64,000 bases of DNA from Candidatus Lustribacter sp. Lineage in GTDB: Bacteria; Vulcanimicrobiota; Vulcanimicrobiia; Vulcanimicrobiales; Vulcanimicrobiaceae. Below are positions 1 through 64,000 of the stretch, in pieces (position 1 is the first letter of the stretch; each line of letters begins with the position of its first letter). The stretch is taken from positions 1 through 64,000 of the forward strand of contig OZ255842.1 in NCBI GenBank assembly GCA_965277805.1, written 5' to 3'. The notes under the pieces were generated by a model, which did not search any database, was not told the DNA's origin, and worked only from the letters and a program-made list of their open reading frames with translations. The translations under genes were made by a program, and so were the position numbers.

Positions 1-107
1 TCGACGCCGCGATCACGTCAGCGCATGGATCCTACGCCGCGACATTCCACGTCACATACGGACCGAATGGAAGCATCATCTCTCAACACGACTACATCAA
101 GATCTGA
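1..107 (+). CDS. partial (5'-truncated) hypothetical protein C-terminus
   Basis: Open frame from the window edge, ...DAAITSAHGSYAATFHVTYGPNGSIISQHDYIKI*, with TGA at 105-107 just upstream of the next gene. Confidence 0.45.
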   Translation, partial: DAAITSAHGSYAATFHVTYGPNGSIISQHDYIKI

Positions 108-134
108 GGTGCGCATGAAAGGGTCCCCCCGACA

Positions 135-800
135 ATGACACAGACGGCACTGAAAGACATCGTTGAGCTGCGCCGCATCGACGCTCCGACATTACGGCCG
201 CAAGCGATTGCGTTCGACGGTTCAAGTCTCTGGCTCGGATCGATCGAAACGGAACGGCTGTACGCCATCGCGACCAATACTTGGACCGTCACCGACGAAA
301 TGAGCGTTCCCGGTAAGCCCTGGGGCATGACCGTCGCCGGCGACGAACTGCGCGTGCTCCTCGGTCAAACCGCCGACGATCATCGCTCGATCTTCCGCGT
401 CGTGCCGGGTCACGGCGTGAAAAGCAGCAGTGCCGTGCCGTGTCCCGACGATACCGGCTCGCATCTCTCCTACGACGGCGACCGGCTCTTCGTCAGCCAG
501 TGGTACAACCAGCGCATCATCGCGCTCGACGACAGCGGCCAGGCCGGCACGATCGTTGAGGTTCCGCATCAGATCTGCGGTCACACGATCGTCAACGGCT
601 GCTTCTACTGCATCACGGTCGACGACGAAACGACCGGACCGTACTGGCTCACGCGCGTCGACGCGCGCGGTTCGTCACCGACGTCGATCGATCTCGCCAC
701 GATCCCGTTCAACGCGCGCGGCCTCGCCTTCGACGGCGAACGCTTCTGGACGAACGACCGCGAAGTCCACCAAACCATAGCCTTCGCCAAACCCGACTAA
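135..800 (+). CDS. beta-propeller-like repeat protein (glutaminyl-cyclase/YncE-like fold, function unknown)
   Basis: 221 aa with recurring blade-like motifs IAFDGSSLW, LSYDGDRLF and LAFDGERFW; coding-like codon usage. Confidence 0.6.
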   Translation: MTQTALKDIVELRRIDAPTLRPQAIAFDGSSLWLGSIETERLYAIATNTWTVTDEMSVPGKPWGMTVAGDELRVLLGQTADDHRSIFRVVPGHGVKSSSAVPCPDDTGSHLSYDGDRLFVSQWYNQRIIALDDSGQAGTIVEVPHQICGHTIVNGCFYCITVDDETTGPYWLTRVDARGSSPTSIDLATIPFNARGLAFDGERFWTNDREVHQTIAFAKPD

Positions 801-826
801 CTTCGTAGTAGAGTCGCGTCCCCTTC

Positions 827-1017
827 TGTCATCCCGAGTGGAGCGCCGTTAGACGCGGAATCGAGGGACGAGAGAAAATCATCAGCGATAGAGTGCGAAC
901 GCGAAGGCGGGAGCAGTGGCATGAAAAAAGAGCAAAAAAATAGCCACTGCTCCCGCCTTCGCGGTCGCACTCAAATACTAGCGATGGAGGCGGTCCATCG
1001 ACAAGCTCGGGATGACA
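827..1017. repeat. nested palindromic intergenic element (REP/MITE-like); the inner hairpin may act as a terminator between convergent genes
   Basis: Outer inverted repeat TGTCATCCCGAG (827-838) / CTCGGGATGACA (1006-1017). Inner 30-bp inverted repeat 891-920 / 943-972 with 1 mismatch and an A-rich loop. Confidence 0.8.
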
Positions 1018-1023
1018 AGAACG

Positions 1024-1743
1024 TTATACGTGCAGGTAGCGTTTTAGTATTTCTTCGTTGGTGCGTAGGTTTTCGGGGGTGCCTTCGTAGACGATTTCGC
1101 CTTGATCGAGGATGTAGCAGCGGTCGGCCACGCTGAGGGCGGAGTAGAGATTTTGCTCGACGAGGAGGATCGTCATCCCGGCTTCCTTGATCTCGCGGAT
1201 CACGGCTTCGACTTCGCGGACGATCAGCGGTGCGAGGCCTTCGGTCGGCTCATCGAGCAGCAGCACGCGCGTGTCTTGCACGAGTGCGCGGGCGATCGCG
1301 AGCATCTGTTTCTCTCCGCCCGAGATCTCGTCGCCCTTGTTCGCGAGGCGCTCGCGTAACCGCGGGAAACGTTCGTACACGCGGTCGAGCGACCAGCCCG
1401 GTTTGCGTGCGGTGATCTGCGCGATGCGCAAGTTCTCGGCGACGGTGAGGTTGGTGAAGATGCGGCGCTCTTCGGGCACGAGCGCGATCCCCTTGCGCGC
1501 GATCGACATCATGTCGCGGCCCGCGAGCTCCTCGCCGGCGAGTTTCACGCTGCCGCTGCGCGGCTGCACCCAGCCGACGATCGACTTGAGCGTGGTCGTC
1601 TTACCGGCGCCGTTGCGTCCCAAGAGCGCAACGGTTTCACCCGCGCCGACCGTCAGCGACACCGACTTGAGGATGTGGCTCTCGCCGTAGTAGCTCTCGA
1701 GCGCGTCGAGCGCGAGCAGCGGCGCGGTCGCGATTGCGCTCAT
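1024..1743 (-). CDS. livF: branched-chain amino acid-type ABC transporter ATP-binding protein (LivF-like)
   Basis: Walker A GRNGAGKTT, signature ISGGEKQ, Walker B LLLDEPTEGLAP. Confidence 0.9.
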   Translation of the reverse strand: MSAIATAPLLALDALESYYGESHILKSVSLTVGAGETVALLGRNGAGKTTTLKSIVGWVQPRSGSVKLAGEELAGRDMMSIARKGIALVPEERRIFTNLTVAENLRIAQITARKPGWSLDRVYERFPRLRERLANKGDEISGGEKQMLAIARALVQDTRVLLLDEPTEGLAPLIVREVEAVIREIKEAGMTILLVEQNLYSALSVADRCYILDQGEIVYEGTPENLRTNEEILKRYLHV

Positions 1744-2507
1744 GCCTCGATCTCCGTTTCGCTATGACCGCCGAGGTAGGCGTCTTGCACGCGCTGATTG
1801 GCGCGGATTTCCGCCGGCGTGCCGTTGGCGAGCACGCGCCCCGATTCGAGCACGGTGATCGAGTCGGAGATTCCCATGATCAGGTCCATGTCGTGTTCGA
1901 TGATCAGCACGGTCATCGAGCTTGCGAGCTTGCGCACCAGGGCTTCGGTCTTGCGCGCTTCGTCCCGCGACATTCCGGCGACCGGTTCGTCGAGCAGCAA
2001 GATCTCGGGTGCCGTAGCGAGCGCGATCGCGATGTCGAGCCGCTTCTTGTCGCCGTGCGCGAGATCGCCCGAGCGCACGCCGGCGACACTGCCGAGTTCG
2101 AGTTGCTCGATCGCACGTTCGGCCTGCGCGTCAACGTCCGGCAGACGGCCGGAGCGGCGCAGCAGTTCGAGGGCAAACGCGCCTTGCGTGTGCGCGAGCG
2201 CCGCGAGCCGGCAGTTCTGCAGCACGGTCTGTTCGGGATAGATGTTCGCGGTCTGAAACGCTTTGGCGATCCCGAGGTGCACGCGTTTGGTTCCGTCCAG
2301 CCGCGTGATGTCGCTGCCCTTAAACGTGATCGTGCCGCTCGTCGCTTCGGTGGTGCCGGAGAGCAGGTTGAAGAACGTCGTCTTCCCCGCGCCGTTCGGC
2401 CCGATCACCGCGCGCAGTTCGCCTGCTTCGACGCTGAAATCGATGTCGGCATTGGCTGCAAAACGTCCGAACGACTTGCCGAGGCCCTTCGTTTCCAAAA
2501 TGCTCAT
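1740..2507 (-). CDS. livG: branched-chain amino acid-type ABC transporter ATP-binding protein (LivG-like)
   Basis: Start MSILETKGL at 2507 (ATGA-type overlap with livM stop); GPNGAGKTT, LAHGDKKR, LLLDEPVAG, IEHDM, AYLG. Confidence 0.9.
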   Translation of the reverse strand: MSILETKGLGKSFGRFAANADIDFSVEAGELRAVIGPNGAGKTTFFNLLSGTTEATSGTITFKGSDITRLDGTKRVHLGIAKAFQTANIYPEQTVLQNCRLAALAHTQGAFALELLRRSGRLPDVDAQAERAIEQLELGSVAGVRSGDLAHGDKKRLDIAIALATAPEILLLDEPVAGMSRDEARKTEALVRKLASSMTVLIIEHDMDLIMGISDSITVLESGRVLANGTPAEIRANQRVQDAYLGGHSETEIEA

Positions 2508-3535
2508 TTCGAGCGCACCGATGCAGCCAGCAGCGCGCGGCGCGCTTTGGCTTTGTTGCTTATCGTACCGACGATGCCGGCGGGCAAGAACACGACGACC
2601 GCGACGAAGATCGCGCCTTCGACCAGCCGCCAGTAGTCGATGTGGGCGGAGAGCACGCTCTCGAGATACATGACGAGACCGGTCCCGATCACCGGCCCGA
2701 GCAGCGTTCCCACGCCGCCGACGATCGTGTAGATGACGAACGAGCCGCTGCGATCGATGCCGAGGGAATCGATCGGGACGCTGCCGTCGTAGAGCGCGCG
2801 CAGGGCTCCCGCCAAGCCCGTCAGCGCGCCGGAGATCGCGAACGCGGCCAAGCGGTACGCCGGCGCGTTGAAGCCGATGAGCACGCTGCGCTCTTCGTTT
2901 TCCCGGATCGCGGTCAGCACTTCGCCGAACTGCGAGCGGGTGAGCGCGCGCACGCCGACCATCACGCCGAAGAACACGAGCGCGACGAACACGTACCACA
3001 GCTTGATGTCGCTGAGATTTCCGAACGGCCCGAGCGCGAGCGCCGGCAACGATCCGCCGAGGTCGATCGGGTAGGAGCCGATGGGCAGCACCACGGCCGG
3101 AAAGTTCTGCAACCCGTCGTCGCCGTTGGTCCAATCCTGCGACTGTTCGATGACGAAGAAGATCATCTGCGCGAACGCCAGCGTCAAGAGCGCGAAGTAG
3201 ATCCCGTACAAGCGCACGGCCAGCGCGCCGACGAGCAGCGCGAGTATGGTTGCCGCCAGCGTTGCGCCGAGCACGGCGAGCCACAGGTTCGGGCTTTGCG
3301 GCATGACGCGAATGAGCAGCAGCGCTGCGACGTAGCCGCCGCCGCCATAAAACATCGCGTGGCCGTACGAGAGCAATCCGGTATAGCCCAGCAGCAGGTT
3401 GAAGCCGATCGAGGCGATGCTCATGATCAGGATCTGAATCGCGAGGCCTTCGTAGCCGTTGATCGCGTGAAAGGCGAACGGAAAGAGCACGAGCCCGATT
3501 GCGGTGAAGAGCGCGAAGCGCAGGCCGGCGGTCAT
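2504..3535 (-). CDS. livM: branched-chain amino acid ABC transporter permease (LivM-like)
   Basis: Hydrophobic; GYTGLLSYGHA, YFALLTLAF, AIRENE motifs. Confidence 0.9.
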   Translation of the reverse strand: MTAGLRFALFTAIGLVLFPFAFHAINGYEGLAIQILIMSIASIGFNLLLGYTGLLSYGHAMFYGGGGYVAALLLIRVMPQSPNLWLAVLGATLAATILALLVGALAVRLYGIYFALLTLAFAQMIFFVIEQSQDWTNGDDGLQNFPAVVLPIGSYPIDLGGSLPALALGPFGNLSDIKLWYVFVALVFFGVMVGVRALTRSQFGEVLTAIRENEERSVLIGFNAPAYRLAAFAISGALTGLAGALRALYDGSVPIDSLGIDRSGSFVIYTIVGGVGTLLGPVIGTGLVMYLESVLSAHIDYWRLVEGAIFVAVVVFLPAGIVGTISNKAKARRALLAASVRSK

Positions 3536-4401
3536 TGCCGGATCACTTCACTTTCACCGAGCAGACCTTGCGGCCGCAGCAGCAGCACGACGGCCATGCA
3601 GAGGTAGATCACGACGTTGGCCGCGGGCGGGAACGCGAGCGTCGTCACGCTCTGCAGTTCGCCGATCAGCAGACCGCCGAGCACGGCGCCCCAAAAACTG
3701 CCGAGACCGCCGACCACGACCACGACGAACGACGGCACGAGGAACGCGAAGCCGGTTCCGGGCGCGATGCTGTAGATCGGCGATGCCGCGGCGCCCACGA
3801 GTCCCGCGATCGCCGCACCGAGCGCGAATACGATCGTCGAGGCGGCCTTGATGTTGCCGCCGAGCAGCTGCACCATCGTGCGATCGCGCACGCCGGCGCG
3901 CACGATCAAGCCGTAGTCGGTCTTTTCCAGGAACAGCCAGACGATCACAAGCATCACGACCACGCCCAGTGCGAACAGCAACCGGTACGCCGGGTAGACG
4001 ATCGGGCCCATTGCGAACGATGTGGCGAGTGCCGGCAGCGGCGGATATTGCAGCGTCGTCGATCCGAAGGTCAGCCGCAGCGTTTCCTCGACGATCAGCG
4101 CGACGCCGAACGTCACGAGAATCTGCGACGTCGCGTCTTTATTGTAGAATGAGCGCAACAGCACGCGGTCGAGCACGACGGCGAAAAGTGCGACCGCAAC
4201 CGGCGCCGCGAGGAGCGCGGGCCCGAGTCCCCACTGCTGTGCGACGACGAGCCCGATGTAGGCGCCGATCGCGTAGAAAGCGCCGTGCGCGAAATTCACC
4301 AGGCGCAGCGTGCCGAAAACGATGGTCAGCCCGACGGCGATCGCGACGTAGATGAGACCGAGGACCAGCCCGTTCAGCAGGGCTTGCGTAAGAGCGACCA
4401 C
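3532..4401 (-). CDS. livH: branched-chain amino acid ABC transporter permease (LivH-like)
   Basis: GLTIVFG..LVNFAHG and VVGGLGS motifs; multiple TM segments. Confidence 0.9.
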   Translation of the reverse strand: MVALTQALLNGLVLGLIYVAIAVGLTIVFGTLRLVNFAHGAFYAIGAYIGLVVAQQWGLGPALLAAPVAVALFAVVLDRVLLRSFYNKDATSQILVTFGVALIVEETLRLTFGSTTLQYPPLPALATSFAMGPIVYPAYRLLFALGVVVMLVIVWLFLEKTDYGLIVRAGVRDRTMVQLLGGNIKAASTIVFALGAAIAGLVGAAASPIYSIAPGTGFAFLVPSFVVVVVGGLGSFWGAVLGGLLIGELQSVTTLAFPPAANVVIYLCMAVVLLLRPQGLLGESEVIRQ

Positions 4402-4425
4402 GTGACCCCGTGTGTAGGAAGAACG

Positions 4426-4464
4426 GAAACGGGCCGGCGCCGCCAGAGTGCGCCGGCCCGTTTC
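4426..4464. terminator. 15-bp GC-rich hairpin between the binding-protein and permease genes (partial terminator or mRNA stabiliser)
   Basis: GAAACGGGCCGGCGC (4426-4440) / GCGCCGGCCCGTTTC (4450-4464), 9-nt loop. Confidence 0.65.
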
Positions 4465-4482
4465 GTTACTGTGAGCGAGAAA

Positions 4483-5727
4483 CTACGCGGTTTCCATTTT
4501 GCACTGCAGGCTGTCAAGCGGGGCCATGATGCCGGGTCCGTTGTGCTCTTCGAGGACTTTGGCAAACCCGAAGCCGTCGTGGCTGCGGTCGGCCGACGGC
4601 AGACCTTCGACCACGAGGCACGAGTTGACGCCCTGATGATCCTCTTTGCGGAAGTGCTCCGGCCCCTTGGTCATGTTCCACTGCATGTTTTCCAAGATCG
4701 GGATCAACTTGGCCGGATCGGTCGAGTGCGCTTGTTCGACGGCGGCTTTGTAGACCATGATGTTGACGTACGCGCACTCGGCGCCGTTCGACGGGTAGGT
4801 CTTGTAGCGGTCGTGGAACGCGTCGACGAATTTCTTCGCGTAGGTGTAGTGCTGCTGGTGGTACTGCCAGTAGAACGGCGCCGTCGAGACGACGCCCGCG
4901 AAGTTGTCCTTGGTGCCCTTCGCCATGTATTCATCGACCAGCGGCACGAGGATCTTACAGTTCTTCGTCAAGCCGAACGTGGCGGCTTGGTTGAGGCTGT
5001 TCACCATGTCGGCACCGAACTCGATGAGCACCAGCACGTCGGGTTTTGCCGCCTGTGCTTGCGAGAGCGCCGACGAGAAGTCGGTCGTGCCGAGCTTGAG
5101 CTTCACGTACGCCATTTCTTTGGCGCCTTTAGCGTTTACGACGGCCGCGATGTTGTCGTGGTTCGACCAGCCCCACGAGTAGTCGGCGGCGATGTAAAAC
5201 CAGGATCCGGTGCCGTACTTCGAGACCAGCGTGCGGGCCATCGACTGCGCGCTCATATACGCGTCGTTGTAACGCCGAAAGGTGTGCTTGTGACAGTTTT
5301 GGTTCGTCGTCTCGTCGCCGTGCGTCAGCGTCGCCATGAACAGCGAGCCCTTGCGTTGACAGAGCGCGGACACGGCCACGGCCGTACCGGTCGAGGAACC
5401 GCCCGTGATCATCACCGCACCGTCGCGATCGATCATGCGCTGCGCGTTGTCGGTCGCGGTGCCGGCCGTCGTTTGATCGTCGCCGACCGACGCTTTGACT
5501 TGCATCCCCATGATGCCGCCGGACTTGTTGACCTGATCGATCGCCAGATCGTACGCGCGCTGTTGATCCTTGCCTTGATCGGCATAGGGTCCCGACAGCG
5601 GAACGTTGACCCCGATGACGATTTGCTTGCTCTGTGCGGAGATGATTCCGGGGAATCCGAAGGCCGCCGACGCAGCGGCGGCGCCGCCGATGAACCGGCC
5701 GCGGGTGGTGGGCGATACGTGCGTCAT
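4483..5727 (-). CDS. ABC transporter substrate-binding protein, Leu/Ile/Val-binding (PBP1) family, Tat-like leader
   Basis: Start MTHVSPTTRGRFIGG; IGVNVPLSGPYA, ADYSWG, TTDFSS motifs; first gene of the liv-like operon. Confidence 0.85.
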   Translation of the reverse strand: MTHVSPTTRGRFIGGAAAASAAFGFPGIISAQSKQIVIGVNVPLSGPYADQGKDQQRAYDLAIDQVNKSGGIMGMQVKASVGDDQTTAGTATDNAQRMIDRDGAVMITGGSSTGTAVAVSALCQRKGSLFMATLTHGDETTNQNCHKHTFRRYNDAYMSAQSMARTLVSKYGTGSWFYIAADYSWGWSNHDNIAAVVNAKGAKEMAYVKLKLGTTDFSSALSQAQAAKPDVLVLIEFGADMVNSLNQAATFGLTKNCKILVPLVDEYMAKGTKDNFAGVVSTAPFYWQYHQQHYTYAKKFVDAFHDRYKTYPSNGAECAYVNIMVYKAAVEQAHSTDPAKLIPILENMQWNMTKGPEHFRKEDHQGVNSCLVVEGLPSADRSHDGFGFAKVLEEHNGPGIMAPLDSLQCKMETA

Positions 5728-5874
5728 TGGCGCGCTCCTGTAGGTAGCGAGACGTAAAGTGAATTCTGCGATTCCCCTGAGAAAAGAACAACCCTGCGAC
5801 ATCAGTCGGAGGTCGCGGAAGTATTCTCCGATGCGTGGAGGCGGGGCGGCCGGGTGCGCGGTAGCAGCCCGGTA

Positions 5875-6327
5875 ATGAACCGTACCTGGGCCGTCGCCGC
5901 GTGTTTGCTGGCCGGCTGCTCCTCACAAGCTCCGCTGCTCCAGCCCCCCGATCGTGTCGAATCGTTCTGCAGCGAAAAGGAGCCCCGCGGCACGGCGATC
6001 GCGAGCGTCCTCGGCAGCGTTTCCGACCGGATCGAGACCAGCGTGGCCTACCCCGGCGACGCCGTGCTCCGGACCGACGTGAAGCAGAACAGCGGCGTGA
6101 TCGGCCATTGGAAATCGCAACCGCTCTACATGCCCTCGACGGCGCAAGCGCTCGGCGTCTCGGGCAACTACATCGACGTCACCGACGTCGTGATCGACAA
6201 CCAGCTCTCGGGCCAGCAGTCGCGGCTCATCTACGTCACGGTCACGACGCCTCAGGGACCGAAGAACATCGTCCTGCGCGCCTTCGACACGCAAAACGTC
6301 TGCGTCGAAGGCGAACGCCTAGAATAA
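5875..6327 (+). CDS. hypothetical lipoprotein
   Basis: MNRTWAVAACLLAGC lipobox-type leader; start ATG at 5875. Confidence 0.65.
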   Translation: MNRTWAVAACLLAGCSSQAPLLQPPDRVESFCSEKEPRGTAIASVLGSVSDRIETSVAYPGDAVLRTDVKQNSGVIGHWKSQPLYMPSTAQALGVSGNYIDVTDVVIDNQLSGQQSRLIYVTVTTPQGPKNIVLRAFDTQNVCVEGERLE

Positions 6328-6333
6328 TTCCGG

Positions 6334-6358
6334 TGTCATCCCGAGCTTGTGGAGGGAC
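6334..6358. repeat. second copy of the TGTCATCCCGAG repeat end
   Basis: TGTCATCCCGAGCTTGTGGAGGGAC matches the reverse complement of 993-1017 at 23/25; it also lies between convergent genes. Confidence 0.7.
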
Positions 6359-6373
6359 AGCCACTCAGCGACG

Positions 6374-6682
6374 TTATCGAACTTTCTTATCCCAGCCGAG
6401 GAGTTGCTCGACGAGGAGGCCGGTGACGGCGGTCCAGGTTTCGAGGATCGTGAACGTCCGGGTTTGGATGGCGAGCGGGAGCAACAGCACGGCGCCGGCG
6501 ACGAGCAAAATGAGGCCCGCGATAAAGCGGGCCACGCTGCGTAATGCCACCAGCGGCTGGGTCGTGCCGGCGGCCACGTCGCGCACCAAACGGAATGGTG
6601 AGCGCGAGGCGAGGTTCCAGAGCGAGAAGGCGGCGGCATCGACGACGATCGCCGCGGCCACGCGCAGGACGTCTGAGCTCAG
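6374..6682 (-). CDS. small hypothetical membrane protein at the end of the suf operon (start uncertain: CTG 6682 or GTG 6661)
   Basis: Hydrophobic stretches (FIAGLILLVAGAVLLLPLAI); directly follows the sufU stop. Confidence 0.5.
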   Translation of the reverse strand: MSSDVLRVAAAIVVDAAAFSLWNLASRSPFRLVRDVAAGTTQPLVALRSVARFIAGLILLVAGAVLLLPLAIQTRTFTILETWTAVTGLLVEQLLGWDKKVR

Positions 6683-7077
6683 GTCGCCGCTTCGTCGGGC
6701 CAGGTAGCGATCTCGCCGAGCGCGGCGCTCTTGGCAACCTTCAGCCCCAGCATGGCGCACTTCATGCGCGTCGGGCTGATGCCGATGCCCACGTTCTCGA
6801 GCACAACGTCGTGCGAGAGCTGGGCCACTTCTTCGAGCGTCTTGCCCTTGAGCGATTCGGTCAGCATCGATGCCGACGCTTGCGAGATCGCGCAGCCTTT
6901 GCCCGAAAACCGCACGTCGTCGATCTTGCCGTCTGCGCCGACCGACAACTCCATCGCGATCTTGTCGCCGCACAGCGGGTTCAAGTCCTCGGCTTTGGCC
7001 GTGGGATGATCGAGATGCCCGAAGTTGCGCGGGTTGCGGTAGTGGTCGAGAATGTATTCTTTGTAGAAGTCGTCCAT
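6679..7077 (-). CDS. sufU: Fe-S cluster scaffold/sulfur-transfer protein, SufU/IscU (NifU_N) family
   Basis: ILDHYRNPRN, NPLCGD, GCAISQAS, RMKCA (three conserved Cys); follows sufS. Confidence 0.9.
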   Translation of the reverse strand: MDDFYKEYILDHYRNPRNFGHLDHPTAKAEDLNPLCGDKIAMELSVGADGKIDDVRFSGKGCAISQASASMLTESLKGKTLEEVAQLSHDVVLENVGIGISPTRMKCAMLGLKVAKSAALGEIATWPDEAAT

Positions 7078-8327
7078 CAGCTGATCTTAAAGACCTCAGC
7101 AGCCTTCTCTAAGGCTGCAACGAGCACGTCGATGTCGGCTTCGGTCGTGTAGAGGTAGAACGAGGCGCGCGCGGTGGCCGGCCAGTTCATCTTGTCCATC
7201 AGGGGCATCGCGCAGTGGTGTCCGGCGCGAATGCACACGCCTTCGAGATCGAGGATCGAGGCCAAATCGTGCGCGTGGATGTCGGCGAAGTTGAACGAGA
7301 TCACGCCGCCGCGATCTTCCGCGCGCGCCGGACCGTAGCACTGCAGGCCGCGGGCCGCAAACGGGGCCAGGCGTTCGAGCGCGTAAGCGGTGATGCGGAT
7401 CTCGTGTTCGCGAATCCACGCCATGCCGACGTTGGTCAGGTAATCGCAGGCCGCGCCGTACGCGATCGCGTCGGCGATGTTGCTCGTGCCGGCTTCGAAC
7501 TTCCACGGCAGTTCGGCGAAGGTCGTCGTGTCGTATGCGACCGTACGGATCATGTCGCCGCCGGTGAGGAACGGGGGCATCGATTCGAGCAGCGCGCGCT
7601 TGCCGTAGAGGAAGCCGATGCCGGTGGGCGCGCACATCTTGTGGCCGCTGACGGCCATGAAGTCGACATCGAGCGCTTGCACGTCGACCGGCATGTGCGG
7701 CACCGACTGCGCTGCGTCCACGAGCACCAGGGCGCCGGCGGCGTGCGCGCGCGGGATGATCGTCTCGAGCGGGGCGATGGAGCCGAGCACGTTGCTGACG
7801 TGCGAGAGCGCGACGAGCTTCGTACCGCGCAGCAATTCGTCGAGGTCGTCGAGCAGCAGCGTGCCGTCGTCGGCGGCCTTGATATAGCGCAGTTCACAAC
7901 CGGTTTTGGCGGCGAGCATCTGCCAGGGCACGATGTCGGAGTGGTGCTCGACCTGCGTCGTCAGGATCGCGTCACCCGGCATGAGATTTTGCAGGCCCCA
8001 GGTGTAGCTGACCAGGTTGATCGCTTCGGTCGTGTTGCGTGTCCAGATGATTTCGGCCGAATGCGCGGCGTTGACGAAACGCGCGACCTTCGCCCGCGCT
8101 TCCTCGAACGCATCGGTGGCGCGCGCGGCGATTTCGTACACGCCGCGATGGATGTTGGCGTTGTACGACGAGTAGTAGTCGACCAGGCTGTCGATTACGG
8201 CTTGCGGTTTTTGCGACGAGGCGGCCGAATCGAGGTACACGAGGCGTTTGCCGCGCGACGTCGGCTTCGCGAGGATCGGAAAGTCAGCGGCAATCGCGGC
8301 GGCTTTCGCGTCGACCGATGCGATCAT
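7077..8327 (-). CDS. sufS: cysteine desulfurase, SufS family
   Basis: VYLDSAASSQKP, SGHKM (PLP Lys), RAGHHCA (catalytic Cys), RASF. Confidence 0.95.
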   Translation of the reverse strand: MIASVDAKAAAIAADFPILAKPTSRGKRLVYLDSAASSQKPQAVIDSLVDYYSSYNANIHRGVYEIAARATDAFEEARAKVARFVNAAHSAEIIWTRNTTEAINLVSYTWGLQNLMPGDAILTTQVEHHSDIVPWQMLAAKTGCELRYIKAADDGTLLLDDLDELLRGTKLVALSHVSNVLGSIAPLETIIPRAHAAGALVLVDAAQSVPHMPVDVQALDVDFMAVSGHKMCAPTGIGFLYGKRALLESMPPFLTGGDMIRTVAYDTTTFAELPWKFEAGTSNIADAIAYGAACDYLTNVGMAWIREHEIRITAYALERLAPFAARGLQCYGPARAEDRGGVISFNFADIHAHDLASILDLEGVCIRAGHHCAMPLMDKMNWPATARASFYLYTTEADIDVLVAALEKAAEVFKIS

Positions 8328-9217
8328 CGCCGGGCTCCCGCCAACTTTTCTTCGAGCAGCGTACGGAGTTCCGCGCGCAGCGTCTCGCCGGGGAAGCGCG
8401 CGACGGCCGGTTCGAAGAAGCCGAGCGCGATCAGTTTTTCGGCGGCGTCACGTTCGATGCCGCGGCTCATGATGTAGAAGATGTGCTCTTCGTCGATCGC
8501 GCCGACGGTGGCGCCGTGAAAGGCTTTGACATCGTTGGCCGCGATCTCGAGTGCCGGGATCGCGTCGATCTTGGCATCCTTGCCGATCAAGAGCGTGTCG
8601 TCGCGCAACGAGGCTTCAGAACCGTGCGCGTGCGGCACGATCCGGATGTTGCCGAAGTAGCGTCCGCGCCCGCGGCCGGCGGCGATGCTGCGCACGACGG
8701 TCTGCGAGCTCGTGTGCGGCACATTGTGCTGCACTTCGGTCGTGAGCTGCACGACTTCGCGCGCGACCGGGAAGAACAGCGCGGCAATCTCGGTGTTGGC
8801 GCCTTCGCCGGTGTGATCGCTGATCACGGAGTCGGTAACCGAGCTGCCGCCGAGCAGCGCGACGTTCCAGCCGATGCGCGCTTCGGCGCCGGCATGCGAG
8901 CGGCGCTTGGCCTCGACGTGCACGCCCGAACCGACGTTCTGCAGCACGGTGTAGGTGATGTCGGCGCGCGCCGCGGCGGTGATCGTCGCCGAAACGGTGA
9001 TCTCGCGCTCGGCGTTGCCGGTTAACCGCTCCACGATCGTCGCGCGCGCGCCTTCGCCGGCGTTCACGAACGTGTGGGCGACCAAGGCAGCATCGGCCAC
9101 GTCGTAATCGACGATGACCGGCTCGTCGCTGTTGACGCCGGCCGGAATCTCGATGTGCGTTCCGCGCGCGTCGCGGGTAACGGAAATCGCGGGCGCGATG
9201 GCGCTAAGCGACGCCAC
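8324..9217 (-). CDS. sufD: Fe-S cluster assembly protein SufD (N-terminally short)
   Basis: C-terminal IPALEI..NDVKAFHGATVG and FYIMSRGI motifs; 297 aa. Confidence 0.85.
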   Translation of the reverse strand: MASLSAIAPAISVTRDARGTHIEIPAGVNSDEPVIVDYDVADAALVAHTFVNAGEGARATIVERLTGNAEREITVSATITAAARADITYTVLQNVGSGVHVEAKRRSHAGAEARIGWNVALLGGSSVTDSVISDHTGEGANTEIAALFFPVAREVVQLTTEVQHNVPHTSSQTVVRSIAAGRGRGRYFGNIRIVPHAHGSEASLRDDTLLIGKDAKIDAIPALEIAANDVKAFHGATVGAIDEEHIFYIMSRGIERDAAEKLIALGFFEPAVARFPGETLRAELRTLLEEKLAGARR

Positions 9218-9977
9218 CGGCGACCTCTTCGCGAATGCTGTCGTAGCCCTCGCGTTCCACGCGCTCGGCCAAATCCGGTCCGCCGGTCTTCACGATGCGG
9301 CCGTCCATCATGATGTGGACGACGTCGGCCGGCACGTGGCGCAGGATGCGCGGGTAGTGCGTGATGATCAGAAAGCCCGTGTCTTTGCCGTCGTCGGTGG
9401 CGCGCATCGCTTCGATCGACTTGCCGACCGATTGCAATGCGTCGACGTCGAGGCCGGAGTCGGTCTCATCGAGCACCGCGTACTTCGGTGCGAGGATCGC
9501 GAGCTGGAGCATCTCGAGGCGCTTTTTTTCGCCGCCCGAGAAACCGTCGTTGACGTAGCGCGAGAGAAAGGCCGGGTCCATGTCGAGGACGCCGAGCTTT
9601 TCATAGATCATCGCGCGAAACTTGGCCGGCGGCAGATCGTCGGGCTTGACGGCCATGCGTGCAGTGCGGATGAAGTTCGCGACCGACACGCCCGGGATCG
9701 CCGCCGGATACTGAAAGGAGAGGAACAGGCCGGCCTTCGCGCGCTTGTCGGGCGAGAGCTCGAGCAAGCTCGTGCCGTCGAGCATGACGCTGCCGCTCTG
9801 GACTTCGTAATTCGGGTGGCCGCTCATCGCGAAAGCAAGGGTGGACTTGCCGCTGCCGTTGGGGCCCATCAGGGCATGAACCTTGCCGGGCTCGACCGTG
9901 AGGTCGATCCCCTTCAGAATCTCTTTGCTATCGACGCTGGCGCGCAGGCCGGAAATGACAAGTCCGCGTTTACTCAC
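9204..9977 (-). CDS. sufC: Fe-S cluster assembly ATPase SufC
   Basis: GPNGSGKST, FQYP, GFSGGEKKR, LDETDSGLD, ITHY; likely GTG start at 9977. Confidence 0.95.
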   Translation of the reverse strand: MSKRGLVISGLRASVDSKEILKGIDLTVEPGKVHALMGPNGSGKSTLAFAMSGHPNYEVQSGSVMLDGTSLLELSPDKRAKAGLFLSFQYPAAIPGVSVANFIRTARMAVKPDDLPPAKFRAMIYEKLGVLDMDPAFLSRYVNDGFSGGEKKRLEMLQLAILAPKYAVLDETDSGLDVDALQSVGKSIEAMRATDDGKDTGFLIITHYPRILRHVPADVVHIMMDGRIVKTGGPDLAERVEREGYDSIREEVAGGVA

Positions 9978-9984
9978 GCCCCCG

Positions 9985-10050
9985 ATAGTACGGTTTGGGC
10001 GGAAGAAAGTCAAGGAAACTCTGGACTATCTTCGCGTCCTATGATACCTT
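9985..10050. promoter_or_regulatory. back-to-back sigma70-like promoters for sufC (-) and the sufR-like gene (+), both probably leaderless
   Basis: Minus strand: TTGACT (10013-10008)-N17-TACTAT (9990-9985)-N7-GTG. Plus strand: TGGACT (10022-10027)-N17-TACCTT (10045-10050)-N7-ATG 10058. Confidence 0.6.
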
Positions 10051-10057
10051 TAGGTCG

Positions 10058-10702
10058 ATGCACGACCGGTTTTTCGACTCTACCCGGGGGAAGATCGTCG
10101 GCGCGCTGCGGAGCCGTGGCGCGGCCTCGGCGTTTGATCTCGCGGCCGAGTTCGCGCTCTCGCCCAACGCGATCCGCCAGCAACTGGTCATCCTCGAGCG
10201 CGACGGTCTGGTTGCCGGCAAGAGTGTCCGGCGCGGCAAGACCAAGCCGACGCACGAGTACTCGCTTACCCCGCAAGCCGACCGCTACTTCCCGCAGGCC
10301 TACGACCGGATGCTGGGCGCCGTGCTGCGCGAAGTGCGCCTCTCGGGCGGCGACGCCGGCGTGGCCCGGATCTTCGACGGCATTGCCAAGAGGGCGGTCG
10401 ACAAGATGACCCCGGCCCTCGAAGGCAAGTCGACGCTCGAACGCTTCGAGGCAATTGCCGAGGGTATTCGCGGGTCGGGCGTGGCGGTCGAGGTCGAGGA
10501 ACACGACGGCACGATCGTGCTGCGCGAGCACAACTGCCCCTATGCCAATGTGGTCTCCGAACACCCCGAATGCTGCACCGTGATCCATACGATGCTCGAC
10601 GAGGTCATCTCGCCCGAGGTCAAGCAAACCGAGTCGCTCGCAACCGGCGGCGCGGAATGCCGGTTCGAAGTCGCAGCGGCCCCCGCTCAGAGCCAACGTT
10701 AG
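10058..10702 (+). CDS. sufR: SufR-like ArsR/HTH transcriptional regulator with C-terminal Cys cluster
   Basis: N-terminal wHTH (AIRQQLVILERDGLV); C-terminal HNCPY..ECC..ECRF; divergent from sufC. Confidence 0.75.
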   Translation: MHDRFFDSTRGKIVGALRSRGAASAFDLAAEFALSPNAIRQQLVILERDGLVAGKSVRRGKTKPTHEYSLTPQADRYFPQAYDRMLGAVLREVRLSGGDAGVARIFDGIAKRAVDKMTPALEGKSTLERFEAIAEGIRGSGVAVEVEEHDGTIVLREHNCPYANVVSEHPECCTVIHTMLDEVISPEVKQTESLATGGAECRFEVAAAPAQSQR

Positions 10703-10708
10703 GATATC

Positions 10709-11245
10709 GTGGATTTTCAGAAGTTTCAGCAATTGGTCGAACATCGGACGGGTTTCCGCACGATGGAAGATGCGATGGCTTCCGGCGAGTATTTCAGCGA
10801 CTCGTGCGGCGACATGTACACGTATTATCTGAAGGTCGGCCCCGGCGACGTGATCGAGGACATCTCGTATTTCACGACCGGCTGCGGTTTCGGCACGGCG
10901 ACGTGTTCGCTCTTGGTCGAACTCGCGCGCGGCAAGACGATCGATGAAGCGTTGGCGATCACCGACGCCGACATCGAGGCCGCCCTCGGCGGATATCCCG
11001 AGAAGAAGAAAGACTACCCCGAACGTTCGCGCATCGCGCTGCAGACCGCGATTGAAGACTACCGCAAGAAGCGCGCCGCCGGCGTGATCACCGACGCGAT
11101 GCTCGATCAAGCACGCGCCTCGGCCGCAGTGGCCTCGCTCGCGACGCAAAACGGCAACGGCAAAACGTCGCAAGACGAAAACGAAACCGCCGGCCCGCGC
11201 ATCATCGGCAACGACGGCGGCAAACTGACCATCTCGCTGCGCTAA
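10709..11245 (+). CDS. IscU/NifU N-terminal-like scaffold protein (atypical)
   Basis: SCGDM and GCGFGTATC motifs, GKTIDEA; downstream of the sufR-like gene. Confidence 0.75.
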   Translation: MDFQKFQQLVEHRTGFRTMEDAMASGEYFSDSCGDMYTYYLKVGPGDVIEDISYFTTGCGFGTATCSLLVELARGKTIDEALAITDADIEAALGGYPEKKKDYPERSRIALQTAIEDYRKKRAAGVITDAMLDQARASAAVASLATQNGNGKTSQDENETAGPRIIGNDGGKLTISLR

Positions 11246-11257
11246 CGGCAGCGCGCC

Positions 11258-12148
11258 GTGGAGTTGCGCCAACTACGCTACTTCGCGACGCTGGCGGATG
11301 AACTGCATTTCCGGCGCGCAGCCGAAGTGCTGGCGATCGCTCAGCCGACGCTGAGCCAGCAGATCGCGGCGCTGGAAGACGAACTCGGCGTGCGCCTCTT
11401 CGAGCGTACCAAACGCAGCGTGCGGCTGAGCGATGCGGGCAACGTGTTTCTCGGCGAAGTGCGCGGCATTCTCGAGCAGGTCGACACCGCCGCCGATCAC
11501 GTGCGCGAAGCGGAATCCGGCCGCCGCGGCGTGCTGGAGATCGGCACGTCAGGTCCGCCGATGAACAGCAATCTGCCGCGCGTGGTGCGCGCGTTTCGTG
11601 CCGCGAATCCGGAGATCGCGCTCACCGTGCGGATCATGCACAGCAGCGATGTGCTCGAAGAGCTCAAACTGCGCCGCATTCACATCGGCTTCGGCCGCGC
11701 CGGCATGGAGGCCGACGGCATCACCTCGCTGAGGCTGTGGGAATTTCCATACTATGCCGTGCTGCCGCTCGATCATCGCGAAGCGCGGCGCCGCGCCGTC
11801 CGGCTCGAGCGCCTGAGCGGCGAAGCACTGATCACTTATCCGCGCACGCTGATCGGCGAATCGTACGACGAGATGATCGCATTCTGTCACGCCCAGGACT
11901 TCGTCCCGAAGTCCGTCATCGAGGTCGACGACGTCAATTCCGTCGTTGGGCTCGTCGCCTGCGGGCTCGGCGTCTCGATTCTTCCGCACACCGGAACGCT
12001 GCAGGCGACCGATGCCGTGATGCGGCCGATCGCGGCCTCGAGCGAGTGGACGTTCGGCATCGCCGCCTACTGGCGGGCCGGCGCCCAGGTGCCCCTGGTG
12101 ACGCGCATGCTCGAATCCGCACGAGCGACTGATAGCCTGAGGCTATGA
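11258..12148 (+). CDS. LysR family transcriptional regulator (HcaR/BenM-like)
   Basis: MELRQLRYF..LHFRRAAEVL..QPTLSQQI..LFER N-terminal HTH; LVACGLGVSILP. Confidence 0.92.
   Translation: MELRQLRYFATLADELHFRRAAEVLAIAQPTLSQQIAALEDELGVRLFERTKRSVRLSDAGNVFLGEVRGILEQVDTAADHVREAESGRRGVLEIGTSGPPMNSNLPRVVRAFRAANPEIALTVRIMHSSDVLEELKLRRIHIGFGRAGMEADGITSLRLWEFPYYAVLPLDHREARRRAVRLERLSGEALITYPRTLIGESYDEMIAFCHAQDFVPKSVIEVDDVNSVVGLVACGLGVSILPHTGTLQATDAVMRPIAASSEWTFGIAAYWRAGAQVPLVTRMLESARATDSLRL
12132..12146. promoter_or_regulatory. putative LysR recognition site (T-N11-A palindrome) for the downstream oxygenase operon
   Basis: Perfect dyad ATAGCCT-G-AGGCTAT, followed by an AT-rich tract and a TGGACG..CATACT promoter-like pair. 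Confidence 0.55.
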
Positions 12149-12167
12149 AAAACGTGAGAAAATAGTA

Positions 12168-13268
12168 TTGGACGAATCGGCCGCCGGTAAGGCATACTCG
12201 GTGGCAGTGGAGTTCGAGCGCCAGGTTACCGGTGCCCGAGCGGGCGCAACGCGTTTCCCGCTCTACGACCATGCCGTTCGCGGGATCGCGAACTACTGGT
12301 ACCCGGTGATGATGAGCCGGGATCTGCGCGAGAAGCGGCCCAAAGGGCTGAAGCTCTTCGGCGATCCGATCATGTTCTTCCGCGAGAGCGGCACCGTGTA
12401 CGCGCTCGGCGATCGCTGTCCGCATCGCGGCGTGCCGATCTCGCTTGGCCGTCAGGAGTTTTGCGGCACGTTCAGCTGCCGCTATCACGGCTGGACGTTC
12501 GACTTGAAGAGCGGCGCGCTCGTCGCCGCGCTCACCGACGGCCCGGATTCGGCGATCGTCGGCAAGGCGCGCGTGCCGACGTATACGGTGGCGGAACGTG
12601 CCGGCATCATCTGGCTCTTTCACGGCACCGGCACGCCGCCGCCCGTCGAAGCGCACATCCCGCCCGAACTATTGGCATCCGATGCCGTCATCGAAGCGCG
12701 CATCACGACGCGTCCGGGTGACTGGCGTTACGCGGCCGAAAACGGATTCGATGAGAGCCACGGCAAGTATCTGCACCGCGACTCGCTGATGATGTTCTTC
12801 AGCCATCCGCCGGGCTACGTGCGCACGGAGATCGCTCCCGACGACTGGCATTGGATCACGCGCAAGACGACGCAAGCCGTGCCGTTCTCCGACTACCCGG
12901 CGCTCGGTTCGTGGCCCAAGCGGCGGTTCTGGAAGATCGCGCGCTCGATCGTGCGCGTGTCGATCGCGCTGCCCGGCGTGCTGCGCGTGCACTACGGCAA
13001 ATGGATCCACTTCGAATGGTACTTGCCGACCGAAGACGGTGAGCATCGCTACGTGCAGTTCGTCGTCAAGCATACCGCCGGCATCGGCGCGCTGCTCTTC
13101 CGGTTGCGTTATTGGCTTTTGCTGCGCTGGGTGTTTCACGTGCAGTTCAACGATCAGGACGCCAGTATGGTCGAGCTGATGCAAACGCCGCCCGAACAGC
13201 TCTTCGGGCCGGATCATTCCCTCATCGCGTGGCGCGCGCTGTGCGAGAACGCGTTGCAAGAAACGTGA
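12168..13268 (+). CDS. Rieske non-heme iron oxygenase, CarAa/OxoO-like (true start possibly GTG 12201 or 12207)
   Basis: NYWYPV; Rieske CPH..CRYHG; mononuclear Fe site WRYAAENGFDESHGKYLH; C-terminal FNDQD, recalling carbazole 1,9a-dioxygenase. Confidence 0.85.
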   Translation: MDESAAGKAYSVAVEFERQVTGARAGATRFPLYDHAVRGIANYWYPVMMSRDLREKRPKGLKLFGDPIMFFRESGTVYALGDRCPHRGVPISLGRQEFCGTFSCRYHGWTFDLKSGALVAALTDGPDSAIVGKARVPTYTVAERAGIIWLFHGTGTPPPVEAHIPPELLASDAVIEARITTRPGDWRYAAENGFDESHGKYLHRDSLMMFFSHPPGYVRTEIAPDDWHWITRKTTQAVPFSDYPALGSWPKRRFWKIARSIVRVSIALPGVLRVHYGKWIHFEWYLPTEDGEHRYVQFVVKHTAGIGALLFRLRYWLLLRWVFHVQFNDQDASMVELMQTPPEQLFGPDHSLIAWRALCENALQET

Positions 13269-14596
13269 TGGACTTCAGCAACGAACAGGAGCGGAGCTTC
13301 GCGCGCGCGTGCGAGCACCTCCATATAGAAGAACTGCGCGATCGCACAGCCGATGTTGTCGGCATCTCGAGCGCGGTCGGCGAGGAGGCGCTGCTCGCCA
13401 GCTACTTCGTCGATTTCCTGGCCGCCGAAGGGCTCGAGTCGTCGTTTCAAAAGTTCGGGCCGGCGCGCGGCAATGCGGTCGCGCGGCACCGCGGCAACGG
13501 CACGGGTGCCGAGCTGTTGCTCTACGCGCCGATCGACATGCACATCGCCGGACGCACCGCAAAGGACGGGCCTTGGCTGCGCCTCGACGGCCGTCCCGAT
13601 TTACATCCGGAAGCGTTCGTTGACGGTGACTACATCATCGGTCTCGGGGCGGAGAACCCGAAAGGTCACGCGGTGTGCGTAGCGCTGGCTGCCGCCGCCC
13701 TGGCGCGCGCGAAGGTGCCGATGCGCGGCGACGTGATCGCCGGACTCGGCGGTGGCGGCATGCCGCAAAATGCGACCGCGCAAAATCCCGACGCGGGGCA
13801 CGGTGCCGGCGCCGCGTACATGCTCGAGCACGGCGTGAAACCGGACTTTGCCGTCATCGCCAAACCCGGCGGCGCCGTCGCGTATGAAGAAGTCGGGTTG
13901 TGCTGGTTCAAGATCAGCGTGCACGGCAGCTTCAGCTACGCCGGCATTCCGCACCGCGAGCCGCACCGCAACGCGGTCGTCGACGCGGCGACCGTCGTGA
14001 CGCGCTTGAACGCGTGGTTTCCGGAATACACGGTGCGCAACACGTCGGGGCTCGTCGCGCCGCTGGGAACGGTGAGCGCGATCGCCGGCGGCTGGCCCGA
14101 AAAGCCGGCGTTCTTGCCCGATCGCTGCGACATCTACGTCGACTTGCGCATCAGCCCGCGCACGACGACGGCAGATGCAGCGCGGCAGTTCGGCGATGCA
14201 CTCGATGCGATTCGCGCGGCCGAGCCCGGCATCACGCTCGACTGCGAAATGATCGCGGCGATTCCCGGAACGTCGACGCCGCCGGAGAATTGGATCATCC
14301 GCTCGAGCGTGCGCGCGTGGGAAGCGGCATACGGGCGCGAGCACGTGCTGCGCACCGGCACGAGCGGTGCGACCGACGCCAACATTTTGCGCGGCCACGG
14401 CATCCCGACCGCGCGTGTGGGGATGCCCGTGCTCGGTGCTGCTGCGCCGTTCGCCGGCCGCTTCTCCATGGGCGTCGTCAGCGCCGCCGCAATGCTCACC
14501 CTCACCAAAGCGCTCATCGCCATCGCTATCGACACCTGCACGCGTAGCCGCGACGACGTCGGTCTCGCGCCTCGAAAGGAATACAGTCCATCATGA
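13268..14596 (+). CDS. M20 peptidase/deacylase-fold protein with degenerate metal-binding motifs
   Basis: ATG at 13268; M20 layout (GNAVA..G.G, dimerisation domain HRNAV..PDRC..VDLR, GATDA) but altered ligand motifs. Confidence 0.75.
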   Translation: MDFSNEQERSFARACEHLHIEELRDRTADVVGISSAVGEEALLASYFVDFLAAEGLESSFQKFGPARGNAVARHRGNGTGAELLLYAPIDMHIAGRTAKDGPWLRLDGRPDLHPEAFVDGDYIIGLGAENPKGHAVCVALAAAALARAKVPMRGDVIAGLGGGGMPQNATAQNPDAGHGAGAAYMLEHGVKPDFAVIAKPGGAVAYEEVGLCWFKISVHGSFSYAGIPHREPHRNAVVDAATVVTRLNAWFPEYTVRNTSGLVAPLGTVSAIAGGWPEKPAFLPDRCDIYVDLRISPRTTTADAARQFGDALDAIRAAEPGITLDCEMIAAIPGTSTPPENWIIRSSVRAWEAAYGREHVLRTGTSGATDANILRGHGIPTARVGMPVLGAAAPFAGRFSMGVVSAAAMLTLTKALIAIAIDTCTRSRDDVGLAPRKEYSPS

Positions 14597-15429
14597 CCGT
14601 GATCACGGAAGCCTCGACCAGCAAGTACGCCATGGCAGGCGACGTGCAGATCCATTACAACGAGATCGGTACGGGCCCCGCGATCATTTGCCTGAACGGT
14701 GCCGGGCCCGGTGCGAGCAGTTGGAGTAACTTCCAGCACAACGTCGAGGCGTTTTCGCAAAATCATCGGGTGCTGCTGGTCGATATGCCGCAGTACGGCA
14801 AGTCGGCCAAGATCCCGATCGAGTTCCCGAAGTTGACGAATCTCGCGCGCATCATCCGCGACTTCATGGACGCGATCAACTTGGATAAAGCCCACTTCGT
14901 CGGCAACTCGTTCGGCGGACAAGCGGCACTTAAGACGGCGATCGATTATCCCGACCGCGTCGGTCATCTCGTGATGATCGGCAGCGCGCCCGTCGGTTTT
15001 AGCCTGTTCAGCCCGCAGCCGGTCGAGGGCGTCAAACTGATCGGCAGCTATTATAAGGGCGAGGGTCCGTCGCTCGAGAAGATGCGCACCGTGCTGAAGA
15101 CGCTCGTGTTCGACGGCAGCCGGATCACCGATGACGTCGTGCAGGCGCGTTACGAAGCGAGCATCGATCCGGAAGCCGTGCGCGTGCACTCGTTGCCGGC
15201 GCCGAAGAAACAAGATCTCACGGCCGAACTCCCGCTGGTCAAATCGCCGACGCTCGTCGTGTGGGGCATGGACGACCGCGCCGGCGCGCTCGACATCGGC
15301 CTGATCATGACGCGCTTGATCCCGAACGCGCAGATGCACATCTTCAACAACTGCGGACACTGGGCACAGGTCGAGCACGCGGCGGAATTCAGTCAGCTCG
15401 TACTCGGATTCTTCAGCACGACGACGTAA
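14593..15429 (+). CDS. meta-cleavage product (C-C) hydrolase, HsaD/BphD/CarC-like alpha/beta hydrolase
   Basis: G.GPGASSWSNF, GNSFGG nucleophile elbow, WG.DDR, CGHWAQVEH. Confidence 0.88.
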   Translation: MTVITEASTSKYAMAGDVQIHYNEIGTGPAIICLNGAGPGASSWSNFQHNVEAFSQNHRVLLVDMPQYGKSAKIPIEFPKLTNLARIIRDFMDAINLDKAHFVGNSFGGQAALKTAIDYPDRVGHLVMIGSAPVGFSLFSPQPVEGVKLIGSYYKGEGPSLEKMRTVLKTLVFDGSRITDDVVQARYEASIDPEAVRVHSLPAPKKQDLTAELPLVKSPTLVVWGMDDRAGALDIGLIMTRLIPNAQMHIFNNCGHWAQVEHAAEFSQLVLGFFSTTT

Positions 15430-15439
15430 GGGGGATCGA

Positions 15440-16324
15440 ATGGATATCGTTGGAGCGTACGCCTGCTCGCACGCAGGCCTGCTGATCTCGCGCAGCAACG
15501 AGGCGCCGGCGGCTCAACGCGACGCGATCTACGCGGCGTTCGCGGAGATGGGGCGCGAAATTCGTGCCGCGAAGCCCGACGCGGTGGTGCTGATCGGCAC
15601 CGATCACGGCAAGATCTACCCGTACACGCACGTCGCGCAGTTTGCCATCGGCGTCAGCGAAACGGCCGAAGGCATCGGTGATGCCGACTTGCCGAAATGC
15701 ACGGTGCCGATCCACCAAGCGTTCGCGCAGGCGATTCTCAACGGGATGATCGAGGAAGGCGTCGACCTGAGTTACTCAGAGCAGTCGCGCATCGACCACT
15801 CGTTCGTGACGCCCTTGATGCTCGCGTTCGGCGATGACTTCCCAAGCATCGTGCCGATCGCGCAGAACTGCAACATGCCGCCGCTGCCGCCGCTGAAGCG
15901 CAGTTACGATGTCGGCGTGAAACTGCGCGCCGCGATTGAGGCCGGTCCGAGCGGACGGGTCGTGGTCGTCGGCACGGGCGGCCTCTCGCATTGGGTCGGC
16001 AACGCCGAGCAGCAGCAGTTCCGGCGCCGGCCGGCCGGCACGCGTCTCGGGGCGCGTTCGCCCGGCATGACGATCGATCCGACCGGGCCGATCAATGAGG
16101 CCTTCGATCGCGACTTCATTGCCGCGATCTGCGCCGGCAAGACGATGGCGTTTCTCCGCGAGTGGGGCGACGAACGTCTATACACCGATGCCGGCAACGG
16201 CGCCGCGGAGATACGGAATTGGATTACCCTCGCGGGAGTGACCAACGATCGCACGGCGCGCGTGCTTGCCTACGAAGCGGTGAGCGAATGGCTCACCGGC
16301 ACCGGCCTCGTCGCATTTTCATGA
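15440..16324 (+). CDS. extradiol ring-cleavage dioxygenase, class III (LigB/MhpB/CarBb-like)
   Basis: ACSH, TDH, IDHSF..P, GTGGLSH, GNGAAEIRNW motifs. Confidence 0.88.
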   Translation: MDIVGAYACSHAGLLISRSNEAPAAQRDAIYAAFAEMGREIRAAKPDAVVLIGTDHGKIYPYTHVAQFAIGVSETAEGIGDADLPKCTVPIHQAFAQAILNGMIEEGVDLSYSEQSRIDHSFVTPLMLAFGDDFPSIVPIAQNCNMPPLPPLKRSYDVGVKLRAAIEAGPSGRVVVVGTGGLSHWVGNAEQQQFRRRPAGTRLGARSPGMTIDPTGPINEAFDRDFIAAICAGKTMAFLREWGDERLYTDAGNGAAEIRNWITLAGVTNDRTARVLAYEAVSEWLTGTGLVAFS

Positions 16325-17262
16325 GGATCGCCGCAATCGCGTCGATCGTCCTGCTGGCTGCAGGCATCGGCGCCGCTTCGGCGCAGACCACGCCGGCGCT
16401 GACCACGGTGCGCGTGCTGGCGTCGCCGGTCGACGACGTGATGCCGGTGCTCTACGCGCAGCGCGCGGGGCTCTTTCGTCAGGCCGGACTCGACGTGCAA
16501 GTCGATCGCGCGAACAGCGGCGCCGCCGCCTCAGCCGCCGTCATGGGCGGCGCGGTCGAGATCGGCAAGGGCAACATCATGTCGGTAATCACCGCGCACG
16601 CGCACAACGTGCCGCTGGTCATCGTCGCGCCCGCCGCAATCTACGATCCAAAGACGCCCGACGCCGCGCTGGTCGTCGCGGCCGGCTCGCCCATTCATAA
16701 CGCGCACGACCTGATCGGCAAAGTCGTCGGCGTGACCGCGCTCAACGACCTCAGCGCCGTCGCGACGGAGACCTGGCTCGATCAGAACGGCGGCGACGCG
16801 AAGAGCACCCAGTTCATCGAGGTGCCGTACCCCTCGCTCTTGCCGCAGCTCCAAGCGGGCCGCGTTCAGGCGGTCATCCTGCTCAAGCCGTTCATCAACG
16901 ATGCGGTCAATCAGAAACAAGCCAGCGTGCTTGGCCTTGTGTACAGCGCGGTTTCGCCCCGCTTTCTCGAATCGGTCTGGTATGCGAACGCCGACTATAT
17001 TGCGAGCCACCGGGACGTGATCGCCAAGTTCCAGCGCGTGGTCGCGCAAGCGTCGGCGTACACAAACACGCATCCCGCCGACACCGTCGATCTGCTGGTG
17101 TCGTTCACCGGACTCGAGCCGCAGCGGGCCGCGCTCGTTGCGCGGATGGTGAACGGGACGGACGTGCGCGCGCAAGAGATCCAGCCCGTGATCGACATCG
17201 CGGCGAAGTTCAATCTGATTCCGAAATCGTTTTCCGCCCAAGAGATCATTCCGCCGAAATAA
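16321..17262 (+). CDS. ABC transporter substrate-binding protein, NMT1/SsuA family
   Basis: Signal peptide MRIAAIASIVLLAAG; YAQRAGLF..GLDV, DL.GK.VGV motifs. Confidence 0.85.
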   Translation: MRIAAIASIVLLAAGIGAASAQTTPALTTVRVLASPVDDVMPVLYAQRAGLFRQAGLDVQVDRANSGAAASAAVMGGAVEIGKGNIMSVITAHAHNVPLVIVAPAAIYDPKTPDAALVVAAGSPIHNAHDLIGKVVGVTALNDLSAVATETWLDQNGGDAKSTQFIEVPYPSLLPQLQAGRVQAVILLKPFINDAVNQKQASVLGLVYSAVSPRFLESVWYANADYIASHRDVIAKFQRVVAQASAYTNTHPADTVDLLVSFTGLEPQRAALVARMVNGTDVRAQEIQPVIDIAAKFNLIPKSFSAQEIIPPK

Positions 17263-17272
17263 GGAGATCGTC

Positions 17273-17983
17273 ATGCCCCGCGTTTGGGATTCGTTCATCA
17301 CCGCCCAGGACAAAGCGTCGCTCGGCGACCGCCCGCATCAAGTGTGGGGTTACGGCGAGCGGCCGGCGCTGCTGTGCGTCGATCTCTACCGCTGGGTGTT
17401 CGGCGATCGCCGTCAACCATTGCTCGAGGCGATGAAGACCTGGCCCGGCTCGTGCGGCGAGCCGGCTTGGGATGCGATCCCGCACGTGCAGCGATTGCTC
17501 GGTGCCGCGCGCGCTGCGCGAATTCCGGTCGTGCATGCAACCAAGATGTCGCCGTACACGTCGGGCATCGCGGCCTGGTCTGAAAAGCCGAGTGCGACTC
17601 GCCCTCCGGCGAAACCCGACGGCAACAAGTGGGATATCATCGACGAAGCGGCGCCGCTGCCCGGCGAAACGGTCATCTATAAAGCCGCGCCCAGCGCATT
17701 CTTCGGCACGCTGCTGATGGCGCAACTCAACGCGCTCGACGTGGACTCGCTGATCATCTGCGGTGAATCCACCAGCGGCTGCGTGCGCGCGACGGTCGTT
17801 GACGGGCGCAGCAACCGTTTCAAGATGACGGTCGTCGAAGAGGCCGTCTTCGACAGGCATCAGGCGACGCACGCGATCAACTTGTTTGACATGCACGAGA
17901 AGTATGCCGACGTGCTCGGCATCGACGAGGTCGTCGCCCACCTCAATGCGTTGCGCCCGGCGTCGGCCGCGGTGCCGGCCTGA
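17273..17983 (+). CDS. isochorismatase-family cysteine hydrolase (maleamate/N-carbamoylsarcosine amidase-like)
   Basis: RPALLCVD, K..PSAFFGT, GESTSGCVRATVVD, FDR...H..NLFDM..KYADV. Confidence 0.88.
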   Translation: MPRVWDSFITAQDKASLGDRPHQVWGYGERPALLCVDLYRWVFGDRRQPLLEAMKTWPGSCGEPAWDAIPHVQRLLGAARAARIPVVHATKMSPYTSGIAAWSEKPSATRPPAKPDGNKWDIIDEAAPLPGETVIYKAAPSAFFGTLLMAQLNALDVDSLIICGESTSGCVRATVVDGRSNRFKMTVVEEAVFDRHQATHAINLFDMHEKYADVLGIDEVVAHLNALRPASAAVPA

Positions 17984-18537
17984 CCCCGGAAGAGCGCTCG
18001 CGCGTTTCGCTCGCGAGCATCGCGATCGCCTTCGGGCGGGTTTCGGCAACGGCGTTCGGGGGCGGTCAGATGCCGGCCATTCGCCGCGAGGTAGTGAAGC
18101 GGGCCGGTTGGCTCGACGACGATCAGTATCTCGAGATGTTGTCGGTGGCGCAACTGCTGCCGGGATCTAATCCGACCAGCGTCGCGGTGCTCGTCGGCGC
18201 ACAAGTGCGCGGCATTCCCGGCGCGACGGTGGCGTTGCTCGCCGCCGTGCTGCCGGGGTTCGCGATTCTCATGCTGATCGGCGTACTGGCGCTCGACTCG
18301 CACAGTTCGTGGACCACCGGCGCGTTGCGCGCGTGCGCGGCGGTCGCGGTCGGCTTGACGCTGGCGAACGCCGTCGAGCTCACCATCAAGCGCCTGAAGA
18401 TCGCCGACGTGCTGATCATGGCCGGCGTGGCGGCGTCGGTGCTGTTTCTGCACATCTCGCTCTTCCTGACGCTCGTGATCTTCACGCCGATCGCGCTATT
18501 CTTCATCAAGCCCAGGGTGAAGAAGGCCGAAGGATGA
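17980..18537 (+). CDS. short-chain chromate transporter (ChrA family) subunit 1; probable CTG start at 17980
   Basis: AFGGG motif upstream of the first ATG (18070); REVV....W; AQLLPG motifs. Confidence 0.8.
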   Translation: MTPEERSRVSLASIAIAFGRVSATAFGGGQMPAIRREVVKRAGWLDDDQYLEMLSVAQLLPGSNPTSVAVLVGAQVRGIPGATVALLAAVLPGFAILMLIGVLALDSHSSWTTGALRACAAVAVGLTLANAVELTIKRLKIADVLIMAGVAASVLFLHISLFLTLVIFTPIALFFIKPRVKKAEG

Positions 18538-19052
18538 TCCTCGGCCGGCTCGCGATCGTTTTCACCATTCTCTCGCTGCTCGGCTTCGGCGGCGGCAACG
18601 CGATCATTCCGCAGATGCACGCGGATGTCGTCGACTCCTACCACTGGATTACGTCGGCCGACTTCACCCGCTTCTTTGGGTTGGCCAAACTCGCGCCGGG
18701 GCCGACGACCACGATGGCGGCGCTGGTCGGCTACGCGGTCGCCGGCTTCGCCGGAGCGATCGTCGCCACGATTGCAGTGTTCGTTCCGGCCGGCGTGCTG
18801 TGCTACGCCGTCGGGCACGTGTGGGAAAAGCTGCGCGGCAATCCGTGGCGCGAGCGGTTCGCGGCGGCGATCAAGCCGGTCGTGCTCGGCTTGATCTGGG
18901 CCGGCGTCGTGACGCTGGCGCGCGGTGCGCTCGACGGCTGGGTCACGATCGCGTTTGCGCTCGTCGCGACCGTGCTGATGCTGCGCACGAGCCTCAATCA
19001 GGCGTTGATGGTCCTCGTCGCGGGAGCGATCGGCGCGTTCGCGCTCCGTTGA
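18534..19052 (+). CDS. short-chain chromate transporter (ChrA family) subunit 2
   Basis: MILGRL..GFGGGN, HWIT..DF, LAPGP motifs; ATGA overlap. Confidence 0.85.
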   Translation: MILGRLAIVFTILSLLGFGGGNAIIPQMHADVVDSYHWITSADFTRFFGLAKLAPGPTTTMAALVGYAVAGFAGAIVATIAVFVPAGVLCYAVGHVWEKLRGNPWRERFAAAIKPVVLGLIWAGVVTLARGALDGWVTIAFALVATVLMLRTSLNQALMVLVAGAIGAFALR

Positions 19053-19066
19053 TCGACGCCGAGATG

Positions 19067-19675
19067 CTAGCGCCGGTCGCGCAGGTAACGGCGGGTCAGA
19101 TCGACGGCTTCCACCGTATCGAGCAGCACGCGTCCGCGCGCGCGCGTACCGGAGCGATCGCCGCTCGAACGTTCGGTCACGGCGCACAGAAACCACGGTC
19201 CGGGCACGGTCTTCGTTTGCACGAACAGCGTGCGCAGCATCGTCACGTCCTCGACGGTGTGCACGCGTTCGGCCGAAAGTCCGCATGCGCGGGCGAGTGC
19301 GGTAAGCTGCTCGGCGCTCCCGGGCGTCGTTGCGATGTCGGCCTCGCCGGTGCCCCAAATGCCGTTGGCCAACACGACGATGGTGAGGTTGCTCACGGGG
19401 TGACGCGCCAGCGTTCCCAGCACTTGCACGCCGGCGAACATCGATCCGTCGCCTTCGATCGCGATGACGCGTTCGCCGGGACGTCCGAGCGCGATGCCGT
19501 ACGCGACGGCCGCGGCATAGCCGAGTTCCATGTTGTAGATCGTGGCCGGATGCGGCGGATCGCTCGCATAGTACATCAGCCCGGAGGACGCGCCGGGCGA
19601 AACGACGATCGCGGCATCGTCGCGTTCGGCCGCGATGGCGTCGATGATTTCAGCGCGCTGCACGGACGGTCTCAT
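19067..19675 (-). CDS. TPP-dependent decarboxylase beta subunit (sulfopyruvate/phosphonopyruvate decarboxylase ComE-like)
   Basis: TPP-binding IEGDGS...LANG motif; 202 aa. Confidence 0.8.
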   Translation of the reverse strand: MRPSVQRAEIIDAIAAERDDAAIVVSPGASSGLMYYASDPPHPATIYNMELGYAAAVAYGIALGRPGERVIAIEGDGSMFAGVQVLGTLARHPVSNLTIVVLANGIWGTGEADIATTPGSAEQLTALARACGLSAERVHTVEDVTMLRTLFVQTKTVPGPWFLCAVTERSSGDRSGTRARGRVLLDTVEAVDLTRRYLRDRR

Positions 19676-20171
19676 CCACGGCGTCGAGGTAGAGCGGCAT
19701 GAAGACGACCATGCTCGTTCGATGGTTCTCGACGGTTTGAAACGCGAGCCGGATCGTCTCCGCGTACGCTTCGCCCGGCCGCAGTACGATGTTGTCGAGG
19801 TGCAGCCCGTCGACGACGGCGCGCGCTGCGGCCACCGGCGTCTGGTGGTAATCGAACGGCTCGCCGATCACGCCGCCATGGCTCACCAGCACGAACACCG
19901 GCGTGCGTTGCAGGCGGGAGCGCGCGAGGATCAAGCCCGCGTAGCCGAGGCCCGAGCTTTCCATAATGACGACGGCGCGCTTGCCGGCCACGAACAGCCC
20001 GGCCGCGATCGCGATGCCTTCGTCTTCACGCGCGCAGACGATGGTGGTGAAGCGCGCGTCCGCTGCGATCAGCGCGGTCAGCGCGCCGGTTCCGCTGTCG
20101 GGAAGATACACGCAGAACTCGATGCCCGCGGCAACGAGTCCCGCGTGAATTGCCGTGGCGGAAGCTCCCAT
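19650..20171 (-). CDS. TPP-dependent decarboxylase alpha subunit (ComD-like)
   Basis: YLPDS, AREDEGIAIAAG, MESSGLG motifs; ATG at 20171. Confidence 0.8.
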   Translation of the reverse strand: MGASATAIHAGLVAAGIEFCVYLPDSGTGALTALIAADARFTTIVCAREDEGIAIAAGLFVAGKRAVVIMESSGLGYAGLILARSRLQRTPVFVLVSHGGVIGEPFDYHQTPVAAARAVVDGLHLDNIVLRPGEAYAETIRLAFQTVENHRTSMVVFMPLYLDAVDETVRAAR

Positions 20172-20173
20172 TG

Positions 20174-22378
20174 ATGCGTTCTTACACGCCCGTGGCGCAA
20201 TCACTTGTCGAACCAGCGGGGCCGCCGCACGCCGGTGCGCTCGCCGACGACGAACGTCGCATCGAAGGGCGCATGAAAGTTTCCGGCCGAGCGAAGTATA
20301 CCGCCGACATCGCGCGCGAGGACACGCTCTGGGCTGCGTACGCCGAAAGCCCGCACGCGCACGCGCGCATCCGTTCGGTTGACGTCGAAGCGGCGCGGCG
20401 CGTGCCGGGCGTGCGCGCGGTGCTCACCGGCGCCGACATCGGCCTCACGCGTTTGGGCCGCCAGATCCTCGACTGGCCGGTGCTCGCCGTCGACACCGTG
20501 CGTTTCATCGGCGACCGGGTGGCCGCGGTTGCAGCCGAAACGCGCGAAGCGGCCGAAGCCGCGGCGCGCGAGATCGTCGTGCACTACGACGCGTTGCCGG
20601 CCGTACTCGATACCGCCGCCGCGTTGGAACCCGATGCGCCGGTGCTCCATCCGGATTGGGATGGCTATTCGTATCCCGTGTTTGCCACGCGGCCGCGACC
20701 GGCGCGCGCGCACCCGAACATTCAGGGCACGCTGCTGCGCGTGAAGGGTGAGGCGGATCTCGAACCCATCTTTGCGCGCGCGCATCGCGTGTTCGAACAC
20801 CGCTTCGTGACGCCGCGCACGCACGCCGGTTACATCGAGCCGCGTGCAACGCTGGTGTGGATCGATCGCGCCGGCATCGTGCACGTGCACTCGCCGAACA
20901 AGTCGCCGTTCGACCTGCGCAAGCAGATGGCGCGCACGCTGGGCCTGCCGCTCGAGCAGATCACGGTCGAGTGCACCTCGATCGGCGGCGACTTCGGCGG
21001 TAAGGGCCTCACGCTCGATGAGTACGCGTGCTACTTTCTGGCCAAAGCGTCCGGACGTCCGGTGCGTCATGTGCAGCGCTATGCGGACGAACTGCGTTCG
21101 GGCACCACGCGCCACCAAGCGACGATGACGCTGCGCACGGCCGTCGACGCCGAGGGCACGTTCCTCGCGCATCATTCGGTCATTCTCTACGACGGCGGAG
21201 CGTACGCCGGGGGGAAGCCGGTGCCGCATCTGCTGCCGGGGTTCGGGTACGGCACGATTCCCTACCAAATCGAGCACGTGCGTCTCGAGATGTCGGCCGT
21301 GTATACGAACACATTACCGGCAGCGCACGTGCGCGGTCCGGGCGAAACGCAAACGTTCTTTGCGTGGGAGCGGCACGTCGATGAGATCGCTGCCGAGCTC
21401 GGCATCGATCCGCTGGAACTGCGGCTGCGCAATATGATGCGCCACGGCGACACGTCGGTCAACGGCGATATCGTCGAGCATCCGGCGGGACGCGAGGTGC
21501 TCGAAGCGTTGCGCAGCGAGCTTGCGCGGTTGCCGGTGCCCGCCGCCGGACGCGGGCGCGGTATCTCGATCGTCTGCTCGCACACGGGCGGTGGCACCAC
21601 GTCGGTGCGCATGCGGTTGGAAGAAGACGGCACGATCGCGGTGATCCTCGGCGTCGCCGATCAGGGCGCCGGCACGTTTACGCTCGTGCAGCGTGTTGCG
21701 GCCGCGACGCTGGGCGTGCCGCGCGAGCGGATCGCGGTGCGCCAAGCGAGTACCGCCGAGACGCTGTACGACCCGGGTGCCGGTGCCAGCCGCATCACCC
21801 ACATCGCCGGCCGCGCCGTGCAGATGGCCGCGCTGCAGCTTCGGGAGCGCATCGTTGCGGGCGAAGCGGCGCCGTTCGAGGTGACGGCGACCTACGAGAG
21901 CGATCCGGCCGGCTCGCAGCGCGTGCCGGACTATACGTTCGGCGCCTACGCGATCGAAGTCGCGGTGGATTCCGAGACGGGGAAACTGTCGGTGTCGGAC
22001 GCACTCTTGGTGGCAGATGTCGGCACGATTCTCAACCCCATCGCACATCGCGGGCAGGTCGACGGCGGATTCGTCTGCGGTCTCGGCGTCGCGTTGATGG
22101 AAGAACGGCCGCTCGATGAGAGCGGCAAGCCGGTCTTGCTGAGTCTCGGCGACTACAAGGTTCCGACCATCCGCGACGTGCCGACGCTGCGCACGCTCTA
22201 CATCCCGGCGCGACCCGGCAGCGGACCGTTCGGTGCGAAGATGATCGGCGAGCTCAGCAACGCCGGCGTGGCGCCCGCGATCGCGAACGCCGTCTACAAC
22301 GCCGTGCGCGTGCGCTTGAACTCGTTGCCGTTGCTGGCCGAACACGTCTACCTCGCGTTGCATCAGGAGCCGGCATGA
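20174..22378 (+). CDS. xanthine dehydrogenase family molybdopterin-binding large subunit (start uncertain)
   Basis: KVSGRAKY.AD, SPHAHARI, GGDFGGK, VRGPG, GQVDGG, GAKMIGE motifs. Confidence 0.9.
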   Translation: MRSYTPVAQSLVEPAGPPHAGALADDERRIEGRMKVSGRAKYTADIAREDTLWAAYAESPHAHARIRSVDVEAARRVPGVRAVLTGADIGLTRLGRQILDWPVLAVDTVRFIGDRVAAVAAETREAAEAAAREIVVHYDALPAVLDTAAALEPDAPVLHPDWDGYSYPVFATRPRPARAHPNIQGTLLRVKGEADLEPIFARAHRVFEHRFVTPRTHAGYIEPRATLVWIDRAGIVHVHSPNKSPFDLRKQMARTLGLPLEQITVECTSIGGDFGGKGLTLDEYACYFLAKASGRPVRHVQRYADELRSGTTRHQATMTLRTAVDAEGTFLAHHSVILYDGGAYAGGKPVPHLLPGFGYGTIPYQIEHVRLEMSAVYTNTLPAAHVRGPGETQTFFAWERHVDEIAAELGIDPLELRLRNMMRHGDTSVNGDIVEHPAGREVLEALRSELARLPVPAAGRGRGISIVCSHTGGGTTSVRMRLEEDGTIAVILGVADQGAGTFTLVQRVAAATLGVPRERIAVRQASTAETLYDPGAGASRITHIAGRAVQMAALQLRERIVAGEAAPFEVTATYESDPAGSQRVPDYTFGAYAIEVAVDSETGKLSVSDALLVADVGTILNPIAHRGQVDGGFVCGLGVALMEERPLDESGKPVLLSLGDYKVPTIRDVPTLRTLYIPARPGSGPFGAKMIGELSNAGVAPAIANAVYNAVRVRLNSLPLLAEHVYLALHQEPA

Positions 22379-23976
22379 TCGCTCGTGTGCTCGCGGCATT
22401 GGCCGCGCTGCTGACCCTGGCTGCCGGGGCATTGCCGGCGAGCGCGTATACCCCGCACGTCTTGCGCTTCAACTACGACGAAGACGACCTCACGACGCTC
22501 AACCCGTTCTTGGCAACCGGAGCCCCCATCGCCCCGCTCACGGAGTTGACGGGCGGCGAATTCGTGCGCTTCAGTTCATCCGGTGCGCCGATTCCGGAAC
22601 TCGTCACCACGATTCCGACCAAAGCAAACGGCGGCATCAGCGCGGATGGCCGCACGATCACCTGGCACCTGCGTCGTGGCGTGAAATGGAGCGACGGCAC
22701 GCCGTTCAGCGCGGCCGACGTCACCTACACGTATCGCGTCGCGATGAACCCTGATAACAACATCACCAATCGCACGCCATGGACGCGGCTCGCAGCGGTA
22801 ACGGCACCCGACCGCTACACCGTAGTCTTTCGCTTCAAGAAGCCATACGCGCTCTTTCTGGGGGATTATTTCTCGACCGCGAGCCAAACGGCCGTGCTGC
22901 CGCAACACGTGCTCGGTCCGGGCACCGCGATCAATCAAGCGCCGTACAACGGCTTGCCGGTCGGTATCGGGCCCTTCCGTTACACCGCTTTCAACCGCGG
23001 CAACGACATCGAACTCGAAGCGAACCCGTACTACTGGCGCGGACACCCGAAACTACAGCGCATCATCTACAAGATGATCACCGATGAGAATACCGATTTC
23101 ACGCAACTGCAAACCGGTGAGCTCGATCTCTGGGCGCTGATCAACGGCGCGCTCGCGCAGCGCGTGCGCACGCTGCCCGATAAGGCCGTGACGAGCACGC
23201 TCGGGAGCCTCACCAGCGGCCTGTATTTCAACGTAACGCGGCCGTCCGTTCGCGACCCGCGCGTGCGGCAAGCCCTCCGTTACGCCACCGATCAGAAATC
23301 GATCGTCGCGAAGGTCGCGCTCGGCAATGGTTTGCCGCAACGTTCGGTGATCGGTTCGGGCACGCCGGATTATCTCGCGCTGCCGCTGGTCCCCTACGAT
23401 CTCAAACGAGCCGGCGCGCTGCTCGATGCGGCCGGCTGGAAGCTCGGCGCCGACGGCAAACGCCGCAAGAACGGCATTCCGCTGACGGTCGAGCTCGCGA
23501 TTCCGGGCGGTTACGCGCCGAGCGAAAATGCCGCCGGGCTCGTGCACGATGATTGGGGTCAAATCGGGGTCGAGCTCTCGATTCACGTATGGTCGGACTC
23601 GTCGTTCTTTGCGCCGGCGGCGGCCGGCGGCGTGCTGCAAACCGGCCGTTTCGACGGCGCGCTCTTTTCCAATGGCGGCGGCCTCTACGCGAACGTCACG
23701 AACTTTTACACCTGCGCCGCCTTCCCGCCCAACGGCTTCAACACCGACCGCTTTTGCGACCCGCGCGTCGACGCGCTCAACGCCAAGTACGAGCAAAGCT
23801 TCGACCCCGCCGAACGCAAACGCATTGCCGCAGCGCTGCAGCGCGCCATCGACGACGGCGTCCCCGGCATCGTGTTCTACCAGCGCCTCTTCGTCTCAGC
23901 GTTCGACAACCGCCTACGCGGCTATCACCCCAGCCTCTTCAGCGCCTGGGGCGACCCGCTACAACTCGATATCTGA
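22375..23976 (+). CDS. peptide/nickel-type ABC substrate-binding protein (family 5)
   Basis: Signal peptide; LRRGVKWSDGTPFSAADV, GIGPF, ANPYYW. Confidence 0.88.
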   Translation: MIARVLAALAALLTLAAGALPASAYTPHVLRFNYDEDDLTTLNPFLATGAPIAPLTELTGGEFVRFSSSGAPIPELVTTIPTKANGGISADGRTITWHLRRGVKWSDGTPFSAADVTYTYRVAMNPDNNITNRTPWTRLAAVTAPDRYTVVFRFKKPYALFLGDYFSTASQTAVLPQHVLGPGTAINQAPYNGLPVGIGPFRYTAFNRGNDIELEANPYYWRGHPKLQRIIYKMITDENTDFTQLQTGELDLWALINGALAQRVRTLPDKAVTSTLGSLTSGLYFNVTRPSVRDPRVRQALRYATDQKSIVAKVALGNGLPQRSVIGSGTPDYLALPLVPYDLKRAGALLDAAGWKLGADGKRRKNGIPLTVELAIPGGYAPSENAAGLVHDDWGQIGVELSIHVWSDSSFFAPAAAGGVLQTGRFDGALFSNGGGLYANVTNFYTCAAFPPNGFNTDRFCDPRVDALNAKYEQSFDPAERKRIAAALQRAIDDGVPGIVFYQRLFVSAFDNRLRGYHPSLFSAWGDPLQLDI

Positions 23977-23989
23977 ACGGAGGACGGCA

Positions 23990-24670
23990 TTGGCAGAAGA
24001 AACGGTATTTCCCCAGCGGAGGGGCGCGACGTCAATCGGCATCAACGTGTTTGCGACGCCGCGCGAGCGGCATGGCGAGATGCTCGAGACGTTGGCGGCG
24101 ATTGCCGATCTGGCCGACAGCCACGCGCTTCCGAAGAACATGTATTCTTCGTTCCACCCGGCGATCGAGGCGCCGATCGTGGTGAACTACGTGCAATACG
24201 CCGATCCGACCGGCGGCCGCGAGCTAGCCGCCGTGGCACGTCCGCTCGTCGACCGGACGCACGAACTTTCCACGAGCCACGAGATGCGGTACTACGACGC
24301 GGTGGATGTCGTGACGGCCGCCGGAAGCACCGAGTTTGCGGTCGTTGCCGGCAAAGACACCGTCTCGGTCATCGGCGTGTATGTGGTCGAACCCGGCAAA
24401 CAGTCTGAGCTGATAGACGCGCTGCGAAAATATGCAGACATCGTGAAGTCGGCGGACGGCTTTAAAGCGATGTCCGTTCTGCAGGGTCAGAAGCCCGAAT
24501 TTGCTGCCGCCTATGAAGTGTGGACCAACATTGCTGCCTACCGGCGCTCGGCAATGAGCGTCGCTACAGAACCTCTTGCGCACGCTCGCGCGCTTGCGAC
24601 CGAGGCTCTCATCGAAGCCTATAGCGTCGTGCGCGTCAACCGTCATCGCGGCGCCGTAACGGCAGACTAA
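23990..24670 (+). CDS. tandem ABM-like (dimeric alpha-beta barrel) domain protein
   Basis: TTG start after a GGAGGA RBS; two halves INVF.TP.ER..VVNYVQY and IGVY.VEPGKQ..AAYEVW, typical of ABM monooxygenase folds. Confidence 0.6.
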   Translation: MAEETVFPQRRGATSIGINVFATPRERHGEMLETLAAIADLADSHALPKNMYSSFHPAIEAPIVVNYVQYADPTGGRELAAVARPLVDRTHELSTSHEMRYYDAVDVVTAAGSTEFAVVAGKDTVSVIGVYVVEPGKQSELIDALRKYADIVKSADGFKAMSVLQGQKPEFAAAYEVWTNIAAYRRSAMSVATEPLAHARALATEALIEAYSVVRVNRHRGAVTAD

Positions 24671-25296
24671 TGTACTGCGTCGGCAATGAGCTTTTCGGCG
24701 ACCATGCGCCACGTCTTTAAGCTCGCCTTATGATGGGTCCTATCACCTAACAAAAGCGCATTGACGCCCATACCGCGCAAAAGAAACAATGTAAGGTCGA
24801 TGATTTCCCTTGCAGTCACGCTCGGTATTCCGGCTCTTACGAAGACATCTAACCACGCCTTATTGATCGTTGAACGATAGCTATTCATAATTGCGGCGAT
24901 GGTTGCCAAGTGCTTAGGTTCGCCTTGAACGCCGATGATCAGTTCCGTCGAGACCATGAAGTGCCGGCCGAAATAGAGGGCTTCGCTCGTCTTGATAAAC
25001 GTGCCCAGAGGATCTCTCAGCGCTGCGGGGCTACGCGTCACGGCTAAGCCTGTTTCCAGGGCCTGTCGATACGCGTACTCTCGCGCAGCAAGTGTCAGGT
25101 CTGCCTTCGATCGGTAATGATGCACTCGGGCACCACCTGATACTCCGGCTCGGGCGGCTACCTCTGCTACCGTGAATCCCGCATACCCGCGCTCGGCAAG
25201 CACCTCCAGAGCGGCTTTGAGAAGCCTATCGCGTGTTTTTTGGCTGCGCTCTGACTGCGTCCGACGGCTGCTGGAAGGAAACTTACGTATCGCCAT
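24667..25296 (-). CDS. TetR/AcrR family transcriptional regulator
   Basis: TRDRLLKAALEVLAERGYAGFTVAEVAARAGVS.G...HHY.SK HTH. Confidence 0.9.
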   Translation of the reverse strand: MAIRKFPSSSRRTQSERSQKTRDRLLKAALEVLAERGYAGFTVAEVAARAGVSGGARVHHYRSKADLTLAAREYAYRQALETGLAVTRSPAALRDPLGTFIKTSEALYFGRHFMVSTELIIGVQGEPKHLATIAAIMNSYRSTINKAWLDVFVRAGIPSVTAREIIDLTLFLLRGMGVNALLLGDRTHHKASLKTWRMVAEKLIADAVH

Positions 25297-25300
25297 AAAG

Positions 25301-25318
25301 ATACCGAACGTTCGTTTT
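25301..25318. promoter_or_regulatory. putative TetR operator in the divergent promoter
   Basis: Perfect dyad CGAACGTTCG (25305-25314) within ATACCGAACGTTCGTTTT, a few bp from the tetR start. Confidence 0.55.
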
Positions 25319-25355
25319 GTAAGTAGCGTTCACCCGTCTTATTCGAGGAGCGATT

Positions 25356-26297
25356 ATGACACTGTATTTGAGCCGCGGTCAGGCCGTCGGCGTCATGTTC
25401 GCCACGGCCGTGGCGGCGGTTCCGCGCCGCTCGCAAGCGCAGGAGACGTTCAAGGCGGCTGCGACGCCGACTGAGACCGACTCCCTCATCTGGCTGGCAC
25501 AGTCGCAGGGCTACTTGCAGCGCGCCGGATTGTCGCTCGACATTCAAGCGTTGGGATCGGGTGACGCGATCGCAGCCGCGATGATCGGCGGAGAGATCGC
25601 GATCGGCAGCATGAATATCGTCTCCCTCGCGCTGAGCCACCAAAACGGGATCGACATCAAGATCATCGCCGGCGGTTCGCAATGGGAAAGCGGCCACGGC
25701 GGCTCGCAGCTCATGGTGAAACAGGATTCGCCGATCAACGGGGGCGCCGCGCTCAACGGCAAGACCGTGGGGATCAACGTGCTTCGCGGCCTCTCGCAAA
25801 TGGTCACCTCGGCATGGATCGACAAACACGGTGGCGATTCAACGAAGGTCCAGTTCGTCGAGATGCCGTTCGGAACGATGCAGGCGGCACTCGAAGCGGG
25901 CCGTGTCGCGGCAGCGCAGATCGGCCAGCCTTGGGCGACCAGCGCGCTGGCCACGTGCCGCTCATTAGGTCCGCCAAACGACGCGATCGCGAACCGTTTC
26001 TTGCTAAGCGCATACGTCGCGACCGGCGCCTGGGCCGCGGCGCACAAAGATGCCGTGCGCCGCTTCCAGACAGCGCTCTCCGGGTGCGCGCATTGGATCG
26101 ATACGCAGCCGGCGGCATCGGTCGGAGCGATTGCCGAACTGACGAAACAGGAGCCCGCCGTGGTCGCTCGCTCCGTGCGCTCGATTTTCAGTGAGAGGCT
26201 AACGCCCGCCGGTGTTCAGCCGATCCTCGACGCCTGCGCGAAATACGGCGTCCTCAAAGCCACGTTCCCGGCAACCGACATCATGGCGCAGTCATGA
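25356..26297 (+). CDS. ABC transporter substrate-binding protein, NMT1/SsuA family
   Basis: Leader with SRGQ; AQSQGY..AGL, L.GKTVG, FVEMPF motifs. Confidence 0.85.
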   Translation: MTLYLSRGQAVGVMFATAVAAVPRRSQAQETFKAAATPTETDSLIWLAQSQGYLQRAGLSLDIQALGSGDAIAAAMIGGEIAIGSMNIVSLALSHQNGIDIKIIAGGSQWESGHGGSQLMVKQDSPINGGAALNGKTVGINVLRGLSQMVTSAWIDKHGGDSTKVQFVEMPFGTMQAALEAGRVAAAQIGQPWATSALATCRSLGPPNDAIANRFLLSAYVATGAWAAAHKDAVRRFQTALSGCAHWIDTQPAASVGAIAELTKQEPAVVARSVRSIFSERLTPAGVQPILDACAKYGVLKATFPATDIMAQS

Positions 26298-27250
26298 ACG
26301 CCCACCACCACAGCCACATCGACGTCCACGTCCACGCGGCCAGCAAGCAATACGTGGACTTGCTCTTAGCGTTGGGTGCGGAACCTGAAGTCACGCGCTG
26401 GGCGCGCGACATGGTCGCGCATGCGGACGAAGCAGGACTGGCGCACCGCCTCGACGTGATGGACCGCAGCCACGTCGAACGTCAGATTCTGTCGATGTCG
26501 GCAGCGACGCCCTACTTCGACGATGTGGATTCCTCGATTCGCGCAGCGCGCTTCATCAACGACGAGCACGCGGAGCTTTGCCGCCGGTACCCGGACCGCT
26601 TCTCGTTCTTCGCGACGTTGCCGATGCCGCACGTCGACGCATCGCTGGCGGAGCTCGAGCGGGCGATGCGCGATCTCGGAGCCGCCGGCGTGACGTTTAC
26701 GACGCACATCCGCGGACGTTCGCTGGCGGAGCCGGCGTTCAAGGAGCTTTTTGCCGAGCTCGACCGCCGCGGAACGGTTGTGTTTCTGCACCCGCCGGGC
26801 TTCTCGTGCTACTCGCCGATGATTGCGGAGCACCAATGGACGCTTGGCGCGCCGATCGAAGACGCTGTCTGCGCGATGCAACTGATGCGAGCCGGCTTTC
26901 CTCGCCGCTATCCGCAGCTCAAAGTCATCCTGCCGCATCTGGGCGGCTTTCTCGCGTTCCTTCGTTACCGGACGACGCGTCACGCGCACTTGAACCTTCC
27001 GGGGGAAGACGCGCCGGCGGAGCAGATGCGCAAGTTCTGGTACGACACGGCGAGCGGCGAACCCGAAGCGCTGCGAATTGCAGCTGCATGCTACGGCGCC
27101 GACAAGCTGCTCTTTGGTTCGGATTTTCCCTATTGGGACCGCGATTACGACGTGACCTGGCAGTATTTGGAACGGGCCGGCTTGACTCCGGACGAGCTTG
27201 CCGGTGTGCGTTCAGAGAACGCGCGAGCACTCTTCGGCGACTCACTATAA
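26294..27250 (+). CDS. amidohydrolase_2 family protein (ACMSD/aromatic-acid decarboxylase or hydratase-like)
   Basis: IDVHVH, VFLHP, PHLGG, WYDT, LFGSDFP motifs. Confidence 0.88.
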   Translation: MNAHHHSHIDVHVHAASKQYVDLLLALGAEPEVTRWARDMVAHADEAGLAHRLDVMDRSHVERQILSMSAATPYFDDVDSSIRAARFINDEHAELCRRYPDRFSFFATLPMPHVDASLAELERAMRDLGAAGVTFTTHIRGRSLAEPAFKELFAELDRRGTVVFLHPPGFSCYSPMIAEHQWTLGAPIEDAVCAMQLMRAGFPRRYPQLKVILPHLGGFLAFLRYRTTRHAHLNLPGEDAPAEQMRKFWYDTASGEPEALRIAAACYGADKLLFGSDFPYWDRDYDVTWQYLERAGLTPDELAGVRSENARALFGDSL

Positions 27251-27297
27251 GCTTCAAACGAGCGGCCGAAACGGGGTGAACGCCGAATGGGGCGGCC

Positions 27298-28059
27298 GTG
27301 CCCAGCAAGGGATCAACCCCCAGCCTCTCGACTGTCCGCAATGCGCTTCGTATCCTCGACGCGTTCTCCGAGCGCGAGCCGATTCTCGGGGTCATGGAGC
27401 TTTCGCGGCGTCTAAAGATTTCGAAAAGCGCCGTCTCTCGTTTGGTGACGACGTTGTGTTCGCAAGGGATCCTGACCCTCGCTCCCAGCGGCCACTACCG
27501 CCTGGGGACGCGGCTCTACGACATGGGTTTGTTGGCCGTCCGAAGCCATCAACTCTTCGATGCGGCTTCAGAGGCGCTGATCCAATTGCATGCGGCGACG
27601 GGGAAGAGCGTCCACTTTGCGATTCTCGATGGGTTGGACGTCGTGCAGGTCCATCGTCTGACATCGAGCGACATGGCACGCGTGCCGGGTGAGTTGCGGA
27701 CAAGACCACCGGCTCACGCAACGAGCACGGGCAAGGCCATCCTCGCCTTCGCTAAAGAGGAACTGGTTGAACGCGCGGTTTCGGCCGGGCTTCGTTCCTT
27801 TACTCCGACGACGATTACCGATGCCGCGCAACTCCGGCGCGTCCTGCGTACCGTTCGGGAACGTGGGTATGCCGTTTCGAAGAGCGAGTACCAGCAAGGC
27901 GTCGGAGGCATTTCGGCTCCGATTTTGGACAAGACCGGCGTGGCCGTCGCGGCCCTCACGATTGTCGACTTGAGCGATCATCTAACCGATAAGGTCGTCG
28001 CGCACGACTCGGTCCTCGTGATGCGCAGTGCCCGCGATCTCTCGGCAATCAGCGCTTGA
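27298..28059 (+). CDS. IclR family transcriptional regulator
   Basis: ALRILDAF..GVMELSRRL..SKS.VSRL HTH; HATSTGKAILAF; RGYAVS..E. Confidence 0.92.
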   Translation: MPSKGSTPSLSTVRNALRILDAFSEREPILGVMELSRRLKISKSAVSRLVTTLCSQGILTLAPSGHYRLGTRLYDMGLLAVRSHQLFDAASEALIQLHAATGKSVHFAILDGLDVVQVHRLTSSDMARVPGELRTRPPAHATSTGKAILAFAKEELVERAVSAGLRSFTPTTITDAAQLRRVLRTVRERGYAVSKSEYQQGVGGISAPILDKTGVAVAALTIVDLSDHLTDKVVAHDSVLVMRSARDLSAISA

Positions 28060-28065
28060 GCGCGC

Positions 28066-29244
28066 TCACGCGTACTCCGCTTGCGGCACGTTCAGCTGCG
28101 CGGCCAGATCGGCGGGCCATTTCCACTCTTTGAGTGGCGCGCCGGCTTCGAGCGCACGTACTTCGCGTCGAAGGACGCGCCGCAAGAGAATGATGGCGAG
28201 GTCGCCCCGGCCGAGTCGATCGGGACGGCGCTGACCGATCGGCGGCTGCAGCTCCATTGCGACGTCGTCCTGAATCGAGATGATGTCGGGCCGCGTGATA
28301 TCAACGTCGTCGACGTAGACCTCGCCCCGGAAGATCGCGGCAACGACATCCGCCTGCGGTTTTAGCGTCTTCAACGTTTCGTTGCGTTTTGCGTGCGCCG
28401 CCCTAAAGCGCTCGAGCTCCGCGCCGGCGAGGTCGGCATGGTTGAGCATAAACGTCCGGTGTGAATAATCGTCGATCGGAATGCGCCAAGCGAGATGGTC
28501 GAAGGTGGTCGTTCCCTCGACGTTGACGATCAGGGCGCTCAGCGGGAAGAGAAGGTGATTGATCTGCGCCTTGCCGTCGCTGTAGAGCTTTTTGCCGGCA
28601 ATGCCGTACTCGGTCTCGGCCGCCGCGACCCGCGGGATCTCGCGGTTCACACCGACGCCCGTGAACTCCGAATTCCTGTGCACGAAAAACGGGTGCGTGT
28701 AGTCGACGCTGTTTTCGAGCGAATTCAGGTAATTCGTCTTGCGAACGTAGCTCGCAGTGCCATTGAACCCCGGAGCCGAAAATCGCGCGAGCATCTGAAA
28801 AGCCGGCGGCTCGCCCGTTCCAAGGTACGCGAACACCAAGCCTTGATGCACGCGTACGGGATATCCCGCGACGCGGACCTTAGCGGCAAACGCTGCATCT
28901 TCGGCGGGTTGTTCGACGCACTGGCCGGCCGCGTCATACATCCACCCATGATAGAAGCAGCGGATGCAATCGCCCTCGACGTGCCCTGTGAACAGCGGCG
29001 AACTTCGATGGGCACAAAAATAATCGACCAGATGCGGATCGCCGGTGACGCCGCGGTAGAGCGTGAACTCTTGCCCCAAGACCTGAATGGCCTTTGCGCG
29101 CCCCGGTGCGACATCTCGGACTTCCGCGACCGGCAACCAGAAGCGCCGAAAGTACCGCCCGGCGATCGTGTCGGGGCCGGTCTGCGCAAGCTCGGCAACG
29201 TCATTCGCGTCGTTGACTTGGCTATCGTTCGTAGAAATCGTCAT
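28066..29244 (-). CDS. Rieske oxygenase, phthalate 4,5-dioxygenase/demethylase-like alpha subunit
   Basis: Start MTISTND at 29244; TGP.T..GRYFRRFWLP, CAHR..CFYHGW, ENSVDYTH...VH, QDD. Confidence 0.88.
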   Translation of the reverse strand: MTISTNDSQVNDANDVAELAQTGPDTIAGRYFRRFWLPVAEVRDVAPGRAKAIQVLGQEFTLYRGVTGDPHLVDYFCAHRSSPLFTGHVEGDCIRCFYHGWMYDAAGQCVEQPAEDAAFAAKVRVAGYPVRVHQGLVFAYLGTGEPPAFQMLARFSAPGFNGTASYVRKTNYLNSLENSVDYTHPFFVHRNSEFTGVGVNREIPRVAAAETEYGIAGKKLYSDGKAQINHLLFPLSALIVNVEGTTTFDHLAWRIPIDDYSHRTFMLNHADLAGAELERFRAAHAKRNETLKTLKPQADVVAAIFRGEVYVDDVDITRPDIISIQDDVAMELQPPIGQRRPDRLGRGDLAIILLRRVLRREVRALEAGAPLKEWKWPADLAAQLNVPQAEYA

Positions 29245-29380
29245 GGCTAGGCGATTGTATGGTCCCGGCCGTTCCAGAGCAACCGGGGCGGCTCGCATAG
29301 CGGGAGAGTCGCCTTGCGCCCGGGTGCCCCGGATCCTAGGATGGCGCCATGGATATCTGTGCGCAAATTGCGGTGACAAT

Positions 29381-30337
29381 GTGAAAGTTAAAAGTTTTAT
29401 CGTTGCCTTGCTGCTCACGGTGTGTGCCGTGGGCCCGACGCGGCCCGTAGCCGGCCAAGGGTTGACGGCGGTTCGCGTAATCGGCCCGAGCGTCGATGGC
29501 TTTACACCAGCGTGGGCAGCGCAGAAGCTCGGTATCTTTAAGAAATACGGAATCGACGCCCAACTGACGATTGCATCGAGCGGAGCGGCCGCCTCAGCAG
29601 CATTGATCGGCGGCGCGGCCGATGTTGCGTACGGCAACGTGGTCAGCGTTATTCAAGCGCACGCGCACGGTGTGCCCCTCCAGTATATCGTTCCAGGCGG
29701 CATAGCGAACGCGCAGACCGGTCTCGTACATGCATTCGTCCTCAAAGAATCACCGATTCACAAGGCGGTCGATCTCAACGGTAAGACGCTCGCGTCACCG
29801 GCACTGCACGATCTCGACTCGGCCATGACCCTAGCCTGGGTGGATGAAGACGGCGGCGACTCAAAAACGATGCACGAGGTTGAAGTGCCGTCGTCGGCCG
29901 CAGTCCCGTTTCTCGAAGCACACCGGGCCGACGTCGTCGTCTTGACCGAACCAGCATCGAGCCAAGCGGCCGCGACCGGTTTGGTCCGCGAGATCGGCGA
30001 CACATTGAAAGTCATCGGCGGCAGCGCGTTGGTCAGCGGATATACCGTGGCCGCGTCGACGGCTGCGGCGAACCCAGACACCTACACGCGCTTCGCGCGC
30101 GCCATGCGTGAGGCGGAAGCGTACACGAATGCGCACCCTCGCGAGACGGCTGAAATTCAGGCATCATTCAGCGGCATGACATTAGACCAGATTCTAAAGA
30201 CAAGACGGAACTTCTATCCGCCGGCGCTGAACGCGAAGCTCCTCCAACCGCTCATCGACGTCTGCGCGCGTTACGGGCTGATCGACAAAAGCTTCCCAGC
30301 GGCGGAGATCATCAGTCCGGCAGCCGTCAAGCCATGA
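29381..30337 (+). CDS. ABC transporter substrate-binding protein, NMT1/SsuA family
   Basis: GTG start with signal peptide; AQKLGIFKKYGID, DLNGKT motifs. Confidence 0.82.
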   Translation: MKVKSFIVALLLTVCAVGPTRPVAGQGLTAVRVIGPSVDGFTPAWAAQKLGIFKKYGIDAQLTIASSGAAASAALIGGAADVAYGNVVSVIQAHAHGVPLQYIVPGGIANAQTGLVHAFVLKESPIHKAVDLNGKTLASPALHDLDSAMTLAWVDEDGGDSKTMHEVEVPSSAAVPFLEAHRADVVVLTEPASSQAAATGLVREIGDTLKVIGGSALVSGYTVAASTAAANPDTYTRFARAMREAEAYTNAHPRETAEIQASFSGMTLDQILKTRRNFYPPALNAKLLQPLIDVCARYGLIDKSFPAAEIISPAAVKP

Positions 30338-31086
30338 TGACGGAAGCCCTCGGCCACGCCCTCGACGACCTCGTCATCGCCAACCGTATTCTCCATTCGG
30401 AAGGGGTCGTGGACGCGTACGGGCACATTAGCATTCGGCATCCGGAGAATCCGCAGCGGTACTTTCTCTCGCGCTCGCTTTCGCCGAACCTCGTTACCCG
30501 CGACGACCTCATGGAGTTCGATCTCGAATCGAACGTTCTCAACGGTGACGAGCGGTCACCGTATCTCGAACGGTTCATTCATGGCGAAATCTACGCCGCG
30601 CGACCGGAGATCATGTCGGTCGTGCACGCGCATGCGGAAGACGTCTTACCGTTCGGCATCGTGAAAAACGGCGGCGTCCGGTTCGAGCCCGTTATCCACT
30701 CCGGAGCCATTCTAGGCCGCGTGACGCCGATCTGGGACATCCACGACCACTTCGGCGACACCAATCTTCTGGTCGCGAATGCCGAGCAGGGGAAGAGCCT
30801 TGCGCAGGAGCTCGGCTCGGCAAGCGTCGTGCTGATGAGCGCTCACGGCTTCGTTGCCTGTGCACGCACGGTTAGCGACTGCACGCGCATCGCACTCACG
30901 GTCCCGAAGAACGCTCGGGTCATCCTGAAGGCAAAGGCGCTTGGCGGAGACATGCGGACACTGACCGACGGCGAGATCGCGAAGCACGGCGGCAGCAACG
31001 ATCCCTATCGGAGTGACGTCTGGCGTGCGTGGGAATACTGGGCAAACGCCGCCGGCGTCGGCGATATGCTTTGGAAGCCCGATTAG
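30334..31086 (+). CDS. class II aldolase/adducin family protein
   Basis: ANRIL..EGVVDAYGHIS.R, ERFIHGEIY..RP, VVHAH, LM..HG. Confidence 0.9.
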   Translation: MMTEALGHALDDLVIANRILHSEGVVDAYGHISIRHPENPQRYFLSRSLSPNLVTRDDLMEFDLESNVLNGDERSPYLERFIHGEIYAARPEIMSVVHAHAEDVLPFGIVKNGGVRFEPVIHSGAILGRVTPIWDIHDHFGDTNLLVANAEQGKSLAQELGSASVVLMSAHGFVACARTVSDCTRIALTVPKNARVILKAKALGGDMRTLTDGEIAKHGGSNDPYRSDVWRAWEYWANAAGVGDMLWKPD

Positions 31087-31742
31087 GCTACCACTAAGTG
31101 ATCTTCGACGGCTGATACGCCGGGGACGGACCAGGCCGCTCTACGCGCTGCGTCAAGCTCGGCCCAAGAATGCACGCGGCCGCGCAAGACGACGCTGCCA
31201 TTGTGCGTCTCGATGTCGATTTGGCTTGTCTCTTGCTCGACGGTCCGTTTCAGCTCGCGGAGAATCCGATCGCGAACATCAGCCACTTTCGGGCTTGCCT
31301 TCACCGTGATGTTGTTCGTAACGCCGATGACCCCGTTGAGGTACTTGACGGCCCGCTCGGCTTCGTCTTTTTGAAATTGCCAATCGACCTCTCCCGAGAG
31401 CGTTAGCCAGCCGTTGCTGACGGTGACCTTGACGCCCTCGGGTAAATCGCTATGCCAAGCGAGGGCCCTAGTCGCGGCCTCGGCGATATCGGTGTCGTCA
31501 CGCTTGTGAAAATCCGGCAGCTCGACCTTCAGTTCGTTGGCGATCGCCCTGACCCCGGTAACGCGTTTGACGGTGTTTTCCGCTTCGACCTTTTGCCAGT
31601 AGCTGGGGACGGTACCGGTCAGCGTCACCGCTCCATCGTGCACGGCAACGGCGATGTGCCTCGCATCGAGACTTGGATCCGTACTGATCTCTTCTGCAAC
31701 ATCGGCATGCAGTTGCGCGTCGGACTTCATTTCTGGCCTCAC
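31083..31742 (-). CDS. BON-domain protein (three BON domains, OsmY-like)
   Basis: Three repeats of I.V.V.dG.VTL.G.V ... V.GV..V.N.L.V. Confidence 0.9.
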   Translation of the reverse strand: MRPEMKSDAQLHADVAEEISTDPSLDARHIAVAVHDGAVTLTGTVPSYWQKVEAENTVKRVTGVRAIANELKVELPDFHKRDDTDIAEAATRALAWHSDLPEGVKVTVSNGWLTLSGEVDWQFQKDEAERAVKYLNGVIGVTNNITVKASPKVADVRDRILRELKRTVEQETSQIDIETHNGSVVLRGRVHSWAELDAARRAAWSVPGVSAVEDHLVVA

Positions 31743-31896
31743 TTCTGAAAGACAAACTAAACGTTAGGCGTCGAGTCTGCCGCTTCGAAATGTGAACGTC
31801 AATCAAGTGGCAGTCGTAGGCATGCAATTATTCAAGCGGCGTTCCTAGGTCCTCAAAGCGATTGACGACGGACCAGGGGTGCCGGACACTCAAGCC

Positions 31897-32331
31897 ATGA
31901 TAAAAAAATCTCTCATCGCCTCCCTGACGCCGCTGCTCCTCATCTGTATGACGATGGTGGCACCGCCGGCTGTGCAAGGTCAGCAACTGGCGCAAGCAAC
32001 TGCAACGCCGGCCGCCGGCGTGATTCCTCTGGGTGTTACGGTTATCGAGATGCGGGCGGTCGTTGCGGGCTGGAGTGCCAAGAAAGACATTCTCGGAAAA
32101 CACGTTCAAAACGATCGCAAGGAAGATCTCGGAACGATCCAAGACATCATCATCACGCAGAAAGACGAAGCGGCCTTCGCAATCATCGGTGTCGGCGGCT
32201 TTCTCGGGATTGCCGAGCGTCTCGTCGCCATACCGACGCGTCAACTAAAGATTGAGGACGGACATTTCTTGCTGGCCGGCGCCACCAAGGAAGCGCTGAC
32301 GCAGATGCCGCCATTCATATACTCCCACTAG
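31897..32331 (+). CDS. secreted PRC-barrel domain protein
   Basis: Signal peptide; ILGKHVQN...EDLGTIQDIII....AIIGVGGFLG.AERLVAIP. Confidence 0.85.
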   Translation: MIKKSLIASLTPLLLICMTMVAPPAVQGQQLAQATATPAAGVIPLGVTVIEMRAVVAGWSAKKDILGKHVQNDRKEDLGTIQDIIITQKDEAAFAIIGVGGFLGIAERLVAIPTRQLKIEDGHFLLAGATKEALTQMPPFIYSH

Positions 32332-33227
32332 CCGGTCAGCGGCGAAGCTGAGACGAGAGCGACGATCGTGACCAACATCTCGATCATCGCGATCTCAATC
32401 GCCCTGTGAGTCCGCGGTTCTGTCCACGAGCAGCTGATGACCCCGCGGCACGTGCCGTTCTCGAACAGCCCGGCGACCAGCTCGCTGCGCTGCACCAGGT
32501 GCCGGTTGTACCCCTGGTAGGCCGCCATCGACACGTCGTGGACCCCGTGCGTTTCGGTTCCGTCCGATGCCCGTATGCGCACCGGATGCGCTGCCGCATT
32601 GGTTATCGCATCCGGATGCGGCGAGTCGTCGCACAGGACGACGCAACCGTTGCGCACGGCGTCATTCATTTCGAGCATGCACTGCGCCAACGCCGGCCCG
32701 ACGAAGCCGGCTCGCGGTCCGGCAGCAAACGTGCGCGGCGGCGCGTGGCCGTTCTCGATGCTCGCTACGGTGGCACAGGTGGGCCCGAGGAGCGTCTGGG
32801 CAGCCTCGACGGCGGTTCGGGCGACCTCTTCGAATGACGTGGCCGCGGCCATCCGCAGCACGAAGTCGCGCACCTGGGCCACGTAGCGTGCGGCGCCGTC
32901 GCGAACGTTCGCTTCGGGCATCGGAGCCGCACGGGCAACGTCCGCAAATACGAGCCGGAAAAGCGTGGCCCGCTCCTGATCGGTGAGCCGCAAAGCCGAC
33001 GCGACCCGTTGCACGAAGGCATGCGAGAAACTGCGCCGCGAAGTGCCGCTCTCGAACTGTTCGTACCAGCCGGCCGAGACCTGGGCCAGTTCGGCCACTT
33101 CCATCGCACGAAGTCCTGGTACCCGGCGAAATCCGTGCGACGGCAAGCTGACGTCGGTAGGGCGTAGCCGGCCGCGCCAGAGTCGAAGTAGTGCGCGTAG
33201 TTGTTTTTGTCGCTCGAGCATTTGCAA
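32328..33227 (-). CDS. MmyB-type (HTH_31/XRE) regulator fused to a GAF-like C-terminal domain
   Basis: LRALL..WRGRLRP.DV.LP...RRVPGLR..EVAELA.VS..WY..FESG; C-terminus ends in a GAF-like GVISCSW.EPR.H...EI..IE.L. Confidence 0.75.
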   Translation of the reverse strand: MQMLERQKQLRALLRLWRGRLRPTDVSLPSHGFRRVPGLRAMEVAELAQVSAGWYEQFESGTSRRSFSHAFVQRVASALRLTDQERATLFRLVFADVARAAPMPEANVRDGAARYVAQVRDFVLRMAAATSFEEVARTAVEAAQTLLGPTCATVASIENGHAPPRTFAAGPRAGFVGPALAQCMLEMNDAVRNGCVVLCDDSPHPDAITNAAAHPVRIRASDGTETHGVHDVSMAAYQGYNRHLVQRSELVAGLFENGTCRGVISCSWTEPRTHRAIEIAMIEMLVTIVALVSASPLTG

Positions 33228-33427
33228 CGCGATTCACATCGGGGAAAGGGTATTGCTTATCGTAGCATGCGAGCCCAACAAAGGGGCAGCTCGGCTACAC
33301 CGTACGCTACCGAACACCCGAAAGCGGCATGGCGAACCGAGTGGTCACCCAACTCACGGTTAGGTGCGAAAATTAGAATCGGGTGATATCCTTCGGTCCC
33401 CACTCACTGCTGCGAAGGGAGGCGACG

Positions 33428-34303
33428 ATGCTCCTCGATGCCCGTCCGGCCCGCCATGATGAACTTGGAAAATTCCTGAAGAGCCGCAGGATGCGGCTCA
33501 GTGCCGAATCATGCGGGCTACCGGCGCTGCGCTCGCGCCGGCGAACGCCGGGTCTGCGTCGCGAAGACGTCAGCTCGATCGCCGGGATCTCAACGGCGTA
33601 TTACGCCTGGATCGAGCAGGGGCGGCCGTTCGACATCTCTCCCGAGGTGCTAAACGCCATCGCCGGGGCGCTGAAGCTCAGCGACGTGGAAACGCGTCAT
33701 GTGCATATGCTTGCCGGCAAAGCAGAACTGCACGCCAAGACACTCACGGCACCGCCATGGAGCGAGGGAATCAAACACGTCGTCAGCCGGTTCGACTGCG
33801 GTCCGGCGGTCGCTCTCACGCCCTGGCTCGACGTGCTCGCCGTTAACGCTCACGCGCAAGAGCTCTTCGAGTTCGAGCCTGGCACGAACCTAGCGTGGTG
33901 GTTCTTCTGCGAAAAGAACGCACGCATCAAGCCATGTAATGGCGACGACATCTCCATCGCGCTGGTCGCGCTCCTGCGGCGAAATCGCGCGCGGGAAAGC
34001 GATGCTGGCCGCTTTAGTGAGATCATCGGACGGCTGCACGCGGAAAGCCACGATTTTGCGCTGTTGTGGGACGGACACATCGTCGATTCATCGCCGCTGA
34101 TCGACGTCGAGTTTGACCGCCCGGGGCGGGGGCGTGTCACTTATCGGGCGGTGCTGCTGTGCGATTCCGTCGCTTCGAGTGAGTTTGTGCTCTTTATGGC
34201 GCTCCTCGACGCACCGGAAAACGCTCCCGCCTATCGCGACTCTTTGAACTCGGCATCGATGACATCCGACCCGCTCGGGTTCCCATTGCCGGAGCTATCC
34301 TGA
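33428..34303 (+). CDS. MmyB family transcriptional regulator (HTH plus PAS-like ligand-binding domain)
   Basis: [37 protein letters not shown]....LDVLA.N; NLAW..F; L...S.DFA.LW. Confidence 0.88.
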
Positions 34304-36072
34304 CGGGCGCCGACGCCCGCCGTCTGATACGACGCCTCTTCCTGCCGCGCTGAGGCGCGCTCCAGGCGTTCCGTCGCGGCTTGCACCTCGGCCGGCGTTC
34401 CGTTTTCCGCAATGCGCTTGAGTTCGCTCAGTGCCTGCTCGACCTCGGCGCGTGCTGCGGGATCGATGTCGTTATTGTTTTGAAGCGTCTTCTCCATCTT
34501 CTCCGTCGTGTAGATGAGGCTGTCGGCATGGTTGCGGATCTCCGCCTCTTCCTTCTTGCGGCGATCGGCGGCCGCGTTAGCGGCGGCCTCGGCAACCATG
34601 CGTTCGACTTCCTCTTTGCTCAGGTTGGTCGACGCCGTAACGGTGATCCGCTGCTCCTTGCCGGTACCGAGATCTTTGGCCGTTGCGCTCACGATGCCGT
34701 TCGCATCGATCTCGAACGTGACTTCGATCTGCGGCGTGCCGCGCGGCGCCGGCGGAATCCCTTCGAGCCGGAAGCGCGCGAGCGTCCGATTGTCGTCGGC
34801 CATTTCCCGCTCGCCCTGCACGACATGAATATCAACGGCGCTCTGGTTGTCATCGGCGGTCGAAAAAATCTCCGATTTGCGGGTCGGAATCGTGGTGTTC
34901 CGCTCGATCAGCTTCGTGGCGACGCCGCCGAGCGTTTCGAGCCCGAGCGAGAGCGGCGTGACGTCGAGCAGCACGACGTTTTTCACGTCCCCTGCAAGCA
35001 CGCCGGCCTGGATCGCAGCGCCGATCGCGACAACCTCGTCCGCGTTCACTCCCTGGTGCGGCTCTTTCTTACTCAGCTTCTTGACCAATTCCAAAATCGC
35101 CGGCATCCGCGTCGCGCCGCCGACCAGGATAACCTCGTCAACGTCCTCGACTTTGATCTTCGCGTCTTCGACCGCGTCGAGAAACGGTTTCACGCAGCGA
35201 TCGGTGAGGTCGCTGGTGAGTTCTTCGAACTTCGCGCGTGTCAACGTGATGTCGAGGTGCTTGGGCCCCTGTTGATCGGCCGTGATGAACGGCAAGTTGA
35301 TCGTGGTTTCCACCCGGCTCGAGAGCTCGATCTTGGCCTTCTCGGCGGCCTCGGTGAGCCGTTGCATTGCTTGCCGGTCGGGAGTTAGATCGATCCCTTG
35401 GGTCTTGCGGAACTCCGCCACCAGCCAGTCGACGACGCGCTTGTCGTAGTCGTCACCGCCGAGATGGGTGTCGCCCTTGGTGGCCCTCACCTCGAAGAGG
35501 CCTTCGCTCACCTCGAGGACCGAAATGTCGAACGTTCCGCCGCCGAGATCCCACACCAGGATCGTTTCGTGACCCTTGCTTTCGAGCCCGTAGGCTAATG
35601 CGGCCGCGGTCGGCTCGTTCACGATGCGCGGAACCTCAAGCCCTGCGATGCGACCGGCGTCCTTCGTCGCCTGGCGTTGCGCATCGTTGAAATACGCCGG
35701 GACCGTGATGACCGCTTTGGTCACGCGCTCGCCGAGATTGGTGGATGCGTCGTTGACCAGTTTTTGCAGGATCATCGCCGAGATCTCTTGCGGCGTGTAC
35801 TCCTTGCCGTCGATCTTCACGGTGTGGTCGGTCCCCATGTAGCGCTTGATCGAGGTGATCGTGCGGTCGGGGTTGGTGACCGCCTGGCGCTTCGCCAGCT
35901 GTCCGACCAGGCGTTCACCGGTCTTCGTGAACGCTACGACCGAAGGCGTCGTGCGGCCGCCTTCGGCGTTGGGGATAATGATGGGCTGCGACCCTTCCAT
36001 CACCGCGATGACGGAGTTTGTCGTGCCGAGGTCGATCCCGACGATTTTCGCTGCCATGTCGCGCTCCTTCAC
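34231..36072 (-). CDS. dnaK: molecular chaperone DnaK (Hsp70); start 36072 or 36057
   Basis: [45 protein letters not shown]-terminal DVIDAEF. Confidence 0.97.
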
Positions 36073-36076
36073 GACA

Positions 36077-36559
36077 TCAGTGCGCTTCGATCTCGATCTT
36101 TTTCGTGCCGATCGGAGTCGTTGGCTGGAGCACGATCCTCAGTACGCCGTTCTCGATCGTCGCCTTTGCGCTCTCGGGATTGACGTCGCGTGGAAGCACG
36201 AGCGTGCGCGTGAACGCGGCGCGGCGAATCTCCGCGTAGCGGTGTTTGCGATCATCCTGTTCCTCGTCGTGCTGACCTGAAATCGTCACCTGATTGGCCG
36301 TGACCTCGATCGAAATGTCTTCCTTGCGGAATCCCGGAACCGCCGCCTCGATGACGTAGTTTCCGTTTTCCTCCGAGATGTCGACGGCCGGAAAGGTCGA
36401 TGCGATGATGTCGGAGCCGGGTGCCGACGACGACATCGCGTCGAGCAGGCGACCGACGCCGACCAGATCGGGGAAGAAGTCGAGTGCGGCCGGCGCGTAA
36501 CGTGCGCGTCGCGCCGTTGCCACCGGTGCGTTGCCGTTGTGTTTGGTAATTGAAGCCAT
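36077..36559 (-). CDS. Hsp20/alpha-crystallin small heat shock protein
   Basis: PAVDISE....[17 protein letters not shown]...LP..V; A..ENGVLRI. Confidence 0.92.
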
Positions 36560-36666
36560 TGAACGATCCTCGTTTAAGCGAAGCGTGACGTGGGCGATGG
36601 GGTCTCGCCATGGTCCGACGTTGCTCGCGGAGTGTCAACCGAGGGACGTTCATAGGTGCGCGAGTC

Positions 36667-37314
36667 CTAGCGTAGGTCCGCATCGGCGTCGCGATGATAA
36701 GGACGGCTGGTCATTTCCAAATGTAGTTGGCGGTCGATGACGCCGGGGAGGAGGTAGACGACCGGAATGATTGCGTAGAGAGCAATGCTCAAACGCGGAT
36801 CGACGGCAACCAGAACGGTCGCCAGGACATACGACACCGGGTAGCCGAGGGTCCAGAGGCTCGCGTCGCGGATGAATCGCCGATCGATGTTCGGTTCGGA
36901 ACGGATGTATTGTTTGACGGCATAGAACCATAACGCGCTGAAGACGAAGCCCGCGGTGGCCATCGTACTTCCGAAAAGTATCACGACCGGGCGGTTCTGG
37001 CCGTATTGTGCCATGAGCGCGGTTGGATACGGGATGAAGGCGACGCACATCAGCAAACCCAGATTGATGATGAGCGAAACGCGGTCGACCTTTTTCAGAA
37101 AGTGAAAGAGCGCATGATGGTTGAGCCAGAGCACGCCGATGATGGCGAAGCTCGTCGCGTAGCCGAGCAGTTGCGGCCAAAGCCAAGCGAGTTGCAAGGT
37201 CGATTGCCGCGTCGTCATACCCACGAGGTCCGGAACCCGCAGATTGACGACGAGTAGCGTCGCGGCGATCGCAAAAATGCTGTCGCTGAACGCCTCGAAG
37301 CGAGCGAGGTTCAT
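36667..37314 (-). CDS. TMEM175 family potassium channel
   Basis: RFEAFSDSIFAIAATLLV (FSD motif), SF..IG..W..HH; 6 TM-like segments. Confidence 0.88.
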   Translation of the reverse strand: MNLARFEAFSDSIFAIAATLLVVNLRVPDLVGMTTRQSTLQLAWLWPQLLGYATSFAIIGVLWLNHHALFHFLKKVDRVSLIINLGLLMCVAFIPYPTALMAQYGQNRPVVILFGSTMATAGFVFSALWFYAVKQYIRSEPNIDRRFIRDASLWTLGYPVSYVLATVLVAVDPRLSIALYAIIPVVYLLPGVIDRQLHLEMTSRPYHRDADADLR

Positions 37315-37363
37315 CAACGCCGGAGGCGGTAAGCTCAGGCGGCCCTTTCGCAACGACGAAGTG

Positions 37364-37885
37364 CTAGCGGCCGTGATACGGGCGAGCGACGACCGCCGGG
37401 ATGGGAGGCGGGGCAACGCGCACCGGGTGGAACGGCCGGCGCACGACGCCTCCGCCGCGCACCACTAAGGCATACGACGGCCCGTAGCCGTACGGGAAGC
37501 CCGGATACCACCAACCTGGGCCGATATACACCGGGACCGGTCTCTGAACGTAATGGTACGGCGTATCGATCTCATTAGCTTCGAACCACGAGCCCGCATT
37601 GTAGCCGAAGATCGTCACGCGCATTCCAGGCGCAAGCGTCAACCCGGTCGGATTGATGATCGTGCCCTGGTGGAGATGCACGTCGTCGATGAAGCCGCGG
37701 TCGTCATGGACGGTGATCGTGTATTTGCCGTTGATCGAGGCGATCGTTCCGTTGATGACGTCGCTACTGTTGGGGGGCGGCGGGTGCCCATACGACGGAG
37801 TTTGTGCGAGTGCCGTGATTGGGACGAGTGCGGTACTTAATGCGGCGGCCGCTGCGCGACCGAGGACGTGCTTTCGTGTTGCCAT
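37364..37885 (-). CDS. hypothetical secreted protein with Pro/Tyr/Gly-rich tail
   Basis: Signal-like N-terminus; DDRGFIDDVHLHQGTIINPTG core. Confidence 0.65.
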   Translation of the reverse strand: MATRKHVLGRAAAAALSTALVPITALAQTPSYGHPPPPNSSDVINGTIASINGKYTITVHDDRGFIDDVHLHQGTIINPTGLTLAPGMRVTIFGYNAGSWFEANEIDTPYHYVQRPVPVYIGPGWWYPGFPYGYGPSYALVVRGGGVVRRPFHPVRVAPPPIPAVVARPYHGR

Positions 37886-37968
37886 ACACCCGGTGTAGCG
37901 CGGCGTTCGTTCCCGATCAAGTAAGGTGTGCTCCTACGATTGCTACTACCATTGGCGAAGGCGAGATG

Positions 37969-40050
37969 TCAGATCACTTCTGCAATGAGCTCGGCGGCTT
38001 TGCCGGCACCGTTGCCGACTGGTCGATACACGGGGGAGCGGCACAGCTCCGCCGCAATCGCGTCAGCGATGTCATCGGTATCCGCCTGGCCATAGTCCAT
38101 ACAACGGCCGGCGCCGTAACGCTCCAAACGATGGCGGACGTGGTAGTTTTGCTCGAAGTGGTGCCTGAGAGGGAAGTAGATGAATGGACGTCCCGCAGCC
38201 GTCAGCTCCATGGTGGTCGTGAGACCGCCCTGCACGAGCGCGAGATCGCAGACCGCGAGGTGACGGTAGAGATCCGGTACGTAGGCGTGCAGTTCGAGAC
38301 CGGTATGCACCGGTAAACACGCCGGGTCGATTCGTGGTCCGGCGACGACGATCATCCGCAGTTGCGGCACGCGACGTTTCGCCTTGGGGTACGCCGCGAT
38401 AATCCGGCGGAGGAGCGCGACGCCGACACCGGAACCGCCGACCGTCACAATACAGACGGCCTCATCCGCGCGATAGCCGAAGCGGTCGCGCCATTCTTCG
38501 TGCTCGGCAGGCGTGGGCGGCACAAATCCGCTGACGTAGCCGGGGAAATCGTAGTGGGACTCGGTCCATGAACGAATTTGCGGCAGGCCGGGGCCGAAAC
38601 TGGCCGGCACGATGTCATCGGGCTCGCCGACGAAGATGGAACGATCGCGCAGGTTCGGATGGCGCTCGATGTGCTCGATCATCTCGGCGTTGTAGTCGGC
38701 GGTGATGCGCCGTTCGTAATCGCCGCCGTCAGGCATCGGAAGCCAGCCGACGAAATCGGTCATCCACACGAACGCGGTCCGCTTCTCGTTAGGATTCTCA
38801 TGCAGGTAGTAATCGACGTCCCAGGCCTCGTCGCCGACGACGAGATCGAATTGCTCTTCCCGCAGCAGATCGTAGAACACCATGAAGTTGTTGACGAGGA
38901 TCTCATCCATCCGGCGGATCGACTGGAATGCATGGAGATCGTGGTCGCCGCACTCGCTTTCGCAGTGCGCGGATTCGTTGACGAGGGCGGCGCTCGCCGA
39001 ATGGATCGTCTCGCCCCGCCGGCGCAACACTTCGGTGACCGGGTGTTGCGCGAGCCATTCGATATCGAGATCCGGACGCAGCCGGCGCAGTTCGGCCGCT
39101 ATTGCTGCGTCGCGCTGAGCGTGGCCGAGGCCGATCGGCGATGAAATGAACAACGCGCGTTTGCGCCGGCTGCGTCGCGGTTTGGACGCGGGGCGAGGCA
39201 GCAGCGCGTCGCGAATCTCTGCATTGACCCTCAGCGGGTTACGCGCCTGTGGGAGATGACCGCTGCCTTCGAGCAGGACGAAGCGGCCGTTGGTCGCCTC
39301 AGCGAGCGCCAGTCCGCGTTCCTTGGGTACGATGCGGTCGGCGTTGCCGTGCAGCACGAGCACCGGGCACTGCACCTTCGCGGCGAGCTCGTGCGCTTCC
39401 GCATCACTGAGCTGCGGCGCGAGGACGGTCGCTGCGAGCGTCTCAGGTGTCGTATCCAGCGCCCATCCGACGGCGTCTTCGAACGGTTTGGTCGAATGCG
39501 GCTCCGGCAACGCTTTGCTGAAGAAGAATTCGACGAAGTCCAGGTAGTTGGTACGCCAGTAGTTTCGATTGAATTTCGTCCAGCCGTCGTGGCGTTGGTA
39601 TTCTTCGTCAAACGAAGCGACCGCGGCGGCGCGGTCCGGGTCGCCGGCGGCGAGCGGCACGGCCGGCGCAATGCAGATAAGGTGCTCGACGCGCTCGGGA
39701 TGGCGGCCCGCCACCATCAGCGCCCACCGCGCGCCGGCCGACAGTGCGACCAGCGCCGCGCGCGCGGTGTTGGTCGCGTCCAGCACCGCGAGAGCGTCAG
39801 CCGCGAAGTCTTCGTCGGAATAATCGAGTTCGGGCGTTTTGTCGGAACGCCCGTTGCCACGTCCGTCGAAGGTAACGACCCGCGCGTGGCGCGCGAAGTA
39901 AGGAATCTGCGCTTTCCAAATGCGCGAGTGGACGATCGACCAGGCCGGTAAGAACAAGATCGTTCGCTCGCCGCTACCGTACACGTCGTAAGCGATTCGA
40001 ACTCCGTTCCGCAGAGCGTAGCCCGACTCGACCGGCTCGAGCGCCCTCAC
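37969..40050 (-). CDS. alpha/beta hydrolase - GT-B glycosyltransferase fusion protein
   Basis: N-terminal FDGRGNGRSD, ALSAG, HG.AD, GSGH; C-terminal SSPIGLGH..RD, TVGGSG, QGGLTTTMEL, HFEQ (GT28-like). Confidence 0.85.
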   Translation of the reverse strand: MRALEPVESGYALRNGVRIAYDVYGSGERTILFLPAWSIVHSRIWKAQIPYFARHARVVTFDGRGNGRSDKTPELDYSDEDFAADALAVLDATNTARAALVALSAGARWALMVAGRHPERVEHLICIAPAVPLAAGDPDRAAAVASFDEEYQRHDGWTKFNRNYWRTNYLDFVEFFFSKALPEPHSTKPFEDAVGWALDTTPETLAATVLAPQLSDAEAHELAAKVQCPVLVLHGNADRIVPKERGLALAEATNGRFVLLEGSGHLPQARNPLRVNAEIRDALLPRPASKPRRSRRKRALFISSPIGLGHAQRDAAIAAELRRLRPDLDIEWLAQHPVTEVLRRRGETIHSASAALVNESAHCESECGDHDLHAFQSIRRMDEILVNNFMVFYDLLREEQFDLVVGDEAWDVDYYLHENPNEKRTAFVWMTDFVGWLPMPDGGDYERRITADYNAEMIEHIERHPNLRDRSIFVGEPDDIVPASFGPGLPQIRSWTESHYDFPGYVSGFVPPTPAEHEEWRDRFGYRADEAVCIVTVGGSGVGVALLRRIIAAYPKAKRRVPQLRMIVVAGPRIDPACLPVHTGLELHAYVPDLYRHLAVCDLALVQGGLTTTMELTAAGRPFIYFPLRHHFEQNYHVRHRLERYGAGRCMDYGQADTDDIADAIAAELCRSPVYRPVGNGAGKAAELIAEVI

Positions 40051-40664
40051 TCGGCGCGCTGCTTTTCCCAGCGCTGCAACAAGTTGTCGATCATTTTCAG
40101 CATCGAGTCGTGGCCCGCATCGTAATCGATCAACCGTTCGAGCAGCAGACCGAGGTTGAACGTACGCACGAGCGTCGTCACCGCATCGGCCGGGAACTTC
40201 CGCCGGTCGACGCCGTAGGCTTTAAGCGCGTTCGCAATCGCCTCGCCGAGTACTGCGTTCCACTGCTCATGGACGTGCTGCAGCCGCTCGCGGAACTCAG
40301 GCCGGTTCCAGGCCATAGCCTCGAGCTCGAACCAGATCTTGGGATAGCCTGAGGCAAGATCTTCGTCGATGAAGTTCATCGCTTTGCGCCACTTTTCGAT
40401 GAATGGGACGCCGCGAGCGGCGTACATTGCGCGTTGTCGAACGAGGACGCGGTCGGTGAAGCGCTCGAACACGCGTATCAACAGCTCTTCCATCGAGCCG
40501 AAGTAATAATGCACCAAGCCGTGGTTGGCTCCGGCTTCAAGCGCGAGTTTTCGCGTCGTGATCATCGCGTAGCCTTCACGTACGAGCAGGCGTTCCGCGG
40601 CATCGAGGAACGCCTGCTCCGTTTCGCGGCGGGAAACCGAAATGCCGGCCGGGTTTCGGCTCAG
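40047..40664 (-). CDS. TetR/AcrR family regulator (start uncertain; CTG at 40664 proposed)
   Basis: TEQAFLDAAERLLVREGY..ITTRKLALEAGANHGLVHYYFGS HTH. Confidence 0.85.
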   Translation of the reverse strand: MSRNPAGISVSRRETEQAFLDAAERLLVREGYAMITTRKLALEAGANHGLVHYYFGSMEELLIRVFERFTDRVLVRQRAMYAARGVPFIEKWRKAMNFIDEDLASGYPKIWFELEAMAWNRPEFRERLQHVHEQWNAVLGEAIANALKAYGVDRRKFPADAVTTLVRTFNLGLLLERLIDYDAGHDSMLKMIDNLLQRWEKQRAE

Positions 40665-41749
40665 TGCTTGACCTCGTAGACGATGTTGAACGGTGTCTGG
40701 GTGGCCCGGCGGAAATGCTTCAGACCGGCGTCGTCGACGACCTGATGCATGCGCGCTTCTCCGGCCTGTGCGCCAAGCGCCAAGCCTACTTCTTGCGAGA
40801 GCGAGGCGGGCGTGCACAGGAGAGTCGACGCAGCGTAGAAGATGCGCCCGACCGGGTTGAGGTTATCCTCGAGCCGATCGCCGGCGAACGGTTCGACCAG
40901 CATCCAGGTACCGTCGGACGCCAGCGCTTCACGCACGTGCTTGGCCGCGCCAACGGGATCGCCCATGTCGTGCAAGCAGTCGAAGTACGTAATCAGGTCG
41001 TAGTCCTCGCCGGGAAAATCCTTGGCGCTTGCGACATCAAATTTGACCCGGTCCGACACGCCGGCTGCCTTCGCCCGCTCCCGCGCCAATTCGATCGACC
41101 CGCTGTGATAGTCGAAGCCCTGAAAGATCGAGTTGGGATAGGCTTGGGCCATAATGATCGTCGAGGCGCCGAGCCCGCAGCCGATGTCAGCCACCTTGGC
41201 GCCCGTACGCAGCTTGCCTTCGACGCCGGCGAGTGCGGGGATCCACTCGGCGACGAGATGCGCGTTGTAGCCGGGTCGAAAGAAGCGCTCCGTGCCTTCG
41301 AAGAGCACGGGGCTGTGCTCGTGCCAGCCGAATCCTTTGCCGGTGCGGAAGCGCTCGGTGATCTGCGGCTCGGCCGCCATCATGGCTTCGACGATTTGGA
41401 ATGCGCCGTGCATGAACAAGGGACTCGTGTCGTCAGCCAGCATGAACGCCTGTTCGGGCGGCAGCGCGAAGCGCTGCGTCGCCGCATCGTACTCAACGTA
41501 GCCGCTCGCGGCCTGGTTCGAGAGCCATTCACGCACGTAACGCTCGTTCGTGCCGGTGCGCGCCGCGAGTTCGTTCGAGGTCAGCGCCTCGCCTTTGGCT
41601 AGCTCGCGGTAGAGCCCGACTTTATCGCCGATGATCGTCAGGACGGCACTCATGGCCGCGCCGAGGTCGCCGAGCATTTTGCCGACGAACGCATTGAGCT
41701 TATCAGGATCGGGTGACTTGGCTGGTGGCCGGTCTGTCTCGGTATCCAT
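40661..41749 (-). CDS. class I SAM-dependent methyltransferase with N-terminal wHTH (Rv2258c-like)
   Basis: ELAARTGTNERYVREWL, VADIGCGLG, FDCLHDMGDP, LGAQAGE. Confidence 0.9.
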   Translation of the reverse strand: MDTETDRPPAKSPDPDKLNAFVGKMLGDLGAAMSAVLTIIGDKVGLYRELAKGEALTSNELAARTGTNERYVREWLSNQAASGYVEYDAATQRFALPPEQAFMLADDTSPLFMHGAFQIVEAMMAAEPQITERFRTGKGFGWHEHSPVLFEGTERFFRPGYNAHLVAEWIPALAGVEGKLRTGAKVADIGCGLGASTIIMAQAYPNSIFQGFDYHSGSIELARERAKAAGVSDRVKFDVASAKDFPGEDYDLITYFDCLHDMGDPVGAAKHVREALASDGTWMLVEPFAGDRLEDNLNPVGRIFYAASTLLCTPASLSQEVGLALGAQAGEARMHQVVDDAGLKHFRRATQTPFNIVYEVKH

Positions 41750-41779
41750 AGCCGTGCTCTCCTCAATCAGGCACGTGTC

Positions 41780-41795
41780 TTAGTCAGATGACTAA
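41780..41795. promoter_or_regulatory. putative TetR operator upstream of the methyltransferase operon
   Basis: Dyad TTAGTCA-GA-TGACTAA, next to the near-palindrome AGGCACGTGTCT. Confidence 0.55.
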
Positions 41796-41883
41796 CCTAC
41801 CGCGATGGATACAGCGTGTCAATACCTTCCCAGGGCGCTTGCCGGGCGGGGTGCGCGCGATTTCGCTCGAAAAACACGCTCCT

Positions 41884-42999
41884 ATGAGCGGTGTACGCGT
41901 CTTGGTCGGAACGCGAAAGGGAGCGTTCGTTCTCACATCGGACGAAAGGCGCAGACGCTGGGACGTCGGCGGTCCGTACTTCGCCGGCTGGGAGATCTAT
42001 CACGTTACGGGCTCCCCGGCCGATCCGAACCGGCTTTACGCCTCGCAGTCCAGCAGCTGGTTCGGGCAGGTGATGCAGCGCTCCGACGACGGCGGCACGA
42101 CCTGGGCACCAGTCGGAAATACGTTTGCGTACGATGGTGTCGCCGGAACGCACCAGTGGTACGACGGCACGCCGCACCCGTGGGAGTTTGCGCGTGTGTG
42201 GCATCTCGAACCGTCGCTCACCGACCCCGATACTGTGTACGCCGGCGTCGAAGATGCCGCACTCTTTCGTTCGACCGACGGGGGCGGGAGCTGGCACGAA
42301 CTCTCCGGTTTGCGCGGCCACGGCACGGGCCCGGCGTGGCAGCCCGGCGCCGGCGGAATGTGCCTGCACACCATCATCCTGGATCCGCACGATTCGCAGC
42401 GCATCTTCGTCGCCATATCGGCCGCTGGGGCGTTCCGCAGCGACGACGGCGGTACGACATGGCGGCCGATCAACCGTGGGCTGATTTCGGAACAGATCCC
42501 CGATCCGCAAGCGGAGATCGGCCACTGCGTGCATCGCCTGGCGATGCACCCCAGCAGACCGTCGGTACTGTTCATGCAAAAGCACTGGGACGTCATGCGC
42601 ACCGACGATGCCGGTGAGAATTGGCGCGAGGTCAGCGGCAACTTGCCGACCGACTTCGGCTTCGCAATCGACGTGCACGCGCACGAGCCGGAGACGATCT
42701 ACGTCGTCCCGATCAAGAGCGACTCGGAGCACTTCCCGCTCGACGGTCAGCTGCGCGTGTACCGTAGCCGAAGCGGAGGCGACGAATGGGAAGCGCTCAC
42801 GAACGGCTTGCCGCAACGTGATTGCTACGTCAACGTTTTGCGCGATGCGATGGCCGTCGACTCATGCGATCCGTGCGGCGTGTACTTCGGGACGACCGGT
42901 GGGCAGGTCTACGCGTCGAGCGATGCGGGCGACCACTGGTCGCCGATCGTTCGCGATTTGCCGGCGGTGCTTTCGGTCGAAGTCCAGACGCTGCCGTGA
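41884..42999 (+). CDS. BNR/Asp-box repeat beta-propeller protein (sialidase-like fold)
   Basis: LVGTRKG N-terminus; multiple RSDDGGTTW / RSTDGGGSW / SSDAGDHW Asp-boxes; no signal peptide. Confidence 0.88.
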
Positions 43000-43292
43000 T
43001 CCGCGTTGTGCTCCCAGCGCACTTGAAGGTGCTGGCGCGCGTCAGCGGCGAGGTGCAGCTCGAAGTCGACGGTGCTGCGACTCAGCGTTCCGTTCTCGAC
43101 GCGCTGGAAGCCGGGTTTCCGGCGCTGCGCGGAACGATTCGCGACCAGGCAACGAAACGGCGGCGGCCGTTTGTTCGGTTTTTCGCCTGCGAGCGCGACC
43201 TCTCGCACGAGTTGCCCGACGCACCGCTGCCGGAAGCCGTCACGACGGGCGCCGAGCCGCTGCTGGTCGTCGGCGCGATGGCCGGAGGCTAG
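42996..43292 (+). CDS. MoaD/ThiS family ubiquitin-like protein
   Basis: GTGA overlap; 98 aa ending in AMAGG (C-terminal di-Gly). Confidence 0.88.
43249..43292 (+). repeat. 44-bp direct repeat, left copy (3' end of the MoaD/ThiS gene)
   Basis: GCGCCGAGCCGCTGCTGGTCGTCGGCGCGATGGCCGGAGGCTAG; 41/44 identical to 49026-49069. Confidence 0.95.
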
Positions 43293-43300
43293 CCGGGCCG

Positions 43301-44326
43301 CTATGTACGAGCAGACGATTCTCTGGCAATAAGTGTCGGAAGCCGGGCCGTAACTTTTTGCGCGTGCGGTCCGGTCTCGATTTGATCGAGGAGTAATTCG
43401 ATCGCCAACTTGGCGACGTCCGCGAGATGCAGATTGACCGCGGTGAGATTTGGCAGGCTTTCGCGAGCCCGGATGCCGTCATATCGCGTCGCAACGAGGA
43501 CCGCTTGGGGAACCGGTTTCGCAAGCTCGTCCAACGCGCGCACCGCTCCGGTCGCGAAGGTGTCGACGAGAGCTAAGATGCCGTCCACGCTCGGATGCGC
43601 GCGCAGCATTCCTCGCGTTGCAGCGTAGGCGGCGTCTTCGCCGCCGCGCTCATCGATCCGTACGGCGACTGGTTCGATGTCGTAGGTGCGCGCGAACTTC
43701 GAATAGGCTGACTCGGTCTCGAGGTACGAGTTTCGCCGCGTCTCGCCGGTCATAAGGGCGATGTGCTTGGCACCACGCTCACGCAGATGGTCTAAGAGCA
43801 TGCGCGCCGTCTCCCGCGAACGGATATCGATCGAGGCGACGTCGGTCATTGCGGGTGCTTTCCCAATCGTCACCATGGGGACGGCGCGAGCGCGCAATTG
43901 CGTGATGTACGGGTCGTGTGCGCTTGGTTCGAGCACGACGGCCGCGTCGATCGCGAGTTTGTCGAGTCGCAGCGGCTCGTTCGAGATCGAGGGGACAAGC
44001 AAGAGTGCGAAGCCGTGTTCCAACGCCGTGACGGCCGCCGTCGCGGCAATTTCCATCAAGAAGCCCAGGCGCGAGACATCGCTCGAAATGGCAAACGGCA
44101 TCGATGAGAAGATGGCGATGGTCCCGATGCCGGTCGTCCGCATCCGCCGGGCGTGCACGTTCGGCGTGTAGCCGAGTTGAGCGGCAACTTCGCTAATGCG
44201 GCGCTTCGTCGTCGGGCCCACAGACCGGCGATCGTTGAAGGCGTTCGAGACGGTGGCGGGAGAGACGCCGGCCTTTCTTGCGACGTCCACGATGGTCGGG
44301 CGGCCGCGAACGGGACGATTAGCCAC
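43301..44326 (-). CDS. LacI family transcriptional regulator
   Basis: PTIVDVARKAGVSPATVSNAFN, LGYTPN..AR, LIARES. Confidence 0.93.
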   Translation of the reverse strand: MANRPVRGRPTIVDVARKAGVSPATVSNAFNDRRSVGPTTKRRISEVAAQLGYTPNVHARRMRTTGIGTIAIFSSMPFAISSDVSRLGFLMEIAATAAVTALEHGFALLLVPSISNEPLRLDKLAIDAAVVLEPSAHDPYITQLRARAVPMVTIGKAPAMTDVASIDIRSRETARMLLDHLRERGAKHIALMTGETRRNSYLETESAYSKFARTYDIEPVAVRIDERGGEDAAYAATRGMLRAHPSVDGILALVDTFATGAVRALDELAKPVPQAVLVATRYDGIRARESLPNLTAVNLHLADVAKLAIELLLDQIETGPHAQKVTARLPTLIARESSART

Positions 44327-44387
44327 TTGTCCTTTACTCCCCAGGCTCGCTTAGCCGAATTGCGGTAGTGCCGCACTCCAGCATGAG

Positions 44388-44401
44388 GTAAAACGTTTTA
44401 C
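44388..44401. promoter_or_regulatory. putative LacI-family operator
   Basis: Perfect 14-bp palindrome GTAAAACGTTTTAC with a LacI-type AAACGTTT core, immediately before ATG 44403. Confidence 0.7.
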
Positions 44402-44402
44402 T

Positions 44403-45530
44403 ATGAGCGGCTCCACGGCCTTTCGAGTCGATCAAGTGACCGACCGGCGGCGAACGACCGGACTGATCGCCCACGATCCGGCGCGCAGCGCGGGCGGCTT
44501 CACGCTGATCGCTCCCCAGACCGACGACGGCAACGTCTACCTTGTGGCGATCGACGGAACCGTGGCCCATCATTGGAAGCTTCCCGTTCGCCCGGGCCGG
44601 CATGCTGTGATTCTGCCGAACGGAAATCTCGGTTATAACGGCAACCACCCTGATACACCGAACCTTTATCCGGCCTGGGAGATGTGGCACGGTGGCGACT
44701 TCTACGAAGTGACGCCGGCCGGTGAGATCGTTTGGCGGTTCGAGGACAAGCGTCATCACCACGACGCGGAATGGCTGCCCGACGGAGATCTGCTCTACAC
44801 GACCGCGCAGGTGATGCCGCCGGAGTGTGCGCGAAAGATCGCCGGCGGGAGTCACGCGCACGATCTTCCGGAGGGCGTTCAATACGGTGACGTCGTCCGG
44901 CGCGTGAATCGTGCCGGCAGCGTGACGTGGGAGTGGAAGGCCTGGGAGCATCTTGACCCGGCCGACTATCCGATCCATCCAATCTTCGATCGTTACCACT
45001 GGCCGATGATCAATGGCGTGCATCTGACGCGTGCAGGGCACGTGCTGCTCAGCCTTCGGACGACATCGGGCGTTATTGCGGTCGATCCACAATCCGGCAG
45101 CGTGCTGTGGTCGATCAAACATCCGCTGCTGGCACAGCAGCATGCGCCGGTCGAGCTTGAGAACGGGAACGTGTTGATCTTTGATAACGGCAACGTGCGC
45201 CCCGGCGTGACGTCGCCACATTCGCGTGCGGTCGAGTTCGAGCCGCACGCGCAAACCGTCGCATGGGAGTATACCGATCCGATGCGACCCTATTTCTTTT
45301 CGCCATATATGGGTAGTGCGCAGCGGCTCGGTAACGGCAATACATTCATAACAGAATCCGCGTTCGGGCGCCTCTTTGAAGTAACGCCCGGCGGAGAAAC
45401 CGTTTGGGAGTATATCATTCCGCAGTTTGGTGAGTATCCGTCCGGCGCCGCGCGTGATTACTCTGCCGGTGCTTCCAACAGCGTGTTCAAAACGTTCCGC
45501 TATTCGCACCAACAGCTTCCCTGGCTCTAG
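44403..45530 (+). CDS. aryl-sulfate sulfotransferase (ASST)-like beta-propeller protein, no signal peptide
   Basis: HHDA..LP.G, WEW..WEH, LLSLR, QQH, LIFDNG, SRAVE, GSAQRL.NGNT.ITE motifs. Confidence 0.8.
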   Translation: MSGSTAFRVDQVTDRRRTTGLIAHDPARSAGGFTLIAPQTDDGNVYLVAIDGTVAHHWKLPVRPGRHAVILPNGNLGYNGNHPDTPNLYPAWEMWHGGDFYEVTPAGEIVWRFEDKRHHHDAEWLPDGDLLYTTAQVMPPECARKIAGGSHAHDLPEGVQYGDVVRRVNRAGSVTWEWKAWEHLDPADYPIHPIFDRYHWPMINGVHLTRAGHVLLSLRTTSGVIAVDPQSGSVLWSIKHPLLAQQHAPVELENGNVLIFDNGNVRPGVTSPHSRAVEFEPHAQTVAWEYTDPMRPYFFSPYMGSAQRLGNGNTFITESAFGRLFEVTPGGETVWEYIIPQFGEYPSGAARDYSAGASNSVFKTFRYSHQQLPWL

Positions 45531-45550
45531 GTCGGCTTGTGAAAGGACCC

Positions 45551-46519
45551 ATGAAACACTTGCTCCGGCGACTTCCGCTTCTTGCGTTTTGCTTTGCGCT
45601 TGCCCTAGCGTCGGTCGCGGTTCCCGCACGCGCCGACGTGCCGACCGTGCGAATCTTGATGGACTGGTTCATTCAAGCCGATCAGGCCGGGTTCTGGCAA
45701 GAACAGATCGACGACCTCGGCAAACCGTACGGCGTGAAGGTTGCGGTGTTGCAGGGCGGTCCCAAGATCCAAACGATTCCCCAAGTCGCTTCGGGTCAGG
45801 CGGAGTTTGGGATCGGCAATGCCGACGACATCATATTGGCGCGCGTTCACGGCGTTCCGGTGCGCGCCGTGTTCGCATTTATGAATTTCGTTCCATACGA
45901 CCTGGTCTACCATCCCGATCTTAAGGTGCGGACGCTGAGCGACCTGAAGGATAAGACCTTTGCGGTCAACATCGGCTTCGGTTATTGGGAGTGGCTGAAA
46001 CAGCACTATCACCTCGGGAACGTGCATGAGATTCCGGTCACCGGCGACCTGACGCTCTTCAAGCTTAACCCCGACATGGTGCAACAAGGCTATACGATCT
46101 TCTTACCGGCCCGATTTGACGAGTTGCATGTGCCGAATGCCCAATTCCGGGTCTCGGACCTCGGCTATCGACCGTACGCAACGCTGTTCACGACCGATGA
46201 GATGATCAAAGATCATCCCGACCTCGTCCGAAACATGGTCGCTGCGGCCAAAAAAGGCTGGGAAAACTTCCTTGCTGATCCGTCGAAATTCAAAGCGTTG
46301 GCGCTCGGCATGAACGGTCAGATCAGTGCCGCCGTGAACGATCGTGCTGTCGCGGAACTCGAAGGAACGTTAGTCCCGCACGACCATGCGAAGATCGGAT
46401 GTATGACCGACGCCCGCTGGAGCGAGCTGACGAAACAATTGCAATTGGTGAATATGGTTCCGGGCAACTTCGATTCCAAGCAAGCCTACACGCTCTCGAT
46501 GGAGCCGGGCTGCAAGTAG
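45551..46519 (+). CDS. ABC transporter substrate-binding protein, NMT1/THI5 family
   Basis: Signal peptide; DWF.QA.Q.GFW, QGGP, GY.PY. Confidence 0.85.
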   Translation: MKHLLRRLPLLAFCFALALASVAVPARADVPTVRILMDWFIQADQAGFWQEQIDDLGKPYGVKVAVLQGGPKIQTIPQVASGQAEFGIGNADDIILARVHGVPVRAVFAFMNFVPYDLVYHPDLKVRTLSDLKDKTFAVNIGFGYWEWLKQHYHLGNVHEIPVTGDLTLFKLNPDMVQQGYTIFLPARFDELHVPNAQFRVSDLGYRPYATLFTTDEMIKDHPDLVRNMVAAAKKGWENFLADPSKFKALALGMNGQISAAVNDRAVAELEGTLVPHDHAKIGCMTDARWSELTKQLQLVNMVPGNFDSKQAYTLSMEPGCK

Positions 46520-46522
46520 GTC

Positions 46523-47275
46523 ATGACCACCGGTGCGTCCGTCTCGCTCAGTGGAGTCTCGAAGACGTACGATTCGGGTTTGCGCGCGCTCGAGCCGGTC
46601 GACGCCGAGATCCGGCGTGGCGAATTCGTTTCGATCGTCGGTCCGTCGGGCTGCGGTAAATCGACCCTCCTGCGTATCATTGCCGGCCTTTTGCCGGCGT
46701 CGGAGGGCGCATGCGAGCGGTCGAGCGATGGGACGGCGGCGTTCGTCTTTCAGGAAGCCGCGCTGTTGCCGTGGCGCAACGTGCAGAAGAACGCCGAACT
46801 GCTGATGGAACTCGAAGGCGTTCCGCCCGGCGAACGGACCGAGAAGGCTGCACGCACACTCAAACTCGTCGGACTCGAGGGGTTCGAGCGGTCGTATCCG
46901 CACAATCTTTCGGGTGGGATGCGGATGCGTTTGTCGCTGGCGCGCAGTATCGCCCTCCAACCCAGTTTGCTCTTGCTCGATGAGCCGCTCGCGGCTGTCG
47001 ACGAGCTGACGCGCGACGTGCTTCAGGAAGAGTTGTCCCAACTTTGGCAGGCGCAAGGATTTACGGCACTGCTCGTCACGCACAATGTGCACGAAGCGGT
47101 CTTCCTTTCGAACCGCGTTGTCGTCATGTCGAAGCGGCCGGGACGCATTTTGCGCATGATCGACGTGCCGTTCGCTTTCCCTCGCTCTCCTGAGCTCCGC
47201 TCAACGGGGGAGTTTGCGCATTTGACTGGGACAGTGTCGGCGGCGCTGCGAGAGGGTCGCGCCGATGGCCGTTAA
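46523..47275 (+). CDS. ABC transporter ATP-binding protein (TauB/SsuB-like)
   Basis: GPSGCGKST, LLPWR, LSGGMRMR, LLDEP, VTH. Confidence 0.93.
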   Translation: MTTGASVSLSGVSKTYDSGLRALEPVDAEIRRGEFVSIVGPSGCGKSTLLRIIAGLLPASEGACERSSDGTAAFVFQEAALLPWRNVQKNAELLMELEGVPPGERTEKAARTLKLVGLEGFERSYPHNLSGGMRMRLSLARSIALQPSLLLLDEPLAAVDELTRDVLQEELSQLWQAQGFTALLVTHNVHEAVFLSNRVVVMSKRPGRILRMIDVPFAFPRSPELRSTGEFAHLTGTVSAALREGRADGR

Positions 47276-48059
47276 CGCGATTCGCGCGGCCACTCGCTAT
47301 TCGGCGCCCGCCATCGTCGCTATCGTGATGGTCGCACTCTGGTTTATTCTCACGGCCACGGTCTACGCCGGACGCGCCTACTTGGTACCCGGCCCGCTCG
47401 ACGTTGCCGATGCGTTCATAGCTAACGGATCTGCCATCTTTGCAGCGACGCTGATTACGCTGCGTGAGGCGCTGGCCGGCTACCTCGCCGCCATCGTTCT
47501 CGGCGTGTCGATCGCGGCGCTCCTGAGCACCTGGCGGCCACTGGAACGCGGCCTCTACCCGTACGCGGTCTTGCTGCAAACGGTTCCGATCGTAGCCGTC
47601 GCTCCCCTCATCGTCGTATGGTTCGGCTATAACGACCTTTCGGTCATCATCATCAGCCTGATCATGGCGCTGTTTCCGATCATCAATAACACGTTGCTCG
47701 GTCTTCGTTCTACGTCGCGCAATCTGGTCGATTTGTTTGCTATGCACCACAGCGGACCGATCGTCACGTTTACCCAGCTCCGGTTCCCGAGTGCCTTTCC
47801 CCATGTGCTTGCGGGATTACGCATTTCTGCGGGTCTCTCGGTGATCGGTGCGATCATCGGTGAGTTCATCATCGGTTCCGGGAACTCGCGCGGCGGTCTG
47901 GGTGTGCAGATCATCTTTGCTCAAGGGCGGATGTACACGGCGTTACTATTTGCCGAAATCATCTGTGCTACGTTGCTCGGCTTCGCGTTCTTTTCGGTCG
48001 TGACGATCGTCGGGGACCGTTTGCTTTCGCACTGGCATGAATCCGCCGTATCGAATTGA
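47265..48059 (+). CDS. ABC transporter permease (TauC/SsuC-like)
   Basis: QTVPIVAVAPL..WFG, FPI..NT..GL, GLRI....S.IGAI.GEF. Confidence 0.92.
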   Translation: MAVNAIRAATRYSAPAIVAIVMVALWFILTATVYAGRAYLVPGPLDVADAFIANGSAIFAATLITLREALAGYLAAIVLGVSIAALLSTWRPLERGLYPYAVLLQTVPIVAVAPLIVVWFGYNDLSVIIISLIMALFPIINNTLLGLRSTSRNLVDLFAMHHSGPIVTFTQLRFPSAFPHVLAGLRISAGLSVIGAIIGEFIIGSGNSRGGLGVQIIFAQGRMYTALLFAEIICATLLGFAFFSVVTIVGDRLLSHWHESAVSN

Positions 48060-48072
48060 GGGGGGAACCTAC

Positions 48073-49026
48073 ATGAGCCAGAGCATTCCGATCGTCGATC
48101 TTTCGCGATGGCAAAGCGGCGATGAGAATGACCGGGAACGGATCGCGCGCGAGTTCGATCACGCCTGCCGCGAGTGGGGCTTTGCCGTGGTCGCCGGCCA
48201 CGGCGTTCCGCCCGAGCTGATGTCGGAGATCAATCGCGTCAGCAAGGCGTACTTCGACCTTTCGCCGGAGGCGAAGCTGGCGGTCAATACCACCGGCCGG
48301 CAAGGCGGTCGCGGATATTACGCACTCAAGGAAAAATCGCACGCGCGCACCCGCGGCGACGTGACGGCACCGGGCGACCTGCGTGAGTCATTTCGAATGG
48401 GGGACGCGAGCGCACCGAACGTCTGGCCGGAGATGCCCGGCGATATGGGTGAGATTTGGTCGGCGTACTTCGCAGCGCTCAATGGGCTGGGTGTCGATCT
48501 GATGCACGTCGCGGCGCGAGCGCTGGGTCTACCGGATGGATGGTTCGATGACAAGATGGATCGGCCGGCTTCCGTCTTGGCTGCGCAGCATTACCCGGCG
48601 TTGGACGCGGTGCCCGTTCCCGGCCAGTTGCGAAGCGGCGCGCACACCGACTTCGGAAATCTGACGATGCTGCTGACCGAAGATAAACCCGGTGGACTCG
48701 AGATCATGGGGCTCGACGGCCTTTGGCATCCGGTGAAGCCGTTACCCGGCACGTTCATTATCAACATCGGCGACTTGATGGCGCTGTGGACAAACGATCG
48801 CTGGCGCTCGACGCTCCATCGCGTCGTCAATCCCCCGCCGGAAGCCCATGACTCCTCGCGCCGGCTCTCGATCGTTTTCTTCTACGAAGTAAACGACGAT
48901 GCGCTCATTGAGTGTATCTCAACCTGCGTCGATGCCGAGCATCCTGCAAAGTACGTTCCGATCCGTGCCGGAGAGCATATCGCCGCTAAATTGCGAAGTG
49001 TCGAGACCGCCGCGTCGGCACGATAG
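48073..49026 (+). CDS. 2-oxoglutarate/Fe(II) dioxygenase, isopenicillin N synthase family
   Basis: IPIVDLS, ACREWGF..V.GHG, HTDFG.LT.L, NIGD....WTND...STLHRV, RLSI.FF. Confidence 0.92.
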   Translation: MSQSIPIVDLSRWQSGDENDRERIAREFDHACREWGFAVVAGHGVPPELMSEINRVSKAYFDLSPEAKLAVNTTGRQGGRGYYALKEKSHARTRGDVTAPGDLRESFRMGDASAPNVWPEMPGDMGEIWSAYFAALNGLGVDLMHVAARALGLPDGWFDDKMDRPASVLAAQHYPALDAVPVPGQLRSGAHTDFGNLTMLLTEDKPGGLEIMGLDGLWHPVKPLPGTFIINIGDLMALWTNDRWRSTLHRVVNPPPEAHDSSRRLSIVFFYEVNDDALIECISTCVDAEHPAKYVPIRAGEHIAAKLRSVETAASAR

Positions 49027-49069
49027 CGCCGAGCCGCTGCTGGTCGTCGGCGCGATGGCCGGCGGCTGA
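49026..49069 (+). repeat. 44-bp direct repeat, right copy (orphan MoaD/ThiS 3' end)
   Basis: GCGCCGAGCCGCTGCTGGTCGTCGGCGCGATGGCCGGCGGCTGA still encodes [13 protein letters not shown]. Confidence 0.95.
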
Positions 49070-49403
49070 GACGCGGTTAGGGAAAAGGTTCGCGTTCTGC
49101 GATTACGGCAGCATCCAGTACAGAAGCCGGGCTGAAGCGGCAAAGACAGCGTCCCCTGATATCGCCCTGACATCGGAAACCTAATGTTGAGTGCTTCCCA
49201 ATCCCATGTCCGCAGCAGCACCGAACCATCTCACCCAACCAGCTTACCGGGGGATGAAAGGGCTCACGCGAGCTACTCGTCGCGCTGTTTCGCACGATGA
49301 GGTGACGGCTAAGCATTTGGCAAACAGCTTCCGGTTGTCGGATCGATCTCCATCACGTGCATTCTCTCCCGCCGTCATTCTATTGCTTGTTCGCGCAGGC
49401 TAA

Positions 49404-51364
<1,961 letters not shown>

Positions 51365-51373
51365 CCTATACGC

Positions 51374-51799
51374 CTACGCGAAGCTCGCTTTGCTTTCCCC
51401 GACTTCGATGAGGTAGCCGTCAGGATCGCGGAGGTAGCAACACGTCTCGCCGGCCTTGTCCTTCGGCTCCGTGATGAATTCGGCTCCGCGGTCTCGCCAG
51501 AGCTTATAACACGCTTGAATATCAGCAACTCGGATGTTCAAAAAGCTGCTGACCGTATTCAGATCAGCCGGAACGCTGAGGGTGACCGTTGGTTTGTCCG
51601 GGGTCGGGCCGCCGCCGAAATAGAGAATGAGCCACGTATTCGCGATTTGAACGAACGCGGGCAAGCCGCTGTTGTTCCCCCTGGCGACAATGCGGCCATC
51701 GAAGACGGTTTCGTAGAATCGAACCGACCGATCGACGTCTGCCACCGTGAGAAAATGCGCGACGGTAAAGCCGTCGCGCGGCGGTATCTCATACTTCAC
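51374..51799 (-). CDS. VOC/glyoxalase family protein
   Basis: LTVADVDRS..FY, NIRVADI, RDPDGYLIE. Confidence 0.9.
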   Translation of the reverse strand: MKYEIPPRDGFTVAHFLTVADVDRSVRFYETVFDGRIVARGNNSGLPAFVQIANTWLILYFGGGPTPDKPTVTLSVPADLNTVSSFLNIRVADIQACYKLWRDRGAEFITEPKDKAGETCCYLRDPDGYLIEVGESKASFA

Positions 51800-52242
51800 T
51801 AACCGTACGTTACCCCCGGATAGCTTTGTCCGACCTCGATGATGTAACCGTCAGGATCGCGGATATAGCAACGTGTCTCGCCCACCTTGGGCTTGGGCTC
51901 GGTGATGAACTCGGCTCCTCGGCTCCGCCAGAGTTCATAACACGCTGCAATATCCGCAACGCGGATATTCATAAAGCTGCTGACTTTGTCGGGATCGGGC
52001 GGTACGCTCAGCGTTACGGTCGGTTTATCGGGAGTTGGGCCACCCCCGACGTTGACGATGAGCCACGTGTTCGCGATCTGGATGTATCCAGGGTCACCTG
52101 TGCTCAGAATGCGCCCGCCAAAGATTTTTTCATACCATCGCAACGACCGCTCGATGTCGGCGACCGTTAAAAAGTGCGCGACGGTGATGCCCTCGGGCGG
52201 CGGCATCTCGTAGGTTTTATGTTCGACTTGTACGTTGTTCAC
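51799..52242 (-). CDS. VOC/glyoxalase family protein (tandem paralogue); GTG start 52242 after GGAG
   Basis: LTVADIERS..WY, NIRVADI, RDPDGYIIE; highly similar to its neighbour. Confidence 0.88.
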   Translation of the reverse strand: MNNVQVEHKTYEMPPPEGITVAHFLTVADIERSLRWYEKIFGGRILSTGDPGYIQIANTWLIVNVGGGPTPDKPTVTLSVPPDPDKVSSFMNIRVADIAACYELWRSRGAEFITEPKPKVGETRCYIRDPDGYIIEVGQSYPGVTYG

Positions 52243-52283
52243 TTGACCACTCCAATTCAGATAGAGAGCAATTGTTGCGAAAT

Positions 52284-53189
52284 TCACGGGACGAGCAGGA
52301 CCTTTCCGATGCCGCCTTTGGTAAACGCGGCCTGCGCGGCGCCCGCGTTCTCCAGCGCGTCTCGGCGACCGATCGGGATGCTCATCTTGCCCGCGTCGAC
52401 GGCATCGGCGATGAAGGCAATTCCCGCTCGGTCTTGCTTCGAGCGGAACGAGACGACGCGGACGTTCGGATAATCCCTGCTGCCGTCGGGCGCGCCCGTC
52501 ACGGAGGCAAACGTTCCCCCGTCCTTGACTTTCGCGAGAAGATCCGTCGCCGATGTACCGCGCAGTGTGTTGGCGACCACGTCGACTTGCGGAATGGCGG
52601 CGAAGGCGGCCGCGTCGTCGAGCGCAATCGTTTCGTCAGCGCCGATACTCGCCGCTTGATCGAGTTGAAAACGCCGGACGCCGGCGATCACGTGGGCGCC
52701 GAACGACTTCGCCATGAAGACCGCACATCGTCCGACGGCGCCCGCCGCACCGGAGACCAGCACCGTCTGGCCGCGTTGCAAACCGCTGGCGACGGAAATC
52801 AATTGGCTGCCCGTAAGGCCCACGATGGGAAGTGCGGCCGCGTCGACCAGGTCCATCGTCTCCGGCACCTTGGCGAAAAAAGTCGCTTTGTCGGCAACGA
52901 GCTCCGCATACGTATGATACGACCACCCGCAGACGCGATCGCCCGCCATGAGGTCGGTAACGCCGTCGCCGGTCGCGATCACCGTTCCCGACACGTCGAG
53001 GCCGATGATCGCCGGAAACCGCAACTGCCAACCCTCGACTTGATCGTTGCGCTCCTGGATGTCTTCAGGATTGATACCGATGCCGGCCACCCGGATCAGC
53101 ACGTCGCCCGCGCCCGGCACGGGATCCGGCATGTCCTGATATTTCATGACTTCCGGGCCGCCGTACGCGGTCACCACCGATGCTTTCAC
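52284..53189 (-). CDS. NADP-dependent quinone oxidoreductase-like (MDR) protein
   Basis: YGGPEV, P.PGAGDVLIRV, G.DVSG.V, AAALP.VGLT, GAAGAVG, GKVLL; GTG start 53189. Confidence 0.88.
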   Translation of the reverse strand: MKASVVTAYGGPEVMKYQDMPDPVPGAGDVLIRVAGIGINPEDIQERNDQVEGWQLRFPAIIGLDVSGTVIATGDGVTDLMAGDRVCGWSYHTYAELVADKATFFAKVPETMDLVDAAALPIVGLTGSQLISVASGLQRGQTVLVSGAAGAVGRCAVFMAKSFGAHVIAGVRRFQLDQAASIGADETIALDDAAAFAAIPQVDVVANTLRGTSATDLLAKVKDGGTFASVTGAPDGSRDYPNVRVVSFRSKQDRAGIAFIADAVDAGKMSIPIGRRDALENAGAAQAAFTKGGIGKVLLVP

Positions 53190-53196
53190 GATATGT

Positions 53197-54540
53197 TCAG
53201 CGCAGCGGCTTGAAAGCGGCGCGCAGATCGGCTGCGAGGAGCTGCGGCTGTTCCCAGGCCGCAAAGTGTCCGCCGACGTCGTGCTTCTTGTAGAAGATGA
53301 GCTTGCCGTATGCGCTCTCCGCCCAACTCCGTGGGCACTGGTAGAGCTCATGAGGAAACGCGCTTACGGCAACCGGGATCGTGATGCCTCTGGCATCGAA
53401 AAATGCACCCTTGTTTTCCCAATACAGACGCCCCGAAGAAACGCCGGTGTTCGTCAGCCAATAGAGCGAGCAGTTTTCGAGAACGTCTTCGCGCGAGAGG
53501 CCGCTCGGATGCCCCGCAAAGGCACCGGCGATGAGCTCGTAGCTGTCCTTATCGTGATCCAGCATCCACGCCGCCAGACCGGCCGGCGAATCCGCAATCC
53601 CGTACAGCGTTTGCGGACGTTTCGTCATTTCAACTGCGTAGGCCGTGTGGTTGGCAAAGAAGTCCACGAGCTGGCGATACGCATGGAGCTCGTCGGCCGA
53701 GAGGCCGGCCGGCGGTGGCGTGCCGGCTTGAACGCCCTTCGAAATGTCGGGCTGGAGAGCAGCCGGCATGTTCGTGTGAATGCCGAGCAACCCCGGCGGA
53801 GTGAGTCGTGCCATGTCCTCGGTGACCGCGTTGCCCCAGTCGCCGCCTTGCGCTACATAGCGCGTGTATCCGAGGCGCTTCATCAGCTCGACCCATGCGC
53901 GCGCGATGCGCGGCGGGTCCCAGCCGCCTTTCGCAGGTTTCGCCGAGAAGCCGTAACCGGGCAAGGACGGAATGACGACATCGAACGCATCCGCTGCCGT
54001 CCCGCCGTGCGCGGTCGGATTCGTCAGCGGATCGATGATCTTCAACTGCTCGATGATCGAACCCGGCCATCCGTGTGTAACGATGATCGGCAACGCGTTC
54101 TTATGCTTCGAACGCACGTGGATGAAGTGGATGCTCAAGCCGTCGATCTCGGTCTTGAATTGGGGTAGTGCGTTCAGCCGTGCCTCGACGTTACGCCAGT
54201 CGTAGGTCTTCCAATGTTGCACGACCGCTTGCGCGGTTGCCAGCTGTACGCCTTGTGTTTGATCCGGAACGGTTTCGCGATCGGGCCACCGCGTCGCATG
54301 TAAGCGTGCACGCAAGTCGCTGAGAGCTTCATCCGGAAAATTGATTCGGAACGGGTGAACTGCGATCGTCGCGGAGCTGGAGGCTGTATTTTGCGCCATC
54401 TCGGTTTGGGTCATGATGGTGTCCTCGTGTGCAGCTTGAGCTAAAGAAGGGACGGCGCTCACAAGTAACACGGACGCACCCGCAAGGAGCATGTCTCGCC
54501 TCGTTGGGGCCGCGTAAGAGTTCTTCATCGTTATTGACAT
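53197..54540 (-). CDS. epoxide hydrolase (EHN domain) with Tat leader
   Basis: TRRDML Tat motif, HGWPGS, PSLPGYGFS, QGGDWG, GGHFAAWEQP. Confidence 0.92.
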   Translation of the reverse strand: MSITMKNSYAAPTRRDMLLAGASVLLVSAVPSLAQAAHEDTIMTQTEMAQNTASSSATIAVHPFRINFPDEALSDLRARLHATRWPDRETVPDQTQGVQLATAQAVVQHWKTYDWRNVEARLNALPQFKTEIDGLSIHFIHVRSKHKNALPIIVTHGWPGSIIEQLKIIDPLTNPTAHGGTAADAFDVVIPSLPGYGFSAKPAKGGWDPPRIARAWVELMKRLGYTRYVAQGGDWGNAVTEDMARLTPPGLLGIHTNMPAALQPDISKGVQAGTPPPAGLSADELHAYRQLVDFFANHTAYAVEMTKRPQTLYGIADSPAGLAAWMLDHDKDSYELIAGAFAGHPSGLSREDVLENCSLYWLTNTGVSSGRLYWENKGAFFDARGITIPVAVSAFPHELYQCPRSWAESAYGKLIFYKKHDVGGHFAAWEQPQLLAADLRAAFKPLR

Positions 54541-54560
54541 CGTGCCGAACTTCGATCGGC

Positions 54561-54629
54561 CCAGGGAGTAACTGAGAAAACCTCTTCGATTAAAACAAGC
54601 CTGCGGAGGAAGTAGCGGTTACTCCCTGG
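54561..54629. promoter_or_regulatory. 12-bp perfect inverted repeat in a divergent promoter (putative regulator sites)
   Basis: CCAGGGAGTAAC (54561-54572) / GTTACTCCCTGG (54618-54629). Confidence 0.6.
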
Positions 54630-54701
54630 CGCCTTTATCGATGACTACGATCTGTTCACGAGACTAGTATCTCTATTTGCCTTTTCAGAGGAGCGCATCG
54701 A

Positions 54702-55022
54702 ATGCACAAGCTGATTCTTGTTACGGCCATCGCAGCGGCGATCGGCTTACCGTCGATCGCGACGGCGCAAACCACCTCGACCGCGGGATCGATCATCTGC
54801 CGGCCGGTCGCGACCGGCGAAACCGCGAACGGCACCATTCAAAATTCGCAATTTCTGTGCAAACCCGTCAACATGGATCGCGTTCACAAGGCGATGACGG
54901 ATGCGATGACGGGCCTGTCTCCGGATCAACAGGCAAAATTGCAGCAGGCAATGTCCGTGCTTCAGTACGAGCTGCAGATCGAAAGCCACTACCCGGGCTT
55001 CAACGGCAACCCCAACAACTAA
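54702..55022 (+). CDS. small secreted hypothetical protein (two Cys)
   Basis: AGGAG RBS; signal peptide MHKLILVTAIAAAIGLPSIATA. Confidence 0.7.
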   Translation: MHKLILVTAIAAAIGLPSIATAQTTSTAGSIICRPVATGETANGTIQNSQFLCKPVNMDRVHKAMTDAMTGLSPDQQAKLQQAMSVLQYELQIESHYPGFNGNPNN

Positions 55023-55032
55023 ACTTCTCGAC

Positions 55033-55092
55033 TCCGGCTAACGAAAACAAGCAGCGGTACTAAAGTGACCGCTGCTTTTTTTCGTTACCGGA
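55033..55092. terminator. bidirectional Rho-independent terminator
   Basis: Stem AAGCAGCGGT / ACCGCTGCTT flanked by an A-rich tract and a T7 run, between convergent genes. Confidence 0.8.
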
Positions 55093-55096
55093 TCGT

Positions 55097-56131
55097 TCAG
55101 GAAAAATGGTCTACGTCGAGTATTGCCTGGGCAAATGCCCGCGGAGCCTCTTGCGGGAGATTGTGCCCGATGCCGCCCTTGATGATCCGGCTCTCATACT
55201 TGCCGGAGAATTTGGCGGCATAGGCGCTCGGATCCGAATGCGGAGCACCATTGGCATCACCCTCGAGCGTAATGGCCGGCACGGTGATCACGGGACCGGC
55301 GGCCAGCCGCTTTTCCAGATCGTCATATTTGGACTCACCCTCGGCCAGGCCCATGCGCCAACGGTAGTTATGAATGACGATGTCGACATGATCGGGATTG
55401 TTGAACGACGCTGCGCTGCGCTCGAACGTTGCCGCATCGAATTGCCACTTCGGTGAAGCCAGGCGCCAGATGAGTTGCGCGAAATCATGTCGATTTTCCG
55501 CATATCCGACGCGGCCGCGCGGTGTGGCGAAGTAGAACTGGTACCACCACTGAAGTTCAGCCTTGGGCGGCAGTGGTACCTTGCCGGCCTCCTGATTCCC
55601 GATAAGATACCCGCTCACCGCAACCAGTGCCTTACAGCGCTCCGGCCACAACGCCGCCACGATGCCGGCGCTGCGGGCGCCCCAATCAAAGCCGCCGATC
55701 ACGGCCTTCTGTATTTTGAGCGCATCCATCAACGCGATGACGTCGAGTGCGACCACGGCTTGCTGGCCGTTGCGTGGGGTCGTACTCGAAAGAAAGCGCG
55801 TGGTGCCGTACCCACGTATGAATGGGACGATGACGCGATAGCGGGCTGCCGCCAATATCGGAGCCACGTCGGCGAAGCTGTGGATGTCGTATGGCCAGCC
55901 GTGAAGGAGAATGACTGCCGGCCCATCCGACGGCCCCGCTTCGGCATATCCGACGCGCAGGGTGCCGGCATCGATCTGCTTTAGCGGCCCGAATGAGCTA
56001 TGCGTCGCCACAGATTGCGCATCCGCAGAACCGATCGTGGCGAGATGGGCAGCGGCCAATGTGGTGGCAGCCGTTCCCAAAAAGAGACCGCGAGGATAGG
56101 TGTTTGCAGTGGACTCATCAATGGTGCTCAT
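55097..56131 (-). CDS. alpha/beta hydrolase (epoxide hydrolase-like)
   Basis: LLHGWPYD, RGYG, GFDWG, WYQFYF, GHNLPQEAP; start MSTI at 56131 preceded by TATGAT-N7. Confidence 0.9.
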   Translation of the reverse strand: MSTIDESTANTYPRGLFLGTAATTLAAAHLATIGSADAQSVATHSSFGPLKQIDAGTLRVGYAEAGPSDGPAVILLHGWPYDIHSFADVAPILAAARYRVIVPFIRGYGTTRFLSSTTPRNGQQAVVALDVIALMDALKIQKAVIGGFDWGARSAGIVAALWPERCKALVAVSGYLIGNQEAGKVPLPPKAELQWWYQFYFATPRGRVGYAENRHDFAQLIWRLASPKWQFDAATFERSAASFNNPDHVDIVIHNYRWRMGLAEGESKYDDLEKRLAAGPVITVPAITLEGDANGAPHSDPSAYAAKFSGKYESRIIKGGIGHNLPQEAPRAFAQAILDVDHFS

Positions 56132-56250
56132 AGTACGGATCATAGGGCGCTGCGCCGAGCGCTAAGAGTAAGTCACAGTATCCCTAAAGTCGAAAAAAGG
56201 GAAGTGACTCTTACTCGTATCGGTGGTCATCAGGCTGCTACCGTTCGGAT

Positions 56251-57015
56251 ATGGAAACGCTTTGCCACACTCGCGAAGAAATCGAGCACCTTTCGAATGC
56301 GCCTTCAGCGGCGCTTGAGTTTGTCCGGCTCGCTTATGCGGGCCGGCGCTCCACCGATTACCGCAAGCGCGGCGGCGACTTCATCACCTATGATTTCGGC
56401 GCCGGCCGTCTCACTCTGACGATCGGTGACGCGTCGGCAAAGCAGACACAAGGACTGCGGATTGCCCGAATTCTTCGGCGAAGCTTCCGGACTTCGTTAT
56501 GGATGACGAGTCCAAGCCGAATTCTCGGCGCGATGTCCGATACGCTGATGGAAGAGGCGGGACTTGTCCCACCATCGCCGTCGTTCGCCGCTGTGCTCGT
56601 CGCTACGATCGATCTCGAGTGGGGCGTGCTGAGCTATGCCGCTGCGGGGGTCGAAGGTGGGCTCGTGTTCGGGGAACCGGCGCCGCACGTGCACCTCGGG
56701 CCGACTGGACCATTGCTCGGAATCGAACGGCATCCGGCCTATGAAGAACGATCGATGCGCTTCTTGCCCGGCGACACACTGGTCACGTACACGGACGGCG
56801 TCACCGAAGCGCCGGCCGCAACAGCCGACGGCCATCTCGGCTCGTCCGGCCTCCTGCGATCGATGCGACGGGTCCAACAGGCCGGAGAATTGAGCATTCG
56901 CGCGCTCTGGAAAGAAATCGGTCAAGTTACCGGCCGCGTATATCACGACGACGCGACCCTCGCGATCGTGACGACGCCGCAAGTGCCGGCGCGAGACCGA
57001 TGGCCGTCGCGCTAG
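56251..57015 (+). CDS. stand-alone PP2C/SpoIIE (RsbU-like) phosphatase
   Basis: GGDF, IGDAS, GPLLG, GDTLV.YTDGVTE, DDATL motifs; no sensor domain. Confidence 0.82.
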   Translation: METLCHTREEIEHLSNAPSAALEFVRLAYAGRRSTDYRKRGGDFITYDFGAGRLTLTIGDASAKQTQGLRIARILRRSFRTSLWMTSPSRILGAMSDTLMEEAGLVPPSPSFAAVLVATIDLEWGVLSYAAAGVEGGLVFGEPAPHVHLGPTGPLLGIERHPAYEERSMRFLPGDTLVTYTDGVTEAPAATADGHLGSSGLLRSMRRVQQAGELSIRALWKEIGQVTGRVYHDDATLAIVTTPQVPARDRWPSR

Positions 57016-57401
57016 CGCTCCGGCATCGCGCAGGCGTCGAAGTCGCTCAGGAGCAGGTACATCTCGGGCAGCGACAGCCGGATGAGGAAGATTCGCTGTG
57101 CCAGCGTGAGGCGAAGCACTTCGGCCAAGCGAGCGATGAATTGCGGCGACACGCGGGCCGCCCGTCCACTCTCGAAGGCGCGATACCAGTAGTCGCTAAC
57201 CCCGGCGAGCTCGGCCACTTCGCCGCGCCGTAAGCCCCGAACACGGCGCCGTGACCCGCGTGGTAAGCCGAATTCCCTTGGTTCGAGCCGATCTCGGCAC
57301 TGTATAAGGAATGCGCGAAGTTCGCGACGCCGGTCGATGTCATCCCTCAATTCAGAATACCGGCTCGATTGCGTATCTGCTTGTAGCACGGTCAACTCCA
57401 T
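57012..57401 (-). CDS. short MmyB-type HTH protein lacking a ligand-binding domain
   Basis: RRELRAFL...R.RLEP.EFGLP...RRRVRGLRRGEVAELAGVS..WY..FESGR; ends ~20 aa after the HTH. Confidence 0.82.
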   Translation of the reverse strand: MELTVLQADTQSSRYSELRDDIDRRRELRAFLIQCRDRLEPREFGLPRGSRRRVRGLRRGEVAELAGVSDYWYRAFESGRAARVSPQFIARLAEVLRLTLAQRIFLIRLSLPEMYLLLSDFDACAMPER

Positions 57402-57565
57402 TTTTTAAGCGATGCTGTCACGCCAAACTACACGAAGGGCCGAGCGCAAAACAGAAAATGCCGATGGGGGGCACTGTGAGTTATCCGTAGGAGACCAAGG
57501 CAAGCGTCCGGTTAGCTAATCTGTTCTTGGAAGCAACGCCCCGCAGAGGTATACTATGCGTCCAT

Positions 57566-58063
57566 ATGTCTCACGTGTACCGCGTGCAACTGCGGAGTTT
57601 CTTGTCGGCCGCGCGCGCGCGTCTGCGGCCGCAGGACGTCGGTCTTCCGGCAACTGGCAACAGACGCGTGCCAGGGCTGCGACGCGAAGAGGTCGCCGAG
57701 CTGGTCGGAGTTACGCCGAACTGGTACACCGCTTTCGAAAAGGGCACTAGCGACCGCAACTTCTCGCCGGCGTTTGTTGGGCGCGTCGCCGAGGCACTGC
57801 GTCTCGAGGAGAGCGAGCGCGTCCAACTATTGCGGCTTGCGTTACCCGAAGTCGCAGCAGCTGCATCCCACTTCGAGAACATGTTGGCCTCCGCCGAAAC
57901 CTTGCTGCGGGAAGCGCGAGCGATCGCCGGCCGCGCACTCGCTCGGAGCATTTGTCTGCGTCTCATCTCCGATGAGTCAGTGCGCCAGGTGCGAGCTGCC
58001 GGCGGCCGCGCCCTAGCCTCAGCGATCTGCCGGCAAGTCGCGGCGCGGCTGCGCGTCCGCTAG
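57566..58063 (+). CDS. MmyB-type HTH protein with a short repetitive C-terminal tail
   Basis: LRSFL..ARARLRPQDVGLP..GNRRVPGLRREEVAELVGV..WY..FEKG. Confidence 0.82.
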   Translation: MSHVYRVQLRSFLSAARARLRPQDVGLPATGNRRVPGLRREEVAELVGVTPNWYTAFEKGTSDRNFSPAFVGRVAEALRLEESERVQLLRLALPEVAAAASHFENMLASAETLLREARAIAGRALARSICLRLISDESVRQVRAAGGRALASAICRQVAARLRVR

Positions 58064-58069
58064 GACGAC

Positions 58070-58495
58070 GTGCAGGGCTTGATAACGCACGACGACTGTG
58101 TACTGGTCCAGGCAAGTTTCGCACAACTCGAGCCCGCCGCAGACGATATCGCCGCCACGTTTTATGCGCGGCTCTTTGAACTGAGCCCGGATTTGGCCCC
58201 ACTTTTCAAGACGGAGATGAAAATCCAACGGGAAAAGTTCATCGAGAAGCTCGCTGTCGCCGTGATGGGCCTAGAAGATCTCGATTCGATCGCGCCCCTC
58301 GTTCAAAAACTCGGACGCGGGCACGCCGAATACGGCGTAGAGCCCACGCACTATGCGACGGCACGCGAAGCATTGCTCTCGGCACTGAGTGATCACTTCG
58401 GGCCAGCCTTTCACGCGGAATTGCGCAGGGCATGGGGCGCCGCGTTCGACGCCATCTCAAATGAGATGATTCGTGCCACCGACGATCGGGTTTAG
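58070..58495 (+). CDS. single-domain globin (Vgb/flavohaemoglobin globin-domain-like)
   Basis: LVQASF, FYARLFE..P....LF, Q..K, LGRGH..YGV...HY, AW; 141 aa with no reductase domain. Confidence 0.9.
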   Translation: MQGLITHDDCVLVQASFAQLEPAADDIAATFYARLFELSPDLAPLFKTEMKIQREKFIEKLAVAVMGLEDLDSIAPLVQKLGRGHAEYGVEPTHYATAREALLSALSDHFGPAFHAELRRAWGAAFDAISNEMIRATDDRV

Positions 58496-58851
58496 GCGAC
58501 GATCGATTTCGCGCTGATCTCAAGGTGATAGATTTCCGGCAATGCCAACCGGAAGAGCAAGAATTTTTCGGCTACACTCAGACGTAATGCGTTTGAGAGA
58601 CGGGCGACGAATTGTGGCGAAACCCGTACCGGGCGCCCGCTTTCGAATGACCGATACCAGTCGACGGTCACACCGACGAGTTCGGCAACTTCACCGCGCC
58701 GTAGACCGGCCACTCTCCGGCGCGCCGTTTGCGGCAAACCGAGCTCGATCGGGTCGACGTTCGAACGGCGAACCATGAGAAACTCGCGCAACTGTCGCCG
58801 CCGATGACCGTCTTCCTGGATTTGAAGGTAGTCCACGTCTAGGGCTGACAT
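58492..58851 (-). CDS. short MmyB-type HTH protein lacking a ligand-binding domain
   Basis: RRRQLREFL..RR..VDP.ELGLP..ARRRVAGLRRGEVAELVGV..DWY..FESGR; close paralogue of 57012-57401. Confidence 0.82.
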   Translation of the reverse strand: MSALDVDYLQIQEDGHRRRQLREFLMVRRSNVDPIELGLPQTARRRVAGLRRGEVAELVGVTVDWYRSFESGRPVRVSPQFVARLSNALRLSVAEKFLLFRLALPEIYHLEISAKSIVA

Positions 58852-58980
58852 CGGAATCAAGATCCTCTCTGATCGACTCCTGGCCAATGAGTTACGAGAA
58901 AACCGTAACACTCAGTGCGCACAAGAAACAGTAAGCGCGAGCTACTCCCTCCAAGGGGCGCGAGCCGCTACGCTCGCGGT

Positions 58981-61080
58981 ATGAAGACGAGTCGCTCGCG
59001 ATTCATCCGTGCCGGCATAGCGTTTGGGGCGGGATTGAGCCTGGGCCTCCGCTTGCCGGCCGGTGCGCAAAACGACGTGTTTGCACCAAACGCTTGGGTG
59101 CGCATCGCTCCTGACGATTCCGTCACGATTCTCCTCAGCAAGTCGGAGATGGGACAAGGCGTGATCCACGGCCTACCGACAATTTTGGCCGATGAGCTCG
59201 ACGCGGATCCGCAGCGCATTCGCACGCTGTTCGCACCGCCGAACGCGGCTTACGTCGATCCCGAACTCGGGGAGCAAGCCACGGGCGGGAGTACCTCGAT
59301 CAACAGTACGTGGTTGCCGTTGCGCCACGCCGGTGCCACAGCACGCGCGATGCTCGTCGCGGCAGCCGCCAAACAGTGGGACGTCGAACCTGCAAGCTGC
59401 ACGACTCGCGAGAACGTCGTATACCATGCCGGCTCCAACCGTTCCGCGACGTACGGTAACCTCGCGCTTGCGGCGGCCGCGCTTACGGTTCCGGCGAACG
59501 TTCCGCTGAAGCCGGTAAACCGGTTCACACTGATCGGCCGGCCGCGGCCTCGACCCGACACTCCGTCGAAGGTCAACGGCTCAGCCCAATACGGGATCGA
59601 CGTTCGGCTCCCGGGGATGGTATACGCTGCGATCGCACGCTCGCCGGTGTTCGGCGGACGCGTCAAGGATGTCGACGATCGCAAGGCGCGTGCGGTTACC
59701 GGCGTGCTCGACGTGATTCGGATATCGAACGGGATTGCCGTCATCGCGAAGAACACGTGGGCGGCATTTCAGGGCCGAAACGTGTTAGCAATTGCTTGGA
59801 GCGAAGGTCCGAACGCTAAGGCGTCGAGTGCAGAGTTATTCGCCGAGGCGGCGGAACTTGCGCGCACGCGCAAAGGCGAGCACGTCGGTCTCGCACGTGG
59901 CAAGCCTGTGGCGGCGCGCGGAACTGTGCTTGAAGCGACCTATCGCGGGCCGTTCCTCGCGCACGCCGCGATGGAGCCGATGAACACGACCGCGTACGTT
60001 CACGACGGAACGTGCGAAGTGTGGTCGCCGAACCAGGTGCCGCAGCGCGCGCAACTCGCCGCATCGAAAGGCAGCGGGTTGGCGCTCGAACAGTGTACGA
60101 TTCACACCACGCTGTTGGGCGGTGGCTTTGGCCGCCGGCTCGAGGCCGATTACGTCGAGGAAGCCGCTGAAGTTGCGCGGGCCGTTCGCGCTCCGGTGAA
60201 GGTCACGTGGAGTCGCGAGGACGACATCCAGCACGACTTTTACCGTCCGATGAGCCTAAACGTCTTGCGCGGCGTTATCGCTGATCGCGAGCTCCTCGCG
60301 CTGGAACATCTGGTCGTCCAGCGCTCCTGGCTTGAACGCTGGAAGCCGGCGTGGTTCAAGGGTGGCTTCGATCCGCTCGGGCTCGAGGGGATCGCGGACA
60401 CACCCTACGCGATCCCGAACCTGCGTGCGTCGTTCATCGATCATCAGCACGGAATCCCCGTCGGGTCGTGGCGAGCGCCACAGGCGAATTGGAACACGTT
60501 CGTGACGGAAAGCTTCATCGACGAACTAGCCCATGCTGCCGAAGCAGATCCCGTTGCATTTCGCCTTGCGTTGTTGAAGAAGAACCCTCGTGCCGCCGCC
60601 GTCCTCCATCTCGTTGCCGGCCGTGGAGGCTGGGGCCGGCGACGGGCAGGCGTGGGCCAAGGCGTCGCCATGATCTTCTGGGCCGGCAGTGTCGCCGCTA
60701 TGATCGCCGAGGTTTCGCTCAAGGGAAAACTGCCGAACGTACATCGCGTCGTCATCGCGGCGGATTGCGGAACCGCCGTCAATCCCGACATCGTCGTGCA
60801 ACAGGCGCAAGGCGCCACCAACTTCGCCCTCTCGGCGGCGCTAACTGGAAAAATCACAATCGCGAACGGCCGCGTCGAGCAGAACAACTTTTACGACTAC
60901 ACGGTGCTGCGCATTGCGGATGCTCCCCGCATCGAGGTCCACGTGGTACCGAGTAAAGCCGCGCCGAGCGGCATCGGCGAGCTCTGCGCGCCGCCGATCG
61001 CGCCGGCCGTGGGGAACGCGATCTTTCAACTCACCGGCAAGCGACTTCGTACGCTGCCCTTCAACGACGCATTGGACTAG
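58981..61080 (+). CDS. iorB: isoquinoline 1-oxidoreductase beta-like molybdopterin-binding subunit, Tat-like leader
   Basis: MKTSRSRFI leader; EMGQG, TGGSTS, HAAMEP, GGGFGRR, WSREDD, GSWRAP, GIGE. Confidence 0.9.
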
Positions 61081-61086
61081 AGCGAC

Positions 61087-61542
61087 ATGCTTTCAATAAA
61101 CGTCAACGATAGCGAGCACGAGATTGATGTTCCACCCGACACGCCGTTACTGTGGGTTATTCGCGACGAGATCGGATTGACGGGCACGAAGTTCGGATGC
61201 GGCGTGGCCCAATGCGGTGCGTGCACCGTCCATCTCGACGGCCAAGCAACGCGTTCGTGCGTTTTTCCCGTGTCCGCCGCCGTCGGGAAGCGCGTGCAAA
61301 CGATCGAGTCACTTTCCAGCGACAACTCGCATCCGGTCCAGCGGGCATGGATCGCTCAGCAAGTGCCGCAGTGCGGATATTGTCAATCGGGGCAGATCAT
61401 GGCCGCCGTGGCGCTGCTGCGCGAAGCGAAACACCCGAGCGACGTGCAGATCGATCACGCCATGACCAATATCTGCCGCTGCGGCACGTACGATCGGATT
61501 CGCAGCGCCATTCATCTCGCGGCCCGCGAGCTGGACGGCTGA
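61087..61542 (+). CDS. iorA: 2Fe-2S small subunit of isoquinoline/aldehyde oxidoreductase
   Basis: [34 protein letters not shown]. Confidence 0.93.
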
Positions 61543-61544
61543 CG

Positions 61545-62183
61545 ATGTTGAAGTTTCGGACGGCAAACGCTGCTGCAGTCGGCTTGACTACTGCGCTGCT
61601 GATCGGATCCATTTTCAGCTCGGGTTTTGGCAGCCCCGAGCCGGCGGCGGCACCGGCGAGCGCGGCGACGATACGAGCCAAGAAGGACGCATCGGCCAAG
61701 CTCTTTCTCCAGATGGCGGTAGTCATTGAAAGCCCGCGCTGTCTCAATTGTCATCCTGCCGGTCGTAGTCCGACCCAAGGCGACGACATGCACCTGCATA
61801 CGCCGCCGATCGTTTCGGACGCGTCCGGTCATGGTATCCCGGGCTTGCACTGCAGCGCTTGCCACAGTCCGTCAAACGAACCCATCAATATGCCGAACAT
61901 CAAAGTCGTACCCGGCAACCCTGCGTGGTCCTTGGCGCCCGCGGCATTCGCATGGCAGCACCGGACGCTCCACGAGATTTGCGAGCAGATTAAAAATCCG
62001 CAGCGCAACGGCGGCCGGAGTTTGGAGAAGATCCACGATCACGTTGCCTACGATCCGCTGGTTGGTTGGGCATGGCATCCCGGGCTCGGCCGCAAGCCGG
62101 CGCCGATGACGCAAGCGACGTTCGGTAAGCTCGTTCAGCACTGGATCAACTCCGGCGCGGAATGTCCGTCGGCATCGACGTAG
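61545..62183 (+). CDS. membrane-anchored/periplasmic c-type cytochrome associated with iorAB
   Basis: N-terminal hydrophobic segment; two CxxCH motifs (CLNCH, CSACH). Confidence 0.82.
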   Translation: MLKFRTANAAAVGLTTALLIGSIFSSGFGSPEPAAAPASAATIRAKKDASAKLFLQMAVVIESPRCLNCHPAGRSPTQGDDMHLHTPPIVSDASGHGIPGLHCSACHSPSNEPINMPNIKVVPGNPAWSLAPAAFAWQHRTLHEICEQIKNPQRNGGRSLEKIHDHVAYDPLVGWAWHPGLGRKPAPMTQATFGKLVQHWINSGAECPSAST

Positions 62184-62186
62184 CCC

Positions 62187-64000
62187 GTGGGAGGTGAGGC
62201 GTTCGGTTACCCGGGCATGCGGCCAGGATGGACACACAGCAACAAATCGGGCGTGGGGACGGCATATTCGACGTCCAGCCGGCTGTGGTTCACGACCTGG
62301 AAAGGTATCGTCACCGAGGTGTCCTACCCGACCATCGACCGGCCACAGCTGCGCGACGTGCAGTACCTGATGAGCGACGGCAAGAGCTACTTTCACGAAG
62401 AGAAACGAGACCTTACGTTCGAGATCGAGCGGATCTCGGAGGAGACGCTTGGATACCGCTGCACAAACAGCGACCCCGCCGGCCGGTATACCGTAGTCAA
62501 GGACGTCATCGCGGATCCGCACCTCGCGTGCCTGCTGCAGCGCACTCGCATCACCGCACACGATCCTGCGTTCCTCGATACGCTGCACGTGTATGTGCTA
62601 TGTGCGCCGCATTTGGAGGTCGGCGGCTACGGCAACTCCGGATACGTGAAGGCCGTCAACGGCGGACGCGTGCTGATGGCAAAAAAGGGACTGACCTGGA
62701 TGGCTATGGCAGCCACCGTTCCGTTTGCCCGAACATCATGCGGTTTCGTCGGTGCGAGCGATGGCTGGACCGACCTTCACCGCAATTTCACGATGGATTG
62801 GGAGTTCGACACCGCAACCGACGGCAACGTGGCGCTGACCGCCGAGCTCGACCTCGGCACAACGAAAGAGTTCACGCTCGGAATCGCTTTTGGCGACACC
62901 GAGCATAATGCGATCGCGACACTTGTGCAGTCGTTGTCTCTTTCGTTCGACGATCAGCTCGCGACGTTCAAGGCGCAGTGGCAACAGCCATCTGCCCGCA
63001 TGGCCGACCTGGCACCGCATTCGCATGACGAGGGCAACCTCTACCGCGGCAGCTACAGTATGCTGTTGGCCCATGAGGACAAGACCTACCCGGGGGCGCT
63101 GATTGCATCGCTTACCGTTCCGTGGGGCGAAATCAAGAGCGACGACGACACGGGCGGAAACCACCTCGTGTGGACGCGCGACTTAGTCAGCAGCGTTTTG
63201 GCGCTCCTCGCAGCCGGCGATGTGCGCACGGCACTGCGTGCGCTTATCTTTCTCGCCGTCTCGCAGCACGACGACGGCGGATACGCGCAGAACTTCTGGG
63301 TGGACGGCGACGCGTACTGGAACGGGACGCAACTCGACGAGGTCGCGTTCCCGGTCATGCTGGCCTGGCGACTTTATCACATGGGCGGGCTCGCCGGCTT
63401 CGATCCGTACGAGATGGTTCGCCGGAGCGTCGGCTTTCTTATCCGCAACGGCCCGGTCACGCAACAGGAGCGCTGGGAAGAAGCGTCGGGCTATTCACCG
63501 TCCACGCTCGCGGCGAACATCGTCGCGCTGACGTGTGCGGCGTTCATTTGCCGAGCTCGCGGGGATGCGGCCACGGCCGAGTTCATCCAGGACCAAGCCG
63601 ATTACTTGGAAGACCACATCGAGGAGTGGACCGTCACGAGCACCGGCACGCTCGGCAAGGGGCCATATTACATGCGCATCCTGCCCGAGCTCGTCGGTCA
63701 GGAGAATCCCGCCGAGGACAAGGAAACGCGGATCTTGCGCATTGCCAATCGCGCTCCGGATGAGGCGGATTCGTTTCCGGCGCGCGAGGTGGTCGACGGC
63801 GGTTTTCTCGAGCTTGTCCGACACGGTATCCGCGCACCGGACGATCCCGTCGTTCTCAATACGTTGAAGATCATCGACGCGGTGCTGAAGGTCGAAACGC
63901 CTGCCGGACCGTCATGGCATCGCTACAATCACGACGGCTACGGCCAGCAACGCGACGGCGAGTCGTTCACCTCGTATGGCGTCGGCCGCGCGTGGCCGTT
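62187..64000 (+). CDS. glucoamylase/glucodextranase, glycoside hydrolase family 15 (3'-truncated by the window edge)
   Basis: Frame from GTG 62187 consistent with the window-end translation: AFG.PG..P.W, K.GVGTA, EV.YP.ID, ASL.VPWG, LVWTRD, QLDE, QERWEE, RYN.DGYG. Confidence 0.9.
   Translation, partial: MGGEAFGYPGMRPGWTHSNKSGVGTAYSTSSRLWFTTWKGIVTEVSYPTIDRPQLRDVQYLMSDGKSYFHEEKRDLTFEIERISEETLGYRCTNSDPAGRYTVVKDVIADPHLACLLQRTRITAHDPAFLDTLHVYVLCAPHLEVGGYGNSGYVKAVNGGRVLMAKKGLTWMAMAATVPFARTSCGFVGASDGWTDLHRNFTMDWEFDTATDGNVALTAELDLGTTKEFTLGIAFGDTEHNAIATLVQSLSLSFDDQLATFKAQWQQPSARMADLAPHSHDEGNLYRGSYSMLLAHEDKTYPGALIASLTVPWGEIKSDDDTGGNHLVWTRDLVSSVLALLAAGDVRTALRALIFLAVSQHDDGGYAQNFWVDGDAYWNGTQLDEVAFPVMLAWRLYHMGGLAGFDPYEMVRRSVGFLIRNGPVTQQERWEEASGYSPSTLAANIVALTCAAFICRARGDAATAEFIQDQADYLEDHIEEWTVTSTGTLGKGPYYMRILPELVGQENPAEDKETRILRIANRAPDEADSFPAREVVDGGFLELVRHGIRAPDDPVVLNTLKIIDAVLKVETPAGPSWHRYNHDGYGQQRDGESFTSYGVGRAWP

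Follow-up and report, generated by a model that had tools for sequence, protein, structure and literature searches.

An orphan moaD-like gene end at the edge of an accessory cassette in Candidatus Lustribacter looks like a scar of ordinary recombination between related bacteria

Does a direct repeat that neatly restores the end of a gene mark the arrival of a mobile element, or can host recombination leave the same trace? The question is raised by a locus in a Candidatus Lustribacter genome (GenBank assembly GCA_965277805.1, contig OZ255842.1), in which the last 44 nt of a gene for a small ubiquitin-like protein recur at the far edge of a neighboring 5.7-kb nutrient-uptake cassette of six genes. 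An earlier note on this DNA read the two copies as an attL/attR-like scar or, alternatively, as the outcome of recombination with a donor whose own gene end was homologous. Here, we examined the window, that is, the first 64,000 nt of the contig, and compared the genome under study (G000) with a sister species (G003) and with the other members of a set of 385 genomes of the class that includes G000. The findings suggest that the scar at the second copy is of an already known kind, left by ordinary recombination between related bacteria and requiring no new mobile element.

The locus and its repeated gene end

The genes, spacers, and repeat copies at the locus are as follows.

41788 to 42999, + strand: BNR/sortilin-Vps10-like beta-propeller gene, 403 aa (Pfam PF15902, PF02012, PF13088)
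42996 to 43292, + strand: moaD/ThiS/SAMP-like beta-grasp gene, 98 aa, with a Gly-Gly end; the live copy, ending GGA GGC TAG
43249 to 43292, + strand: repeat copy 1, formed by the final 44 nt of the live moaD-like gene
43293 to 43300: spacer of 8 nt from the moaD stop to the lacI stop (26 nt in G003, with 18 nt extra)
43301 to 44326, - strand: LacI-family regulator, 341 aa, convergent on moaD (Pfam PF00356, PF13377)
44403 to 45530, + strand: arylsulfotransferase (ASST)-like beta-propeller protein, 375 aa (Pfam PF05935, PF14269)
45539 to 46519, + strand: NMT1/THI5-type ABC substrate-binding protein (Pfam PF09084)
46523 to 47275, + strand: ABC transporter ATPase (Pfam PF00005)
47265 to 48059, + strand: ABC transporter permease (Pfam PF00528)
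48037 to 49026, + strand: 2OG-Fe(II) oxygenase, 329 aa (Pfam PF14226, PF03171)
49026 to 49069, + strand: repeat copy 2, an orphaned 3' end of moaD finishing GGC GGC TGA, outside any plausible gene
49072 to 49457: 386 nt 5' of the oxidoreductase gene, with no convincing open reading frame or Rfam match
49458 to 50810, + strand: pyridine nucleotide-disulphide oxidoreductase, 450 aa (Pfam PF07992, PF02852)

The beta-propeller gene, which also matches the NCBIfam F510_1955 family under its cut-off, is the neighbor of the moaD-like gene at all relative loci examined, and its stop overlaps the moaD-like start (GTGA). Matches of the LacI regulator to NCBIfam LacI families all lie under the equivalog cut-offs. 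Only two genomes, G003 and G355 (83% aa), yielded an orthologue of the oxidoreductase.

By its predicted fold only, the moaD-like protein is a divergent member of the MoaD/ThiS/SAMP beta-grasp group. Searches against Pfam gave no match even at an E value of ≤10, the NCBIfam match to SAMP1 is weak (E 0.0065; 17 bits against a cut-off of 60), and a profile of the protein reached SAMP1 among PDB sequences at an E value of 0.65. The AlphaFold model (pLDDT 89.2, pTM 0.81) has SAMP1 (3po0; E 1.1e-5, TM 0.74/0.81) as its best Foldseek match, followed by CysO and MoaD, and the C-terminal glycines G97 and G98 are invariant in all 18 aligned sequences.

Comparison of the two copies bore out the repeat as first described: they share 41 of their 44 bases, with a perfect match through the initial 37 nt, and all three differences, which amount to GGA/GGC and TAG/TGA, lie within the last 7 nt. 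Gene annotation of the interval agrees that the copies bracket lacI and the ASST/ABC/2OG operon; the oxygenase stop (49024 to 49026) shares one base with copy 2. With up to three mismatches allowed, the 44-nt repeat has exactly two sites in the window (0 of 100 dinucleotide shuffles had any match), and the 37-nt core occurs exactly twice in the 5,533,281-nt genome (a reversed-pattern control gave 0 hits), so the possibility that it is a multi-copy genomic repeat, raised in the earlier note, is ruled out.

The second copy is a fragment with a sharp left edge. A DNA profile built from 21 other moaD alleles aligns to exactly 44 nt of copy 2 (E 3.6e-9) and no further left, and moaD resemblance ends abruptly at 49026. 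Its tail, GGC GGC TGA, is typical of the genus and is the moaD end in all four cassette-free same-genus genomes examined (G006, G002, G007, and G005), whereas the live gene of both G000 and G003 ends GGA GGC TAG.

Misassembly at either repeat was a concern of the earlier note. In independent k-mer contigs from three runs of one sample, both unique junctions were reproduced with 0 differences, one piece (43256 to 49055) running from the oxygenase end into the repeat and another (49033 to 49595/49800) from the repeat into the TGA and downstream DNA; the junctions are thereby upheld, and phasing of the two copies lies beyond these contigs, which end within the 37-nt repeat. A phasing error or chimeric consensus in this metagenome-derived genome is nevertheless highly improbable. 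The estimated contamination of the genome is 5.9%, relatives with TGA-type moaD ends co-occur in the sample, and one X3 contig joins 42860 to 49044; on the other side, depth at the junctions is similar to that of adjacent DNA, reads of more than ~100 nt span a 37-nt repeat with ease, and the left junction is independently confirmed in G003, which has no repeat.

The sister species and the divergence step

G003 is collinear with G000 over window positions 38000 to 50974 (13 kb) at 95.6% identity, and it carries the cassette with an identical moaD(TAG)-lacI junction. Three features describe how the two genomes differ at the right-hand junction.

49010 to 49076: 7-nt inverted repeat, CCGCGTC (49010 to 49016) and GACGCGG (49070 to 49076), bracketing the 56-nt block
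49016 to 49071: block of 56 nt in G000, absent from G003; placement ambiguous by 2 nt (CG)
49054 to 49115: support interval of the change point in divergence (log-likelihood gain of 53.8 over a single rate)

Within the 56-nt block lie the final three codons of the oxygenase (stop included), copy 2, and 2 further nt. The oxygenase ends ...AASAR* in G000 and ...AASRLG* in G003. In place of 49010 to 49076, G003 has a small palindrome, CCGCGTCGCGG. The ends of the block share CG alone, a 2-nt microhomology that gives an illegitimate join only a weak signature. From 37.4 to 49.1 kb, the only indels of at least 3 nt between the two genomes are the 18 nt at 43294 and the 56 nt at 49016; both fall at the cassette junctions, the behavior expected of scar DNA that is free to erode. 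The G003 assembly is 72% complete and has many 1-nt indels right of 49.3 kb, which qualifies comparisons with it.

Divergence between G000 and G003 steps from 3.2% on the left to 9.7% on the right of a change point at 49083, coinciding with the right edge of copy 2. Against the genome background (1-kb fragments of G000 versus G003, 153 of 180 aligned; median identity 95.4%, 10th percentile 90.1%), the right-hand block, whose first gene is the oxidoreductase, stands out as a divergent recombination patch with its edge at copy 2. A mosaic pattern is present in other parts of the window as well.

These observations go against the attL/attR reading, since the sister species keeps the cassette at the same position without copy 2, one of the three observations that the earlier note had named as refuting. 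According to that reading, a site-specific recombinase encoded elsewhere inserted a small islet, carrying its own imitation of the moaD end, at the 3' terminus of the gene. The direct repeats tightly bracket the cassette, the live gene retains its Gly-Gly end, and copy 1 has a tail off the genus norm while that of copy 2 matches it, as expected after a crossover in the 37-nt core. Composition also sets the cassette apart: GC3 of its genes is 0.71 to 0.74 (6/6), below that of four flanking genes (0.785 to 0.80), and its GC is at the 5th percentile of genome windows. However, G003 has the cassette without attR, and the cassette lacks non-coding arms, with 8 nt outside its first gene and 0 nt outside its last. 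The earlier statement that no integrase is present holds: among 42 ORFs scanned (12 + 30) from 25 to 64 kb, none has an integrase, transposase, or relaxase domain. With only two copies of the 37-mer in the genome, no other islets use it.

Relatives likewise offer little for an attachment site. A degenerate gene-end pattern matched in 248 of the 385 class genomes, and, as read from the result table, only G000, G371, and G377 have more than one match; the additional matches in G371 and G377 are complete BNR-moaD gene pairs, so that the orphan gene end is absent from all 384 other class genomes. No different cargo was seen at the same moaD end. Nor did a search for an empty allele, with moaD followed directly by 49072 onwards, find one in the five relatives compared, whose DNA 3' of moaD is unrelated, or in G355, where moaD and BNR genes are both absent within 22.6 kb of the oxidoreductase orthologue. 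Homologues of the ASST-like protein are 72 to 75% identical in four other loci labeled Eremiobacterota/Vulcanimicrobiota and mostly 56 to 63% (one 51%) in 75 other kept loci, many from Burkholderiales; the closest public records are labeled Candidatus Eremiobacterota. Homologous cassettes in loci L066, L127, and L076 adjoin a ketoacyl-synthase-like gene, and a moaD match is absent from all seven other cassette loci examined. Taking both sides together, we consider an attL/attR scar unlikely. A transposon was also considered and rejected: no transposase lies in 25 to 64 kb, no inverted repeats at the cassette ends appear among the pairs listed, and the duplication is 44 nt, while transposon target duplications are short (2 to 14 bp).

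How the orphan end may have arisen

The proposal that best accommodates these findings, and probably the correct one, is that homology-facilitated, or border, illegitimate recombination stranded the 3' end of a moaD allele at a breakpoint, where it persists as copy 2, a non-functional orphan. The perfect 37-nt core, the differences confined to the last 7 nt, and the sharp stop at 49026 fit a join or crossover of two diverged alleles, and the genus-typical tail of copy 2, the different live tail, and the breakpoint at copy 2 agree with the earlier suggestion of a donor carrying a homologous gene end. Identity at 37 of 37 positions between diverged alleles calls for a closely related donor, for strong conservation, or for gene conversion afterwards. 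Host recombination would have paired homologous DNA on one side and joined DNA illegitimately at the border of homology on the other, and a dedicated integrase would not be needed for such a scar.

Two histories, which differ in the polarity of the 56-nt indel, would fit about equally well. In history D, the cassette may have arrived in the common ancestor with a moaD end of its own (GGA GGC TAG), pushing the native GGC GGC TGA end downstream; G003 would then have lost the 56-nt block holding the displaced end, possibly by slippage across the 7-nt inverted repeat or by import of the right-hand region. In history I, the ancestor would have resembled G003, with the cassette and no duplicate, and G000 would have swapped its right-hand region for DNA of a more distant relative in which moaD lay directly 5', trapping the last 44 nt of the donor's moaD at the homology border. 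History D costs one event more than history I, and history I leaves ~10 nt preceding copy 2 unexplained. Because the block may be a later gain in G000 only, the repeat need not stem from insertion of the cassette.

Other routes to the same repeat fare less well. In RecA-driven Campbell integration, a circle carrying the cassette and ~44 nt of the moaD end would have recombined with the gene, and G003 would later have lost 56 nt. This would yield the same tail pattern and perfect core, would place the abrupt start of moaD likeness at the circle joint (49026), and makes an integrase unnecessary. Yet 44 nt is near the lower length limit for homologous recombination, the source of the circle has to be postulated ad hoc, and both the deletion in G003 and a separate cause for the divergence step at 49083 are required, which makes this route improbable. 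In a bolder version, which seems to us quite unlikely, the cassette is an integrase-free module that hitchhikes on homology, bearing 44 nt that imitate the best-conserved part of a widespread ubiquitin-like gene and inserted or excised by RecA. If this were true, RecA alone could insert the cassette, Campbell-type, behind that gene in any relative, the module could pop out precisely through the 37-nt in-frame repeat with the Gly-Gly gene always intact, and G003 would hold a copy fixed through loss of the right-hand repeat.

If the cassette was captured where a staggered double-strand break had opened the moaD end, end-joining with fill-in could have duplicated 44 nt, and the last codons of the live copy could have changed afterwards; this would give a direct target duplication without a recombinase and a cassette trimmed tightly to its genes. 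Such a capture is very unlikely, however: three substitutions would have to fall in the last 7 nt of copy 1 while the remaining 37 nt stayed unchanged in both copies, all three would have to precede the G000-G003 split, and the absence from G003 and the divergence step would be left unaccounted for.

Known systems and implications

Border recombination as favored here has precedents. Homology-facilitated illegitimate recombination is documented, in the portions of PMC3240628 that describe it, as homology anchoring one side and an illegitimate join on the other with no dedicated recombinase, producing insertions and deletions and trapping foreign DNA at the homology border. It was described in naturally transformable bacteria, whereas at this locus the evidence is comparative sequence from an uncultured lineage. 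Here, the boundary of a recombination tract coincides with the junction (49054 to 49115), and the orphan fragment belongs to an allele unlike the resident one. A donor or parental arrangement was sought among the genomes and metagenome contigs searched; none has moaD beside the downstream region, and none provides an outgroup carrying the 56-nt-block junction. The primary papers on homology-facilitated illegitimate recombination, Prudhomme 2002 and de Vries and Wackernagel 2002, are cited in PMC5361080.

The same mechanism is invoked, in passages of PMC5361080, for displaced gene ends and orphaned 3' regions, and is proposed there to underlie the C-terminal displacement arrays of Rhs, CDI, and T6SS effectors, in which a new gene end arrives and the old 3' end is orphaned downstream. 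Those are arrays with toxin-immunity cargo; in contrast, the fragment orphaned here is only 44 nt long and comes from a ubiquitin-like gene of housekeeping type, its neighboring cargo is a catabolic/uptake operon, and the event is single. Genomic islands at the 3' ends of tRNA or protein genes share with this locus the direct repeats, the restored target end, and an element-derived tail on the attL side, but here there is no integrase in 25 to 64 kb, no recurrent use of the site, and no non-coding arms, and G003 keeps the cargo while lacking attR. Genomic islands are not uncommonly attached at the 3' ends of protein-coding genes, contrary to a reservation in the earlier note.

Host recombination between related genomes can thus leave a tidy direct repeat by which a gene end is restored, and such a repeat need not mark a mobile element. 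The locus also offers a dated, base-resolved case of mosaic recombination in an uncultured lineage. Judging from the sequence, RecA-type recombination between the 37-nt in-frame copies could excise the cassette and leave an intact moaD; if the repeat does act in this way, G000 would carry the cassette as a reversible accessory trait, and G003 as a fixed one. The cargo is stable without the repeat, as the sister genome shows.

The repeated gene end and the genes it encloses

We consider the feature spanning 43249 to 49069 to be best read as a recombination scar, of a known kind, in an uncultured lineage. The direct repeat at its two ends was confirmed: on the plus strand, 43249 to 43292 (copy 1) and 49026 to 49069 (copy 2) match at 41 of 44 bases, and shuffled sequence gave no such match in 100 trials. 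The first 37 bases are identical (37/37), and all three differences (GGA/GGC and TAG/TGA) are confined to the last seven. The 37-nt core has exactly two occurrences in the 5,533,281-nt genome (G000; the window corresponds to C1:1-64000).

43249 to 43292, plus strand: copy 1, last 44 nt of the live moaD-like gene
43301 to 44326, minus strand: lacI, first gene of the cassette
49016 to 49071: 56-nt block that holds copy 2
49026 to 49069, plus strand: copy 2, the orphan repeat

Copy 1 is the 3' end of a 98-aa ORF (42996 to 43292) whose protein has no Pfam match even at an E value of ≤10 and only a weak match to SAMP1. Its AlphaFold model (pLDDT 89.2, built on 18 homologues) resembles SAMP1, CysO, and MoaD structures (best match TM 0.74/0.81), and all 18 of the 18 sequences compared keep the C-terminal Gly-Gly. 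By fold, the label “ubiquitin-like MoaD/ThiS-type” is therefore correct; by sequence, the protein is a divergent member. It is present in 30 of 41 related genomes, a tally that takes in the unpublished genomes G015 and G036.

The 98-aa Gly-Gly beta-grasp gene and the BNR/sortilin-like beta-propeller (BNR) gene just upstream are conserved as a pair with translational overlap (GTGA; window 41788 to 43292, loci L004 to L028 and L056 to L060). All five amino acid differences between the moaD-like proteins of G000 and its sister species, G003, fall within residues 37 to 55 (window 43105 to 43160), a cluster that may be a small recombination patch.

Six genes occupy the interval between the copies: lacI, an ASST-like gene, and genes for an NMT1-type binding protein, an ABC ATPase, a permease, and a 2OG-Fe(II) oxygenase. 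Only 8 nt separate the moaD stop from the lacI stop, and the oxygenase stop shares one base with copy 2. The earlier note saw no integrase here, and indeed none of 42 ORFs scanned in 25 to 64 kb carries an integrase, transposase, or relaxase domain. Cassette GC content, 60.7%, falls at the 5th percentile of genome windows (whole genome, 64.3%), GC3 is 0.71 to 0.74 in all six cassette genes versus 0.785 to 0.80 in four flanking genes, and tetranucleotide distance is not unusual; overall, the composition is mildly distinct.

Scans for a function of copy 2 returned no Rfam match at an E value of ≤1 in 42500 to 50000, no promoter, terminator-like sites no commoner than in shuffles, and a DNA fold no better than shuffles (z = −0.63). 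The sole ORF through it is a 58-codon stop-to-stop frame.

The live moaD tail in both G000 and G003 is GGA GGC TAG; in all four cassette-free genomes of the genus that were examined, the gene ends GGC GGC TGA, as in copy 2. Likeness to moaD begins abruptly at 49026, with a DNA profile built from 21 other alleles matching exactly 49026 to 49069 (E value, 3.6e-9). Gapped extension of the repeat to the left scored 0, a value equaled or exceeded by 2,000 of 2,000 random window 60-mer pairs, and neither this extension nor the profile supported an 8/12 likeness seen by eye left of copy 2. Given the perfect core, the differences restricted to the last seven bases, and the abrupt start, the pattern fits two diverged alleles that were joined or crossed over, and not a new duplication that later drifted. 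A 44-nt target-site duplication would need three substitutions clustered within seven bases, which makes it very unlikely. RecA-driven Campbell entry of a circle would fit the abrupt start of homology but requires extra events, and we regard it as improbable.

In a genome-wide scan for exact direct repeats of at least 28 nt lying 0.3 to 40 kb apart, the moaD pair stands isolated as a gene-end duplication; most of the other pairs belong to runs of paralogues, a REP-like element, or a Gly-rich gene cluster. The REP-like unit (∼30 nt) occurs on both strands at many sites of G000:C1 (e.g., 2122038 to 2245315 and 3618514 to 3771177), and the cluster, at 3.46 to 3.48 Mb, abounds in Gly-rich GCC/GCCG repeats. 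Beyond the window, a 35-nt stretch of a tRNA-Ala(CGC) gene has a second copy at a distance of 19.5 kb (G000:C1:5086382 and 5105871); between the two lie NTP_transf_8, DUF5677, and kinase/PP2C/VWA genes and several ORFs without a family. No integrase was detected among 16 ORFs scanned there, and this repeat was dropped as a positive control for that reason.

Comparison with the sister species

DNA-level comparison covered six loci. G003 is collinear with window positions 38000 to 50974 at 95.6% identity, cassette included, and its moaD-lacI junction is the same as that of G000. Its assembly is 72% complete and carries many single-base indels right of 49.3 kb, a caveat for the main difference, namely, that G003 is without 56 nt present in G000 at 49016 to 49071 (placement ambiguous by the dinucleotide CG). 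This block takes in the final three codons of the oxygenase gene (stop included), the whole of copy 2, and a further two bases. The G003 oxygenase instead ends three codons into the shared downstream DNA (...AASRLG* versus ...AASAR* in G000). The block lies between the arms of a 7-nt inverted repeat (CCGCGTC/GACGCGG), and G003 has a small palindrome, CCGCGTCGCGG, at the site. Within 37.4 to 49.1 kb, indels of at least 3 nt between the two genomes occur only at the two cassette junctions: G003 has 18 additional nt at 43294, and G000 has the 56-nt block.

The earlier note proposed either an attL/attR-like scar of an islet mobilized in trans or recombination with a donor carrying a homologous gene end, and it named as refuting any relative that has the cassette in place without the duplicated end; G003 is such a relative. 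The tail pattern of the two copies favors an att scar; G003 and the lack of a recombinase, of recurrence (see below), and of non-coding arms all speak against it. The repeat stands, and the case for a mobile element is unsupported; an att scar is unlikely.

Both unique junctions of copy 2 were reproduced without difference in independently assembled contigs (three runs, one sample), which end inside the 37-nt repeat and thus do not phase the two copies. Together with the left junction in G003, these contigs make an assembly artefact highly improbable. They include no 56-nt skip and no cassette-free join from this organism, with the proviso that rare variants drop out of contigs. In run X5, a soil metagenome from another study, short contigs are ∼90% identical to parts of the cassette (window 44052 to 49011); one of these (305 nt) matches up to 49011, immediately short of the 56-nt block, and continues for another 69 nt.

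Divergence between G000 and G003 changes from 3.2% to 9.7%, left to right, at 49083 (2-lnL support interval, 49054 to 49115; log-likelihood gain over a single rate, 53.8), which on this alignment indicates a recombination breakpoint at copy 2. Genome-wide, identity in 1-kb fragments (153 of 180 aligned) has a median of 95.4%, an interquartile range of 93.8 to 96.4, and a 10th percentile of 90.1; by this measure, the left part ranks as ordinary to slightly conserved and the right part as a divergent patch. Patches of a similar kind lie at 0 to 7 kb and 21 to 24 kb.

Against G003:C2:442031-505082, identity along the window is mosaic, with blocks at ∼91% (0 to 7 kb), ∼96% (7 to 21 kb), ∼87% (21 to 24 kb), ∼95% (27 to 37 kb), ∼97% (37 to 49 kb), and ∼91% (49 to 64 kb); 24.7 to 27.3 kb has no counterpart within that stretch. 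Ten of 15 small indels fall within 49.8 to 52.3 kb. In G003 (L023 12107 to 14827, window 49458 to 52287), oxidoreductase, methylpurine glycosylase, and glyoxalase genes are frame-broken by 1-nt indels and are either pseudogenes or local assembly errors; relative to the window, G003 is also 258 nt shorter at 50975 and 140 nt longer at 51363. Two adjacent minus-strand glyoxalase-family genes (51374 to 51799 and 51799 to 52287), each ∼77% identical to the other's G003 counterpart, look like a tandem duplicate.

Occurrence in relatives

Of 385 genomes of the class, 248 contain a match to a degenerate gene-end pattern, a tally that includes the unpublished G015, G036, G125, G199, G211, G236, and G363. 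Unpublished genomes enter only this tally, the 30 of 41, and the orphan count below, each with at most one match. By our reading of the match table, only G000, G371, and G377 have more than one match, and each of the five matches in the latter two is a BNR-moaD gene pair, with one pair degraded. An orphan gene end was therefore seen in G000 alone, with none in the 384 other genomes; recurrent use of the moaD end as an insertion site was accordingly not borne out.

Neither did relatives yield the empty allele that the earlier note proposed to look for. Five of them (G006, G002, G007, G005, and G012) share only BNR and moaD with the window, with unrelated DNA on both sides. Orthologues of the downstream oxidoreductase were found only in G003 and G355 (83% amino acid identity), and G355 has no moaD or BNR gene within 22.6 kb of it. 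Homologous cassettes occur in the genus at other loci, with 49 to 76% amino acid identity per gene. The convergent neighbor of lacI is a ketoacyl-synthase-like gene in two G004 loci and L076 and a different gene in the G002 locus (L086). The genome contig scan with the ASST protein kept 80 loci, and moaD and BNR were absent from all seven of the others that were examined.

Searches for an outgroup with the junction returned only G003 genus-wide at the DNA level and nothing closer than 54% in an order-wide oxygenase search. Metagenome contigs scanned with the oxygenase gave 59 pattern matches and no relatives, and those with the oxygenase-end 20-mer gave 10 loci, none with wider similarity to window 42000 to 51000.

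Two possible histories for the proposed scar

Host recombination between related genomes best explains the scar at copy 2. The DNA would have paired by homology on one side, and on the other it would have been joined illegitimately where homology ends. This process, homology-facilitated illegitimate recombination, is documented in transformable bacteria (PMC3240628) and has been proposed to account for gene ends that were displaced and 3' regions left orphaned (PMC5361080).

Two orders of events fit. In history D, the cassette would have come with its own moaD end and shoved the native end downstream, and G003 would later have lost the 56 nt, by inverted-repeat slippage or during exchange of the right-hand region. 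In history I, the ancestor would have been G003-like, and the right-hand region of G000 would have been replaced from a more distant relative having moaD directly before that region, trapping the last 44 nt of the donor moaD at the border. History I is the more economical in events and accounts for the exact position of the block at the border; it does not account for the ∼10 nt before copy 2, which history D explains as the natural oxygenase end.

For the right-hand block, with G355 as the outgroup, a relative-rate test counted 171 G000-specific versus 78 G003-specific changes (p = 4e-9). With five outgroups, BNR-moaD leaned the same way but less strongly (25 to 30 versus 15 to 24), and the two regions differed significantly with only one of the five (p = 0.02 to 0.73). 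The test was set aside as evidence on indel polarity, as under a clock it cannot polarize an import. No outgroup has the junction, the C termini of oxygenase homologues are too variable in length and sequence to polarize the indel, and the relative-rate test is uninformative. In G000, though not in G003, the 37-nt in-frame repeat could let the cassette be lost precisely.
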